64,000 bases of DNA. Source: Octopus sinensis (taxonomy: Eukaryota). This document shows positions 1-64,000 of the stretch, piece by piece (positions within the stretch are counted from its first letter, which is position 1; every line of letters begins with the position of its first letter). Made by a program: the position numbers and the translations under genes. Location of the stretch: NCBI RefSeq assembly GCF_006345805.1, contig NC_043003.1, forward strand, positions 1,612,001-1,676,000, given 5' to 3'. Below the pieces are notes generated by a model. The model was given only the letters and a program-made list of their open reading frames with translations. It had not been told where the DNA came from and ran no database searches.

Positions 1-1190
1 ACATAATATATTATCAAATTTCTTCATGGCTCCTTTGTATACTCTGATCCTTTCTTTATGACTGTAACCTGAGAACTGCATGCGGTGAATGAAATATCGT
101 ATGTGTTTCTTTAACTCTGTAGGCTCGCACATGCGTGACACATTTCTTATTATTCTGACGAGGTCTGCCATCAAAATATTGAATTTGGCATTGTCCGCAA
201 TGGCTGAGTTCCGGTGGATCAAGTATTTTGAGGCCATAAGTTTGGCATAGTACGAATGAAGGATTTGGGTTTTATTATTCACAGTTTCTAGCCAGAGTTC
301 TGTGTCTAGTACTGGTAGTCTATGGTTGGGTTGTTTAGTGGGGTAGTCTATTGTGACCTTAATACTCTGGTGGATGGAGTTAGCTATTTGCAGGATGCTC
401 TCTATAGTATTAGTTTCTATTACTATATCAACATTACTCTCTTGTGGAGGTGCCTTTACCACTATGCTGATATCATCAACATAGCGAGAGTACATGTTTA
501 CGAGTATGGAGTTCTGTGTTAGGCGTTCTTTAAGCCTTCTGTCCCACCATACCATGAAAAGGTTGGCCACATCACCAGCGATACTAACGCCGATGGCTGC
601 CCCCTTGTCTTGGGCATATATTTTATTGTTAAACTTAAACGTGTGGCCTTTTAGGGTAACTCTTATACTAGCTCCTAGTGCATATGCGATCATTTTCTTT
701 ACCTGATGGACATTTGCGGGGCTCCGTATGGCTCTGGTCCATCCGCGCCATCTCTCTATATGGGTCTTCCTAGCCATAGAAGTAATTGTGGGCGGTCTAC
801 CTCTTAAACATCTACTGGGGCAAAAACTACTAAGACTATGTTTATCTAGGTATTCATTGTCACATGTCAGTCTAAGTAGGAGGCCCAGTTCCTCTGTGTT
901 GACATTGCGGAACTCCACCTTGCTCTCGTTGATCATCTCCTCGCACTTCTCCACCGCAAAATCTACGTCGATCGATGGGTATAGGGATACCACATCCATG
1001 CTACTCACCATACATCCTGTCAGGTCACAAGTGTTGTTACAGTCATCGATCCTGCTGAGGAGATCTTCCGTGCTGTCACAAACATCAGGTGACATCCGGA
1101 TTATAGGGCGTATGGTCATTGAGAGGAAGTAGGAGATTCTGTAGTTGCTAGCGATATTCGCTCCACAGACTGGTCTTGTTGGTGGTCCTG
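1..1190 (-). mobile_element. Penelope-like element (PLE) reverse-transcriptase region, disrupted; continues beyond window start
   Basis: Manual minus-strand translation gives PLE-type RT motifs SMDVVSLYPSI (~1005-970), QDKGAAIGVSIAGDVANLFM (~612-555), YSRYVDDI (~495-470) and thumb-region NHRLPVLDTELWLET (~330-285). An in-frame stop and a frameshift near 520 explain why no ORF is listed. Confidence 0.85.
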
Positions 1191-2011
1191 CTATTATTAT
1201 TATTATTATTACTAGTATTGTTGTTATACATACATACATACAAGCATACGTAATGATAATAATATGTGGATATAAACACATGAACAAAATAAGAATAAAC
1301 AACAACAACAAAAACAAATTACATAAACGTATATAAACAGAAGATACAAAGATTACAGGCACCCCCCCACACACACACACACTAAATAAACATAGACACA
1401 CATAGAGATATACGCATGCGCAAATGAAGACATACAATAGAAATACAAAATGGCTGATGGTTAGTAAGGAGAGACACAAATAAGTAAGAAGAAAACAAAG
1501 GACCACTGATGCGGTCACAGGAGTGTGACGAAAGAACTTTGGCCGAAATAAGATTAAGATTAATGTAAAAAATAAATAACACTGAAGCAAAATAACACCA
1601 AATATATAGTGCGTGTGTTTTTATTGGCTAAACTGGCAAAATGACCATCCGAAATATAACAATATCTGTTTCAAAACACGACTTCACATAAAAAATCTTG
1701 CATAACAAATATATAAACGTATATATATTAGATTAGAGATAAAACCACTATTAGGCAAATCAAACAGTGAAAAACATAAACCAAAACATAGAAATAAAAT
1801 TAATTAATATAATATAGAAAATATATAAAATATAAAATTCAAAATTTAAATTATTTAAAGTTAAAATTTAAAAAATTTTAAATTATTAATTTATACTTAT
1901 AAATTTATATGTATATATATATATTTATTTATTTTTATTATTATTTTAATTTTTTTTAAATAAATATAACTATCAAAAAGTATTAAAAAGTTTAATATAA
2001 GATAAAAAGTA

Positions 2012-2113
2012 AAACCACTACGATCGTTTCATGCCCATAACCTAATTCGAATAACAATAATTTAAATTCAAATTATAATTCGAATTATAGTTATAGTCAG
2101 TCTTCAGGTTAAT
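2012..2113 (-). ncRNA. Degenerate type I hammerhead ribozyme motif (PLE pLTR-type)
   Basis: Minus strand reads CTGAAGA, a long imperfect helix II (tgactataac...gttatgggca), then GAAAC-GATC-GTA. Helix III ACGATCGT is palindromic. Helix I pairing is poor. Confidence 0.55.
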
Positions 2114-2445
2114 GATAATATTTAAATAAATAATCAAATATATTTAAACAATATTTTTTTAAGAAATAAATAAAATAATAATTTTTCTTATAAAAAACTC
2201 TATTATCAAACTAGAAACTTTAACGATTATGAATACGTCATACAATTGATTATAATGTTAAATATTAATTTTTAAGTATAAATTTTTAAGGTAAGAAACC
2301 CACAAATAATCTAATCTCAGTTATAGTCAATATCTAATTACCTAAATATTTTTTTAAAAATCACTATTCATATTATTAAATTTAATTTCAAGTCAAATAA
2401 TTATATAATATTTGAATAATAACTAAATTATCAATGAATATATAT

Positions 2446-3326
2446 TGTTACGGACCACCTGCCATCGCTCAAACTCTTCGGGAAAAACCCGGCCTCCTAC
2501 CAAGTCAAACGACGGCGATTGACCGGCTCGATCGATCGGGGTAAGTTCGCCACGGAAAGAGAGAGAACTCGGCGGGGAAGAATGGCAGCAGCGAAACCGG
2601 TGACCGGAGATACCAAACAACAACAACAGTAGGAAGAGACACAAAGAGAGATGGCGGAAGGCAATTGGCTACATTTAACAACGGTTTATACAATTATACA
2701 GTTCATAGACAAATAAGTTCAGATCAAATCAAAACAACGATACATCAGGTATACAACAAATCAAGCATTTAAAGAAAACAACAAATCAATACGTTATACA
2801 ATGTTCAAATCACATTAATGTTCACGATACAGTTCAAAGTCTTTCTCCTTCTTTTAAAGTCTCTTTAGCACTGTTCTTTCTTTTCGACAAGTCTTTTACT
2901 TAATTCACATATCAATTCTTTTACATTTCAACACAACTCAACAACACATACCGTTTCAATTCCTTCTATCCGCCATAATCCCTCTGTGTATGTCTTTCTC
3001 AACCTCTCATCCTCTCACTGTCTGCCTGTCGTTCTCAACACTGTCACTGTCACTCTCTCTCCTAGTTCTGTAATACCATCTGTCTGTCTTCCCCTACGCC
3101 GTGGCCGCCTCAAGCCGTAATCCCATCTGCCTTGTTACCACCTCAGTTTCTCCGGCCGACTGACCCACAGACTCACAGCTCCTGCTTTTTATAGGGTAGT
3201 TTCCTTGACCGACAAAAGGGTAGTGGTCTTTCCAAAAGCCATCACTCTTTCGTCAATCTGACAGAACAAAGGACAATAACTTTAGATTGTAGACTTCCAG
3301 ACTCCAAGCCAGCAAAGTAGGTCACA
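2446..3326 (-). mobile_element. Possible solo LTR (~880 bp) inserted in AT-rich DNA
   Basis: GC-richer island with TGTTAC...GTCACA termini and a minus-strand TATAAAA at ~3187-3193. No target-site duplication is visible. Confidence 0.35.
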
Positions 3327-4654
3327 GAAGTTGTTTTTATGGATTGACCTACTCGTATCAATATGAATGTATATAAATATAAGAATAAAGATCTAAAATT
3401 ATCTCTATCAATAAATATATATGCACGTATAATAAAGACCTAAAAAATTAATCATTCATTATTACTTATAAATATATTAAAAGATTAAAGATGAAAAAGC
3501 TAATTGTAAACAAACAAACAAACTATCTTAAAAGAATGCTATAACTAATTAACGATCCATATATCTCATTGGCTAATTAATAACTTACAAAAACCGTATA
3601 GTTAAGAACTAAAATGAAATAAAAAATACTTAATGAAATAATCAATCCGTAGTTATATAGTATCCAATAAATACTACGAATATATTTATCAATGGAAAAA
3701 ATACTACTACCAATTATCAATTGAAAAAAGCAATATATAAGTTATAATAACAATTATAAAATATTTAAAATAACTATCAACAAATATAGTTATTTAAGAC
3801 TAAAATTTATGCTATCAATACATGTATATACATGAAACCTAACTTTAAAAAACCTCGTATAAATGTTAACGATCTATACATCTCTTTAAATAAGTAAAGT
3901 CTTACGAATAAACGTAGAGTTAAAATCTAATAATTATATAGAAAAAACTACGATAACTAAATCATTACATAACAATCAGTATTTATATAAAATACAAAAT
4001 TATACAAAAAGACTTATTAAAATATTTAAATTTTAAAATTTAATAATCTTAAATATAAATATATACTTAGCTTTACGAGGTTTTGTAATGAACTAAAATT
4101 TAAAATCGGAAAACGTCTTTTCAGCGTTTATAAGAATACTCGTGGAATTACGTTATTAACAAAAAAAGAATAAATTGTTGAAGAATTCTTTAACAGTGAA
4201 GAACTACAAATACGTGGTGTCTGAGTATGTATGTGTCCGAGTGTTGAATCTTAAAGGCCAGCTAAGGAGAATCATATGTGTAACCAACCATGAAGAACAA
4301 ATCAACAGTATAAAGAAATAAAATATCAATCTCTTTAATATATATATATATATACACGGATATGCAGGGACGGTCCTAAGAGCGCAAGTATACACGCGTA
4401 TGCAAATATACGTCAAAAGCATATAACACACAAACAAACGCACATACTTAGATACAAATACACATACACATATTGACACAGACAAATATATTTACATGTG
4501 TTTAAAGTACGGATGCTGATCACTTTCATGAATCTCCTACACAACGTAAAACCAGCTTGAGACGGGTTTAAAAGAAAAACATTTGAATTTAGAATTGTAA
4601 AGTGCGTATGCATTTAAGTAAAATAATTATATACACATATAGACACTCGCGTCG

Positions 4655-4684
4655 ATATATATATACATATATCTATGATATACA

Positions 4685-4756
<72 letters not shown>

Positions 4757-5146
4757 TTTTATGCTTTTAGTTTTTCGTAAGTTTCAGCCCTAAATTGAAT
4801 ATTAAGAAATACTTAACTTTTACACACACACACACACACACACATACACACACACACATATTAGTTAAACAAGGAAACTGAAACTTCGGCGTCACTGACA
4901 AAGTAAATGTTGATCCTTATGTAATCTGCTAAAATTGATTTTAATAGATAATTGATTTTATAAATGATAACTTCTCATGGAAAACATATACACATACATA
5001 CATACATCCATTCATACACACACATACATACATACATACATGCAAATACATACATACATACATACATACATACATACGTGCAAACATATGCACACATATA
5101 CACACATACATATATATGTATATTTATATAGATAGATAGATGTACG

Positions 5147-5207
<61 letters not shown>

Positions 5208-5268
5208 TGTGTATAAATGTATATATATATATGCATGTATATATATATGTGTATATATATATATATAT
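4655..5268. repeat. (TA)n, (CA)n and (TACA)n microsatellite cluster
   Basis: Direct inspection of simple repeats. Confidence 0.95.
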
Positions 5269-5646
5269 GAATAAATAAACGGAGTTTAACGCAGGTGTAA
5301 ATCAAATATTTTTACTTTCGACACATGTTTCGAAAATTCCACTGATACTATTCAAAAGAATAAATAGTATAAACAATGCAATCTTCTCCTCAGCTACTTA
5401 TGACGTTATATCATATAACGTTTTTTTAAACAATATTAATAGCGTTCTGTCTATCGCTATACAAATCCATCATTTTTTGCTAAAATGTCTTATTGACGAG
5501 TCTCGCTTTTTCACTTTCCTGAGAAGATTGCATTGTTTATACCATTTATTCTTTTGAATAGTATCAGTGGAATTTTCGAAACATGTGTCGAAAGTAAAAA
5601 TATTTGATTTACACCTGCGTTAAACTCCATTTATTTATTCATATAG
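5263..5646. mobile_element. PLE-type inverted terminal remnant: ~130-bp inverted arms, each with a hammerhead motif
   Basis: 5263-5393 is the near-exact reverse complement of 5519-5646. Both arms hold helix II plus GAAAC-ATGT-GTC. The right arm has helix I (actttc/gaaagt) but a 3-nt core deletion. The left arm has the intact CTGAGGA core but no matching helix I strand. Confidence 0.7.
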
Positions 5647-5702
5647 ATTTATGTTATGGCTAAAAATAGACTTTTAGGTGGCTGCTGCTGCTGCTTTCTG
5701 TG

Positions 5703-5741
5703 TATATATAGAGTGAATTCTGGTTTACTACTACAGTCAAG
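5703..5741 (+). promoter_or_regulatory. TATA-like box plus CAGT initiator-like motif just upstream of ATG 5742
   Basis: TATATATA 5703-5710, CAGT 5734-5737, ATG 5742. The spacing is typical of a core promoter, but TA runs are common in this genome. Confidence 0.3.
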
Positions 5742-5846
5742 ATGCCTCACCATCCACGATACACCAGATTCTGCTTTACACTTAACTATGACGATGTCGA
5801 CGTTTATAGACTTCAGCATATGCAGCATATTCGTTATATGGTTTTT
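5742..5846 (+). pseudogene. Truncated CRESS-DNA-virus-like Rep N-terminus (candidate endogenous viral element)
   Basis: MPHHPRYTRFCFTLNY-(13 aa)-IRYMVF resembles the RCR motif I region of circovirus-like Rep (RWxFTLNN...YhhhGxE). Similarity stops before motif II (xHxQG), where the sequence turns into low-complexity AATTTT repeats. Confidence 0.45.
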
Positions 5847-5934
5847 CGAAAATTTTCACTGAAAATTCAACCGAAAAATTTTCACCAACAATTTTTAGAA
5901 AATTTTTGCCGAAAATTTTACCAAAATTTTACGC

Positions 5935-8900
5935 GAAAGAGATCAAAGATGGTGCAAACATAAATCAAAGTGGGTGCCGATATAGATGAAAGAGGGTGCC
6001 GACAGATATCGAAGATGCTACCGACAGAGATCAAAGACGGTAACAAAAGAGATCAAAGAGGGTGCCGACATAGATCAAAGAGTCTGCCGACGGTGATCAA
6101 AGGCGGTACCGACAGAGATCAAAGAGGTTCCCGAAAGAGATCAAAGGAGAGTGTTGACAGATATCAAAGTGGGTGCCGACAGAGATCAAAGATGGTGCCG
6201 ACAGAGATCAAAGAGGGTGCCGACAGAGATCAAAGACGGTCCCGAAAGAGATCAAAGATGAGTGTTGAGAGATAGATATTAAAGAGGAGTGTCGACAGAG
6301 ATCTAAGATGCTGCCGACATAGATCAAAGAGGGTAGTGACAGAGATCAAAGACGGTGCCGAAAAAGATCAAAAAGGGTGCCGAAAGATGTCAAAGAGCCT
6401 GCCGACAGAAATCAGAGAGGGTGACGACAGAGATCAAAGACGGTGCCGAAAGAGTTCAAAGACGGTCCCGAAAGAGATCATAGAGGGTGCCGTCAGAGAT
6501 CAAAGTGCGTGCCGACAGAGATTAGAGATCAAAGAGGGTGCCGACAGAGATCAAAGAGGGTACCGATAGAGATCAAAGATGAGTGCCGACAGAAATCAAG
6601 GAGGAGTACCGACAGAGATCTAAGAGGAGTATGCCGACAGAGATCAACGAGGAGTGCCGACAGATGTCAAAGAGGAGTATCGACAGAGTACCGACAGTGA
6701 TTAAAGAGGAATGCCGACAGAGATCCGAGAGGAGTACCGACAGAGACCAAACATGAATGCCGACAGAGATCAAAGTGTAATGCCGACAGAGATTAAAGAG
6801 GAGTTCCAACAGAGATCAAAGAGGAGTACCGACAGAGATCAAAGAGGAGTACCGACAAAGATCAAAGAGGAATGCCGACATAGATCAAAGAGGAGTACCG
6901 ACGGAGATCAAAGAGGAGTACCGACAGAGATCAAAGTGGAATGCCGACAGAGATCAAAGAGGAATACCGATAGAGATCAAAGATGAGTGGGAACAGAGAT
7001 CAAAGAGGAGTACCGAAAGAGATCAAAGAGGAATGCCGACATAATTCAAAGAGGGATGCCGACAGTGATCAAAGAGGAATACTGACGGAGATCAAAGAGG
7101 GATGTCGACAGAGATCAAAGAGGAGTACCAACAGAGATCAAAGAGGGTGCCGACAGAAATCAAAGAGGAGTATCGACAGAGTACCGACATAGATCAAAAA
7201 GGAATGCCGACACAGATCAAAGAGGAGTACCGACAGAGATCAAAGAGGAGTGCCGACAGAAATCAAAGAGGAGTGCCGACAGAGATCAAAGAGGAGTGCC
7301 GACTGAGATCAAAGAGGAGTACCGACATAGATCAAAGATGAATGCCGAGATACATCAAAGAGGACTGCCAACATAGATCAAAGAGGAATGCCGACAGAGA
7401 TCAAAGAGGAATGCCGACAGAGAACAAAGAGGAGTACCGAAGGAGATCAAAGAGGAATGCCGACATAGATCAAAGAGGAATACCGACGGAGATCAAAGAG
7501 GAATGCCGACATAGATCAAAAAGGAATGTCGACAGAGATCAAAGGGGAATGCCGACAGAAATCAGAGGAGTACCAGCAGAGATCAAAGAGGAATGCCGAC
7601 AGAAATCAGAGGAGTAACGAAAGAGATCAAAGAGGAATGCCGACAGAAATCAGAGGAGTAACGAAAGAGATCAAAGAGGAATGCCGACATAGTTCAAAGA
7701 GGAATACTGACGGAGATCAAAGAGGGATGTCGACAGAGATCAAAGAGGAGTGCCGACAGAGATAAAAAAGGAGTGCCGACTGAGATCAAAGAGGAGTACC
7801 GACATAGATCAAAGATGAATGCTGACAGAGATCAAAGAGGAGTAACGAAAGAGATCAAAGATGAATGCCAACAGTGATCAAAGAGGAGTACCAACAGAGA
7901 TCAAAGAGGGGCGCCGAGAGAAATCAAAGAGGAGTATCGACAGAGATCAAAGAGGATTGCCGACATAGATCAAAGAGGAGTGTCGACAGATGTCAAAGAG
8001 GTGTATTGACAGAGTACCGACATAGATCAAAGAGGAATGCTGACAGAGATCAAAGAGGTGTGACGACAGAGATCAAAGAGGAATGCCGACAGAGATCAAA
8101 GAGGAATGCCGACAGAGATCAAAGAGGAGAACCAACAGAGATCAAAGAGGAATGCCGACAGAGATCAAAGAGGAATGCCGACAGAGATCAAAGAGGAATG
8201 CCGACAGAGATTAAAGAGGAATGCCGACAAAGAACAAAAAGGAATGCCGATATAGATCAAAGAGGAGTACCGACAGTGATCAGAGAGGAATGTCGACTGA
8301 GATCAAAGATGAATGCCGAGAGAAATCAAAGAGTTGTGCCGACAGAGACCAAAGAGGAGTGCCGACAGATGACAAAGAGGAGTATCGACAGAGAACACAC
8401 ATAGATCAAAGAGGAACACCGACATAGGTCAAAGAGGAATGCCAACAAAGATCAAAGAGGAATGCCGACAGAGATCAAAGAGGAATGCCGACAGAGATCA
8501 AAGAGGAGTGCCGACAGAGATCAAAGAGGAGTACCGACAGAGATCAAAGAGGAATGCCGACAGAAATCAGAGGAGTACCGACAGAGATCAAAGAGGAATG
8601 CCGACCGAGATCAAAGAGGAGTACCGAAAGAGATCAAAGAGGTGTTCTGACAGATATCAAAGAGGAATGCCGACAGAGATCAAAGAGGAGTGCCGACAGA
8701 GATCAAAGAGGAGTGCCGACGGAGATCAAAGAGGAGTATCGACATAAATCAAAGAGGAATGCCGAAAGAGATCAAAGAGGAATGCTGGCAGATATCAAAG
8801 AGGAGTACCGATAGAGATCAAAGATGAGTACCGACATAGATCAAAGAGGAATGCCGACAGATATCAAAGAGGAGTACCGATAGAGATCAAAGAGGAATGC

Positions 8901-11900
8901 CGACCGAAATCAAAGAGGAGTACCACTTGAGATCAAAGAGGAGGGCCGACAAAGATCAAAGAGGAGTACCGACATAGATCAAAGAGGAATGCCGACAGAG
9001 ATCAAAGAGGAATGCCGACAGAGATCAAAGAGGAATGCCGACAGAGATCAAAGAGGAATGCCGACAGAGATCAAAGAGGAGTGCCGACAGAGATCAAAGA
9101 GGAATGCCGACAGATATCAAAGGAGTACCGACAGAGATCAAAGAGGAATGCCGACCGAGATCAAAGAGGAGTACCGAAAGAGATCAAAGAGGTGTTCTGA
9201 CAGATATCAAAGAGGAATGCCGACAGAATCAAAGAGGAGTGCCGACAGAGATCAAAGAGGAGTGCCGACGGAGATCAAAGAGGAGTACCGACATAAATCA
9301 AAGAGGAATGCCGAAAGAGATCAAAGAGGAATGCCGACAGATATCAAAGAGGAGTACCGATAGAGATCAAAGAGGAGTACCACTTGAGATCAAAGAGGTG
9401 GGCCGACAAAGATCAAAGAGGAGTACCGACAGAGATCAAAGAGGAATGCCGACCGAGATCAAAGAGGTGTACAAACAGAAATCAAAGAGGAATGCCGACA
9501 GATATCAAAGAGGAATGCCGACAGAGATCAAAGAGGAATGCTGACAGAGATCAAAGAGGAGTACCGACAGAGATCAAAGAGGAGTGTCGACAGATGTCTA
9601 AGAGGAGTATCGACAGGGCACCGACAGAGATTAAAGAGGAATGCCGACAGAGATCATAGAGAATACCGACAGAGATCAAAGAGGGGTACCGACCAGGATC
9701 AAAGAGGAATGCCGACAGAGATCAAAGAGGAGTGCCGACAGAGATCAAAGAGAGGTACCGACAGATATCAAAAAGGAATGCCGACTGAAAACAAAGAGGA
9801 ATGCCGACAGAGATCAAAGAGGAATGCCGACAGAGATCAAAGAGGAATGCCGACAGAGATCAAACAGGGGTACCGACAGAGATCAAAGAGTAATGCCGAC
9901 AGAGATAAAAGAGGAATGCCGACAGAGATCAAAGAGGAATGCCGACAGAGATCAAAGAGGAATGCCGACAAAGATCAAAGAGGAGTACTAACAGAGATCA
10001 AACAGGGGTACCGACAGAGATCAAAGAGGAATGCCGACAGAGATCAAAGAGGAATGCCGACATAGATCAAAGAGGAGTACTAACAGAGATCAAAGAGGAA
10101 TGCCGACTGAGATCAAAGAGAGGTACCGACAGATATCAAAGAGGAATGCCGACTGAAAACAAAGAGGAATGCCGACAGAGATCAAAGAGGAATGCCGACA
10201 GAGATCAAACAGGGGTACCGACAGAGATCAAAGAGGAATGCCGACATAGATCAAAGAGGAGTACCGACAGAGATCAAAGAGGAATGCCGACAGAGATCAA
10301 AGAGGAATGCCGACAAAGATCAAAGAGGAGTACCGACAAAGATCAAAACGGAGTACCGACAGATATCAAAGAGGAATGCCGACAGAGATCAAAGAGGAGT
10401 ACCGACAGAGATCAAAGAGGAGTATCGACAAAGATCAAAGCGGAGTACCGACAGAGATCAAAGAGGAATGTCGACAGAAATCAAAGAGGAGTACCGACAG
10501 AGATCAAAGAGGAATGCCGACAGAGATCAAAGAGGAATGTCGACAGAGATCAAAGAGTGTGCCGACAGAGATCAAAGAGGAGTGTTGACATACATCAAAG
10601 AGGATGCTGACAGAGATCAAAGACGGTGCCAAAAGAGATCAAAGATGGTGTCGAAAGAGATCAAAGAGGGTGTCGACAGAGATCAAAGAGTGTGCCGACA
10701 GGGATCAAAGAACGAGCTTAAAGAATGATGACAGTGATCAAAGTGGAGAGTTAACAGAGATCAAAAAGGGCGCCGACAGAGGTCAAATAGCCTGCCGATA
10801 GAGATCAAAGAGCGTCCCGACATAGATCAAAGATGGTGCTTACAGAGATCAAAGAGGGTGCCGAAAGAGATCAAAGACGGTGCCGAAAGTGATCAAAGAC
10901 GGTGCCGAAAGAGATCAAAGAGTGTGCCGACAGATCAAATATGGTGCCGACAGAGATCAAAGAGGGTGCCGACAAAGATCAAAGAGGCTGCCGACAGAGA
11001 GTAAAGAGGGAGCCAACAGAGATAAAAGAGCCTGTCGACAGAGATCAAAGGCGGTGCCGAAAGAGATCAAAGATGGTGCCGAAAGAGATCAAGGAGCCAG
11101 CCGACGGTGATCAAAGACGGTACCGACAGAGATCAAAGAGGTTCCCGAAAGAGATCAAAAAGGAGTATTGACAGAGATCAAATTGGGCGCCGAGAGAGAT
11201 CAAAGAGGGTGCTGACATAGATCAAAGATGATACCGACAGAGATTAAAGGGGACTGCCGACAGAGATCAAAGAGCGTGCCGACGGAGATCAAAGACGGTG
11301 TCGACATATATCAAAGATGGTGCCGACAGAGATCAAAGATGGTACCGACAGAGATTAAAGGGGACTGCCGACAGAGATCAAAGAGCGTGCCGACATACAT
11401 CAAAGGGGGCGCCGACAGAGGTCAAAGAGCCGGTCGAAAGAGGGTGCAGAAAGAGATCAAAGAGAATGCCGACAAAGATCAAAGAGCGGGTCAACAGAGA
11501 TTAAGAATGGGCTCCGATAGAGGTCAAAGAGCCTGCCGAGAGATATCAAAGGGGGTGTTGACAGAGATCAAAGAGCGTGCCGGCAGAGATCACAAAGGAG
11601 TGTCGACAGAGATCAAATAGCCTGCCGATAGAGATCAAAGAGAGTTTTTGTAAAATCTCAGAAAATAATTAAAAATTCACATTTTTTATCAAATTATTTT
11701 GAGATCAAAGAGTGTGCCGACAAAGATCAATGAGTGTGCCGACAAAGATCAAAGAGGGTGCCGACAAAGATTAAAGATGGTGCGGGCAGGGATAAAGAGC
11801 CTGTCGACAGAGATGAAAGACGGTGCCGACATTGATCAAGGATGGTGCCGACAGAGATCAAAGAGGGTGCAGACAGAGATCAAAGAGTGTGCCGAAAGAT

Positions 11901-14145
11901 ATAAAAGAGAGTGCTTACAGAGATCAAAGAGAGTGCTTACAGAGATCAAAGGCGGTGCCGACATAGATGAAAGACGATGCCGACAGAGATCAAAGAGTGC
12001 TTACAGAGATCAAAGGCGGTGCCAAAAGAGATCAAAGAGGTTACCGACAGAGATGAAAGAGGGTGCCGAAAGAGATCAAAGAGGGTGCCGACAGAGATCA
12101 AAGAGTGTGCCGAAAGAGATAAAAGAGAGTGCTTACAGAGATCAAAGGCGGTGCCGAAAGAGATCAAAGGCGGTGCCGAAAGAGATCAAAGAGGTTGCCG
12201 ACAGAGATCAAAGAGTGTGTCGACAGAGATCAAAGGCGGTGCCGAAAGAGATCAAAGACGGTGCCGACAGAGAACAAAGATGGTGCTAACAGAGATCAAA
12301 GAGTGTGCTGACAGAGATCAACGAGGGGGCCGACAGAGATCAATGAGGGTGTCGAAAGACATCAAAGAGCGAGCTGACAAAGATTAAAGAGGAGAGCAAA
12401 CAGAGATCAAAGAGGGAGCTGACAGAAATCAAAGAGGGTGCTGACAGAGATCAAAGAGGGTGCTGACAGAGTTGAAAGAGCGAGCGGACAGAGATCAAAG
12501 AGGGTGCCGACAGAGATCAAAGAGCGAGCTGACAAAGATCAAAGAGGAGAGCCGACAGAAATCAAAGAGCGTGTCGACAGAGATCAACGAGGGTGCTGAC
12601 AGAGATCAAAGAGGGTGCCGATAGAGGTCAAAGACGGTGCCAAAAGAGATCAAAGAGGATGCCGACTGAGATCAAAGAGGGTGCCGATAGAGATGAAAGA
12701 TGGTGCTGACAGAGATCAAAGAGGATGCCGACATATATCAAAGAGGGTGCCGATAGAGATCAAAGAGGGTGCTGACATAGATCAAAGTGGGTGCGACAGA
12801 TATCAAAGTGGGTGCTGACAGAGATCAAAGAGGATGCTGACATAGATCAAAGTGGGTGCCGACAGATATCAAAGTGGGTGCCGATAGAGATCAAAGAGGG
12901 TGCCGATAGAGATCAAAGAGGGTGCTGACATAGATCAAGGTGGGTGCCGACAGATATCAAAGTGGGTGCCGACAGAGATCAAAGAGCGTGTCGACAGAGA
13001 TTGAAGAGGAGTGTCGACAGAGATCAGAGATGGTCGCTAAAGAGATCAAAGATGGTGCCGACAGATCAAATATGTTGCCGACAGAGATCGAATAGGGTGT
13101 CGACAGAGTTCAAGGAACCTGCCGACCGAGATCAAAGAGGATGCCCACAGAGATCAAAGAGGGTGCCGTCAGAGATCAAAGAGTGAGCCGAAAGAGATCA
13201 AAGATGGTACCGACAGATGGCAAAGATGGCGCCGACATAGATCAAAGAGGGTGCCGACAATCAAAGAGCGGACCGACAAAAATCAAAGAGGGCGTCAACA
13301 GAGATCAAAGAGGGTACCGACATTGATCAAAGAGGGTGCCGACAATCAAAGAGCGGACCGACAAAAATCAAAGAGGGTGTCAACAGAGATCAAAGAGGGT
13401 ACCGACAGAGATCAAAGAGGGTGTCGACAGAGGTCAAAGACGGTGCCAAAAGAGATCAAAGAGGATGCCGACAGAGATCAAAGAGGGTGCCGACAGAGAT
13501 CAAAGATGGTGCCGACAGAGATCAAAGAGTGAGCCGATAGAGATCAAAGACGGTACCTACAGATATCAAAGATGGCGCCGACAGAGATCAAAGAGGGTGC
13601 AGACATATATCAAAGATGGTGCCGACAGAGATCAAAGACGGTGCCGAAAGAGATCAAAGAGGGTGATGACAGAGATGAAAGTAGGTGCCGACAGAGATCA
13701 AAGAGGGGGACGACAGAGATCAAAGAGGCTGTCGACAGAGATCATACATGGTGTCGACAGAGATCAAAGGGGTGCCGATAGAGATAAAGGAGTCTGTCGA
13801 CAGACATCAAGGATGTTACCGACAGGGATAAAAGAGGTTCCTGAAAGAGATCAAAGAGGAGTTTTGACATATATCAAAGATGGTGCCGACAAGGATCAAA
13901 GCGGGAGCCGACAGAAATCAAAGACGGTGCCGACAGAGATCAAAGAGGGTGCCGACAGAGATCAAAGCGGGTGCTGACAGTGATCAAAGAGGGAGCTGAC
14001 AGCGATCAAAGAGGGTGCCGACAGAGATCAAAGAGCCAGCAAACATAGATCAAAGAGGGTGTCGTAAGATATCAAAGATGGCGCCAACAGAGATCAAAGA
14101 GGGTGCCGATAGAGATCGGAGACGGTGTCGAAAGAGATCAAAGAC
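5935..14145 (+). repeat. 8.2-kb purine-rich minisatellite, 22-bp and 23-bp units (GCCGACAGAGATCAAAGAGG-GT / -AAT/-AGT)
   Basis: Hundreds of tandem units are visible. 22-bp diverged units at ~5935-6570 and ~10560-14145, a more homogeneous 23-bp core at ~6570-10560, and an AT-rich interruption at ~11645-11700. Confidence 0.97.
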
Positions 14146-14428
14146 TCCAGGTTCAGTGCCACTGCATGGCAACTTGGTGTCTTTTTGTTGTAGGCAGAAT
14201 CTGTTTGGAAACCCATCGTACAGATACATAATTTCTACCTAACAAATAAATGAGAGGAAGAACAGAATATTATTAGTAAGGATATGGCTTTTATTTTATT
14301 GTTACGATATAAAAGAGAATCACTTTGGGGATTATTTGCAGTTTTGTTATCCATTTTGTAGGGAGTTAAGCTAATCTGTGTGAGACTGCGAGAAGGAGAG
14401 AGAAAGAGTAAAAGAATTTAAACAAATA

Positions 14429-14780
14429 GGCACAGGAGTGGCTGTGTGGTAAGAAGCTTGCTTCCTAACCATATGGTTCTGGATTCAGTCCCACTGCATG
14501 GCACCTTGGGCAAATGTCTTCTACTGTAGCCTCGGGCCGATCAAAGCTTTGCAAGTGGATTTGGTAGACGGAAACTGAAAGAAGCCCATCATATATGTAT
14601 GTCTGTGTTCCCCCCCCCCATTACTGCTTGGCAACTGACGTTCCTATAACTTAGCAGCTTGCCAAAGGAGACCGATAGAATAAGTACTAGGCTTACAAAG
14701 AATAAGTCCCGGGGTCGATTTGTTCAGCTAAAGGTGGTGCTCCAGCATGGCCGCAGTCAAATGCCTGAAACAAATAGAGA
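14429..14780 (+). mobile_element. tRNA-derived SINE, near full length (abundant family)
   Basis: A-box TGGCTGTGTGG and B-box-like GGATTCAGTCC. The same sequence recurs at ~15385-15600(-), 17960-18117(-), 18300-18715(-), 29665-30082(-), 32848-33335(+), 56760-57105(-) and 57903-58270(+). Confidence 0.85.
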
Positions 14781-14974
14781 GGTTGAAAGTTATGTATGGT
14801 TTGTCTCCACAAACCATACATGAATTGCTCCGTTTGGCCAGAGGCCAAGCAAAAGAGGCAGAATGGAATTTTTGCCTGTATTTATATTTCTTTGTAACTA
14901 AATTAGATGAGGCTACAGAAAGGATTATCCGTCTCTTATCTGCCTTGAACTTGTCATTTAAATAATACAATTTA

Positions 14975-15124
14975 TATGCGGCTATTTTTCAACAAAAACA
15001 TCTTTAAATGATGGCTTTGACCGTCTGCCAAGCAAATGGGAAGCAGTAATTGAAGTGGATGGTGAACATGCTCCAGAATAATCATTTAAAGATGTTTTTG
15101 TAATAATTATGCACCAACCCAATA
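14975..15124 (+). mobile_element. mariner transposon 3' fragment
   Basis: Encodes DGFDRLPSKWEAVIEVDGEHAPE* (mariner transposase C-terminus pattern), followed by TIR-like TGCACCAACCCAA and TA. Confidence 0.7.
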
Positions 15125-15609
15125 CAAGTGTTGAAATCAATTAAGAACTCATAGAAATATCTAGGCTAGGTTTGAAACCTTGACTAAGAATTTAGGAAAC
15201 CATTTACTAGGTATACATACACATCCTTCTGTGTATGTGCCTCTTTATGTTGGCATTGCATGATTCTTTTAATTTCTTAATGGATTCAATCGTAGGACAG
15301 CAGCCATGCTGGAGCACCAGTTGTAAATGAGAGTCACCATCATACAAGCGGTGTCCTTCATTTCCAGTCTTCCACAAAAACATGTCTTTTTTCTATTATT
15401 TGTTTCAGTCATTTGACTGTGGCCAAGCTGGAGCACCACCTTCAGTCGAGCACATCGACCCCAGGACTTATTCTTTGTAAGCCTAGTACTTATTCTATCG
15501 GTCTCTCTTGCTGAACCGCTAAGTGATGGGGACGTAAACACACCAGCATCAGTTGTCAAGTGATGTTGGGGGGACAAACACAGACACACAAACACACATA
15601 AATATATAC

Positions 15610-15680
<71 letters not shown>

Positions 15681-15684
<4 letters not shown>

Positions 15685-17190
15685 AAATAGTAAAGAGTGA
15701 AAAAACGACAGAAGGCTTAAATGTTAAAAAATATATATATATGCGTCAAAATGTCTGGAGAATATTGGAAAAATTTTTTTCCTCCTTAAAATGACATAAT
15801 TTTATAATTTTTAAAGAAATACCGGTTTCGCAGTTAGCTCTTCAAATTTCTTGTGACTTAATGTTTATTTTTAATAACGTAATCCTTGTATTTTTGCTAC
15901 GGAGAGTTCTAAATAAGGGAAGGTAGTGCGTGATTTCTTCCGGTGTAAGGGAGATAATCGCTTAAAAAATTTTTTTCCTTTAGTGTGAATTTCTCTGTAT
16001 TATTGAGTTCGGATAGTTGAGTCTGGGTTTGTACTTTTCAATGAAGAATGTTTCCTTATTTAGTCTAATTTGTGATGATGATCCGAAAGCACATTGGTAA
16101 AATGGAAAGATTAAAAATTGTGGTTGTAGTTGCTTTGCGCATTTCTCAATGTGCTCACTAAAAGGTATCATTCTATATTCTGGGAATGCAATCTGTTGTC
16201 GATGCAGTGTGCATCTACGTCTGAGTGATAGTCCCGTGGACCCCACGTAGTCTTGGTGGCAGCCCGAGCATTTAATGACATAAATTATGTTTTCAGAGGC
16301 ACAAGTAAAGTTAGATTTGATCTTAAATTTCTGTCCCTCTTTAAAGAAGAATTCTGATCCTTCCAATAGGTTAGGACATGTTGCACAGTTCGATCTACCA
16401 CATTTTTTTATTTTTGCATCCGTAATTTTAGAAGACAATTTTGCCTTTGTGAGAATCTTTTTAAGTGATTTAGGCTGTTTGTAGCTTTTAATGATTTGGT
16501 GTATGTTTAGAATTTCCTTTTCTTCCTTAAAGAGGGACAGAAATTCAAGATCAAATCTAACTGTACTTGTGCCTCTGAAAACATAATTTATGTCATTAAA
16601 TGCTCGGGCTGCCACCAAGACTACGTGGGGTCCACGGGACTATCACTCAGACGTAGATGCACACTGCATCGACAACAGATTGCATTCCCAGAATATAGAA
16701 TGATACCTTTTAGTGAGCACATTGAGAAATGCGCAAAGCAACTACAACCACAATTTTTAATCTTTCCATTTTACCAATGTGCTTTCGGATCATCATCACA
16801 AATTAGACTAAATAAGGAAACATTCTTCATTGAAAAGTACAAACCCAGACTCAACTATCCGAACTCAATAATACAGAGAAATTCACACTAAAGGAAAAAA
16901 ATTTTTTAAGCGATTATCTCCCTTACACCGGAAGAAATCACGCACTACCTTCCCTTATTTAGAACTCTCCGTAGCAAAAATACAAGGATTACGTTATTAA
17001 AAATAAACATTAAGTCACAAGAAATTTGAAGAGCTAACTGCGAAACCGGTATTTCTTTAAAAATTATAAAATTATGTCATTTTAAGGAGGAAAAAAATTT
17101 TTCCAATATTCTCCAGACATTTTGACGCAAATATATATATTTTTTAACATTTAAGCCTTCTGTCGTTTTTTCACTCTTTACTATTTTCTT
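15681..17190. mobile_element. Young PLE insertion as a fold-back: two ~670-bp inverted copies of the GIY-YIG endonuclease 3' end and UTR
   Basis: 15681-16350 is the reverse complement of 16521-17190 with very few mismatches and a 170-bp spacer. ORF 15980-16618(-) has CGRSNCATC, the GIY-YIG-like NIIYVIKCSGCHQDYVGST, R..H and E..FI..YKPRLN. Both flanks are (TA)n. Confidence 0.92.
17019..17057 (+). ncRNA. Minimal hammerhead variant in PLE 3' region (mirror copy 15814-15852, minus strand)
   Basis: aagaaa-t-TTGAAGA-GCtaactGC-GAAAC-CG-GTA-tttctt. Helix III ACCGGT is palindromic, helix II is 2 bp, and the core is non-canonical (C3U plus an extra U). Confidence 0.5.
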
Positions 17191-17225
17191 ATATATTCAC
17201 CCACGTGCTTTACCAAACAAACTTT

Positions 17226-17274
<49 letters not shown>

Positions 17275-17278
<4 letters not shown>

Positions 17279-17946
17279 CGGATGAATGAGGAGAGATGTG
17301 TGAAGAAGTGCCACTCCCAAACAGTTGAAGGTATCAGGGGGAGAGGTAGACCTAAGAAGACATGGGATGAGGTAGTCAAGGATGACTTTCAAACGTTGGG
17401 CCTCACAGAGACAATGACGAAAGACCGAGACCTCTGAAGATATGCTGTGACTGCAAAGACCCGACAAATAACGTGAGTTCATGGCTGCTTCCTGCACCAG
17501 TTTCTCATAGCCCCAGCCCATCAAAAGTAACTTGGATCGTAGGGTGATCTGCTGTGCTTGAGGAGACCTATTGAGTCAAGTACATCAACATCAAAATAAA
17601 TATCAAATGGAAATTATAGCTATGATACCTGTTCTAGTGGCACATAAAAAGCACCATCCAAACATGGCCGATGCCAGCGCCGCCTTCACTGGCATCTGTG
17701 CCGGTGGCACGTGAAAAGCACCAACCGATCGTAACCACTGCCAGCCTCCCTTGGTACCTGTGCCGGTGGCACGTAAAAGCACCCACAACACTCACGGATT
17801 GGTTGGCATTAGGAAGGACATCCAGCTGTAGAAACACTGCCAGATCAGACTGGAGCCTGGTGCCACCTTCTGGCTTCCCAGATCCCGGTCGAACCTTCCA
17901 ACCCGTGCTATCACGGAAAATGGACGTTAAACGATGATGACGATGA
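17275..17946 (+). mobile_element. RTE-clade LINE 3' fragment with (GAT)n tail
   Basis: Encodes ..RMNEERCVKKCHSQTVEGIRGRGRPKKTWDEVVKDD.. (RTE ORF C-terminus), then a 3' UTR with gtgccggtggcacgtaaaagcacc sub-repeats. Related pieces at ~18955-19250(-), 20265-20645, 25725-25985, 26570-27090(-), 27410-27943, 35405-35720(-) and 38365-38690. Confidence 0.85.
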
Positions 17947-18472
17947 TATACATATATATGACGGGCTTCTTTCAGTTTCCATCTATCAAATCCACTCTCA
18001 AGGCTTTGGTTTTCCCAAGGCTATAGTAGAAGACAGTTGCCCAAGGTGCCACGCAGTGGGACTGAACCCAGAACCATATGGTTGGTAAGCAAGCTACTTA
18101 TTACACAGCTACTCCTGTCTGGTGATGGGAAAATATTAACTTAATTGGAAACAAGCGACAGGAAGGACATCTATCCATAGAAAATCTGACTCAGTGAATT
18201 TCGTTTGATCCAAGCAAGAATAGAAATATAGACATTAGAACAAAGATCTCGGCACAAAAATCCTAATATTACTGTTACTGATATTTTACTAAATCAGGTT
18301 CTCTTTTACTTGTTTCAGTTATTTGACTGCGGCATTGCTGGAGCACCACCTTTGGTCGAGCAAATCGACCCCAGGACTTATTCTTTGTAAGCCTAGTACT
18401 TATTCTATCGAACTGCTAAGTGATGGGGACGTAAAAACACCAGCATCGGTTGTCAAGCGATGTTGGGGTGAC

Positions 18473-18527
<55 letters not shown>

Positions 18528-20225
18528 CATATACATATATATATATATACACAACAGGATTCTTTCAGTTTCCATCTACCAAATCCACTCACAAGGCTTT
18601 GATTGGCCCGAGGCTATAGTAGAAGACACTTGCCCAAGGTGCCATGCAGTGGGACTGAAACCAGAACCATGTGGTTGGTAAGCAAGCTACTTACCGCACA
18701 GCCATTCCTGCGCCTATTCATTTATTTATTTTTGTGTTCAGATAGAGAAGGATCGCCCCCGTAATCCATTATTTGTTTTTAGGGTTTCCTAGCCTGGTGA
18801 ATGGACAGGTTATTCTCAAACCACTGAATGTATGCAACAGAGTGAATTCTGCTAAAGGCACCCAAGAACCAGGAGCAATGTCACAAGTTGTCCTGGGTCA
18901 CATGTTACCAGTAGCACTAAAAGTGACCTGACACACATATAATAGATATATATGTATCATCATCATCATCATCATTGTTTAATGTCTGTTTCCCATGCTG
19001 CCATGGCTTGGACAGTTCAACTGGGGTCTACGAAGCCAAGAGGCTACACCAGGCTCCAGTCTGATCTGCCAGTGTTTCTACAATTAGATGCCCTTCCTAA
19101 CACCAACCACCATGTGGTGGGTGATTTTTATGTGCCACCAGCACATGGGGTGGCATCAACCATGATCAGATGGTGCTTTTTACATGCCACCAGCATGGAA
19201 GCCAGTCAAGGCAGTGCTGGCATTGGCCACATTCAGGTGGTGCTTTTTACGTGTCGTATATATTATATATATATGGGTGTATGATGGCTGTCCACCCGTG
19301 ACCGAGGAAGACCATTGCTGACCTTCAGGAACATTGTGCGCTGTTGGACTAACTTATATCTTGCATTTGCGGCTCCCTTGGTGGCTAATGAGTCCTGCTC
19401 TTGATGAGCCATACACGACTGCAAACATTGCAGACCAAGCTTTCCCCATTCACTAAACCAGCCGTGTGCTTTCGAACAGCATCCTTTCATGCAGAATACG
19501 TGCTCCCTCAAAGGGCTCAATCCCCTCCTTAACCTGCTTCCTCCATACAAACATACTTTTGCTTTTGCACATGTAGATGAGTTGTTATATTTGGTGAGTT
19601 TCCATTCAAGTCTAGAATTAGACTTTTAGGAAGTATTTAACTCTTTTAATCATTTCACCTGTAAAAAGATAAACAAATAAATAAACAAACACAGAGAAAA
19701 GGGTATATATTTATTCACGTTGCAGTCAGAAGATTACACACAAAATATATTTGATGTCAGCAAACAAAAAACGGCTTAAACTTGAGAATGTTTCATTGTG
19801 AAGAAATGTTAAATCAGCAGACCCCCACCCCCACAAAATATCTATGATAAAATATCCATATTACATAAATTTTGAAAATGAAAAAAGGTGAAAATGTAAT
19901 TTAAGAAAATTTACCTTTATGAAAATGTGTGAGTATGCTTATATTATTGTGTCCGTGTGTTTAAAGATTGCTTGAAGTAGTGTGCAGAAATTATATATAT
20001 TAAGAAAATGGGGACCTTCAGGATTTGGATAAAGACTATATATTTAGTGATTTCATCCCTTTTAGGGATGAAGGTGTTAAATAATCTGAGCCTGAATGAG
20101 CTGCGTTTCTGTCAGGAGCTTGTGAAACTTTAAGTCACATAGAACTGAATCAAACTGTTTTAAATAATAACTCCTTCTAAATAGAGTGCCTTTTTCTTTT
20201 GTTTGTCCATTCATTCTCACACACA

Positions 20226-20270
<45 letters not shown>

Positions 20271-21024
20271 ATCGAAATCGATCAATGGAAATCGATCAAT
20301 GGAAATTGCAGATGTGTTACCAGTGCCGGTGGCATGTAAGAGAACTTTCCGTTTCGCGACCGTTGCCAGCACCGCCTGGCCCTCGTGCCGGTGGCACATA
20401 AAAAGCACCATCCGTTCGTGGCCGTTTGCCAGCTCTGTCTGGCACCAGTGCGGGTGGCACGTAAAAAGCACCCACTACACTCACGGAGTGGTTGGCGTTA
20501 GGAAGGGCATCCAGCCGTAGAAACACTGCCAGATTTGACTGGGCCTGATGAAGCCTTCTGGCTTCACAGACCCCAGTAGAACCGTCCAACCCATGCTAGC
20601 ATGGAAAACGGACGCTAAACGATGATGATGATGATGATGATGATATATATATATATATATTATTATTATTATTATTATCATAAGTAGTTTATATTCATTT
20701 TTAGTATACACATTAGCATTTCGCTAAATCAGCCATGAATTTACATGGTAAATATATAAACTGACAGAGGGTTTTAGCTGAACCATCTGAGCAACGGGGA
20801 TAGACACTGCTGACGAGTCTGTAATTAACAGATGAAATTAGTGTAGTCCTATAGTTTTCCAGCTTTGTTCATGGGCGGTTATCTCCCCTGTCAGTCTATA
20901 TAAATGTGAGCTTATGCAGCTTTAAGGGTTTAACTCTTATTTCTAGCAATATAGATGCTATTCAGCACCCTCAGTCATGATTAAATTTTTCTGATATATA
21001 TATATGTGTATGCATATGTGTGTG

Positions 21025-21715
21025 TTAAATAAAATAACATAACAAGGCCAAGGCACAGTGATATTCCTAGGACACTTATAAATAGAAAGGTGGTTTTACA
21101 GCTGTTTCAGGGAAATAAATGATATTCCATCATCAGAGATGAGTTAAGAGAGTTTAACTAGAAGGAATTAGTAGAGTTCATTATATAAGACGTTTCCTTT
21201 TCTCTCTTCTTTTTCCTCCCCTAATCCTTTTGACCAACACCATTTTTCTTCCTTCTAACATTTTTATATCTATTCACTTCTCTCTGTCTATTTCCCCCCC
21301 TAGCAGTATATTCCCAAAATTTCACTTTCACTCCAAGATCCTTTTGAATGAACATCACATGGAATTAATATCTGCACACTATCCATTTGAAACAGCAACA
21401 TATGAACTCCTGATGGAATTTACACCCCATGGACAAGAAGCCTCTTTACCCATTCTACACTGCATATTCCTTGGATAACAAAACACCAACTTTAACATCC
21501 AACATATATTTTCATTTTCCTATTTCCCTTTATACTTTTCGTATCTTTCCCTTTCCCAAATAATTTCTTATATAATGAACTCTACTAATTCCTTCTGTTG
21601 AAGCTCTGATGATGGAATATCATTTATTTCCCTGAAACAGCTGTAAGACCAACTTTCTATTTATAAATGTTCCAGAAATATCACATTGCCTTGGCCTTGT
21701 CTCATTTTATTTAAC
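21025..21715. mobile_element. Old PLE 3' remnant with inverted ~150-165-bp arms, each containing a hammerhead motif
   Basis: 21025-21190 and 21566-21715 are inverted. CTGATGA-helix II-GAAAC-AGCT-GTA occurs at 21606-21645(+) and ~21097-21136(-). The spacer encodes LHPHG, resembling a GIY-YIG C-terminal LxPxGLN. Confidence 0.7.
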
Positions 21716-22817
21716 CTATACACGCTCACACATGACCTATCTTAGACTCCTCACTCATGCTATTATTGAACCAGGAGTTTAACAGTGGTCCTTCTGTAGC
21801 ACTTACATAGCCTCATCTGCCTTTTGGCTCTTCTGGATACCAAAACCTCTCATACTATATATATATATATACAAACACACACGCAATTTTGACAAATAAT
21901 GAGAACAGCTATTCGACCCCCACCACCACCACCATATCTGGTGGATAAATATTCTTTCACCATTTAACATCCGCCTTCCATGCTGGCATGTGTGGATTAA
22001 CAATACTATCATTGGTGTCATGTATAAAGTTTGTATTTATGAAGCACTTTACTAAAGAATGTTAGCAATTGCCTCCATGCCTGTCTGAAGATAGTTAACT
22101 GGTTTCATGCTTGAAGGACTTTAACGGTGTATATATATTTAGTATTGGTACATTTATTGGTTGTTTTTGTATGCATACAGCTGATATTATACTTGCTCCA
22201 CTCCTGATTGATCAAAACCATTCCGACCATGACCATCTCATCTATTATTGTTGCTTTTTAACATTCATGTATCTTATACTATATTCCCTAATCTGGTGTT
22301 AGAGATAATCTTGTGTTTAAACCTTTAGCATTCAGATGACTCTTTCAAACTTAATCCTTATTGAATTGCATTGTTTTGAACTAATCCTGGATTATCTTCT
22401 AGCCTCACGATTTTATTTTCAGAACGACATTGTAGAGTAGGTGTGAAAGGCTAGATCTGGCCAGTTTGAACAGAAAACAGGTCAGTTGTTTGGATCTAAT
22501 ACAACCAGTTTAAGTACTAAAACGTTTGATTACCAAATATCTATTCAAAACAGCCAGATTAAAATTCCAGGCAACAATCAATATTTAATCAGTCAACGAA
22601 CACTGAGAAAGGCATGAAAAAATTCAATAAATTCTATTGAAAAGAAGGGCAAAACCCATGTTTGCATGGGGTGTGTCAGTGCAGGATTCAGATTTAGTGA
22701 AAAGATTTTAAGTTACACAAGGTTTGGTGGCCCCTTAATAAAAAAAAAAATGGCACCAGAATGTTCCAAGAAAGGATAACAATTTTGAGGAACCGGCAGA
22801 TTATAAAGTGCCTTAAT

Positions 22818-23646
22818 CAGTGGTTCTCAACTAGGGACCGCATAAACAGTAAATTGGGGATCTACAGTAGTATTTTAAGGATTCATAAAAAAAATTTCAT
22901 CTCACAGGATATCTTTATTGCAAAAAACGTATTTCTTTTACATAGATTAACCCTTTTGTTACTGTATTTATTTTGAGATGCTCTGTGTTTTTTTTTTTTT
23001 CAATTGCTTTGCTTTAAACATAACAAAAAATTTAGTAAAATAACTTAGTAATAATTAAGCTAGTGTTAGGAACATAAATTGTGACTAAGGTTTGGTGGAA
23101 GATTTTAATTCAGAACTTTTGAAAACAAGACATTTGTAATACAGAACCAGAACTGGTTTCAGCTGGGTTGGTATCGAAAGGGTTAAGAATTGTTTCTCTA
23201 TTATATATTTTAACCCTTTCATTACAGTATTTATTTTGAGATGCTCTGAGTTTCTTTCAATTATTTTTAGATATAACAAAGAATTTAGTAAAATAACTTA
23301 GTTATCATTAAGCTAGTGTTAGGAACATAAATTGTGACTAAGGTTTGGTGGAAGATTTTAATTCAGAACTTTTGAAAACAAGACATTTGTACTACAGAAC
23401 CAGAGCCAGTTTCAGCCAGGTTGGTATCAAAAAGGTTAACTTGTTTCCGGTCACTGAAACGTGTTCTCCCAGAGAGTGCTAATGCCAACCTACGTAAATG
23501 AATGGGTGAAAACCAAATAGGAAATTTTGAAAGAAGTCACTGTAAAACTAGTTTCTAAACACCAAATGGCTATGGGGCAGTGGGGCCCAGCAGAGTAAAA
23601 AAGTACCCAAAGGGGTTCATAAATAAAAACTGGTGGAGAAACACTG
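22818..23646. mobile_element. hAT-like non-autonomous element hosting two tandem TTAA-flanked (piggyBac-like) MITEs
   Basis: Outer ends are CAGTGGTTCTC / GAGAAACACTG. Inner copies 22951-23182 and 23214-23435 have TTAA|CCCTT...AAGGG/AAAGG|TTAA. A third copy is inverted at ~39530-39746. Confidence 0.7.
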
Positions 23647-24124
23647 GTACAGATAATTTGTTTTATCGTGACTTTTTTGCTTGTACTTCTTCTAGTGGCT
23701 GATTGGGAATCACCAACGCTTTTCTTGCCTCTAAAGTTTTTGATATACTTGAGGTTGAGTCTGGCTGTTTTTCAAAGTTGACATAAATAGTCAAGGAGTC
23801 TCCAAGAATTGCTGCAAAATTAAGAAGTTGTTATCAATAATGCTTCATGTAAATTGCTAAACAACTCAGTTAAATTCTCATCCATGTGTCACATCACTGC
23901 AAAAGTATCTCCTTCCAAGACAATGATGGAGCAACTTCTCTATGGTCACTTGATCTGCTAGAAGTAGCAGTTAATTCTCTTACATTACACTCTACAGTCA
24001 AAGGAAATTAAAAAAAAAAAAGTACACATTGGTTTATGAATTTACTGAGTACATAAAAAGGCCAGAGGGTCATGGGTGGAACCATAGATCTCTTCAAGCA
24101 GGGATGATCTGGTTTTAACAAATG

Positions 24125-25472
24125 CAGCTTAATCTGTTATTTCTCACTGCTTAATCTGCTTAATCACACAGCTTAATCTGTTATTTCTCACTGCTTAATC
24201 TGCTTAATCACACAGCTTAATCTGTTATTTCTCACTGCTTAATCTGCTTAATCACACAGCTTAATCTGTTATTTCTCACTGCTTAATCTGCTTAATCACA
24301 CAGCTTAATCTGTTATGTCTCACTGCTTAATCTGCTTAATCACACAGCTTAATCTGTTATGTCTCACTGCTTAATCTGCTTAATCACACAGCTTAATCTG
24401 TTATGTCTCACTGCTTAATCTGCTTAATCACACAGCTTAATCTGTTATTTCTCACTGCTTAATCTGCTTAATCACACAGCTTAATCTGTTATGTCTCACT
24501 GCTTAATCTGCTTAATCACACAGCTTAATCTGTTATGTCTCACTGCTTAATCTGCTTAATCACACAGCTTAATCTGTTATGTCTCACTGCTTAATCTGCT
24601 TAATCACACAGCTTAATCTGTTATGTCTCACTGCTTAATCTGCTTAATCACACAGCTTAATCTGTTATGTCTCACAGCTTAATCTGCTTAATCACATAGC
24701 TTAATCTGTTATTTTTCACTGCTTAATCTGCTTAATCACACAGCTTAATCTGTTATGTCTCACTGCTTAATCTGCTTAATCACATAGCTTAATCTGTTAT
24801 GTCTCACTGCTTAATCTGCTTAATCACACAGCTTAATCTGCTATGTCTCACTGCTTAATCTGCTTAATCACACAGCTTAATCTGTTATGTCTCACTGCTT
24901 AATCTGCTTAATCACATAGCTTAATCTGTTATGTCTCACTGCTTAATCTGCTTAATCACACAGCTTAATCTGTTATGTCTCACTGCTTAATCTGCTTAAT
25001 CGCACAGTTTAATCTGTTATGTCTCACTGCTTAATCTGCTTAATCACATAGCTTAATCTGTTATTTCTTACTGCTTAATCTGCTTAATCACACAGCTTAA
25101 TCTGTTATTTCTCACTGCTTAATCTGCTTAATCACATAGCTTAATCTGTTATTTCTCACTGCTTAATCTGCTTAATCACACAGCTTAATCTGTTATGTCT
25201 CACTGCTTAATCTGCTTAATCACATAGCTTAATCTGTTATTTCTTACTGCTTAATCTGCTTAATCACACAGCTTAATCTGTTATTTCTCACTGCTTAATC
25301 TGCTTAATCACATAGCTTAATCTGTTATTTCTCACTGCTTAATCTGCTTAATCACACAGCTTAATCTGTTATGTCTCACTGCTTAATCTGCTTAATCACA
25401 TAGCTTAATCTGTTATTTCTTACTGCTTAATCTGCTTAATCACACAGCTTAATCTGTTATTTCTCACTGCTT
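24125..25472. repeat. 44-bp minisatellite, ~30 copies (GCTTAATCTGTTATKTCTCACT-GCTTAATCTGCTTAATCACAYA)
   Basis: Period 44 measured (24127 to 24171). Each unit is a dimer of two related 22-bp halves. Confidence 0.97.
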
Positions 25473-28016
25473 GCTGACATTGGCAGGATCGTTATGGTGC
25501 CAGACGAAATGCTTGGCAGCATTTCCTCCAGCCTTTTATGTTCTGGTTTCAAATCCTGCTGAGGTCGGATTTGTCTATCATCCTTTCAATAACAAAAGGA
25601 CCTTGTGCCTAGAGTTGTTAGTCTAGTCATCTCTTTTACCAAGCAACTGAGTTACAAGGACATAAACAAACCAACATCAGCTACCAAGCAGCAAAGGGAC
25701 AAATGCATATATATACATACATATGCCAGTTCCGCCTGACTGGCTCCCATGCCAGTGGCACATAAAAAGCAGCATCCGAATGCGGCCGATGCCAGTACTT
25801 CCTGACTGGCTCCTGTGCTGGTGGCACATAAAAAGCAGCATCCGAATGTGGCCGATGCCAGTACTTCCTGACTGGCTCCTGTGCTGGTGGCATGTAAAAA
25901 ACCCTATCCAAACGTGACAAATGCCAGGGTTGCCTGACTGGCTCCTGTACCAGTGGCATGTAAAAGTACCCACTACACTCTCAGAGTCAGGCAGCATTGG
26001 CATCGGCTACGATTAGATGGTGCTTTTTACATGCCACCAGCATAGAAGCCAATCGGGACTGGGTGGGGGTGGGGGATCTGTAGAAATATTGGGCATCAAA
26101 TTGACAAAGAAATCATATCAAAAGACCCTGAAACTCCAGATTATAAAATTCATCAAGAACATTGGTTTCAAAATTCGACACAAGGCAGACAATTTTGGGG
26201 AGGAGATAAGTCAATAACATCAACCCCAGTGCATAACTGGTACTTATTTTATCGACTGTTAAAAGATGAAAGGCAAAGTCAACCTCAACAGAACTTGAAC
26301 TCAGAACACAGACACAGATGAAATACTGCTAAGCATTTTGCGCGGCATGCTAACAATTCTGCTCACACACACACACATTTAATCATCATTTAACATCTGT
26401 TTTCCATGGTAGCAATGGTTGGGCAGTTCACCAGCAGCTGGCAAGGCCGAAGAGCAGCACCAGGCTACATTTGGCTGTTTTGGTGGTTTCTAAAGCTGGA
26501 TGCCCTTCATAATGCCAACCACTTTACAGAGTGTGTTGGGTGGTTAAAACTTTAACATATTGCCAGGAATGGAATCATCATCATCATTATCATCGTTTAT
26601 CGTCTGCTTTCCATGCTGGCATGGGTTGGATGGTTTGACTGAGGACTGGCAAGCCAGTAGGCTGCACCAGGCTCCAATCTGATCTGGCAAGGTTTCTACA
26701 GCTGGATGCCCTTCCTAATGCCAACCACTCCAAGAGTGTAGTGGGTGCTTTTTATGTGCCACCAGCACAGGTGCCAGTCAGGCAGCACTGACATCAATGA
26801 CACTCAAACGGTGCTTTTTATGTGCAACCAGCACTGGCATTAACCAAGTGGAAATGGTGCTTATTATGTGCCACCAGCACAGGTGCCGGTCAGGCAGCAC
26901 TAGCATTGGCCATGACAACAAATTCACTTGACTCAATTGGTCTTCTCAAGCACCGCATATTGCCCGATGACCGAAAGGAACTTTTAAATGGGCTGGTTAC
27001 GTGACACTGGCATCAGGCACGGCTACGATCTCATTTGGCTTGCTGGGTCTTCTCAAGCACAGCATTTTGTCAAAGGTCTCAGTCGCTTGTCGAAATCATT
27101 GATATAAGAGCAGAAGAGCAAAGTGTCAAAATTACAAAAACAGCTGAAAATGTTCTTTAAGGATTTACAATCTCAAAGGACCGTAACTAGAATATAGAAA
27201 CTGTGAACGCAATACGCAAGGGCCGTGGTCTTTCATAAACACCTGCATGTGCAGAGATATGCAAGTACATCCACATGAACATGGATACACACACACACGC
27301 ACACGCACGCATGCACACACATACGCACACACACACGTGCATGTGCACACATACACACACACGCACACACATGCATGCACACAAACACACATACACACAC
27401 ATGCATAAGCGAACTTTAGGTCTCACCGAGGAAATGACTAGAGACCGAGACCTTTGGAAGTATGCTGTGCGTGAGAAGACCTGGCAAGACTAGTGAGACC
27501 ATCACCCATGGCCTCAGTCCACTTATGCATACCTTTCCTTCTTGGGACACAAAACCCCCTACTTGTGAAGACCTGTTGAGGCAAGTGAAAATCAAAATCA
27601 AAATCGAAATCAATCAACATCAATGGGAATTGTAGCTGTGATACCAGTGGCAGTGGCACATAAGAGAACCATCCGAACGTGGCTGTTGCCAGCCTCGCCT
27701 GGCCTCCGTACCGGTGGCACATAAAAAGCACCATCCGATCGTGGCCGTTTGCCAGCCTCGTCTGGCATGTAAAAAGCACCCACTACACTCGTGGAGTGGT
27801 TGGCGTTAGGAAGGGCATCCAGCCATAGAAACACTGCCAGATCAGACTGGGCCTGGTGCAGTCTTCTGGCTTCCCAGGCCCCAGTCGAACCGTCCAACCC
27901 ATGCCAGCATGGAAAGCGGACGCTAAACGATGATGATGATGATAAGCACACACATGCACACACAGACACATGTGCATGCACACACACATGCACACACAGC
28001 TATGGTATGACCACAC

Positions 28017-28504
28017 TTGGAATTCGCATCATCAGTTTGGAACCCCTATCTTGCTCAGAACATTGACCTCCTGGAATCTGTCCAGAGACGTGCAACCAAA
28101 CGCATACCCTCCATCAGACACCTACCATACTCTGAGCGCCTTGTTTCCCTGGGCATGGATTCACTGAAGCTCCGGCGTCTGGCGACGGACTTGGTAAACA
28201 CCCACAAGGTTATCAACCACCTCACCAACAACAACACTGAACACTTTTTTGATCTCCATGTGTCTAACACACGTGGACATGCCTACAAAGTCAGAAAACA
28301 GCACAGCTCCCATGACTTTCGGAAACATTTTTTCACGCTCAGAGTTGCTGAAGCATGGAATAAACTGCCTGCGTCAGTTGTTGACTGCCATGACACTGCA
28401 TCCTTTAAGGCCCTCATGCTTTCCGAAATCCGCCGAAACTACACCTGATTATATATACACTTTAGATGAGTTGTAGTGCACCTGAGCACTGTACACAATT
28501 ATTA

Positions 28505-28535
<31 letters not shown>
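28017..28535 (+). mobile_element. CR1-clade LINE 3' fragment with (ATT)n tail
   Basis: ORF 28017-28448: VWNPY..IDLLESVQRRATK..YSERL..L.SL..RR..TRGH..K..RKHFFTLRV..WNKLP, the CR1 ORF2 C-terminus. Confidence 0.9.
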
Positions 28536-28579
28536 AAACACATGCACCCACACAAACACACACACACAAACATATTTAC

Positions 28580-28761
28580 ATTGGTTATTCTTATATAAAT
28601 GGAGTAAAAGACTGCCATTACCGTCAGAAGAATGGTTAAACACTGTTGTGTTTGCAAACTGAATAACTGGTGAAAGTAATTTCAGCACTTGGTGGACACT
28701 TGAAATGGTCATCCAAAACACTTTACCATTTTCTATCTTTGTTACAAAAGCAAATGAGTGT
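28580..28761 (-). CDS. Coding exon 4 of secreted PAN/Apple-domain protein
   Basis: Acceptor tttgaattctag. Phase 2 joins exon 3 to give IHSFAFVTKIENGKVFWMTISSVHQVLKLLSPVIQFANTT... Donor GTAAAT after 28580 or GTAATG after 28622, both phase 1. Confidence 0.65.
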
Positions 28762-28809
28762 CTAGAATTCAAAGAGAAACGGTTTATAGAAGAGGCAAGC
28801 ATGAATCAC

Positions 28810-28842
<33 letters not shown>

Positions 28843-29865
28843 AATTTAGTATATTTTCCATGCTGGCATGGGTTGGACGGTTTGACAGGAGCTGGCCAAA
28901 TTCCAATTGTTTATTTTGGCCTGGTTTCTACAGCTGGATGCCCTTCCTGATGCCAACCACTTCACAGAGTGTACTGGGTGCTTTCTATGTGGCACCAGCA
29001 TCAGTGCTCTTACATGGCACCAGCACAGGTATTTGTATGTGGTACTGTCACATGCGCCACCTCACAGACCAGCTCGACCCTACTGACATGATCCAGAGAC
29101 AAACCAGGGCAAGATATTCAGTGCTAATGTGGGTCGCAGGGTTAAGAATGTGGAACACCATGATTTCAAGCACAAGCAACAGATGTCCAAAATATTCAAT
29201 GCCAATCCCAGCACATCTAGTTCTATATCAAAGTGACTTTCTCCTAGAAACATGTTTTAACAAAGTCTAAGAGGTACCTCACTCCCAGAGATCTTCCAGC
29301 ACACCAGACTCCAACCTAGAATTCCTGAGGTCCCATACTTTTGCTAGACAGTCGTTTGACCTAGGTTCACCCATCCTTTTGACAGGTTTTCTTTTTAGTC
29401 CTTCTGGGTTTTCTTGCATAGACCAAGTACCAAGCTTAAAAACTAAGTACTAGGGTGGATTTGTTCGACTGAAACCTTTCGAGGCAGTGCCCCAGCATGG
29501 CCACAGTCTAATGACTGAAACAAGTAAAAGATAAAAGATAGTCTCAGTTGGCTACTCTTGAGAATCAGTCCAGAAAGTCTAATGACAGTTGCTTCTGATA
29601 GGACCCTCTGGGGGAGGGGCCTGAAGATTCTACCCTAACAACGCTCCCAATAAATAGAATTATTCTTTTACTCTTTTACTTGTTTCAGTCATTTGACATG
29701 GCCATGCTGGAGCAGCACCTTAAGTTGAGCAAACTGACCCCAGGACTTATTCTTTGCAAGCCTAGTACTTATTCTATCGGTCCCTTATGCTGAACCACTA
29801 TGTTACGGAGACGTAGACACACCAGCATTGGTTGTCAAGCGATGGTGGGGGAGGGACAAACACAG

Positions 29866-29917
<52 letters not shown>

Positions 29918-30089
29918 GTATATATATACAACGGGCTTCTTTCAGTTTCTGTCTACCAAATCCACTTACAAGGCTTTGGTCAGCCTGAGGCTATAGTAGA
30001 AGACACTTACCCAAGGTGCCATGCAGTGGGACTGAACCTGGACCCATGTGGTTGGTAAGCAAGCTACTTTCCACACAGCCACAATAACT

Positions 30090-31135
30090 TTTTAAAGTTA
30101 TCTCTGCAGACTTTCTACAAAAATTAGAGCTGAGTCTCGGACATTTACTCCCCAGAGACAATAATCCCTGAGGACAAACCACCCCCTAGGAAAATTACCC
30201 CTAAGCACTTAACTCCTGATGTGTACCATATTTTCTGGTGTATAAACCGCTTTTTTTTACCTGGAAAATTTAGTGTAGAGGCTATTGTGGAGAGGTGCAC
30301 TTAATAATGTGTGTATTTTTTATAAGTTTCAGGAGGAAAATAATTTGTGTCTGGAGATTGAATGATTTCACTGATTTTTCCAGAGGAAAAGTTGGTCGGA
30401 GAACAACATGAAAGACTACGGCTATAGGACATTGGTGCCAGGAAGAAAACAAAGCATATTTGTTTTGCCTTCATGTTTTGATAATGTTATTTTTAATCTA
30501 ATAAAGACTTTTATATTGACGAAGTGTATTTGTTGTTGATTATTTCTAGAAAGGACTATTTCGATGTTTCAGTCCGTATTAATGCCGTAGTTAGCAATTA
30601 TGAAAACATGTGATACAATATTTGCAAGGAATTGTGTATAATTTGCACTTTTAGATGGTGATTTAAAGCTTCTTAATATATTGGAGAAGAGGTAATTAAC
30701 TAAGCAGGGTGTAATTGTACTACGGGGTAGTTGTCATTGGAGGAATGGTCCTAGGGGGGTAATTGTCCTGATACATTAGAGCCAGCAGTGAAAGTCATGA
30801 TGTTTCATATATGAATACATCTAATGTAAACAATGTGATCAAAGATAGAAAAAACAGGTAGTGGGTGTACATGCACATTTCAGGAGTTATTGCTGTTTCT
30901 TCAGTACCACATCCAACCCATTAATCATCCACGAACACATTGCTTAAATAACAATTAAATTTAATGATATATCTTAAATAAATAGACCAATTTTACATAT
31001 TAATCAAATTCCTGGCAACTGGCACCTATTTTTCTATCTTTGGTCACATTGTTTACACAGACATAGTCATATGGGAAACATTATGACTTTCAACGCTGGC
31101 CCTAATTTCTATAGAAAATCTGTAGAGATAACACT
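30090..31135. mobile_element. Nested MITEs: inner element 30131-30774 with ATTAGAGC target duplication inside an outer long-TIR element
   Basis: ATTAGAGC at 30123-30130 and 30775-30782. Inner ends are ...CGGACATTTACTCCCC / GGGGTAATTGTCCTG. The outer arms (30090-30130 plus 30775-30862) are inverted to ~31022-31135. Confidence 0.6.
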
Positions 31136-31316
31136 ATAAATTTGATTGGATTGCACTGCTAACACAGGCAGGACACAGTATTGACTTATAAGCCTTTAAT
31201 ACACTTGGTAATATATTTTGGTTGCTAAATGAAATAGTGTCCCTTCCAGCCATTAATAGAATTATAATAAAAAAGAAAAACTTAATTAAGAGACAAAAAT
31301 TAAGTATGGAACATAC

Positions 31317-31474
31317 ATATTCATAGCAACATGGAGATGTGTGGTGTTAGCCTCAAAAGGCCATGGACACTCAAGGATTTTACTGACATCAAACCAGGAC
31401 TCCTTTGTTGAACCACGTCCATCAAATACTAATGACACAGCCACTTCTGAATCTTTCTTTATAACCAGTTTTAC
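31317..31474 (-). CDS. Coding exon 3 of secreted PAN/Apple-domain protein
   Basis: ttttgcag acceptor and GTATGT donor. Phase 0 in, phase 2 out. VKLVIKKDSEVAVSLVFDGRGSTKESWFDVSKILECPWPF... Confidence 0.85.
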
Positions 31475-31521
31475 CTGCAAAATGTGGTAAATAGAAAAAC
31501 AAATACAATTTACAATATTCA

Positions 31522-32369
31522 CAGGGGTTGGACAAAATAATGGAAACACCTTAAAATTTCAAGCAAATTTATTTTAATATGGGGTAGGACCGCCTTTGGC
31601 AGTAATTACAGCTTCAATTCTACAAGGTATGGACTCATACAAAGTTTGAATTATTTCCAAAGGAATTTTTGTCCATTCCCAGCTAGAGCAGTCTCCAGAT
31701 CTTGTAGTGATGAGGGTGGAGGATATCTACTCCTTACTTGTTTTTCTAAAATGCACCATAAATGTTCAATAATATTGAGATTTGGGGACTGTGCTGGCCA
31801 GATAAGATGTTCAACTTCACTAGAATGTTCCTCATACCATTCAGTAACAACTTTAGCTGTGTGAATTGGTGCTTTATCATCCTGAAAGATTGTGTTTCCC
31901 TCAGGAAACAGTTCTGCAAGCATAGGATGAATTTGATCAAATAAAATGCTTGAATAGTCTTGACTATTAATTCTGCCATGAAGGGAAACCATTGGGCCTG
32001 CGGATTTCCAAGATATAGCCCTCCAGACCATCACAGTTCCTCCTCCATATTTAACAGTTGGAAGAAGGCAGTCTAGGTCAAATGCTTCTTTTGGCTGATG
32101 GTTTGAAATAAGGTAAAGGATGACTTGTCTGAGAAATTAACATTCTTCCACTGCTGTAGGGACCAATTCTATAGGATTTTACTCCACTGTAAACGCTTTG
32201 CACCGTTTGTGTTTGAAAGTAGTGGTTTTCTGATTGCAGCCTTCCCATGAAATCTGGCTTTGTGCAGCTCATCATCATCATCATCTTCATCATCATCATC
32301 ATCTTCATCATCTTCATCCTCATCCTCATCTTCATCATCATCATCATCATCTTCATCATCATCATCATC

Positions 32370-32434
<65 letters not shown>

Positions 32435-32844
32435 CGTTTAACATCCGTTTTCCGTGCTAACATGTGTTCCAGCAAACAATTTTTGGAGAAACTAGGTCCT
32501 CGAGGTGGTCATTAAGCTCTGCAGTAATTTGGGGAGCTGTACTTCTGTGATCTTTTCTCACAATTCACGTAAGACTCCATCGGTCCCTATCTGAAAGTTT
32601 TGGTTTTCTTCTAGAGTTTTGTTTCGACAAGGAGGTTCTTCCCTCTTTCTCAAAGGCTGTCATTACTTTCAAGACAGTACTTCTTGATACACCAAACATT
32701 TCAGTTGTTTCCGTTCCGCTAGCACTTGCCATACGAGCACAAATCAAAAAACATAAAAATAAACAAGCTTTTGATGGTTTTATAGATATTTCAAAATTAT
32801 GATGCTCTGATGCTTGGTGTTTCCATTATTTTGTCCAACCCCTG
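31522..32844 (-). mobile_element. Tc1-family DNA transposon, both TIRs present, decayed transposase
   Basis: 29-bp TIRs CAGGGGTTGGACAAAATAATGGAAACACC at 31522-31550 and 32816-32844, with TA on the right. Motifs IFQDDKAPIH..WPAQSPNLNIIEHLW. Interrupted at ~32269-32459 by a retroposon tail with long (TCA)n. Confidence 0.93.
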
Positions 32845-33483
32845 TATAAGCACAGGTGTGGTTGGGTGGTAAGAAGTTTGGTTCCCAACCATATGGTCCC
32901 CAGTTCAGTCCCTCTGCATGGCATCTTGAGCGAGTATCTTTTACTATAGCCTCAGGCTTACCAAAGCCTGGTGAGTGGATTTGGTAGACAGAAACTGTAA
33001 AAAGCTCATCATATGTGTGTGTGTGTGTGTGCGTATGCGCGTGTGCGTGTGTGTGTGTATGTGTGTGTGTGTGTATGTGTGTGTGCGTGTGTGTGCATGT
33101 GCTTGTGTATTTGCGTGTGTGTGTGCATGTGTCTTTGAGTTTGTGTTTGTCCCCCACAACCACTTGACAAGCAGGGTTGGTGTGTTTATATCCCCATCAC
33201 TTAGCAGCTCAGCAAAACAGACTGATAGAATAAGCACCCAGCTTAGAGTACTGGGGTCAATTCATTTGACTGAAAATTCTTCAAGCCAGTGCCCCAGCAT
33301 GGCCACAGTCTAATGGCTAAATCAAGTAAAAGATAAAGGATTAAAGATACACAGGGAAAACTGAAAGTAAGAATAAGGGACAAAAGTAGGTCTGCAGCAG
33401 TTTGTATGGTGAGAATTTGGAAAGTCTGAGAGACGTGAAATTAGACATTTTTAATTGTGGAACTTGAAGATAAAAAAAAGATT

Positions 33484-35110
33484 CCCCTTCGGTCATGAAT
33501 GACCATGGGGTTGCACCCAGAAAGTTCCCCTCCGAGGCACAAGTCCAAGCAAGGTTGTTAATGGAAGACCAGCAGTCACCCATGCACACCCATGCTCCAC
33601 TCTCCATGTCATTATATGTACATAGGGTAAAGGGTAAAGACCCCCTTCGGTCATGAATGACCGTGGGGTTGCACCTAGAAAGTTCCCCTCCGAGGCACAA
33701 GTCCAAGCAAGGTTGTTAATGGAAGACCAGCAGTCACCCATGCACACCAACCTCCCATCTCCATGCCATTATATGTACATAGCGTAAAGGGCAAAGACCC
33801 CATTCGGTCATGAATGACCATGGGGTTGCACCTAGAAAGTTCCCCTCCGAGGCACACGTCCAAGCAAGGTTGTTTATGGAAGACCAGCAGTCACCCATGC
33901 ACACCAACCTCCCATCTCCATGCCATTATATGTACATAGGGTAACGGGAAAAGACCCCCGTTGGTCATGAATGACCATGGGGTTGCACCTGGAAAGTTCC
34001 GCTCCAAGGCACACGTCCAAGCAAGGTTGTTTATGGAAGACCAGCAGTCACCCATGGATACCAGCCTCTTCTCTCCATGCCTTTATACGTATATAGGGTA
34101 AAGGGCAAAGATCCCTTTCGGTCATGAATGACCATGGGGTTGCACCCTGAAAGTTCCCCTCCGAGGCACAAGTCCAAGCAAGGTTGTTAATGGAAGACCA
34201 GCAGTCACCCATGGATATCAGCCTCCCCTCTCCATGCCATTATATCTACATAGGGTAAAGGGCAAAGACCCCCGTCGGTCATGAATGACCATGGGGTTGC
34301 ACCTGGAAAGTTCCCCTCCAAGGCACAAGTCCAAGCAGGGTTGTTTATGGAAGACTAGCAGTCACCCATGCACAACAACCTCCCATCTCCATGCCATTAT
34401 ATGTACATAGGGTAAAGGGAAAAGACCCCATTCGGTCATGAATGACCATGGGGTTGCACCTAGAAAGTTCCCCTCCGAGGCAAAAGTCCAAGCAAGGTTG
34501 TTTATGGAAGACTAGCAGTCACCCATGGATACCAGCCTCTTCTCTGCATGCCATTATATGTACATAGGGTAAAGGGCAAAGACCCCCGTCGGTCATGAAT
34601 GACCATGGGGTTGCACCTAGAAAGTTACCCTCCGAGGCAAAAGTCCAAGCAAGGTTGTTAATGGAAGACCAGCAGTCACCCATGGATACCAGCCTCTTCT
34701 CTGCATGCCATTATATGTACATAGGGTAAAGGGCAAAGACCCCCGTCGGTCATGAATGACCATGGGGTTGCACCTAGAAAGTTACCCTCCGAGGCAAAAG
34801 TCCAAGCAAGGTTGTTAATGGAAGACCAGCAGTCACCCATGGATACCAGTCTCTTCTCTCCATGCCATTATATGTACATAGGGTAAAGGGCAAAGACCCC
34901 CGTCGGTCATGAATGACCATGGGGTTGCACCTGGAAAGTTCCCCTCCAAGGCACAAGTCCAAGCAAGGTTGTTTATGGGAGACCAACCTATGCATACCTG
35001 TCTCCCCTTTCGACACCATTACATTTGCATAGGGTAAAGAGTAAGAACCCCTTCGGTCATGAATGACCATAGGAATGCATCTAGGAAGTTACTCTCCGAG
35101 GCACAAGTCC
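33484..35110 (-). repeat. 157-bp tandem array, ~10.4 copies
   Basis: GGTCATGAATGACC recurs at 33491, 33649, 33806, 33963, 34120, 34277, 34434, 34591, 34748, 34905 and 35055. Confidence 0.97.
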
Positions 35111-35249
35111 CAGTTGATGAGACATTAGGCAATGAATGGAGTCTTGTATTCTCCTAAAACACAGAATGTAACTCATTCTGTCCCTGAAAAAAAACAAAAA
35201 AACATTCAAAGCTTTCTCTTTGTGGCACCAAACTTGTAAATTTCATTCA

Positions 35250-35408
<159 letters not shown>

Positions 35409-35741
35409 ACTTTAATGTCCATGGCTGGTGAGCCTGGAAGGCTGCACCAGACTCCAGTCTCATTTGGCATGGTTTTCTACAGCTGGGTGCCCTTCCTAAT
35501 GCCAACCACTCCAAGAGTGCAATGGGAGCTCTTACATGCCACCGGCACAGGTACCATTTGTGTGACACCACTATCTGCCATGATTGCGATTTTACTCAGC
35601 TTGATGGGTTTTCTTCTCCAGTATGATATAATGCCAAAGGACCCAGTCATTGCCTCTGTGAGGCCCAATGCCCTGAAGGAACTCAGCCAGTTTGCCTCCG
35701 TGAAGCCCATTGCTTGAAAGGAACTCAAAGCAAGAAATTAC

Positions 35742-35953
35742 CTTCGCAATAGGCAGGTTGTTCCAAATGTCAATCAGGTTGCTTCTATAGTAGTTCAAAC
35801 ATTTATCGTTTTCTTCTGTGGTTTCTGATACCATTTTCTCCTTTGTCACAACAACTGGAGACTGACAACCAGATATTCCACCTTCAGAATAAGTTGCACT
35901 TACGTTGACATCCACACCGCTTTTTACAAAGTAAATCATGTTCCAGATGTTAC
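35742..35953 (-). CDS. Coding exon 2 of secreted PAN/Apple-domain protein
   Basis: tgtgtttag acceptor and GTAATT donor. Phase 1 in, phase 0 out. GNIWNMIYFVKSG...C...C LNYYRSNLIDIWNNLPIAK. Confidence 0.85.
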
Positions 35954-36739
35954 CTAAACACAAAGAATGGTAAGAGGGAAAGTAAAGCAATATCAAATTC
36001 TAAAGAAACTGAAGAAAATATATGACATGTTGTTATTTTCTTTAATATTGTGAAGAATAAAAGAGATTAAAAATCAGTCTAAATTAATTAACCAATTTCC
36101 TAATTCTGGAGAATTGATACCAAAGAACTGATAGACTTTGGTATCAGTCTATCAGTGATAGACTGATAGACTGATATATGTACATAGGGTAAAGGGAAAA
36201 GAGGACTTAATTGTATCAGATTAAATTGTATACACAACGAAAATTTGTTATGAGCAACAGAAGCAGTAGGAGTCTAAAATAGCAATCTCCATATCATATT
36301 TAAAGCAGAGACATAATGAACTGCCTAATTAACTACAATATTAACCGTTTTACTATGTCAGTAACAGTGGCTTCTGTCCCAGAAAACTTTTTGCACTGGA
36401 TACAGTTTCTTGTGATTGCTCTATGAATCAGCCAATCTGCATAAAACTATGGCGAGACATGGTTTCTTGAATGTTCTCAAAATTCATACCCTTTTACCCT
36501 AGTTCAACAGTTTGGCATCTAACTCATAGAAGACCACTGCTAGTATTCAACCAAGACCGGGCACAGCAGATCACAACTTGCTTTCCATAACACACAGAAC
36601 TGTTTTCTCCGAGCTTCCACAATGTGTATTGTATCTACATTTTCCTCTTCCAGATAGCAAATGTTGAAACCAACTCAGTAAATCATTTATCCTTTCTATT
36701 CTGACGACCAATAAATTGGTGATGATCTCTGGTAGTTTG

Positions 36740-37070
36740 TGTATTTATATGTGCTTCCTGCCCAACAATGACAGGGGGCTCCGAAAGGGATCTCTGGGAG
36801 TAGAGTTTTCATCACATTTCTTAAAAATCATGGTAGAGGCCTTGGTCTCGGGACCACTCATGTCTAGAAACTGAGGTTGGGGGTAAGCAAGGGCATGCTC
36901 CCCGTAGAAAATCCAGCTCCAAAAAAACCTCATGATAGCAAAGGAGAAAGGGCACCAGCGCCAGCCCAAAGGTTGGGGTGGGCTGCACCTGCCTACCTCA
37001 GTTGCTATGGAATTGAGGTAGATCCAGCTACCCCCATTAACAGGGAGAAAACCCAGATTTAAAACGCTGG
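36740..37070 (+). mobile_element. Probable 5' UTR remnant of an RTE-type LINE
   Basis: GC-rich block with tgggagtagagttttca and gggtaagcaagggcatgctccc, reminiscent of RTE 5' ends. Recognition from memory only. Confidence 0.35.
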
Positions 37071-37847
37071 ATTATGAACATTTGCAAGTTTGACTTTATT
37101 TGTAATACAATCAGCCAGTCAGATCTTACATAAGGCTACAGCATCATTAGTTCTAAAACCAACCCACATCTGGTTGCACAACAACAGCAGCTGCCTCGAT
37201 ATATTACTCTTGCTTTAACCTTTGCCAGTCTAAAACATTTTCATGAGTTCTTCCTAAACCCCCATGCTTCTTTTCAGATTTTTAGTGGGTCCTCGTTTCA
37301 TACGTTTTGAGCAATATAAAGCTTTCTATACATAAGTCCCAACTTACTCTTCTGGTTGAAAAAGAGATTGGGAATGTGTATCATATACGATGCAAAGAAA
37401 CCAGGAAAATGTGTCCTGCATCAAAGAGTTAAGATTAATTTAACCCATTTAGTGTTTAAACTGGGCTTATCCACACTAGTGTAGCACTGGGCACCTTGGG
37501 TGGCACTTTTAAAGGGGGTACCACTTTTGGGTCTGCTGAGGGCAATATGTGTTTTTTGTGGAGTCCAAGGGTGACAAATGGAAGGGCCACCCCAGGTGGC
37601 ACACACTCTAGCTATGCTAATGCATGTCCAGTCTAAATATTCCACCTGTTTTATCATCAAACTGGTCAAATATGGTCTTTCGTGGGTACCTTGCAGTGTC
37701 ACTTTAAAAGTAAACAATCAAATCATTGAAATCTCAAAGCCATGAAGTAATGCAGGATTAATTTAAAATGGTGTGAGTACATAAGCCTTACATTTCACAG
37801 AATAATCTGAGTGTTAAAGGGTTAACATCATGGAACTTATGTCTTAC

Positions 37848-38163
37848 CTTCATCAACAGAATAATAAGTTTGGGAATCATCCAAAGATTGAAGACCAAGA
37901 ATATCATTCCAGGAATGGAGCAAAGAACATTTTGAATTGCTTCTTTCGTATGTAAAATATCTGCAGAAATTCTTTCTGGCGCAAAGTGCACTACATTGGA
38001 TCCTGCTGCTTGCTGACTGACTTGGATAAGCTGGGTCTTTCGACGCAAGGCATTTGTCGAAAGGTATCCGTTTAAATAAGTTTTGAAGGATTGTATTTGA
38101 TGCCATTGTCAAAGAAAGCAACCAAAAGCATAACAGGGTAAAATGAAATATTGAATTCATCAT
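37848..38163 (-). CDS. First coding exon: signal peptide plus PAN/Apple-like domain
   Basis: Acceptor ttttctttttcag 2 nt before ATG. Hydrophobic leader MMNSIFHFTLLCFWLLSLTMA. SRIQCSALC...C..FTY....CSL PAN-type cysteine pattern. Donor G|GTAAGA, phase 1. Confidence 0.88.
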
Positions 38164-38649
38164 AGCTGAAAAAGAAAACTTGGCTATTAATCATTCAGAA
38201 ACAGAATTCATAATGGGACGATATTTAAAACTTTTTGTGGCAAATAAAAGTGAAACAACCGACAACAACTCAAAGTGAAAGCTAAACAGATAATTGTTAA
38301 ACATGAGTAAAAGTCAATCAGTAATAAAGGTACTAAAAGCAAAATTCAATTCAGTGGTATGTAAAAAGTACGATCCGATCATGGCCAATGCCAGTACCCC
38401 CTGACTGGCCCCTGTGCAGGTGGCATGTAAAAAGTACCATCCAAACGTGACCAATGCCAGTACCCTGTGACTGGCTCCCATGTTGGTGGCATGTAAAAAC
38501 CACCCACTACATCCAGTTGTAGAAACATTGCTAGATCAGACTGGAGCCTGGTGCAGCCTCCTGGCTTTCCAGACCTCAGTCAAACCATCCAACCCATGCC
38601 AGCATGGAAAACGGATATTAAACAGTGATGATGATGGTGATGATGATGG

Positions 38650-38689
<40 letters not shown>

Positions 38690-38714
38690 GAAGAAGAAGA
38701 ATTGATTTATTTTC

Positions 38715-39338
38715 TTTCAATTATTTTGGAAACTTCAGCTTCTGCTATGAAACCGCTGAAATTTAGAATGCAAATAATCACCAAGATTATTGAAAAATAT
38801 AGGCCCTTATTGGCTCCCACGAAACCAGGAAGACCATCATCAATCCCACATCCAACAAGATTTGCCCCAGCTGGCCACTTTCCCATGGAAATACCACCAA
38901 GTGATAAGAAAAGAACAAGACAGTGTGCAAAATGCACAGAGAATGGAGACGCTAAAGGAAGAAGATTCGAAGAGAAAGCAGATACATGTGTGATGTCTGC
39001 AAGATAACTTTGTGGGTAACTCCTTGTTTTAAAAATTATCATTCTAAATAAACTGTCTATCTCTTTTAAAAAAAAACATTTCCTTTGATTTAAAAGCAAT
39101 ACATGTCATAAAAAATTGAAGATAGTTAAGTTATATGTATTTTTTCAATGTCCGAGTTAAATCATTTAAATCCAAATGAGTGAAAGTACATTTTAATTTC
39201 TATAATAAAAAATAAAGGAAACAAGATATAAAACTTTTTCTTTGTAATTAACACAGTGTATATAATTAAAAAAGGAAATTAAAAAATATGCTCTGAAATG
39301 AAACGCCATGTCAAAATAATTGATCCATCAAGGGATTA
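38715..39338 (+). mobile_element. piggyBac-like transposase C-terminal fragment and right end
   Basis: LKFRMQII..GRPS..RF..GHFP..IP..RQCAKC, then (frameshifted) RYMCDVC...PCFKNYH cysteine-rich domain. Ends GGGATTAA. Confidence 0.8.
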
Positions 39339-40639
39339 ATTCTTTGTTATATCTAAAATTAATTGAAAGAAACACAGAGCATCTCAACAGAAATATGGTA
39401 ACAAAAGGGTTAATCTTTTTCGCTCTGTGAAATTTCCACAGGTCCCACTAGTATTGATGGTGAAGATATGAAAGATGAAGATGACCTCAGCAGCAATAAA
39501 ATCATTCTTTCTTTCTTAAATAGCTTCTCTTAACCCTTTTGATACCAACCCGGCTGAAACCGCCTCTGGCTCTGAGTACAAATGTATTGCTTTCATAAGT
39601 TTTGAATTAAAAATCTTCCACCAAACCTTAGTCACAATTTATGTTCTTAACACTAGCTTAGAGATAATGAAGTTATTTTACTAAATTCTTTGTAAATGAA
39701 AGAAACCCAGAGCATCTCAACAAAAATACAATAACGAAAGGGTTAATGGATTTCAGAAGCATCAGACAAAATCACAGCATATCACCAACACCTCTTCACC
39801 ATTTATGGTAAGTCTGATTTTAAATTAAAAATGTTGAATTTCCTGTATTATAGAATATATTTACAGAGTACAGGTATTTTACACTGTCAGATGGATAGTG
39901 TGCTTGACTAAAAGTACAGTACTCTATTTATTCCTCTGTCTTTCATAATGTAATTATTAACATTAGCCACTCTTAACGTAACCTAACCTTGGTGTCGGTA
40001 CTTACAGGCAATCAGCTTCATCGGATCAATTTTCCCCTCTTTTAGTCTGTAGTACCAAGGAATGAGTGCATTTGGTAGAGAGCTTCTTAATAAAAAGCAA
40101 AAGACCAGAATAAATGGCTGCAACTTGAGAGGAGGAAGAACTTGCAGGCTGAGCAATGTATGGAAGCATTTTTCACTTTTCTTACAGATCTCTCGTCAGT
40201 ATTATTGTGGTGATGGGTAAAAGAGAAAACCATCCAGAAGGTGGAAGTGAGTTTCTCCAGGGCCAAGCATTTTAAACAGCTTTCTTGATCTACTTTGTTG
40301 TGATGTTGTTGTGGTGAATAACTTAGGAGAATTAGGGTCAAGGAGGTTTTGTGGTGGGTGTGATGTAAAAATAAGGGCTTAGAAAAAGGGGTTTCAGGAA
40401 TGTGCTTGGGTAAACAAAATCGTCCTTTTTATGAGTGGATATGATACAGCATGATTCAAAATCCAAGGACCTTAGTATGAATAAGGGCCATTGTCTCAGA
40501 TTGTGGGTTAGGGGTTTGAAGAAAGACGAAAATAAAATTCTCTACTTACATAAAGATATCTCAAATATTCTGAAACGGAACTGCTAATGTGACTGCAGAT
40601 CTTCAAATGCTGGAATGACAAGTTTTCTCCTGGAATACT

Positions 40640-40845
40640 GTTTTTATATGTATGCATGGATGGATGGATGGATGGATGGGTGGGTGGGTGGATGGGTGGA
40701 TGGGTGGATGGATGTGTGGGTGTTTGTATGTATAAATTGATATCTTGATAGATGAGTACAACTGATTCTGCATGTATGCTTCAGAATCATCATATATGGT
40801 GTGAATTTTAAATATATATATATAATATGTATATACACATTATAT

Positions 40846-40910
<65 letters not shown>

Positions 40911-41059
40911 AATTTATATACATACATATATATACACACACACATTATATATATATATATCCATTATATATATATACACACATATATATAAATACATATA
41001 TGTACGTACATATCTATATATACATACATATATATATGCATATATATACATGCATACAT

Positions 41060-41090
<31 letters not shown>

Positions 41091-41500
41091 CATATATATA
41101 AGTACATACATATATATATATACATACATACATATATATATAAGTACATACATATATATATATATATATATACATATATAAGTACATACATATATATATA
41201 TACATACATACATATATATATAAGTACATACATATATATATATACATACATACATATATATAAGTACATACATATATATATATACATACGTACATATATA
41301 TACATACATACATATAACTACATACATACATATACATACATATATATATACATATATATACATAAATATACATACACACACACACATATATATATGTATA
41401 CACACACATGAACTCATTCATATACATATTTGTGTGTGTGTGAGAGAGAAAGAAAGAGCAAGAATATAAATGTGTGTGTGTGTGTGTGTGTTGTGTGTTG
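40640..41500. repeat. Compound (GGAT)n/(TA)n/(TACA)n/(TG)n microsatellite field
   Basis: Direct inspection. Confidence 0.95.
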
Positions 41501-41870
41501 TATATGCTTTAAAAAGGTAATCAAAATCTAATTTTCTGCTTCGGTTCAACCGTGTCACGATATCCAGTAATTAAGATACAGTTTTATTCACGAACCTCAT
41601 CGATAATCTTTTCAGAATTTTCTTCAAAGAACAAACTGTACGGCTTATTTGTGTGCAGCAGACAAACCAGAAGCGACGCTCCATTGTTCATAGAAGGTGC
41701 TTCATAAGTCAACAAACAACAACAAAAAATATCAACAAACAATAAACAACAAACAATAACACCAACAACAGCAACAAATACTTTCCAAGTGATAAACCTA
41801 CCCTGGGTGGCTGGTTGTTGCTGGGCAAGTATTTGTTGTCTAGCTGATATCAAAGAAGAAACAATAATAA

Positions 41871-41904
<34 letters not shown>

Positions 41905-41908
<4 letters not shown>

Positions 41909-42125
41909 ATCCTTCCTACTAAAGGCAAAAGGCCTCAAATTTTGAGGGAGGGGGACTAGTTGATTATATCGACCTCAGTATACCACTGGTACTTAATCTA
42001 TTGATCCCAAAACGATGAAAGCCAAAGTCGAACCTCGGCAGAATTTGAACTCAGAACGTACCAATGAGCGAAATAACGCTAAGCATTTCACCCAGTGTGC
42101 TAACGATTCTGCCAGCTCGCCACCT
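41905..42125 (-). mobile_element. tRNA-derived SINE with Nin-domain-like core
   Basis: Minus strand B-box GAGTTCAAATTC followed by cgactttggctttcatcg...taagtaccag. Related copies at ~25475-25590(+), 26155-26365(-) and 59520-59650(+). Confidence 0.7.
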
Positions 42126-42178
42126 CTATAATAATAATAATAACAATAATAATAATAATAATAATAATAGTAATAGTA

Positions 42179-42231
<53 letters not shown>

Positions 42232-42665
42232 CAGAAAGTGATAAGTGCAGAATCTGTGGGCAAAACGGTGAAACCGTATGGCATATTACCAGCCAAATTC
42301 ACGCCACTAGCTCAGAAGGAATATAAGAGATGCCACGACAATATACCCAGGTTTGTCTATTGGACACTTTGCAACAAGTTTGGACTTGACAGAGCAAAAG
42401 ATTGGTACGACCACAAATCCGAAGGCATTATTGAAAATAGAAATGCAAAGATCCTATGGGATTTTATGATTCAGTGCGACCATGAGATAGAGAATAGGAA
42501 GCCGGACATAGTCTTAGTTGCGAAAGAAAACAAACTATGCTGGATCATAGATATAGCATGCCCAGCTGACAACAAGGTATGCGATAAGGTGGAAAGAAAA
42601 GTTGAGAGATATGACAGGTTAGCTTTGGAAGTTAAGTAGTTGTGGTCGATGGAAAAGATAGTCAT
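42232..42665 (+). mobile_element. R4/Dong-clade non-LTR fragment (CCHC plus restriction-like endonuclease) next to (TAA)n
   Basis: CRICGQNGETVWHI (frameshifted), YKRCHDN, ILWDF, RKPDIV, IIDIACP, KVERY. Dong elements are known to target TAA repeats. Confidence 0.85.
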
Positions 42666-42667
42666 CA

Positions 42668-43145
42668 CGATCATTGTTCAACCGTGGTCGAGACAATGGA
42701 ATTTACCATGCTACGCCAGACTTCACGGTCCATCATAGCATTACGGAGGTCCTGTTGCTGGATGCCTGTATCCCTGGAGATTACATCAGGGAAGGAGAGT
42801 GTGCGCCCTCTGGCATTGCGAGTAGATGGCTTCCAGAGGAGGAGAGTAGAAATTACCTCTTTTTCAGCTCTACAACAATGTCCAGCAAACTGGACTCTCC
42901 TACCTTTCACAAGAGATGACACAGGTGGTAGTTTCCCATATATTTGCATTTTGGTTGGATGGCACTTCCACGAGAGATTTTGAGCTCTCATAAGGAGGCG
43001 AGTGTAGGTTCCATCCAACCGCCTCTCAAGCTTCTTTGATAATGTCCAGGTTTTGAGCCATATAGTAGAATTGGTTTGACTGTGGCTTTGAAGATTTCAA
43101 GTTTGAAGTCTCTACTTAGATTTGATGACCAGATCTTATGCATAT
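42668..43145 (-). mobile_element. RTE/RTE-X-type LINE 3' fragment
   Basis: ORF 42671-43018: DGTYTRLLMRAQNLSW..RRVQFAGHC.R...LLWKP...RGR..AMMDREVWR. Confidence 0.85.
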
Positions 43146-43201
43146 CATTAAAGATAGTAACAAGAACAACAATAAAAATAATAATGATAATTGTAATGAT
43201 G

Positions 43202-43246
<45 letters not shown>

Positions 43247-43473
43247 GACTTTTTGAGCAGGATGGGCTACTCGACCAGAAGAAAATTCTAACTGGGCCCC
43301 ACCTGCAAGGTCATGCGCTGTTTATCTTGATATGAGATCACCATGTCGCGCACATATGGTTGTGATGCATGTGCCCGGTGTACCCTTATCAGACGGGTAG
43401 TCATGATGGGTATATTGGGTTTCGTATATTTTACCCCAGTGTCACTTTGATGGCATGCACTGCTCTCTCACTC

Positions 43474-43519
<46 letters not shown>

Positions 43520-43944
43520 GTAATGATGATGATGATGATGATGATGATGATAATAATAATAATAATAATAATAACAACAAGAAGAGTTAAATCAATCTCT
43601 ATAAATTAATAATAACAATAGTAGTAGTAGTCACATGAACAACAATAAAGATAATAATAATAATAATGATAATCATTTGTTTCTTGTGTGCAATGGCCTT
43701 ACAGGAATACAATGTGTCTTCTATACAAAAGGGATTCTAACAATCGGCTGAGAATTCCTATTGAGACCCTGGTGTTCTGTCAATAAATCATTTATTGAGA
43801 TGGGATTCGTGAGGGAAGTATTGTATTATTAAAAATATTGGCAGGTTTCAACAGGAATTATTTTACATGAATTATATTCCATGGATTGTGGACATGCGGG
43901 AGCAATTCCTTTGAAAATATTATTCAACTCTTATCAACTTCGCT

Positions 43945-44296
43945 CGTCATCATCACCCCCACCACCACCACCACCACCATTATTATCATCATCACCAGCA
44001 CCACCATTATTACCATCATCACCAGCACCACCATTATCGTCATCACTGTCGTCATCACCACCATTATCACAGCCACTGTTGTCATCGGCATTATGGTCAT
44101 CATGGTCATCATCATCATCATCATCATCATCATTGTCATCATCATCATCATCGTCGTCGTCGTCACCGCCACCACCACCACAATCGTCATCATCACTGAC
44201 ATCATCATCATCGTCGTCGTCATCACCATCACCACCACCATCATCATCATCATCACCACGACCATCAGCATCATTATCATCATCATCGTCATCATT
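43945..44296. repeat. Degenerate (CAT/CAC/CGT)n trinucleotide field
   Basis: Direct inspection; it abuts a minus-strand retroposon tail. Confidence 0.9.
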
Positions 44297-44814
44297 TAAC
44301 ATCCACTTTTCCATGCTCGTATCAGTAGGGCAGAATTTTTGGCTGAGGGGGATTTTCTATGGTTGGATGCTCTTCCTGTTGCCAACACTCCCATCACTAA
44401 GTCATATTTTCATAGAAGATTGCAAAGAAAGGGTACTGCTTGCATTGCTAGTGGCACTTGTTTACTCCTATTATGTAAGGAGAAAGCACACACACACACA
44501 CTCACATGATTAGCTTCTTTCAGTTTCTGCCTACCAAATCCACTCACAAGGCTTTGGTATGTCTGGGGCTATAGTAGAAGACACTTGCCCAAGGTACTTA
44601 TTTCAGTTTGATGCTGGTTTTAGTGATCTCCATTTGTCAAGCAGCTAAGTTAATTTTTAACACGATTTTGGTTTTTAACTGACAGTGGTGTTTCACACAC
44701 TTAAGCTCAAATATGTCATTTGCTATCACCTTGGGCCAACCAAAGCTTGGCCCAAGGTGATAGCAAATGACATAGGTGATAGCTTGTGAGTGGATTAAAC
44801 AATGATGATATATA

Positions 44815-46043
44815 CAGTGCGTCCCAAAATTAAGACAACCAAAATTTCAGGCTTTAATAATTATCAATAAATGTGATATGAAAATTATTCATCCTTATAA
44901 AAGCTTAGTGTCTTCTTTTGGTTTCAGACTAAATAAATTCAGACCGAAATACAATCATAACCCTCCACAAATGAGGCGAAAGTAATTCAGTTTTTGTGAA
45001 GATGCTTAGATTTAAATGAACAACAGTCTGGAAAATTGTTGAGAAATTTCCATGGCTAATTGACCTGAATATGGCCGGAAAAGCAGTGTGCAGACCCCCT
45101 CAGCTCATCAAAAGAACCAGAGAAAAGATCTAGTGAAATCCTCGTCATTCCATCAGAAAATTGGCTGCTACAGCAAAAATAAGCAAGACATCGATGTAAT
45201 CAAGTGCTGAAGGAGGATCTCAGGACACCCCGCACACAAGATGATCCATGGTTATTAGCTCATGCAAGTTTATAATGCCATGAGACTGGAGAGAAGTCGT
45301 TGTCTTGTCCTGGTTCAGATTGCTGAAGTGAAGCTACCCAACCTGGTGTTCAGTGACGAAAAGTAATTTGATATCGAACAGACAATAAACCACCAGAATG
45401 ACCGATTCAGGAGTATCTGGCTCCGTCAAGAGTATACTCATAAATCGATGTTAAAATCCACTGTCAGTTATGGTTTGAGTGGCTGTGACAACCATTAGTT
45501 TTCCCCTCGTTTTTGTGCCGTTTTGTGCTAAAATTAATGCCCAGCAATACATTAATGAACTGCTTCCATGGACGATTGAGCATTTTCAAGGCACATCTTG
45601 AAGCTTCCAACAGGACTCAGCACCATCCCACAGCTCCAAACAGACAACACCACTGGATTCAGAAAACCAGTCCATCATTCATAGGCAAGGATGTATGACC
45701 CTCAACCAGCCCCAATCTCAACCCATTGAATTTTTCTGTTTGATCCATTTTGAAGACATGGGTCTTGAGCACACCTCATGCTTCGCTTAACACTCTGAAG
45801 GCTAAGGCAAAGATGCCCCAGAAACGGGCTTCGATTCCACAAGAACAGCTGCATGCCACATGGAAGGCATTTGCACCTAGGCTTAAGGCTGTGCTTCAAA
45901 ACAGAGGCAGTCATATCGATTAAATGTGGTTATGTCATAACTGTGATCTACGAGCGCAAATCAGTCAACAACATTGACTGAAACTTGCATAAAGTTATTG
46001 CTTTATAAGTGTGTTCTGAGTTGCCTCTCTTAGGTACATCCTA
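44815..46043 (+). mobile_element. Decayed Tc1/mariner-superfamily element (probably maT/DD37D type)
   Basis: TA|CAGTGCGTCCCAAAATT left end. Remnant motifs NLVFSDEK, FQQDSAPSH and (W)PSTSPNLNPLNF. Many stops. Confidence 0.75.
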
Positions 46044-46550
46044 TTGACAAGAGTCGATAAACTCGAAACATCGATGCCAGGGATTCCTAATAGATGGCGA
46101 CACTGAACAAACAAGGTATTTTCACATCTTTTTACCATAAGAGAGATATTTTCTCCTTGATAACTTCAGTGAAGTTGCCTTTTAGCAGTCACAAACATAT
46201 TTCAACTAACCTAAATTTTGTTTATGCATGTGTGTGTGTGTGTGTATATACATATATATATAAACGGCAAAATGTCTGTGTGTGTGTGTGCGTGTCCTTT
46301 ATACAAATCTACAATTTTTCAGTTAGAGGGCTCACACTTTCTATGGTCATTCGAAACCGTCCAAGGGTGGTCGTGCACATCTTTACATTTCCCCAGTCAC
46401 CCTGCAAAGCCAATAAAAAATCAATAGAGGTGACTTTTTTGTGAATTTTCTATCCAAAACCCAATCAAAATACCCGAAACTCAATACGCCAATTGAATGC
46501 CAGCTAGCTGTATGTAACTGGTTGGAGATTTGGACAGTACTCACGTGTAT

Positions 46551-46590
46551 GTGTTTCTGAAGAAGAGCTTTGCTTGAAACGTAAAACCAC
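46551..46590 (+). ncRNA. Ultra-minimal type I hammerhead motif
   Basis: gttt-CTGAAGA-a-GAGC-ttt-GCTT-GAAAC-GTA-aaac. Helix III is the loopless palindrome ACGT. Confidence 0.6.
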
Positions 46591-47369
46591 GTTTCTTTCC
46601 TTCCTTGAGTGTCTGCTAATACTTTACATGTACCACATCCTCAAATTGTTTTTTGTGTTTGTTCTTATTTTGTATTTACTATATATATATATACACACAC
46701 ACATATACAGACACATACACACAAACAACAACCTCAGCAATCGTTTCACTAGGTCAGACCACACTCCTCACTGCAACACTCTCAACTTTTACGTCACTGG
46801 CATTGAAAGGACCTCAATGCATTGAAAAGTTACTGGCTTTTAAACTGTACACCTAACGGAAGAGGTATCATAATAGCATCATAGCTAAACACCCTTTATA
46901 TCTTAAACAATCCACATCAAGTCATCTAAAACAGCTTTTCCTCAGACTCCAACTACCACAGCTGCCTGATGGACAGTTCCCTAACTTTCCTCAGACCACA
47001 TCCATCCATTTTCACCGGCAATTATTCCTGAGAAGGTTAGGGATGAGGGTAGAGTCCTCAGACACACCCTGCAAAAGATCTAGAAGAAGCAAGCATCATT
47101 ACACTTTCTAGTTCAATTCCTAAGCACAACCAACTGTGGAATAAATGGCAGAAAAAAAATAATTGTTGGAATGGTCTTTATTTTGCCGTTACAATGGATA
47201 AACAACTGCTTCGAGTTGTTGCTTAAAGAATAGTAGTTCTGCAGTCCATTTCATAGGTAGTTATGCTCATCTGTGAGGTGACTGCTAGGAGACTGATGGC
47301 AAAAAGGGAAGAGAAGAAGTAAGAGAATTTAATTCTCTATGTTGGCGAGTAGAGAGTTGTATAGTCCTT

Positions 47370-47826
47370 GGATCTTTACCTTTTGACCGACAGATTTAAA
47401 AAATAATTTTTTGTAACTAAACACTTTCAAACTTCGGACATTGGTAGAATGTGTCATATAAAACATCCTTTACTCTTAGCATTTTTGAGAAAAACTTCCG
47501 GCGGTGTATATTTCGTTTGTCACTGTTATTTATGACAACCCTAACCCTAAAACCTTAAAACCAGTACAAACGCATGAACGATGTCATAAATAACAGTGAC
47601 AAACAACAGCAGTAATTTTATTCAGCTGAATACACGTCATTGATTGGTTGAAATTACCGAAATATGAGAACTTTAACTTGAAATAACTTCGTAAATATAA
47701 GTTTTTCTCAAAAATGCTAAGAGTAAAACATGTTTTATATGACACATTCTACCAGTGTCCGAAGTTTGAAAGTGTTTAGTTACAAAAAATTATTTTTTAA
47801 ATCTGTCGGTCAAAAGGTAAAGATCC
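47370..47826. mobile_element. Merlin-type MITE with ~128-bp TIRs and 8-bp TSD
   Basis: GGATCTTTACCTTTTGACCG...CGGTCAAAAGGTAAAGATCC. TSD TAGTCCTT at 47362-47369 and 47827-47834. Confidence 0.88.
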
Positions 47827-47834
47827 TAGTCCTT

Positions 47835-48151
47835 TATTGGCGAGGGACAACGTGGACATTCTACAGAATGTGGTAGAACTCCGTGTTCACGAAAAAAAAA
47901 ATGTATGGATACATTGTCATTCATTGGAAAACGTTGAATGGCCCCGTATAGGCTGACTAAACAATAATTACAGCTTGCCATAACTCGAAATAACGGCAAC
48001 CTTAAATAGAGGCTCAATCCTAACTTCAAACTGAACGGCAATCCTGAATGAAGCTTTTTGATTGGTCATTAAGCGATAAATAACAAAAACTACCGCTTTA
48101 ATAACCAATGAAATCGCTCGATAGGATTCGCCGTTCAAATATCATGAAACC
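47835..48151 (-). mobile_element. Merlin/IS1595-like transposon 5' end fragment
   Basis: Terminus GGTTTCATGATATTTGAACGGC. ORF ..FFREHGVLPHSVECPRC resembles the N-terminal zinc ribbon of Merlin transposases. Confidence 0.55.
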
Positions 48152-48289
48152 TATTTCACTTATTCCAAACATGGATTCCAGCAAACTCTGTGAGAAACCA
48201 TCTAAACAGCAAATTGTACTTGGAACCCTCTTAAAATGGGAATATCTCTGAAACGGTTAGTTTGCCCTATTTTTTAATACGTCCATTTT

Positions 48290-49020
48290 ACCCTAGAGGA
48301 CTGTTTTTGTTTTTTTAATTTGTCGTTGGGAAAGATTCTTCATGTTTCCCGAAACCAGTTTTTTCTTCAAAGATGTTTTGTAAGACCGTTCGGAATGAGA
48401 TACTCGACTGCCTTCTACAAATATACAACGAGGAAAAGAAAGACAGAAATAGGAGAAGCTTCGTTTGTAGTCACAATGGCTGATGACAGAAGAGATGTTT
48501 TGGGACACACTCAAATGGACATTGTTCTGTGGTACGTGTTGAATGAAGAAACATTTGAGCGTTTTGGGGGATTCTTTATTCCAGAAAATCAAGCTGCATT
48601 TGGCAGAAAAGCTTCACTAGTTTTAAGAATGAACTGCCTACAGAAGAGACCACTGAAGCATATTCCATGATTGACAAAAGCTTGCCACTGAACTGGAAGT
48701 ATTCTGTTGTAAGATCCGCTAAGCATGGAAATTGCAAATTAATTGAGTCGCTGAAATTTATCTTGGAAAATAATCTAAATGAAACTACGAAACTGATAAA
48801 AGTCCTTTTGACAAATGCCATGATAACATCAGAGGCAGAATGCTGCTTTTCGACACTTAAAAGAATAAAAGCTTTTCTAAGAGCAACTGGGAAATCTGAA
48901 AGACGAAATACATTGGCAGTGCTTTGAATGGAGAAAACTTTGCTCAACAGTCATCCAGGGATCAAGGAGAAAACGATTAAGCTTTTCGCTCAGTAAAACG
49001 AGTGGATTTCATTTTTAAGT
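48290..49020 (+). mobile_element. hAT transposase remnant (ZMYM1/Tip100-like), internally deleted
   Basis: ASFVVTMADD..D...Q..IVL.YV...ERF.GF, then dimerisation motif TSEAECCFSTLKRIKAFLR.T...ER.NTLAVL. Confidence 0.8.
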
Positions 49021-49169
49021 GAATGGATGAGGCTAATGGTGTTTCTTTAATTTAAATTATTGTTTACTATTATTTAAGGCAAACACAAGTAAAACGCAAA
49101 TTCTCTTCACTTTAATGTTGTTGTCTGTATTTAATTTCGATTTTCTTATGTTCGTCAGTTCACTGCGAT

Positions 49170-49691
49170 CTCTTTAAACCAAATCGAAAATTTAAATTGG
49201 GGGAAACAGACACACCAGGATATCCAAAACTCCCGTCCCGTTGATAATTGTTACGTATGGATGATGGCAGAAGAGGAACTGCTTAAGAAGGTAACACAAT
49301 GGAAAACGGCTAAATTTGTTGATGTCGAAGGTCGGACAAATATTGTAGGACGGCAGAGAGAGCCAGAAGGAAGAAATAGCGAAATTCAAGAAAGGATATA
49401 TGTGTTGGAGGGTGATTGCGGACTTAGAAACGGTACCAGACAATGTGAGATACGGAGATCTAACACAGAGAAAATATGGTGTAGATGTTTTGAAAGACTC
49501 TCAATTCAAAAGCTAGAAGAAGGAAGTGATGCTGCTTGAGTTGGGGGCAAGTAGGACATTTTCATTGAGTCATTTTATCATACGTTTAATTTAATTTTTC
49601 ATTTTATTTATTTTTTTCGTGTTTATGTGTCCCCACATGTGTTTTGTATTGTCCCCTCTATGTCAGCCCCTTGTGGGCAATAAAAAAAAAA
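49170..49691 (+). mobile_element. Probable non-LTR retroposon 3' fragment with AATAAA/poly(A) end
   Basis: Purine-rich coding-like stretch, T-rich UTR, then gggcAATAAAAAAAAAA. Clade not assignable. Confidence 0.4.
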
Positions 49692-51744
49692 GGGAAAAAT
49701 GCATTTTTCAAGGTGAGGTGCGAAACTGCTTTTACCCCCGAATGGATCTAGCTTGGACCGTGACAACTTTTTAGTAAGTAAAAAAAAATCATTTTTTCCT
49801 TTGGAATTTTGTCAAGTTTATGTATAAATTTTAGCCACGAGCTGCCTTTGCGCGGGACTCTGGGGAGAGTCTGGGGTAACAAGAGGAACATTAAGAGTTA
49901 GGATTTTACCACTTTAGAAAGTATATCAACCACTACACAATAACTCATTGAATAGTTTAGATTTCTTAATAAACCACCTTGATGTTTATTAAGAAATTAA
50001 CTCATGTCTCGCTAGACAAGCATTCGAGTTTCCTGAAGATTTGGGGCCATCAAAGCCCTTCTCGGTTTGCAAATCATGGCGGAGGTAAAGAATACGCACA
50101 CCACCCGTTTTCGGCCTAGTCTTAACCCTAAACACCGAACGTGCCTATTGTTTACCTTCGCCCCAAATTATGGGGTATTTGACAGTATTGGTGCAAGTAG
50201 GATTATTTTGAATTTCTAGATTTCCCTCTGACATTTTGGTTGTCTGGTGGAAAGGAAGAATTACAGGTCAACCTCTCTATTAAAATGTGCGTAGTACTGA
50301 GAAAAACCTGACATTAGGTCGATAATTATGTATTCCGTTGTCGTTCGATCGATGTTCAATGAATTTCAATGGTGCGTTCAAAAGGAAAAGAAAACAAACA
50401 AACTATAAAGTCTAAAGGTGGTGCTCCAGCATGACCGCGGTGCTATGACTGAAACAAGTAAATGATGAAATATATCTAAAGGAGAAATAAAAGTGAATGG
50501 CTGAGATGTGAAGAGACAACGAACGACACAATTACAAAAGCTGACATGATAAAGCTTGTTTGCCTGGAGTCAGAAAGTGATTTTTTCAAATTGTTATTTC
50601 ACACGAACGATGTCAGATATTTTTTATCGATTCGTTTACAAACTAAAAACCCGAAGCAAAAATACAGAAACCAGAATGCCTTTCTCTACGTGTTGTGGTT
50701 TAACCCATTAAGTCCCACTGTCCTATAAATAGGACACTAAATGAGAGCCTTAAAATAAGCTATAATCACATTGTCCCAGTGTCCTATTTATAGGAGACCA
50801 AGTATTTCCATTTCTACTTGAAGTAAAGGAGTTTTAATAATTATTTTTTTTCATTTTAACCTATTTTCAATCATCTGTAAAAAATTTAAAATAATATTCA
50901 GAAATTCAAGTAGTCTTGGATCTTCGGCCAGGCAGACTTGTGATTGCTTGACAAACTTTCAGGGTAGCTGTCCCGGATTTCCCCTCCTTTTTATTGTATC
51001 CCACATTTAAAATTTTTAAGATGTCCTCTCCACTGACATCTAAATAAAAATGTTTTTAATCCATCTTTGCCAAATGTTTCACCTTACATACCTTCACTCA
51101 TCCTGCCTTCGGATGTGGCCCCCCCCTTTTTTCATTATTTTAGATTCTGAAACCCCGTCTCCCTTTATACCTCTCCGTGGCGTGACTTTCAGAGGGTCCC
51201 CTGCAACTTTTTGTTTCGAGGCCCCTTCCCTTCAATCAAAATTCATAATCTACACACCTTTTATTCATAGCTACGTTTTAGTTTATTCTGTCTGAAGTTC
51301 AATATTTCATGTTATCCTAAAGAACATCTTTAAAACTACAGGTTAGATTTATTTAGGTCTCTTACAAATTTCAATAAGTAAAACTTCCAGACATGAATAA
51401 AAGAGTATTTTTATAATCCAGGCAACTTTCAAAGACAAACGTGGCGCACTTTCCGCTTCGCATAATCATCGATCTGTTCAGAATAATCAAGCTGAGAGCC
51501 ACGTTCGTGTTCAATAGATATCGTAGACAATCCACAAGTCTTGTACAATATAATATTTTTCGAAAACGTTCGTGGTACAATGTAATATTTTTACAAAAAC
51601 TTTTACAGATACAATGTTATTTCCATTTTATTTCTTGAAATTTTCAGTTAACATAATTCTTGTCCAAATAGGTAACTCGGATCTTTTCCCTTTGAACGGC
51701 ACTTTCTAACATAATTTCTAGGTAACTAAAAAGTTTTAAACTTG

Positions 51745-54700
51745 GAAGGTAGGTGTCTTACTTCAAATCTCCCACTTGCACCATAAGCTATTTCGGCACT
51801 CCACATAAGACGTCACCACGATGGCAGCTAAAATCAGGATTGCCAGCGACGTTATCAGACACTTTAATGGTGAGGGCAATGTAGTGGCCTGGATGCATAA
51901 AATCAGGCTTGTGGCGAGATTGCAAGGCATTAGCGATGTGGCGAGCCTTATGGCACTATATTTGGGAACGCATTGACTCTATAAAGAAGGTCTGAGCGAG
52001 AAGATTGAGTGACGTTTGAGAGAGGCTTACACCGAGTGTGAGTATACAGCCTTTGTTAAGCTGGGCACGATTAGATGGACGAGAGAGCAGGTGGAGGTGC
52101 GTAGGCTGGTCACACTGGCTGGGTTTACAGGAGAAGGCCTGGACAGAGCAGCGAGACTGGCATTTGTAAGTGGGTTCCCTGACGATGTAGGGATTCGACT
52201 GCAGCAATTGCCAGGGGGCAAATAGATGGTGCTGAGTGAACGTGTGACTCAAGCCCGTATGTTGACGCGAAAAACTGGATGGCAGTAATGGAGGCGCATA
52301 AAGACAGCCAACAGCCAGAGAAAGACACGAAGAAGTCTACCGTGCAATGACAGCAGCCGTTCTCAGACAGGTGTTTTAAATGTCAGGGGCCGCACATGGT
52401 GAGGGAGTGTATGCAACCGGGGCCTGTCTGCTATCGATGCAGGCAGACAGGGCACATCGCCCATGATTGCGACCAGGGAAACGACCGTGGGGAAGTTGCT
52501 GCCTCTCGAACTTTCCCCACAAATGAGTAGAGGCGCTTTTGGAGACGCCGCCCTTAATTGATGTCGAGGCCAAGGGAAAGACGTTCAAGGCCCTTGTGGA
52601 TACGGGTTGCACGACCACCCTTGTGACTTCAAGGGTGACGAAGAAATGGAATGGGGCAAGTAGCATCCGGGCAGTCGACGGCAGCGAAATCCGTTGCAGA
52701 GGCAGCAGCAAGGTAGAGATAGTGGTGCAAGGTGTGATGCTAAGGCTGCAGGTTATTGTGGTTGAACACATGATAGATGGGGTTGATGTGGTGATGGGGA
52801 TGGATGCCATCGACAGCCTCGGTGGTGTCAGTATTGTAGGAGATGAGGTCATGTTCGGAAGCATGGGGGTGTCGTGCACTGAGTCAGGATAGCCAGAAAG
52901 GGCAGGGCCCCGTGAGGGACTGCACTGGTTACACCATTGAGGACAAGGATTTTCAGGCAGCATTCGATGGTCAGCCGTGAACGATAGAGTGGCGATGGAA
53001 GGACGAGCCCCCGATGCTGAGAAACAGAGTGAGCTGCTACCAGCGAACCCTGAAAGGTCACGCCAGGGTCGAGTTTGAAGACGAGGTAGAGAGGTGGATC
53101 AGGGAAGGAGTCCTTGTCCCGTGAGAGGAGGAGGTAGTGGGCAGAGTGCTACCTCTGATGGCTGTGGTGCAGCTGATGAAGGGATAAGTCAGACCGACAC
53201 TGGACTTTAGAGAGCTAAATGAGCATATATCGTGCCACACAGGAGGTGAGGTGACGGACGTTTGTGGCGAGACATTACGTGTGTGGAGATTGTCGACTTG
53301 AAATCGGTATACTTGCAGCTCCATGTGAGCAACAAACTGTGGCGATATCAGCTTGTGCAGTACAAGGGCCAGACGTACTGTTTAAGCAGACTGGATTTCG
53401 GACTGAATTCTGCTCCAAAGATCATGTTGGCGGTGCTTAAGTCTGTACTAGGAAAAGAGAACAAGAAAGGCCACCAGTTCTTACATAGACGACATTTTGG
53501 TGGACGAAACTGTAGTGCCAGCCAACGAGGTAGTGAGACATCTGGAGAAGTTCGAACTGATTGCGAAGCCACCAGAGTCGATGGAAGGGGAAGCTGCACT
53601 GGGGCTGAAGCTGCAAAGAGATAGATCAGGTGTGTTGGTGTTCCGGAGAGGAAATGAAATCCCAGAGCTAAGTTCTAGCGTCAGCAGGAGAGAGCTGTTC
53701 TCGGTGTGTGGGAAGCTGGTCGGTCACTACCAAATCGCTGGATGGCTTCGCACAGCATGCATTTACACCAAGAGATGAGCGGTAGGGGAGAGCTGGGGTG
53801 ACAAGGTGGGAGAAGGGACGGTGGCGATGATGCAGGAAATCCTAGAGAGGATGAGAGCGGAAGACCCGGTCAGAGGGAACTGGTATGTGCCCAAGATGGA
53901 ATGCGGGGCCGTCTGGTGTGATACTAGCAGTATAACGACAGGGGTTGTGTTGGAGATTGAAGGTGCTGAGGTGGAGGATGTGACCTGGCTTCAGAAAGCA
54001 GATGACTTCAACTACATCAATGTCGCCGAATTAGACATGGTGCTGAAGGCGGTGAACTTGGCTCTGAAATGGGGGCTGTGCTCAATCAAAATCTGGACAG
54101 ATTCGGCCACTGTGCTTGGCTGGGTAGGATCGATGATCACCAGTGAGAGGAGAGTTCGGATGAAAGGTGCCGCAGAGATGTTGGTGAAGCGCCATCTAGG
54201 GAGTTCTAGGAGAATTGATTGCCGAGTTCGGACTGAAACTGAACATGATTTTTGTGCCTTCAGAGAGAAACAGGGCAGACAAACTGATCTGAGTGAAAAG
54301 AGTGTGGATGGAGGAGCCGGAGGAGGCACAGAAAGGAAAAGCTGCAGCATGTCAGTTGGATGACTCCGAACTGAAGAGACTGCACGCTACGCATCACTTG
54401 GGTGTGGACAGGACCCTGTATCTGGCGAAAAAGATTGATACTGATATTACTTGGAGAAGCATCCGGAAAGTGGTCGGGAGCAGCGACAGGTGTCAGTCCA
54501 TTGACCCTGCTCCATGAGCAAGGAAACCTTTTGGTGGAGCACAACTGGAAGAGGCTAGCTGTGGATGTGACGCACTACCATCATGGTCGACTGCTGACCA
54601 TTTGGAGGGAGTTGAGGACGGGCATTACTGACGAGATTGCGCAGATTTTGAACGGGATATTTTTAGAGAAGGGTCCCATGGAAGAACTGCTAATGGACAA

Positions 54701-55550
54701 TGGGGCAGAGTTTCGTTCGGAAGCATTGAGGAATATGCTTGGACAGTGGAAAGTGCGTTGCTTGTTCAGAGCAGTGTATAGGCCAAACAGTAACGGAATC
54801 ATAGAGCGGTACCATCAGACAGTCAAGGCCATAGCGGAAAGAGCGCACAATTCGCCACTGGAAGCAGTTTTCTGGTACAACATGTCTCTCTGATCCGGAA
54901 AAGCTGAAGAATCTGTGCTACACAGAGTGCTATTTAAATACGAATGGAGGCATCCAAGTAAAGCACCGGAGTGTCACAAGGAAGAGAAGGGACCCGCCTG
55001 CGTGAAAATAGGGGAGGAAGTCTGGGTTAAGTCACAGAAGGCACGCTGTACGTCTCAATGGAGTAGAAGAACGGTGACAGCGGTCAATTCCAGAAACAAC
55101 GTCTCCGTGGATGGAATGTTGTGACACATCTTGGACCTTCGCAGGATTGTCGCTTAGTTGGATGACGATTGTGGAGAGGAGGAGAACGAGGTGCTTAGCC
55201 TGAGAAGATCTCAACGTGCAAGGCGCCCTCCCGGTTTGATGGTGGACTTCGACATGGAGTAGAGAGAATGTGATCTTTAAGGTCAGGGTGGCGTGTGGGA
55301 TGACATCAGCAGCTGGGGAGCTGACCGGTAGAGGAAGGGCGCAAGAGTGATGTGCATGCAGGCAGGGGATGATTGGGCCTTTTCGATCGGGGTAGCAGAC
55401 AGTGCTGGACGCGTGAGCGCTTCAACAAGGTGAGGGAAAAGCAGCTATTTTTAGCGTTTGGGTTGGGCCACATGGAAAGGTGTGTTACCACCGGAGAGGT
55501 CTGCATTGACGAAGAGAAGGTAGGTGTCTTACTTCAAATCTCCCGCATGC
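51745..55550 (+). mobile_element. Ty3/gypsy LTR retrotransposon, near-complete internal region, frameshifted and with stops
   Basis: gag ATG at 51821, two zinc knuckles (CFKC..H...EC; CYRC...GH....C), protease LVDTG, RT DLKSVYLQ/FGLNSAP/YIDD, RNase H WCDTS, integrase H..H/D..DNG..E, in PR-RT-RH-IN order. 5' LTR remnant 51745-51805 ends CCACA. 3' LTR starts TGTGG at 55294 after a G-rich tract. Confidence 0.93.
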
Positions 55551-55551
55551 T

Positions 55552-56065
55552 CAACATGTTTCGGATGATATACTCTCCACCCTTCATCGGGTGTCTTGGG
55601 GAAATTTCGAACCTGTGTTCTTATTCCTAAGGTATTTTTTGATGTTATTATTATTCGGGTCACTGGGTGGAATCGAACTCAGAATCTTGGGGTTAGTAGC
55701 CTGCGCTCTTAACCACTACGCCATATGCCCCATGGGCAGTTATGGAATGGAGTGAATTTTAGGGTTTATAAATCTAATATTTTCCTATCCCTCCTTAATA
55801 CCAATTCCCATATGCTATTCTGTTGTGTCCTAGAATATGTGCAGCTTCTTTTAGTTTTCGTATTTTCCAGTGGTGTTCTCTGTCTATTATTTTAACTTCA
55901 TCCCATAGGGGGAGGTGGTCTCCATTTTTTCATACCTGATAAAGACACCTGATGAAAGCTGGAAAGTATATCAGCTAAAACGTTGTGTTGACAACAAACA
56001 AGATGAGAAATATTCGTCAGATGTCTATAATGTAAATAATTCCTCATCTCTTAACTATAGAACTT
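55552..56065. mobile_element. PLE-type terminal repeat remnant with inverted hammerhead motifs enclosing a tRNA-like SINE head
   Basis: gacac-CTGATGA-helix II-(A)AAAC-GTT-gtgtt at 55944-55989(+) and an inverted relative at ~55552-55596. Minus-strand GGCATATGGCGTAGTGGTTAAG...GAGTTCGATTCC (A/B boxes) at ~55660-55729. Confidence 0.6.
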
Positions 56066-59000
56066 TGACAAAATTGTCCATCACTTATTTTTCACTTAAA
56101 GACACCAAGGCACGAGCGATCAACTGCTGTCCTTCAGTTCAGGGTATCAATATTTCTTGATAAGAATCTTCTTCAACATACTTCAGGAGGAGAGATGTTC
56201 TTTCAGTGGTAAGGCAAAATATTTTTATGAAGTGGATTTGTGAAAAACAAAGTTTGAACTTTGAAAGATGTATCAAAACGATAATTCCAGTTGTTTTATA
56301 ATGTAAAGAATACACTAGCAGCTTGTGTTACTGAGACTGCCAAATTAAATAATTTTGTCTGGAGGTGTGGAAATTGTGATGAAGGATTGTGTTTGTCTGT
56401 GTGTATGCACACGTATTTCGTTTTCTTGTAAATTTCTTTGTCACCTCTCCGTGTGCCACCCCACCCCGCCCGACTTTGTTTCATCATAGCTTTCAGAAAA
56501 ATGGATATTTTTATAAAGAAATCTTTTACAAATACATATCAGATGGAGCAGATTCTGATTACATTGGAATTTAATGTGAACAAACTGGTGGGTGTGCACA
56601 CATACATAACTGACACACAGCACTTATATATCTACAAAATGAAATTTGAAATTTTGTAAAAAAATTCCCGATGTGTGTCAGTAGGTATCTGTTCATCATT
56701 TTTTCTCATTAAATTCCAATCAGAATCTACACCAAATGAGAGTTCTTGGTTCTTTTGTTCTTTTACTTGTTTCAGTCATTTGACTGGCCATGCTGGAGCA
56801 CCGCCTTTAGTTGGACAAATCAACCTCATGACTTATTCTTTGTATGCCTAATACTTATTCTAACGGTATCTTTTGCTGTACTGCTAAGTTACGGGGACGT
56901 AAACACACCAACATCAGTTGTCAAGCGATGGTGGGGGGACAAACACAGACACACACATAAATATACACACATACACGACGGGCTTCTTTCAGTTTCTGTC
57001 TACCAAATCCACTCACAAGGCTTTGGTTGGCCTGAGGTTATAGAAGACACTAGCCCAAGGTGCCACGCAGTGGGACTGAACCTGGAACCATGTGGTTGGG
57101 AAGCAGAAGATTATTTCATTAAAAAATACCAATTTTCTGAAAGTTATGAGGCAACAGTCAACTCATGTGAATTAACCAAAACTTTACTCTCCTTCTCCTG
57201 GAAAATTTTTCACAAATTACAACATAATTGGAATCTAAACCATCTGAAAGGTATTTGCAGAAAATTTCATTAGAAAGGTGTCCATTCTTCTAAAAGTCAT
57301 GAGGGAATAAATCGTGGTGGTGGTGGTGGTGGGGTGTCACTTGTATAGATATGTTTCCTTTTTCATTGTCATTTATCGTAATGGATGGTCACTAATGGTA
57401 GAAATGCATATCTCCCACCACAACTACCAGTTGTTTCCTGGTCATGCCACCACTTTTCTTTCAACCTTTCCTTCTTTTTTCATCCACCTGTCTCTCTACC
57501 TTTCTGTCATTAACTCTCTCTACCTACGTTTCTAACACTTCTGTTTACCTGACTTTCCAATGTTTTTCTGTCTTTATTCACCTTTGTGCTACTCTACAGA
57601 GTTGCTACAGCATAGTCAACAGGGACAATGTACTAATCGGGAAGAGTTTGTTGTCGGTCAAAGAGTGGGATGGAAAGAATTTTGGTGATAGGAACCAGCC
57701 AAATTCATCATCACCATCAGCATGGAAGGCAGACGTTAACTGATGATGATTATCATCATCAGGCTTTCACTAGTCTAAATGATAACTCTGTCATTTCTAT
57801 ACAGCCACCCCTCTCCACCACCACCCTTCCACCACATAAATTCATTCAAATCTTTTTTTTTTTTGTTAAGTAGAAATAAAACTAGTGGTTCAAAAATTCA
57901 AGAGGAGTGGCTGTGTGGTAAGTAGCTTGCTTACCAACCACACGATTATGGGTTCAGTCCCACTGTGTGGCATAGTGGGTGTCTTTTACTATAGCCTCGG
58001 GTCAACCAAAGCCTTGTGAGTGGAAACTGAAAGAAGCTCGTCATATATATATATATATACACATATGTGTTTGTGTGTCTGTGTTTGTCCCCCCCAACAT
58101 CGCTTGACAACCGATGCCGGTGTGTCTACGTCCCCATAACTTAGCAGTTTGGCAAAAAAGACCGATAGAACAAGTACTAGGCTTACAAAGAATAAGTCCT
58201 GGGGTCGATTTGCTTGACTAAAGGCAGTGCTCCAGCATGGCTGCAGTCAAATGACTGAAACAAGAAAAAGAATATTTCAAATTTGTTGAGGTTGTTTCCT
58301 GCTATGTTTCCAAGTTTCCACTTTGGTTTTATTCGATTCTTTAATCCAAATATCTTTTATTCTTTTATGTAGAATTAATAACATTTTTACAATAAGTGTC
58401 TGGATTTGTCTGTGAATAGGATTTTGGAAGGTTTTCATTGTTTATAAATCAATGTTTGCTGTGTGTGGAATGAAGTCAAACTAGCAGGACTCGAAGGTGT
58501 GATCAGTCAATAGATTAATTAATAAACTCGTTCATTCCTCAATAGATAATTGGATGCAAGCGTACAACATACAGCTGGACAGTGACTTCTGCTAGTTTCA
58601 TTGATTATAGATCTTTAAAGTAGTCGAGTAATTATGTATGTGTGGAGGTGCATGCGCTTATATAATTACAAAGTTATTTTATAGTATTTAATTTATGTAT
58701 GTTTGATTAATCAAACTATTGGAAAGAGGGTAATTTTGATGATCAGCAGTTGTCTAATACCATATCAAGCAGAGACAATGTAGGAGAGAGAGGGGGGGGG
58801 CAGTGTGGACACTTTAGTTTCATTGGTGACAGCCTGTCTAATTCCAGTGGTCTAGCAAAACAGGCCCAGCCCACACTGTTAAGGGGTTGACGTGATTCCA
58901 GTTGCAAAGCTGTTTGAAAAATAATCTGACACACGGACAGAGGTGGCTGTTTTTCTTTTCTTTGCTACTCCATTTGTCAGATGACAAAGAACAATGACAG

Positions 59001-60414
59001 TTGGTGAGAAACTGTGAGACTCCTCTAACCCATGCAAACATAGAAATATGGATGTAAAATGATGACGGTGATGTATCTGGTTAGTTTTGGAATATGTATA
59101 GTAATGACCACAGTTAGCCAAAACTTTGACCGGTAGCACAAAAGTTAGAACAACAGATTTATCAGGAGGAGATGCTAACAATTACGATTTAAGAGGTTAC
59201 CACAATAGGCTTAGATTAAGCAGAGAGGCTGAAAGAGGATATTCTTCGATTAGGTAGATAGACTTAGTTTAACTAAATAGGCTTCACTGAAATAGTCTCC
59301 GATTAGTTAGTCTTAGTTTCAGTAGAGACGCTTAGCTTACGTCGATAGGCTTAGTTTAAGAGTTTGTCTTTGAAGGTGGTGGACAGAGATTTGTATTGAT
59401 GTTTTATGGCAACAGAAATATATGGATGATGCTTTTGCTGCTAGAAACAACAGCCACATCTGTCGATTCATACCCTGCTGCCTTAAAGAATATTTCAGAC
59501 AATGTTGTCTTTTGCCTTGTGGGTGGTGAAGTGGCCAAATTGTTGAAGCATCTCACAATATTTGTTTTGATTCTCTGCATTTTGAGTTCAAATCGCACAA
59601 AAGTCGGCTTTGTCTTTCATTCTTTCAGTGCTAACAAAAAAAGTACCATTCTCATGACAATCGGTTGACCCATTACTGCGTTGGAAGAGACACTTTGAGG
59701 TAGCTGTTCCAACTTTTTGTATTCCAATGGCAGAACACTGCATCCAAATAGCCAGTGGGTTTATTAAAAAGGATAATTAATAGCAAAAGAAGCAGATTCT
59801 CATCTGTCAACAATGTAATTACTTGTGCTTTTACGCAACATGATTACTTATGGGAGATCCTCTCGAGGTAAATAACACAGTATTTTGTGTTCTAACACAA
59901 CACCCACATTAACTTGGAGATCAAGATATCTTTTGGTATTCATACTGCTTCTGTCATTATTATTTTTTAATAAGCCCACCAGTTATTTGCCAACACCAGT
60001 GTCTGAATGGACAGCGAGGTTCTGTATATTGTTGATGGCAGATTTGGACATCTGTCACTGAGGAAACCCATAGCAGGGTGAAATCAGGTGATCTGGCAGT
60101 TCTGTTGGCCATAGAAGACAATTCTCATCTGCCAACAATATAATTGTGAGTGCTTTTGTGCACCAACAAGTTCTTTTGAGAGATCTTCGAGGTGAATATT
60201 GCAGTATTTTGTACTTTGATACAACCTCAACGTTAAGTTGGAGATAAAGATTGCCTTTTGGGGTAAATATTTCTTGTGTCAATATTAATTATATATATAT
60301 AATTTAAAAATAGGATAAAATCTTTATAAGAATTTATCAAGTAGTTAGCGTGAAAAACCTCATAAGAGAAAAAAAACCATCAATTTTTTCTTTTAAATGT
60401 ATTCATTTTTATTT

Positions 60415-60568
60415 TATAGAGGGCATTCTTACACATAAATACCTCACGCTAGGAGGGACTTTCAAAGTCAAAATTACTAAAATAAGCATATCGGTACGAT
60501 ATGTTTATTTTAGTAGTTTTGACTTTGAAAGTCCCTCCTAGCATGAGGTATTTATGTGTAAGAATGCC

Positions 60569-60575
<7 letters not shown>
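60415..60575. repeat. Near-perfect 161-bp palindrome
   Basis: 79-bp arms centred on 60495, 3-nt loop (CATATCG-GTA-CGATATG), about three mismatches. Abuts (TA)n. Confidence 0.95.
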
Positions 60576-60608
<33 letters not shown>

Positions 60609-62391
60609 TCATCATCATTTAAAATCTGTTTTCTAAGCTGGCATGGGTTGGACTGTTTGATGGGATTCAGCATGCAAGGCTGTATGGAGTTCCAAAGTCT
60701 GCTTTGGCATGGTTTTTATAGCTGGATGCCTTTCCAAATGCCAACCCCTTCACAGTGTATACTGAGTGCTTATTTCATGTGACCAGCACTAGTGAGGTTG
60801 CAGTGTAACTCACAAGAAAGAAAAAGAACGGAGAAAGAGTACGGCTCCCACCACTGAGAGGGAAGTAGTTGAGAAGGGATGTGGTTTTATACCAGGTATT
60901 GAAAAGCTGAAGGTATGAGAGAGGGTCAAAGCATATGTGTTTTGTTGTAGAAGAGATACATGGCCACTCCACATGATATATAGGGGTTGGAGTGGTTGAG
61001 AAGGTGCAAGGTGAGCATAAGAAAGGATACAAACACTGGGTCACAAGAGAGGAAAAGAGAAGGGTTTCTTTCATAAGAATGTGAAAAGGGAATAACAGGT
61101 GGTCAGGGGTGGGAGTAGAGGTGATGAATAAGGGTGGAGGGGTGATTGAAGAGAAATACCAGCATGGAGGGGGGACAAGGTGGGAGTGGCTGAGGAAGGA
61201 GGAGAGATCAGAAGGTAGAAGAATTTTGTGCAAGGCATAGGAGCAGTGGAAATGCATAAGGGGCATGATGATAGATATAAGGGGACATTGGAAATGAGAA
61301 CAGATAAGAGAGGTGTAAAGGATAACAGAAGGGAGAGAGCAGTGACTGAAGGCACCCAGAGGAAGTGATTGGTAGAAATAGAGAAACAGCATGGGCTGAG
61401 ATGATAAGAAATGGGAGCAGTTTCAGCAGGGATGGGATGGAGGGGGGTGGCCAGAAAGGAGGGGATGTAATATGTGCTGCTTCTGCTCTTGGGTGATTAC
61501 AGTAGCTAAGTAGTACCATAGATAGGTGTTAAGGGATGATAATCAAGGGAGATGCTTGATGCATCCGAGAGAGAATAAAAGTAGGGCTCCCACACGTACA
61601 AGCATAACCGAATGGTTTTGGGATATCATTTTTGCTGCAATGGATGGGTCTTCTTGAGCACAGCAAAATGCCAATCACCTCAGTGCATTGTCATCAGCCT
61701 TCAATACTTCATCTCATCTCAGGTTTCCCTCTTCCACAAGTTTCCTTCACCTTAAGCATCTGGCACTCGTCCTCATCCGAATGCATCACACAACCATACC
61801 AGCATACTCTTCTCTCTCTCTCTTGCTCGTTACATCTGATTCCTCTTCTGCCTAACTCTCCCTCTCAATATCTTAGCACTTTACTGCATATGCACACTGC
61901 CATTGCACACCCAGCACAGCATACTCACTTCATTCTTCTTTAGTCTTTGCAAGTCCTTTGCATTCAAGATTCACGTCTCACCACCATGTAGCATTGCTCT
62001 TCATACACAAAGCATCCTAGGATCTGCTTTTCACTTGGACAGAAAGACATTTTGTTGCCATCATTTTCTTAGACTTTCAAAAAATCTCCTCCACACCTTA
62101 ATTAGGTTGTCCAGCCAACAGAAACTATCTGCTACTTCTAGGGAGCCTCCAGGGCATTTGAGAAAATCAATTTCCTACGTCTCTTTGGTCTTTATGGCAC
62201 ATGTGCCTCTTCCACATACAAACACCACTTTCTCTGTTAACCTTCTTGTGATTCCACTGCCCCTCTTGTATATTTATACACCATATGGAATTCCTGACTC
62301 TACCTTCTCTACATATTGTGCAGGGGTAGAGCCCTGTCTGTTTTTCTACTTAGTGGAACTTTGCTAAATTAACTTTAAGGTCTTTCTTTTA

Positions 62392-63360
62392 GATAACCCC
62401 ACTAGGCACCCTAACAATAGACTCCCTGTCCTTGATACAGAACTTTGGTTAGAGACTATGAACAACAGAGTGCAGCTCCTCCACTCCTATTACATGAAAC
62501 CCATAGCTTCAAAATATGTTGTTCACAAGAACTCAGCTTTGTCACACAACATGAAAATCAACATTCTGATAGCAGACTTAGGATAATGAACAACCTGTCC
62601 CCACTATGCGAACCCTATGAAACAAAGAAACATGTACAGAACTACATGCACCGTATGCAGCTCTCTGGATATTAGAAAGATAAGGTTCAGGTATACAGGT
62701 GTGCTAGAAAGAAGTTAGATAACATATGTGATGAAACCAGTGGTACCCACCCTAGATATAGAAGTAAAGACTGGAATAGAATACAAAGAATTTATGACAA
62801 AGCAAACAGAGTGGACACTTGGTACAAGACTGACAAATATGAAAGAGTGATGTTTGTAGAGGCCTCAGCCTATGGAGAACTAGCCTGTAGATTTAGGAAA
62901 GCACTGAAGGAGGCCAAACTCAACATTGAGATCGTTGAAAAGCTAGGGAGCTCCATCAGATCACAACTATGTAGGATGTACCCCTTTTGAGAATACCATA
63001 TGCACCAATGATAACTGCATGGTATGTAGAATTAACCCTGGCATTAACTGTAGAACTAGAAATGTAGTCTACAGCATAAGGTGTGCAGAAGGTACTTGTG
63101 AAAACAAGAACACGATATACATAAGATATCTAGGAGCATTGTAGAAAGACTAAATGAACATGTGAGACTATATGACGACAAAAAACAGTCCTCCATACTC
63201 TACCAACATGGAGGCAACCTGGGTCAACTTGACATCTGCATTTTATCCAAGCACCCGAAGGACCCAACAATCAGACAAATACAGGGGTACGTCCTTATAA
63301 ATGGAACATCCCCAGTGCTAAATAGGAAATGTAGTAGTAGGTAGTCATACTCGTATATCC
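62392..63360 (+). mobile_element. PLE fragment: RT thumb, linker and GIY-YIG endonuclease, decayed
   Basis: NNRLPVLDTELWLETM..LLHSYY..HRMQLSGY, then CTNDNCMVC..NCRTRNVVYSIRC...IY..ERLNEH. Homologous to the element at 1-350. Confidence 0.85.
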
Positions 63361-63361
63361 A

Positions 63362-63405
<44 letters not shown>

Positions 63406-63459
63406 TTAGTGTAGGAAGAAATGGAGCTGAACGAAGATTTAACAAAATTCCTTTTTATT

Positions 63460-63545
63460 ATTTTCTACATATGTTTCAAAGGCTGCAAAGTCCCTAATTC
63501 GGATTGAATAAGGAGACCATTTTGCAGCCTTCTCTTCAGGAAAAT
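63460..63545 (-). ncRNA. Type I hammerhead ribozyme, best-preserved copy in window
   Basis: attttc-CTGAAGA-GAAGGCTGCAAA...TTTGCAGCCTTT-GAAAC-ATAT-GTA-gaaaat: 6-bp helix I, canonical core, 12-bp helix II base and palindromic helix III ACATATGT. Predicted cleavage between 63466 and 63465. Confidence 0.8.
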
Positions 63546-64000
63546 CCAGGAACTTAATTCTCCAACAAAATGCGCATCAAACTTTTCGACAAATGCTCGC
63601 GAGGAGCCCATGGGATAAATGGCACAGAACTGTCTCTCAATATGCGTTGACGCCAGGCTGGGTGAAAGCAGACGAAAAAGTCCGTTGAGATAAATCAAGG
63701 TCAAAATCTGGCTAACAGGGGGAGGGTTACAGGAAAATCAAAGAGTGAGAATGTATTCTGTATGACTGGTGTTAATATTCGAATTGTTTTAAGAATGAGT
63801 GCTATAGTGCTTGGATGTGAGAAATTGCCTACATGTATGTGTGTGTGCGCCTATGTATGTGTGGCAGTGTGTTTAGAAGGCTGCTAGGAAGAGAGATATA
63901 GCAGCTATTAATGGTCAAGCAGCTGAAAAAAACTGTGTCTGTGTGTTCGTCTGTAACCAGTTGGGTTTGAGACCTCATGGTCGTAACCTCAACCGTGATT

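Follow-up and report, generated by a model that had tools for sequence, protein, structure and literature searches.

The Nicotiana elements GRD2/3/5/53 are described as a degenerate, truncated rep gene with an adjoining fragment of intergenic DNA, arranged in multiple direct repeats and neutral after integration, and the endogenous yam element EGV1 is likewise presented in the accessible part of the same source as repeated truncated rep plus intergenic DNA (PMC5014472). In the Drosophila simulans clade, the reported excerpts on Rsp-like and 1.688 satellites describe a rare join that yielded a hybrid repeat hitchhiking to new loci with a common junction; extrachromosomal circular DNA (eccDNA) or interlocus copying is proposed as the means of spread (10.1101/846238). 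Among invertebrates, Rep-derived fossils are recorded from bivalves and gastropods in the available text of PMC6069186, which contains no mention of octopuses or cephalopods, and up to ~60 Rep copies are recorded from the salmon louse and Varroa, where multiple invasions or segmental duplication are given as the explanation (PMC3198968, as far as excerpted); the supplementary tables of either article could list an octopus element. In the openly accessible main texts that were searched, no report of octopus CRESS elements or of a satellite carrying a CRESS module was found, and PMC6011040 holds no viral content.

The window analyzed here is a stretch of 64,000 nucleotides of the Octopus sinensis genome (contig NC_043003.1, positions 1,612,001 to 1,676,000, forward strand). 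In it, a viral promoter with the start of a Rep gene (35 codons) is fused to a 37-bp minisatellite, which probably captured this viral piece once, the piece then spreading as a neutral passenger.

Layout and viral identity of the window segment

The virus-bearing module spans ~200 bp (5645–5846, forward strand) and recurs genome-wide within a composite satellite. Its 5′ part (5645–5698, +) consists of two short imperfect AT-rich repeats followed by GCT repeats and shows no significant likeness to the viral upstream regions or the 37-bp unit. Next come the TATA region (5699–5722, +), the 9-mer TACTACTAC (5726–5734, +), which is replaced by TAATATTAC or TAGTATTAC without a hairpin in a derived subfamily elsewhere, and codons 1–35 of a CRESS-virus Rep with motif I (5742–5846, +), which end before G-x-E and motif II. 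Judged by sequence comparison, the viral part extends over 5699–5846 and is a CRESS-DNA-virus remnant made up of the TATA region and the first 35 Rep codons. An earlier note on this DNA had listed a TATA at 5703, a CAGT at 5734, an ATG at 5742, and the peptide MPHHPRYTRFCFTLNY-x13-IRYMVF, all of which are found at these positions; the module start at 5645 and its multicopy nature lay beyond what that note could see.

The ~90 bp described there as AATTTT repeats correspond to a short remnant of a AAAATTTT-type minisatellite with a 37-bp unit and a 12/13-bp subunit (5842–5938, +), which is the carrier repeat. The Rep frame continues through these AT-rich repeats to a stop at 5961–5963, for a total of 73 aa. 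The minisatellite remnant is followed by a 22/23-bp tandem array (5934–14144, +), which belongs to an independent dispersed minisatellite family that is adjacent and not virus-derived. On the other side, a MITE-like element with 132-nt inverted arms (5257–5652, no strand assigned) abuts the module. An assembly artifact at the array junction, a concern raised at the outset, is ruled out because a short-read contig of run X11 (5875–5990), which may stem from the same sample as the assembly, bridges position 5934 with 0 differences. Elsewhere in the window lie a 219-aa frame with a weak GIY-YIG match (15980–16639, −; E 0.004), likely a Penelope-like element remnant, an LTR retrotransposon remnant with RNase H and integrase-like frames, both weak matches (53779–54893, +), and two young tandem arrays with units of 44 bp (24125–25472, 96% match) and 157 bp (33484–35110, 91% match).

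The peptide carries a sequence that we take to be HUH motif I, the motif names being applied from general knowledge of Rep proteins; it reads FCFTLNY in the window. The corresponding pattern, which was written after the motif had been seen, has a single match in the window and none in 100 shuffles. A comparison with the Viral_Rep profile (PF02407), which the earlier note had proposed, agrees in kind and falls short in score: Viral_Rep is the sole Pfam family matched (E 0.01), and the 16.5 bits obtained by the window peptide alone, with 27 profile positions present, remain below the curated cut-off of 26 bits. The viral assignment is carried by the 272-aa Rep of the longer element L021 in the same genome, with which the peptide shares 22 of 35 residues (BLASTP, E 7e-15), and by the TATA region, which is homologous to that of L021 (20 of 24 positions identical, a value reached by 0 of 500 shuffles). 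The segment can be aligned with 14 Reps. Hence, the supposition of an endogenized ssDNA-virus fragment with its own promoter holds, the TATA region being itself viral.

Over the 35 codons, a module copy differs from L021 by pS 0.75 and pN 0.21 and from L022 by pS 0.77 and pN 0.18. The low pN relative to pS toward L021 points to purifying selection while the lineages were viruses, and the divergence itself indicates a donor distinct from both L021 and L022. The absence of motifs II and III and of a nonanucleotide stem-loop, as read from the window, was likewise correct: motif II, motif III, and the SF3 helicase are missing from every module copy found by tblastn, all of which stop at approximately residue 36–44, with two longer rows running into satellite sequence, and the stem-loop is absent from the window. 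The module is chromosomal, inherited, and common to several hosts, as seen from its presence at 36 loci and in contigs of sequencing runs that bear four organism labels.

Longer endogenous CRESS elements

The same genome harbors the longer CRESS elements L021, L022, and L025. The nearest named relatives of the viral elements are Octopus predicted proteins, in agreement with the mollusc-like genome assumed from the letters. L021 (215–1990; G000:C3, 47.24 Mb) encodes a C-terminally cut Rep of 272 aa that scores 82.5 bits against Viral_Rep (PF02407) and matches eight solved Rep sequences; downstream of it, an arginine-rich, capsid-like frame of 234 aa lies on the same strand. Its upstream end forms a perfect palindrome with 27-bp arms (z −12.8). 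The capsid-like protein has 2 matches only; a 76%-identical relative (P0088) sits on a 2467-nt contig labeled as a bacterium, which is likely a mislabeled small circular virus. In L022 (1456–1870; G000:C14, 52.36 Mb), Rep residues 4–111 and their TATA region are embedded in a Merlin/IS1595-like transposase, whose halves are assigned by sub-threshold Pfam matches on both sides of the Rep piece. L025 (G000:C16, 4.80 Mb) is an ambisense element with a capsid-like frame, from which the middle of Rep is deleted; it contains the origin region twice, one copy with a TAGTATTAC stem-loop. Capsid-bearing CRESS elements thus exist in the octopus genome, and their Rep/Cap layout is same-strand in L021 and ambisense in L025. 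The same virus lineage has left further pieces, with the helicase only or the capsid only, at L027, L028, L029, L096, and L098, and the viral contigs add one distant Rep locus.

The L021 Rep is 41% identical to that of Dragonfly larvae associated circular virus-10 over 96% coverage (E 3.7e-55). In a quick protein tree of 54 of 84 Reps, those from the octopus fall together in one clade (SH-aLRT 100) next to the Dragonfly larvae associated circular virus-10-type Reps, and L021 stands apart from most PF00910-bearing Reps, the tree being without any named circovirus. PF00910 itself is not found in the L021 Rep, nor among the 43 candidates of a profile search of the genome. The term circovirus-like used in the earlier note is probably too narrow, since the longer endogenous Rep groups with the Dragonfly larvae associated circular virus-10-type Reps.

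The composite satellite and its viral passenger

The module is part of a composite satellite DNA dispersed over 36 or more loci. A first DNA search of the 2.72-Gb genome with the module gave at least 66 matches with 40 of 172 candidates scored, and of the 138 rows of a tblastn search with the L021 Rep, 126 cover nothing but an N-terminal piece. The 42 fetched stretches, which represent at least 36 loci on 11 large contigs and five scaffolds, contain at least 252 module matches. Most of these share a 3′ end: 201 of the 252 stop at one point just before G-x-E, and the 37-bp unit follows directly 3′ in 198 of the 201. The 37-bp unit occurs in 41 of the 42 stretches and a 32-bp minisatellite in 29. 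Array units are arranged head-to-tail in kilobase-size arrays (0.3 to over 13 kb) with arbitrary ends at many loci. The 37-bp unit is composed of self-complementary words of A/T runs, which may explain the strand flips within arrays, seen as mixed orientations inside 23 of 58 stretches. Across the four organism labels whose contigs contain the module, tandem joints are found in at least two besides the first, namely in runs of organisms C and E. At two loci, the 37-bp satellite abuts a different minisatellite, of AACCGG type in L130 (6060–7780) and of 11-bp type in L121 (2945–3688).

The array borders bear on the question of mobility. Mollusc satellites often ride on Helitron/Helentron-type elements. 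The arrays could thus be internal repeats of a nonautonomous element of this kind that captured the virus piece, and three small groups of arrays do share flanks (window/L049/L118, L058/L131/L140, and L061/L121/L145); Helitron-like features are, moreover, proposed for Nicotiana GRD3 in the accessible text of PMC5014472. However, these groups are small and each is different, which fits duplications, and the 127 flanks yield neither a common flank nor fixed termini, nor the conserved 5′ and 3′ termini with a terminal hairpin of Helitrons/Helentrons, with array starts and ends falling at arbitrary units. A Helitron carrier is highly improbable on these grounds. As candidate target-site duplications, repeats of at least 7 nt lie at both edges of 11 of 30 arrays in an uncontrolled count, nearly all of them satellite words.

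The 130 near-full copies, with a mean identity of 0.878, form one clade relative to L021 and L022, in a copy tree whose bootstrap had not settled; a single capture is favored by this clade, by the prevalence of N-terminal-only pieces, and by the common break point that leads into the satellite. Coding constraint on the copies is rejected: pN/pS among them is 0.945 (from nonindependent pairs, and addressing selection on protein, with selection on RNA outside this test), and the ATG and an open frame without a stop are kept in 67 of 130. Third codon positions are no more variable than first and second positions. Motif I reads FTLNN in 77 copies and has the FTLNY form of the window in four, and the TATA is kept in 93.

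Most likely, the satellite existed first and took up the viral piece once, as module-free arrays, capture of rDNA, and units unlike viral intergenic DNA argue. Of 20 loci selected through the exact 32-bp pattern, 15 carry no module, a picture that module loss from some arrays would also give. A 5′ETS/18S rDNA piece lies inside a 37/32-bp array at L145 (4935–5170), where Rfam by itself did not call the short 18S part, which was identified by aligning it with L161. In defective CRESS genomes, rearrangements close to the origin are frequent, the module always enters the 37-bp unit, and the donor virus is absent from the sequences compared; the whole 37/32-bp satellite might on this account be an integrated defective concatemer with expanded intergenic repeats. 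Yet neither unit shows significant likeness to the intergenic regions of L021, L022, or L025, neither has a match in the viral contigs (0 matches), and no further viral pieces are present in 17 array inserts, so that a viral origin of the satellite itself is very unlikely.

For the favored course, in which an existing satellite captured the module, the following steps are conceivable. A piece of viral DNA would have been joined into a 37/32-bp array during germ-line repair, possibly through microhomology with the A/T-run palindromes of the satellite; a donor-length viral copy is absent from the 138 tblastn rows, themselves a lower bound, and a microhomology join is therefore not directly readable. 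Unequal exchange or template switching could then have built up tandem copies of the hybrid unit, and random-ended array pieces may have seeded new loci via extrachromosomal circles or interlocus copying, by analogy with Rsp-like/1.688. The window would hold a small later derivative, composed of the MITE, one module, a satellite remnant, and the 22/23-bp array, that was copied to at least two other places.

The earlier note had tied the viral fragment to the 8.2-kb array and speculated that the array arose from, or travels with, a rolling-circle element. The first link shifts to the short AT-rich 37-bp repeat, which is the actual carrier, and the second is largely contradicted. The 22/23-bp array is a repeat family independent of the viral module, with at least 497 matches (40 of 292 candidates) and an inner order of 23-bp units in the middle and 22-bp units at both ends. 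Of 19 loci selected through the array, 18 have no module in the 10-kb stretch (one end of L110 not being covered), and the sole exception, L118, was known beforehand. The co-occurrence in 4 of 42 module-bearing stretches is above random placement, and at L149 the array is joined to the 37-bp satellite, which could speak for an array derived from or moving with the viral element. But three of the four stretches (window, L049, and L118) share the MITE of 5257–5652 at an identical junction, in common only among them, and therefore descend from one composite; the junctions of the array differ among loci, L149 lacks the module, and the array shows no similarity to viral intergenic regions. There is next to no likelihood of a viral derivation of this array. 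Likeness between the 32-bp and the 22-bp unit is no more than marginal (16 of 500 shuffles), a 5′ETS/18S rDNA piece lies within the 22-bp array at L105 (5675–6865), and the MITE, whose contig cover in runs X11 and X12 is far deeper than that of the module, is apparently of very high copy number.

Some copies carry an origin-type nonamer. Between the TATA and the ATG, where the window has TACTACTAC, TAATATTAC is found in 18 of the 130 near-full copies and TAGTATTAC in two further module matches; in total, ~22 of 130 copies bear such a nonamer or a one-letter variant. This site is the position of the origin stem-loop in L025, and the subfamily is younger (identity 0.902 vs 0.883) and present at ~10 loci. 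The module, or this subfamily, might hence be a selfish mini-replicon for which an infecting CRESS virus supplies the Rep that nicks and amplifies it in trans. However, the subfamily is nested in the copy tree (22 rows, 97/72, bootstrap not settled), is more distant from the outgroups (identity to L021 0.639 vs 0.666), and is reached via an intermediate 9-mer, whereas L021 and L022 are similar to the TACTACTAC form. The nonamer forms no hairpin, with z values of 0.19 and −0.03 vs −3.98 for L025 and a mean folding energy of −0.6 vs −13.3 kcal/mol, and array ends do not fall at the 9-mer. An ancestral origin hairpin in the module is rejected by the nested position of the subfamily and the absent hairpin. 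A functional origin is less probable than a coincidence that arose stepwise in AT-rich DNA, because the subfamily is nested, younger, further from the outgroups, and without a hairpin; a mini-replicon is quite unlikely.

None of the runs with module contigs is recorded as RNA, but in four that are presumed to be RNA the module is covered by contigs, which give neither strand nor level, so that it may not be silent. In three such runs (X1, X3, and X10), a common junction equals the sequence flanking L125, a copy without the TATA; this points to a host transcript that reads through and to an L125 insertion common to organism labels A and B. The arrays could serve as a host-kept antiviral store, in which transcription from the viral promoter through inverted and tandem copies yields small RNAs that target the 5′ end of Rep in octopus CRESS viruses. 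Retention of the TATA, strand flips that could yield double-stranded RNA, the module contigs in guessed-RNA runs (12 in X2), and repeated invasion by the same virus lineage would fit such a store, as would the siRNAs known for tandem yam EGV1 from the accessible text of PMC5014472. On the other hand, the TATA region is not better conserved than the coding part (π 0.105 vs 0.110), the copies have diverged by 12% from each other and by ~33% from the nearest longer virus, the X1/X3/X10 transcript matches a copy lacking the TATA, and module-free arrays are commoner than module-bearing ones. An antiviral store is thus unlikely. A rather improbable extension would combine both ideas: the satellite would use the viral promoter and Rep start as small-RNA memory, while the nonamer subfamily lets viral Rep copy it, as in an emerging virus satellite.

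Significance and comparison with known systems

Neutral passage on a satellite provides a route by which a scrap of a nonretroviral virus could reach hundreds of germ-line copies without a transposase, namely capture by a mobile minisatellite. It also calls for caution, as a high number of endogenous viral elements may go back to a single capture and not to many invasions. In otherwise unalignable arrays, the module is a tag of unique sequence that allows a tree of the spread of arrays between chromosomes. Together with the module, the longer Rep- and capsid-bearing elements indicate that octopuses are hosts to a CRESS lineage not yet described. Should small RNAs or nicking by Rep be demonstrated, a link would exist from satellite DNA to antiviral memory or to the way virus satellites arise.

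Compared with other invertebrate CRESS/circoviral Rep fossils, the octopus module stands out by more than 250 copies that probably go back to one capture and were amplified by a satellite. Dragonfly larvae associated circular virus-10 is the nearest named virus and represents a neighboring clade, whereas the octopus elements form a clade of their own. Nicotiana GRD, as described in the accessible text of PMC5014472, resembles the module in combining a truncated rep with an upstream intergenic piece in direct repeats that are neutral. In that account, GRD units are wholly viral, reside on one or two chromosomes, and contain a v-ori; in contrast, the octopus module is a 200-bp piece without an origin hairpin, set in a nonviral minisatellite at 36 loci or more on 11 large contigs and five scaffolds of an animal host. 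In Rsp-like/1.688, the passenger is another satellite, whereas in the octopus it is viral DNA (and rDNA in another array). By analogy, the octopus case would work like a GRD that is carried by a hitchhiking satellite of the Rsp-like style.
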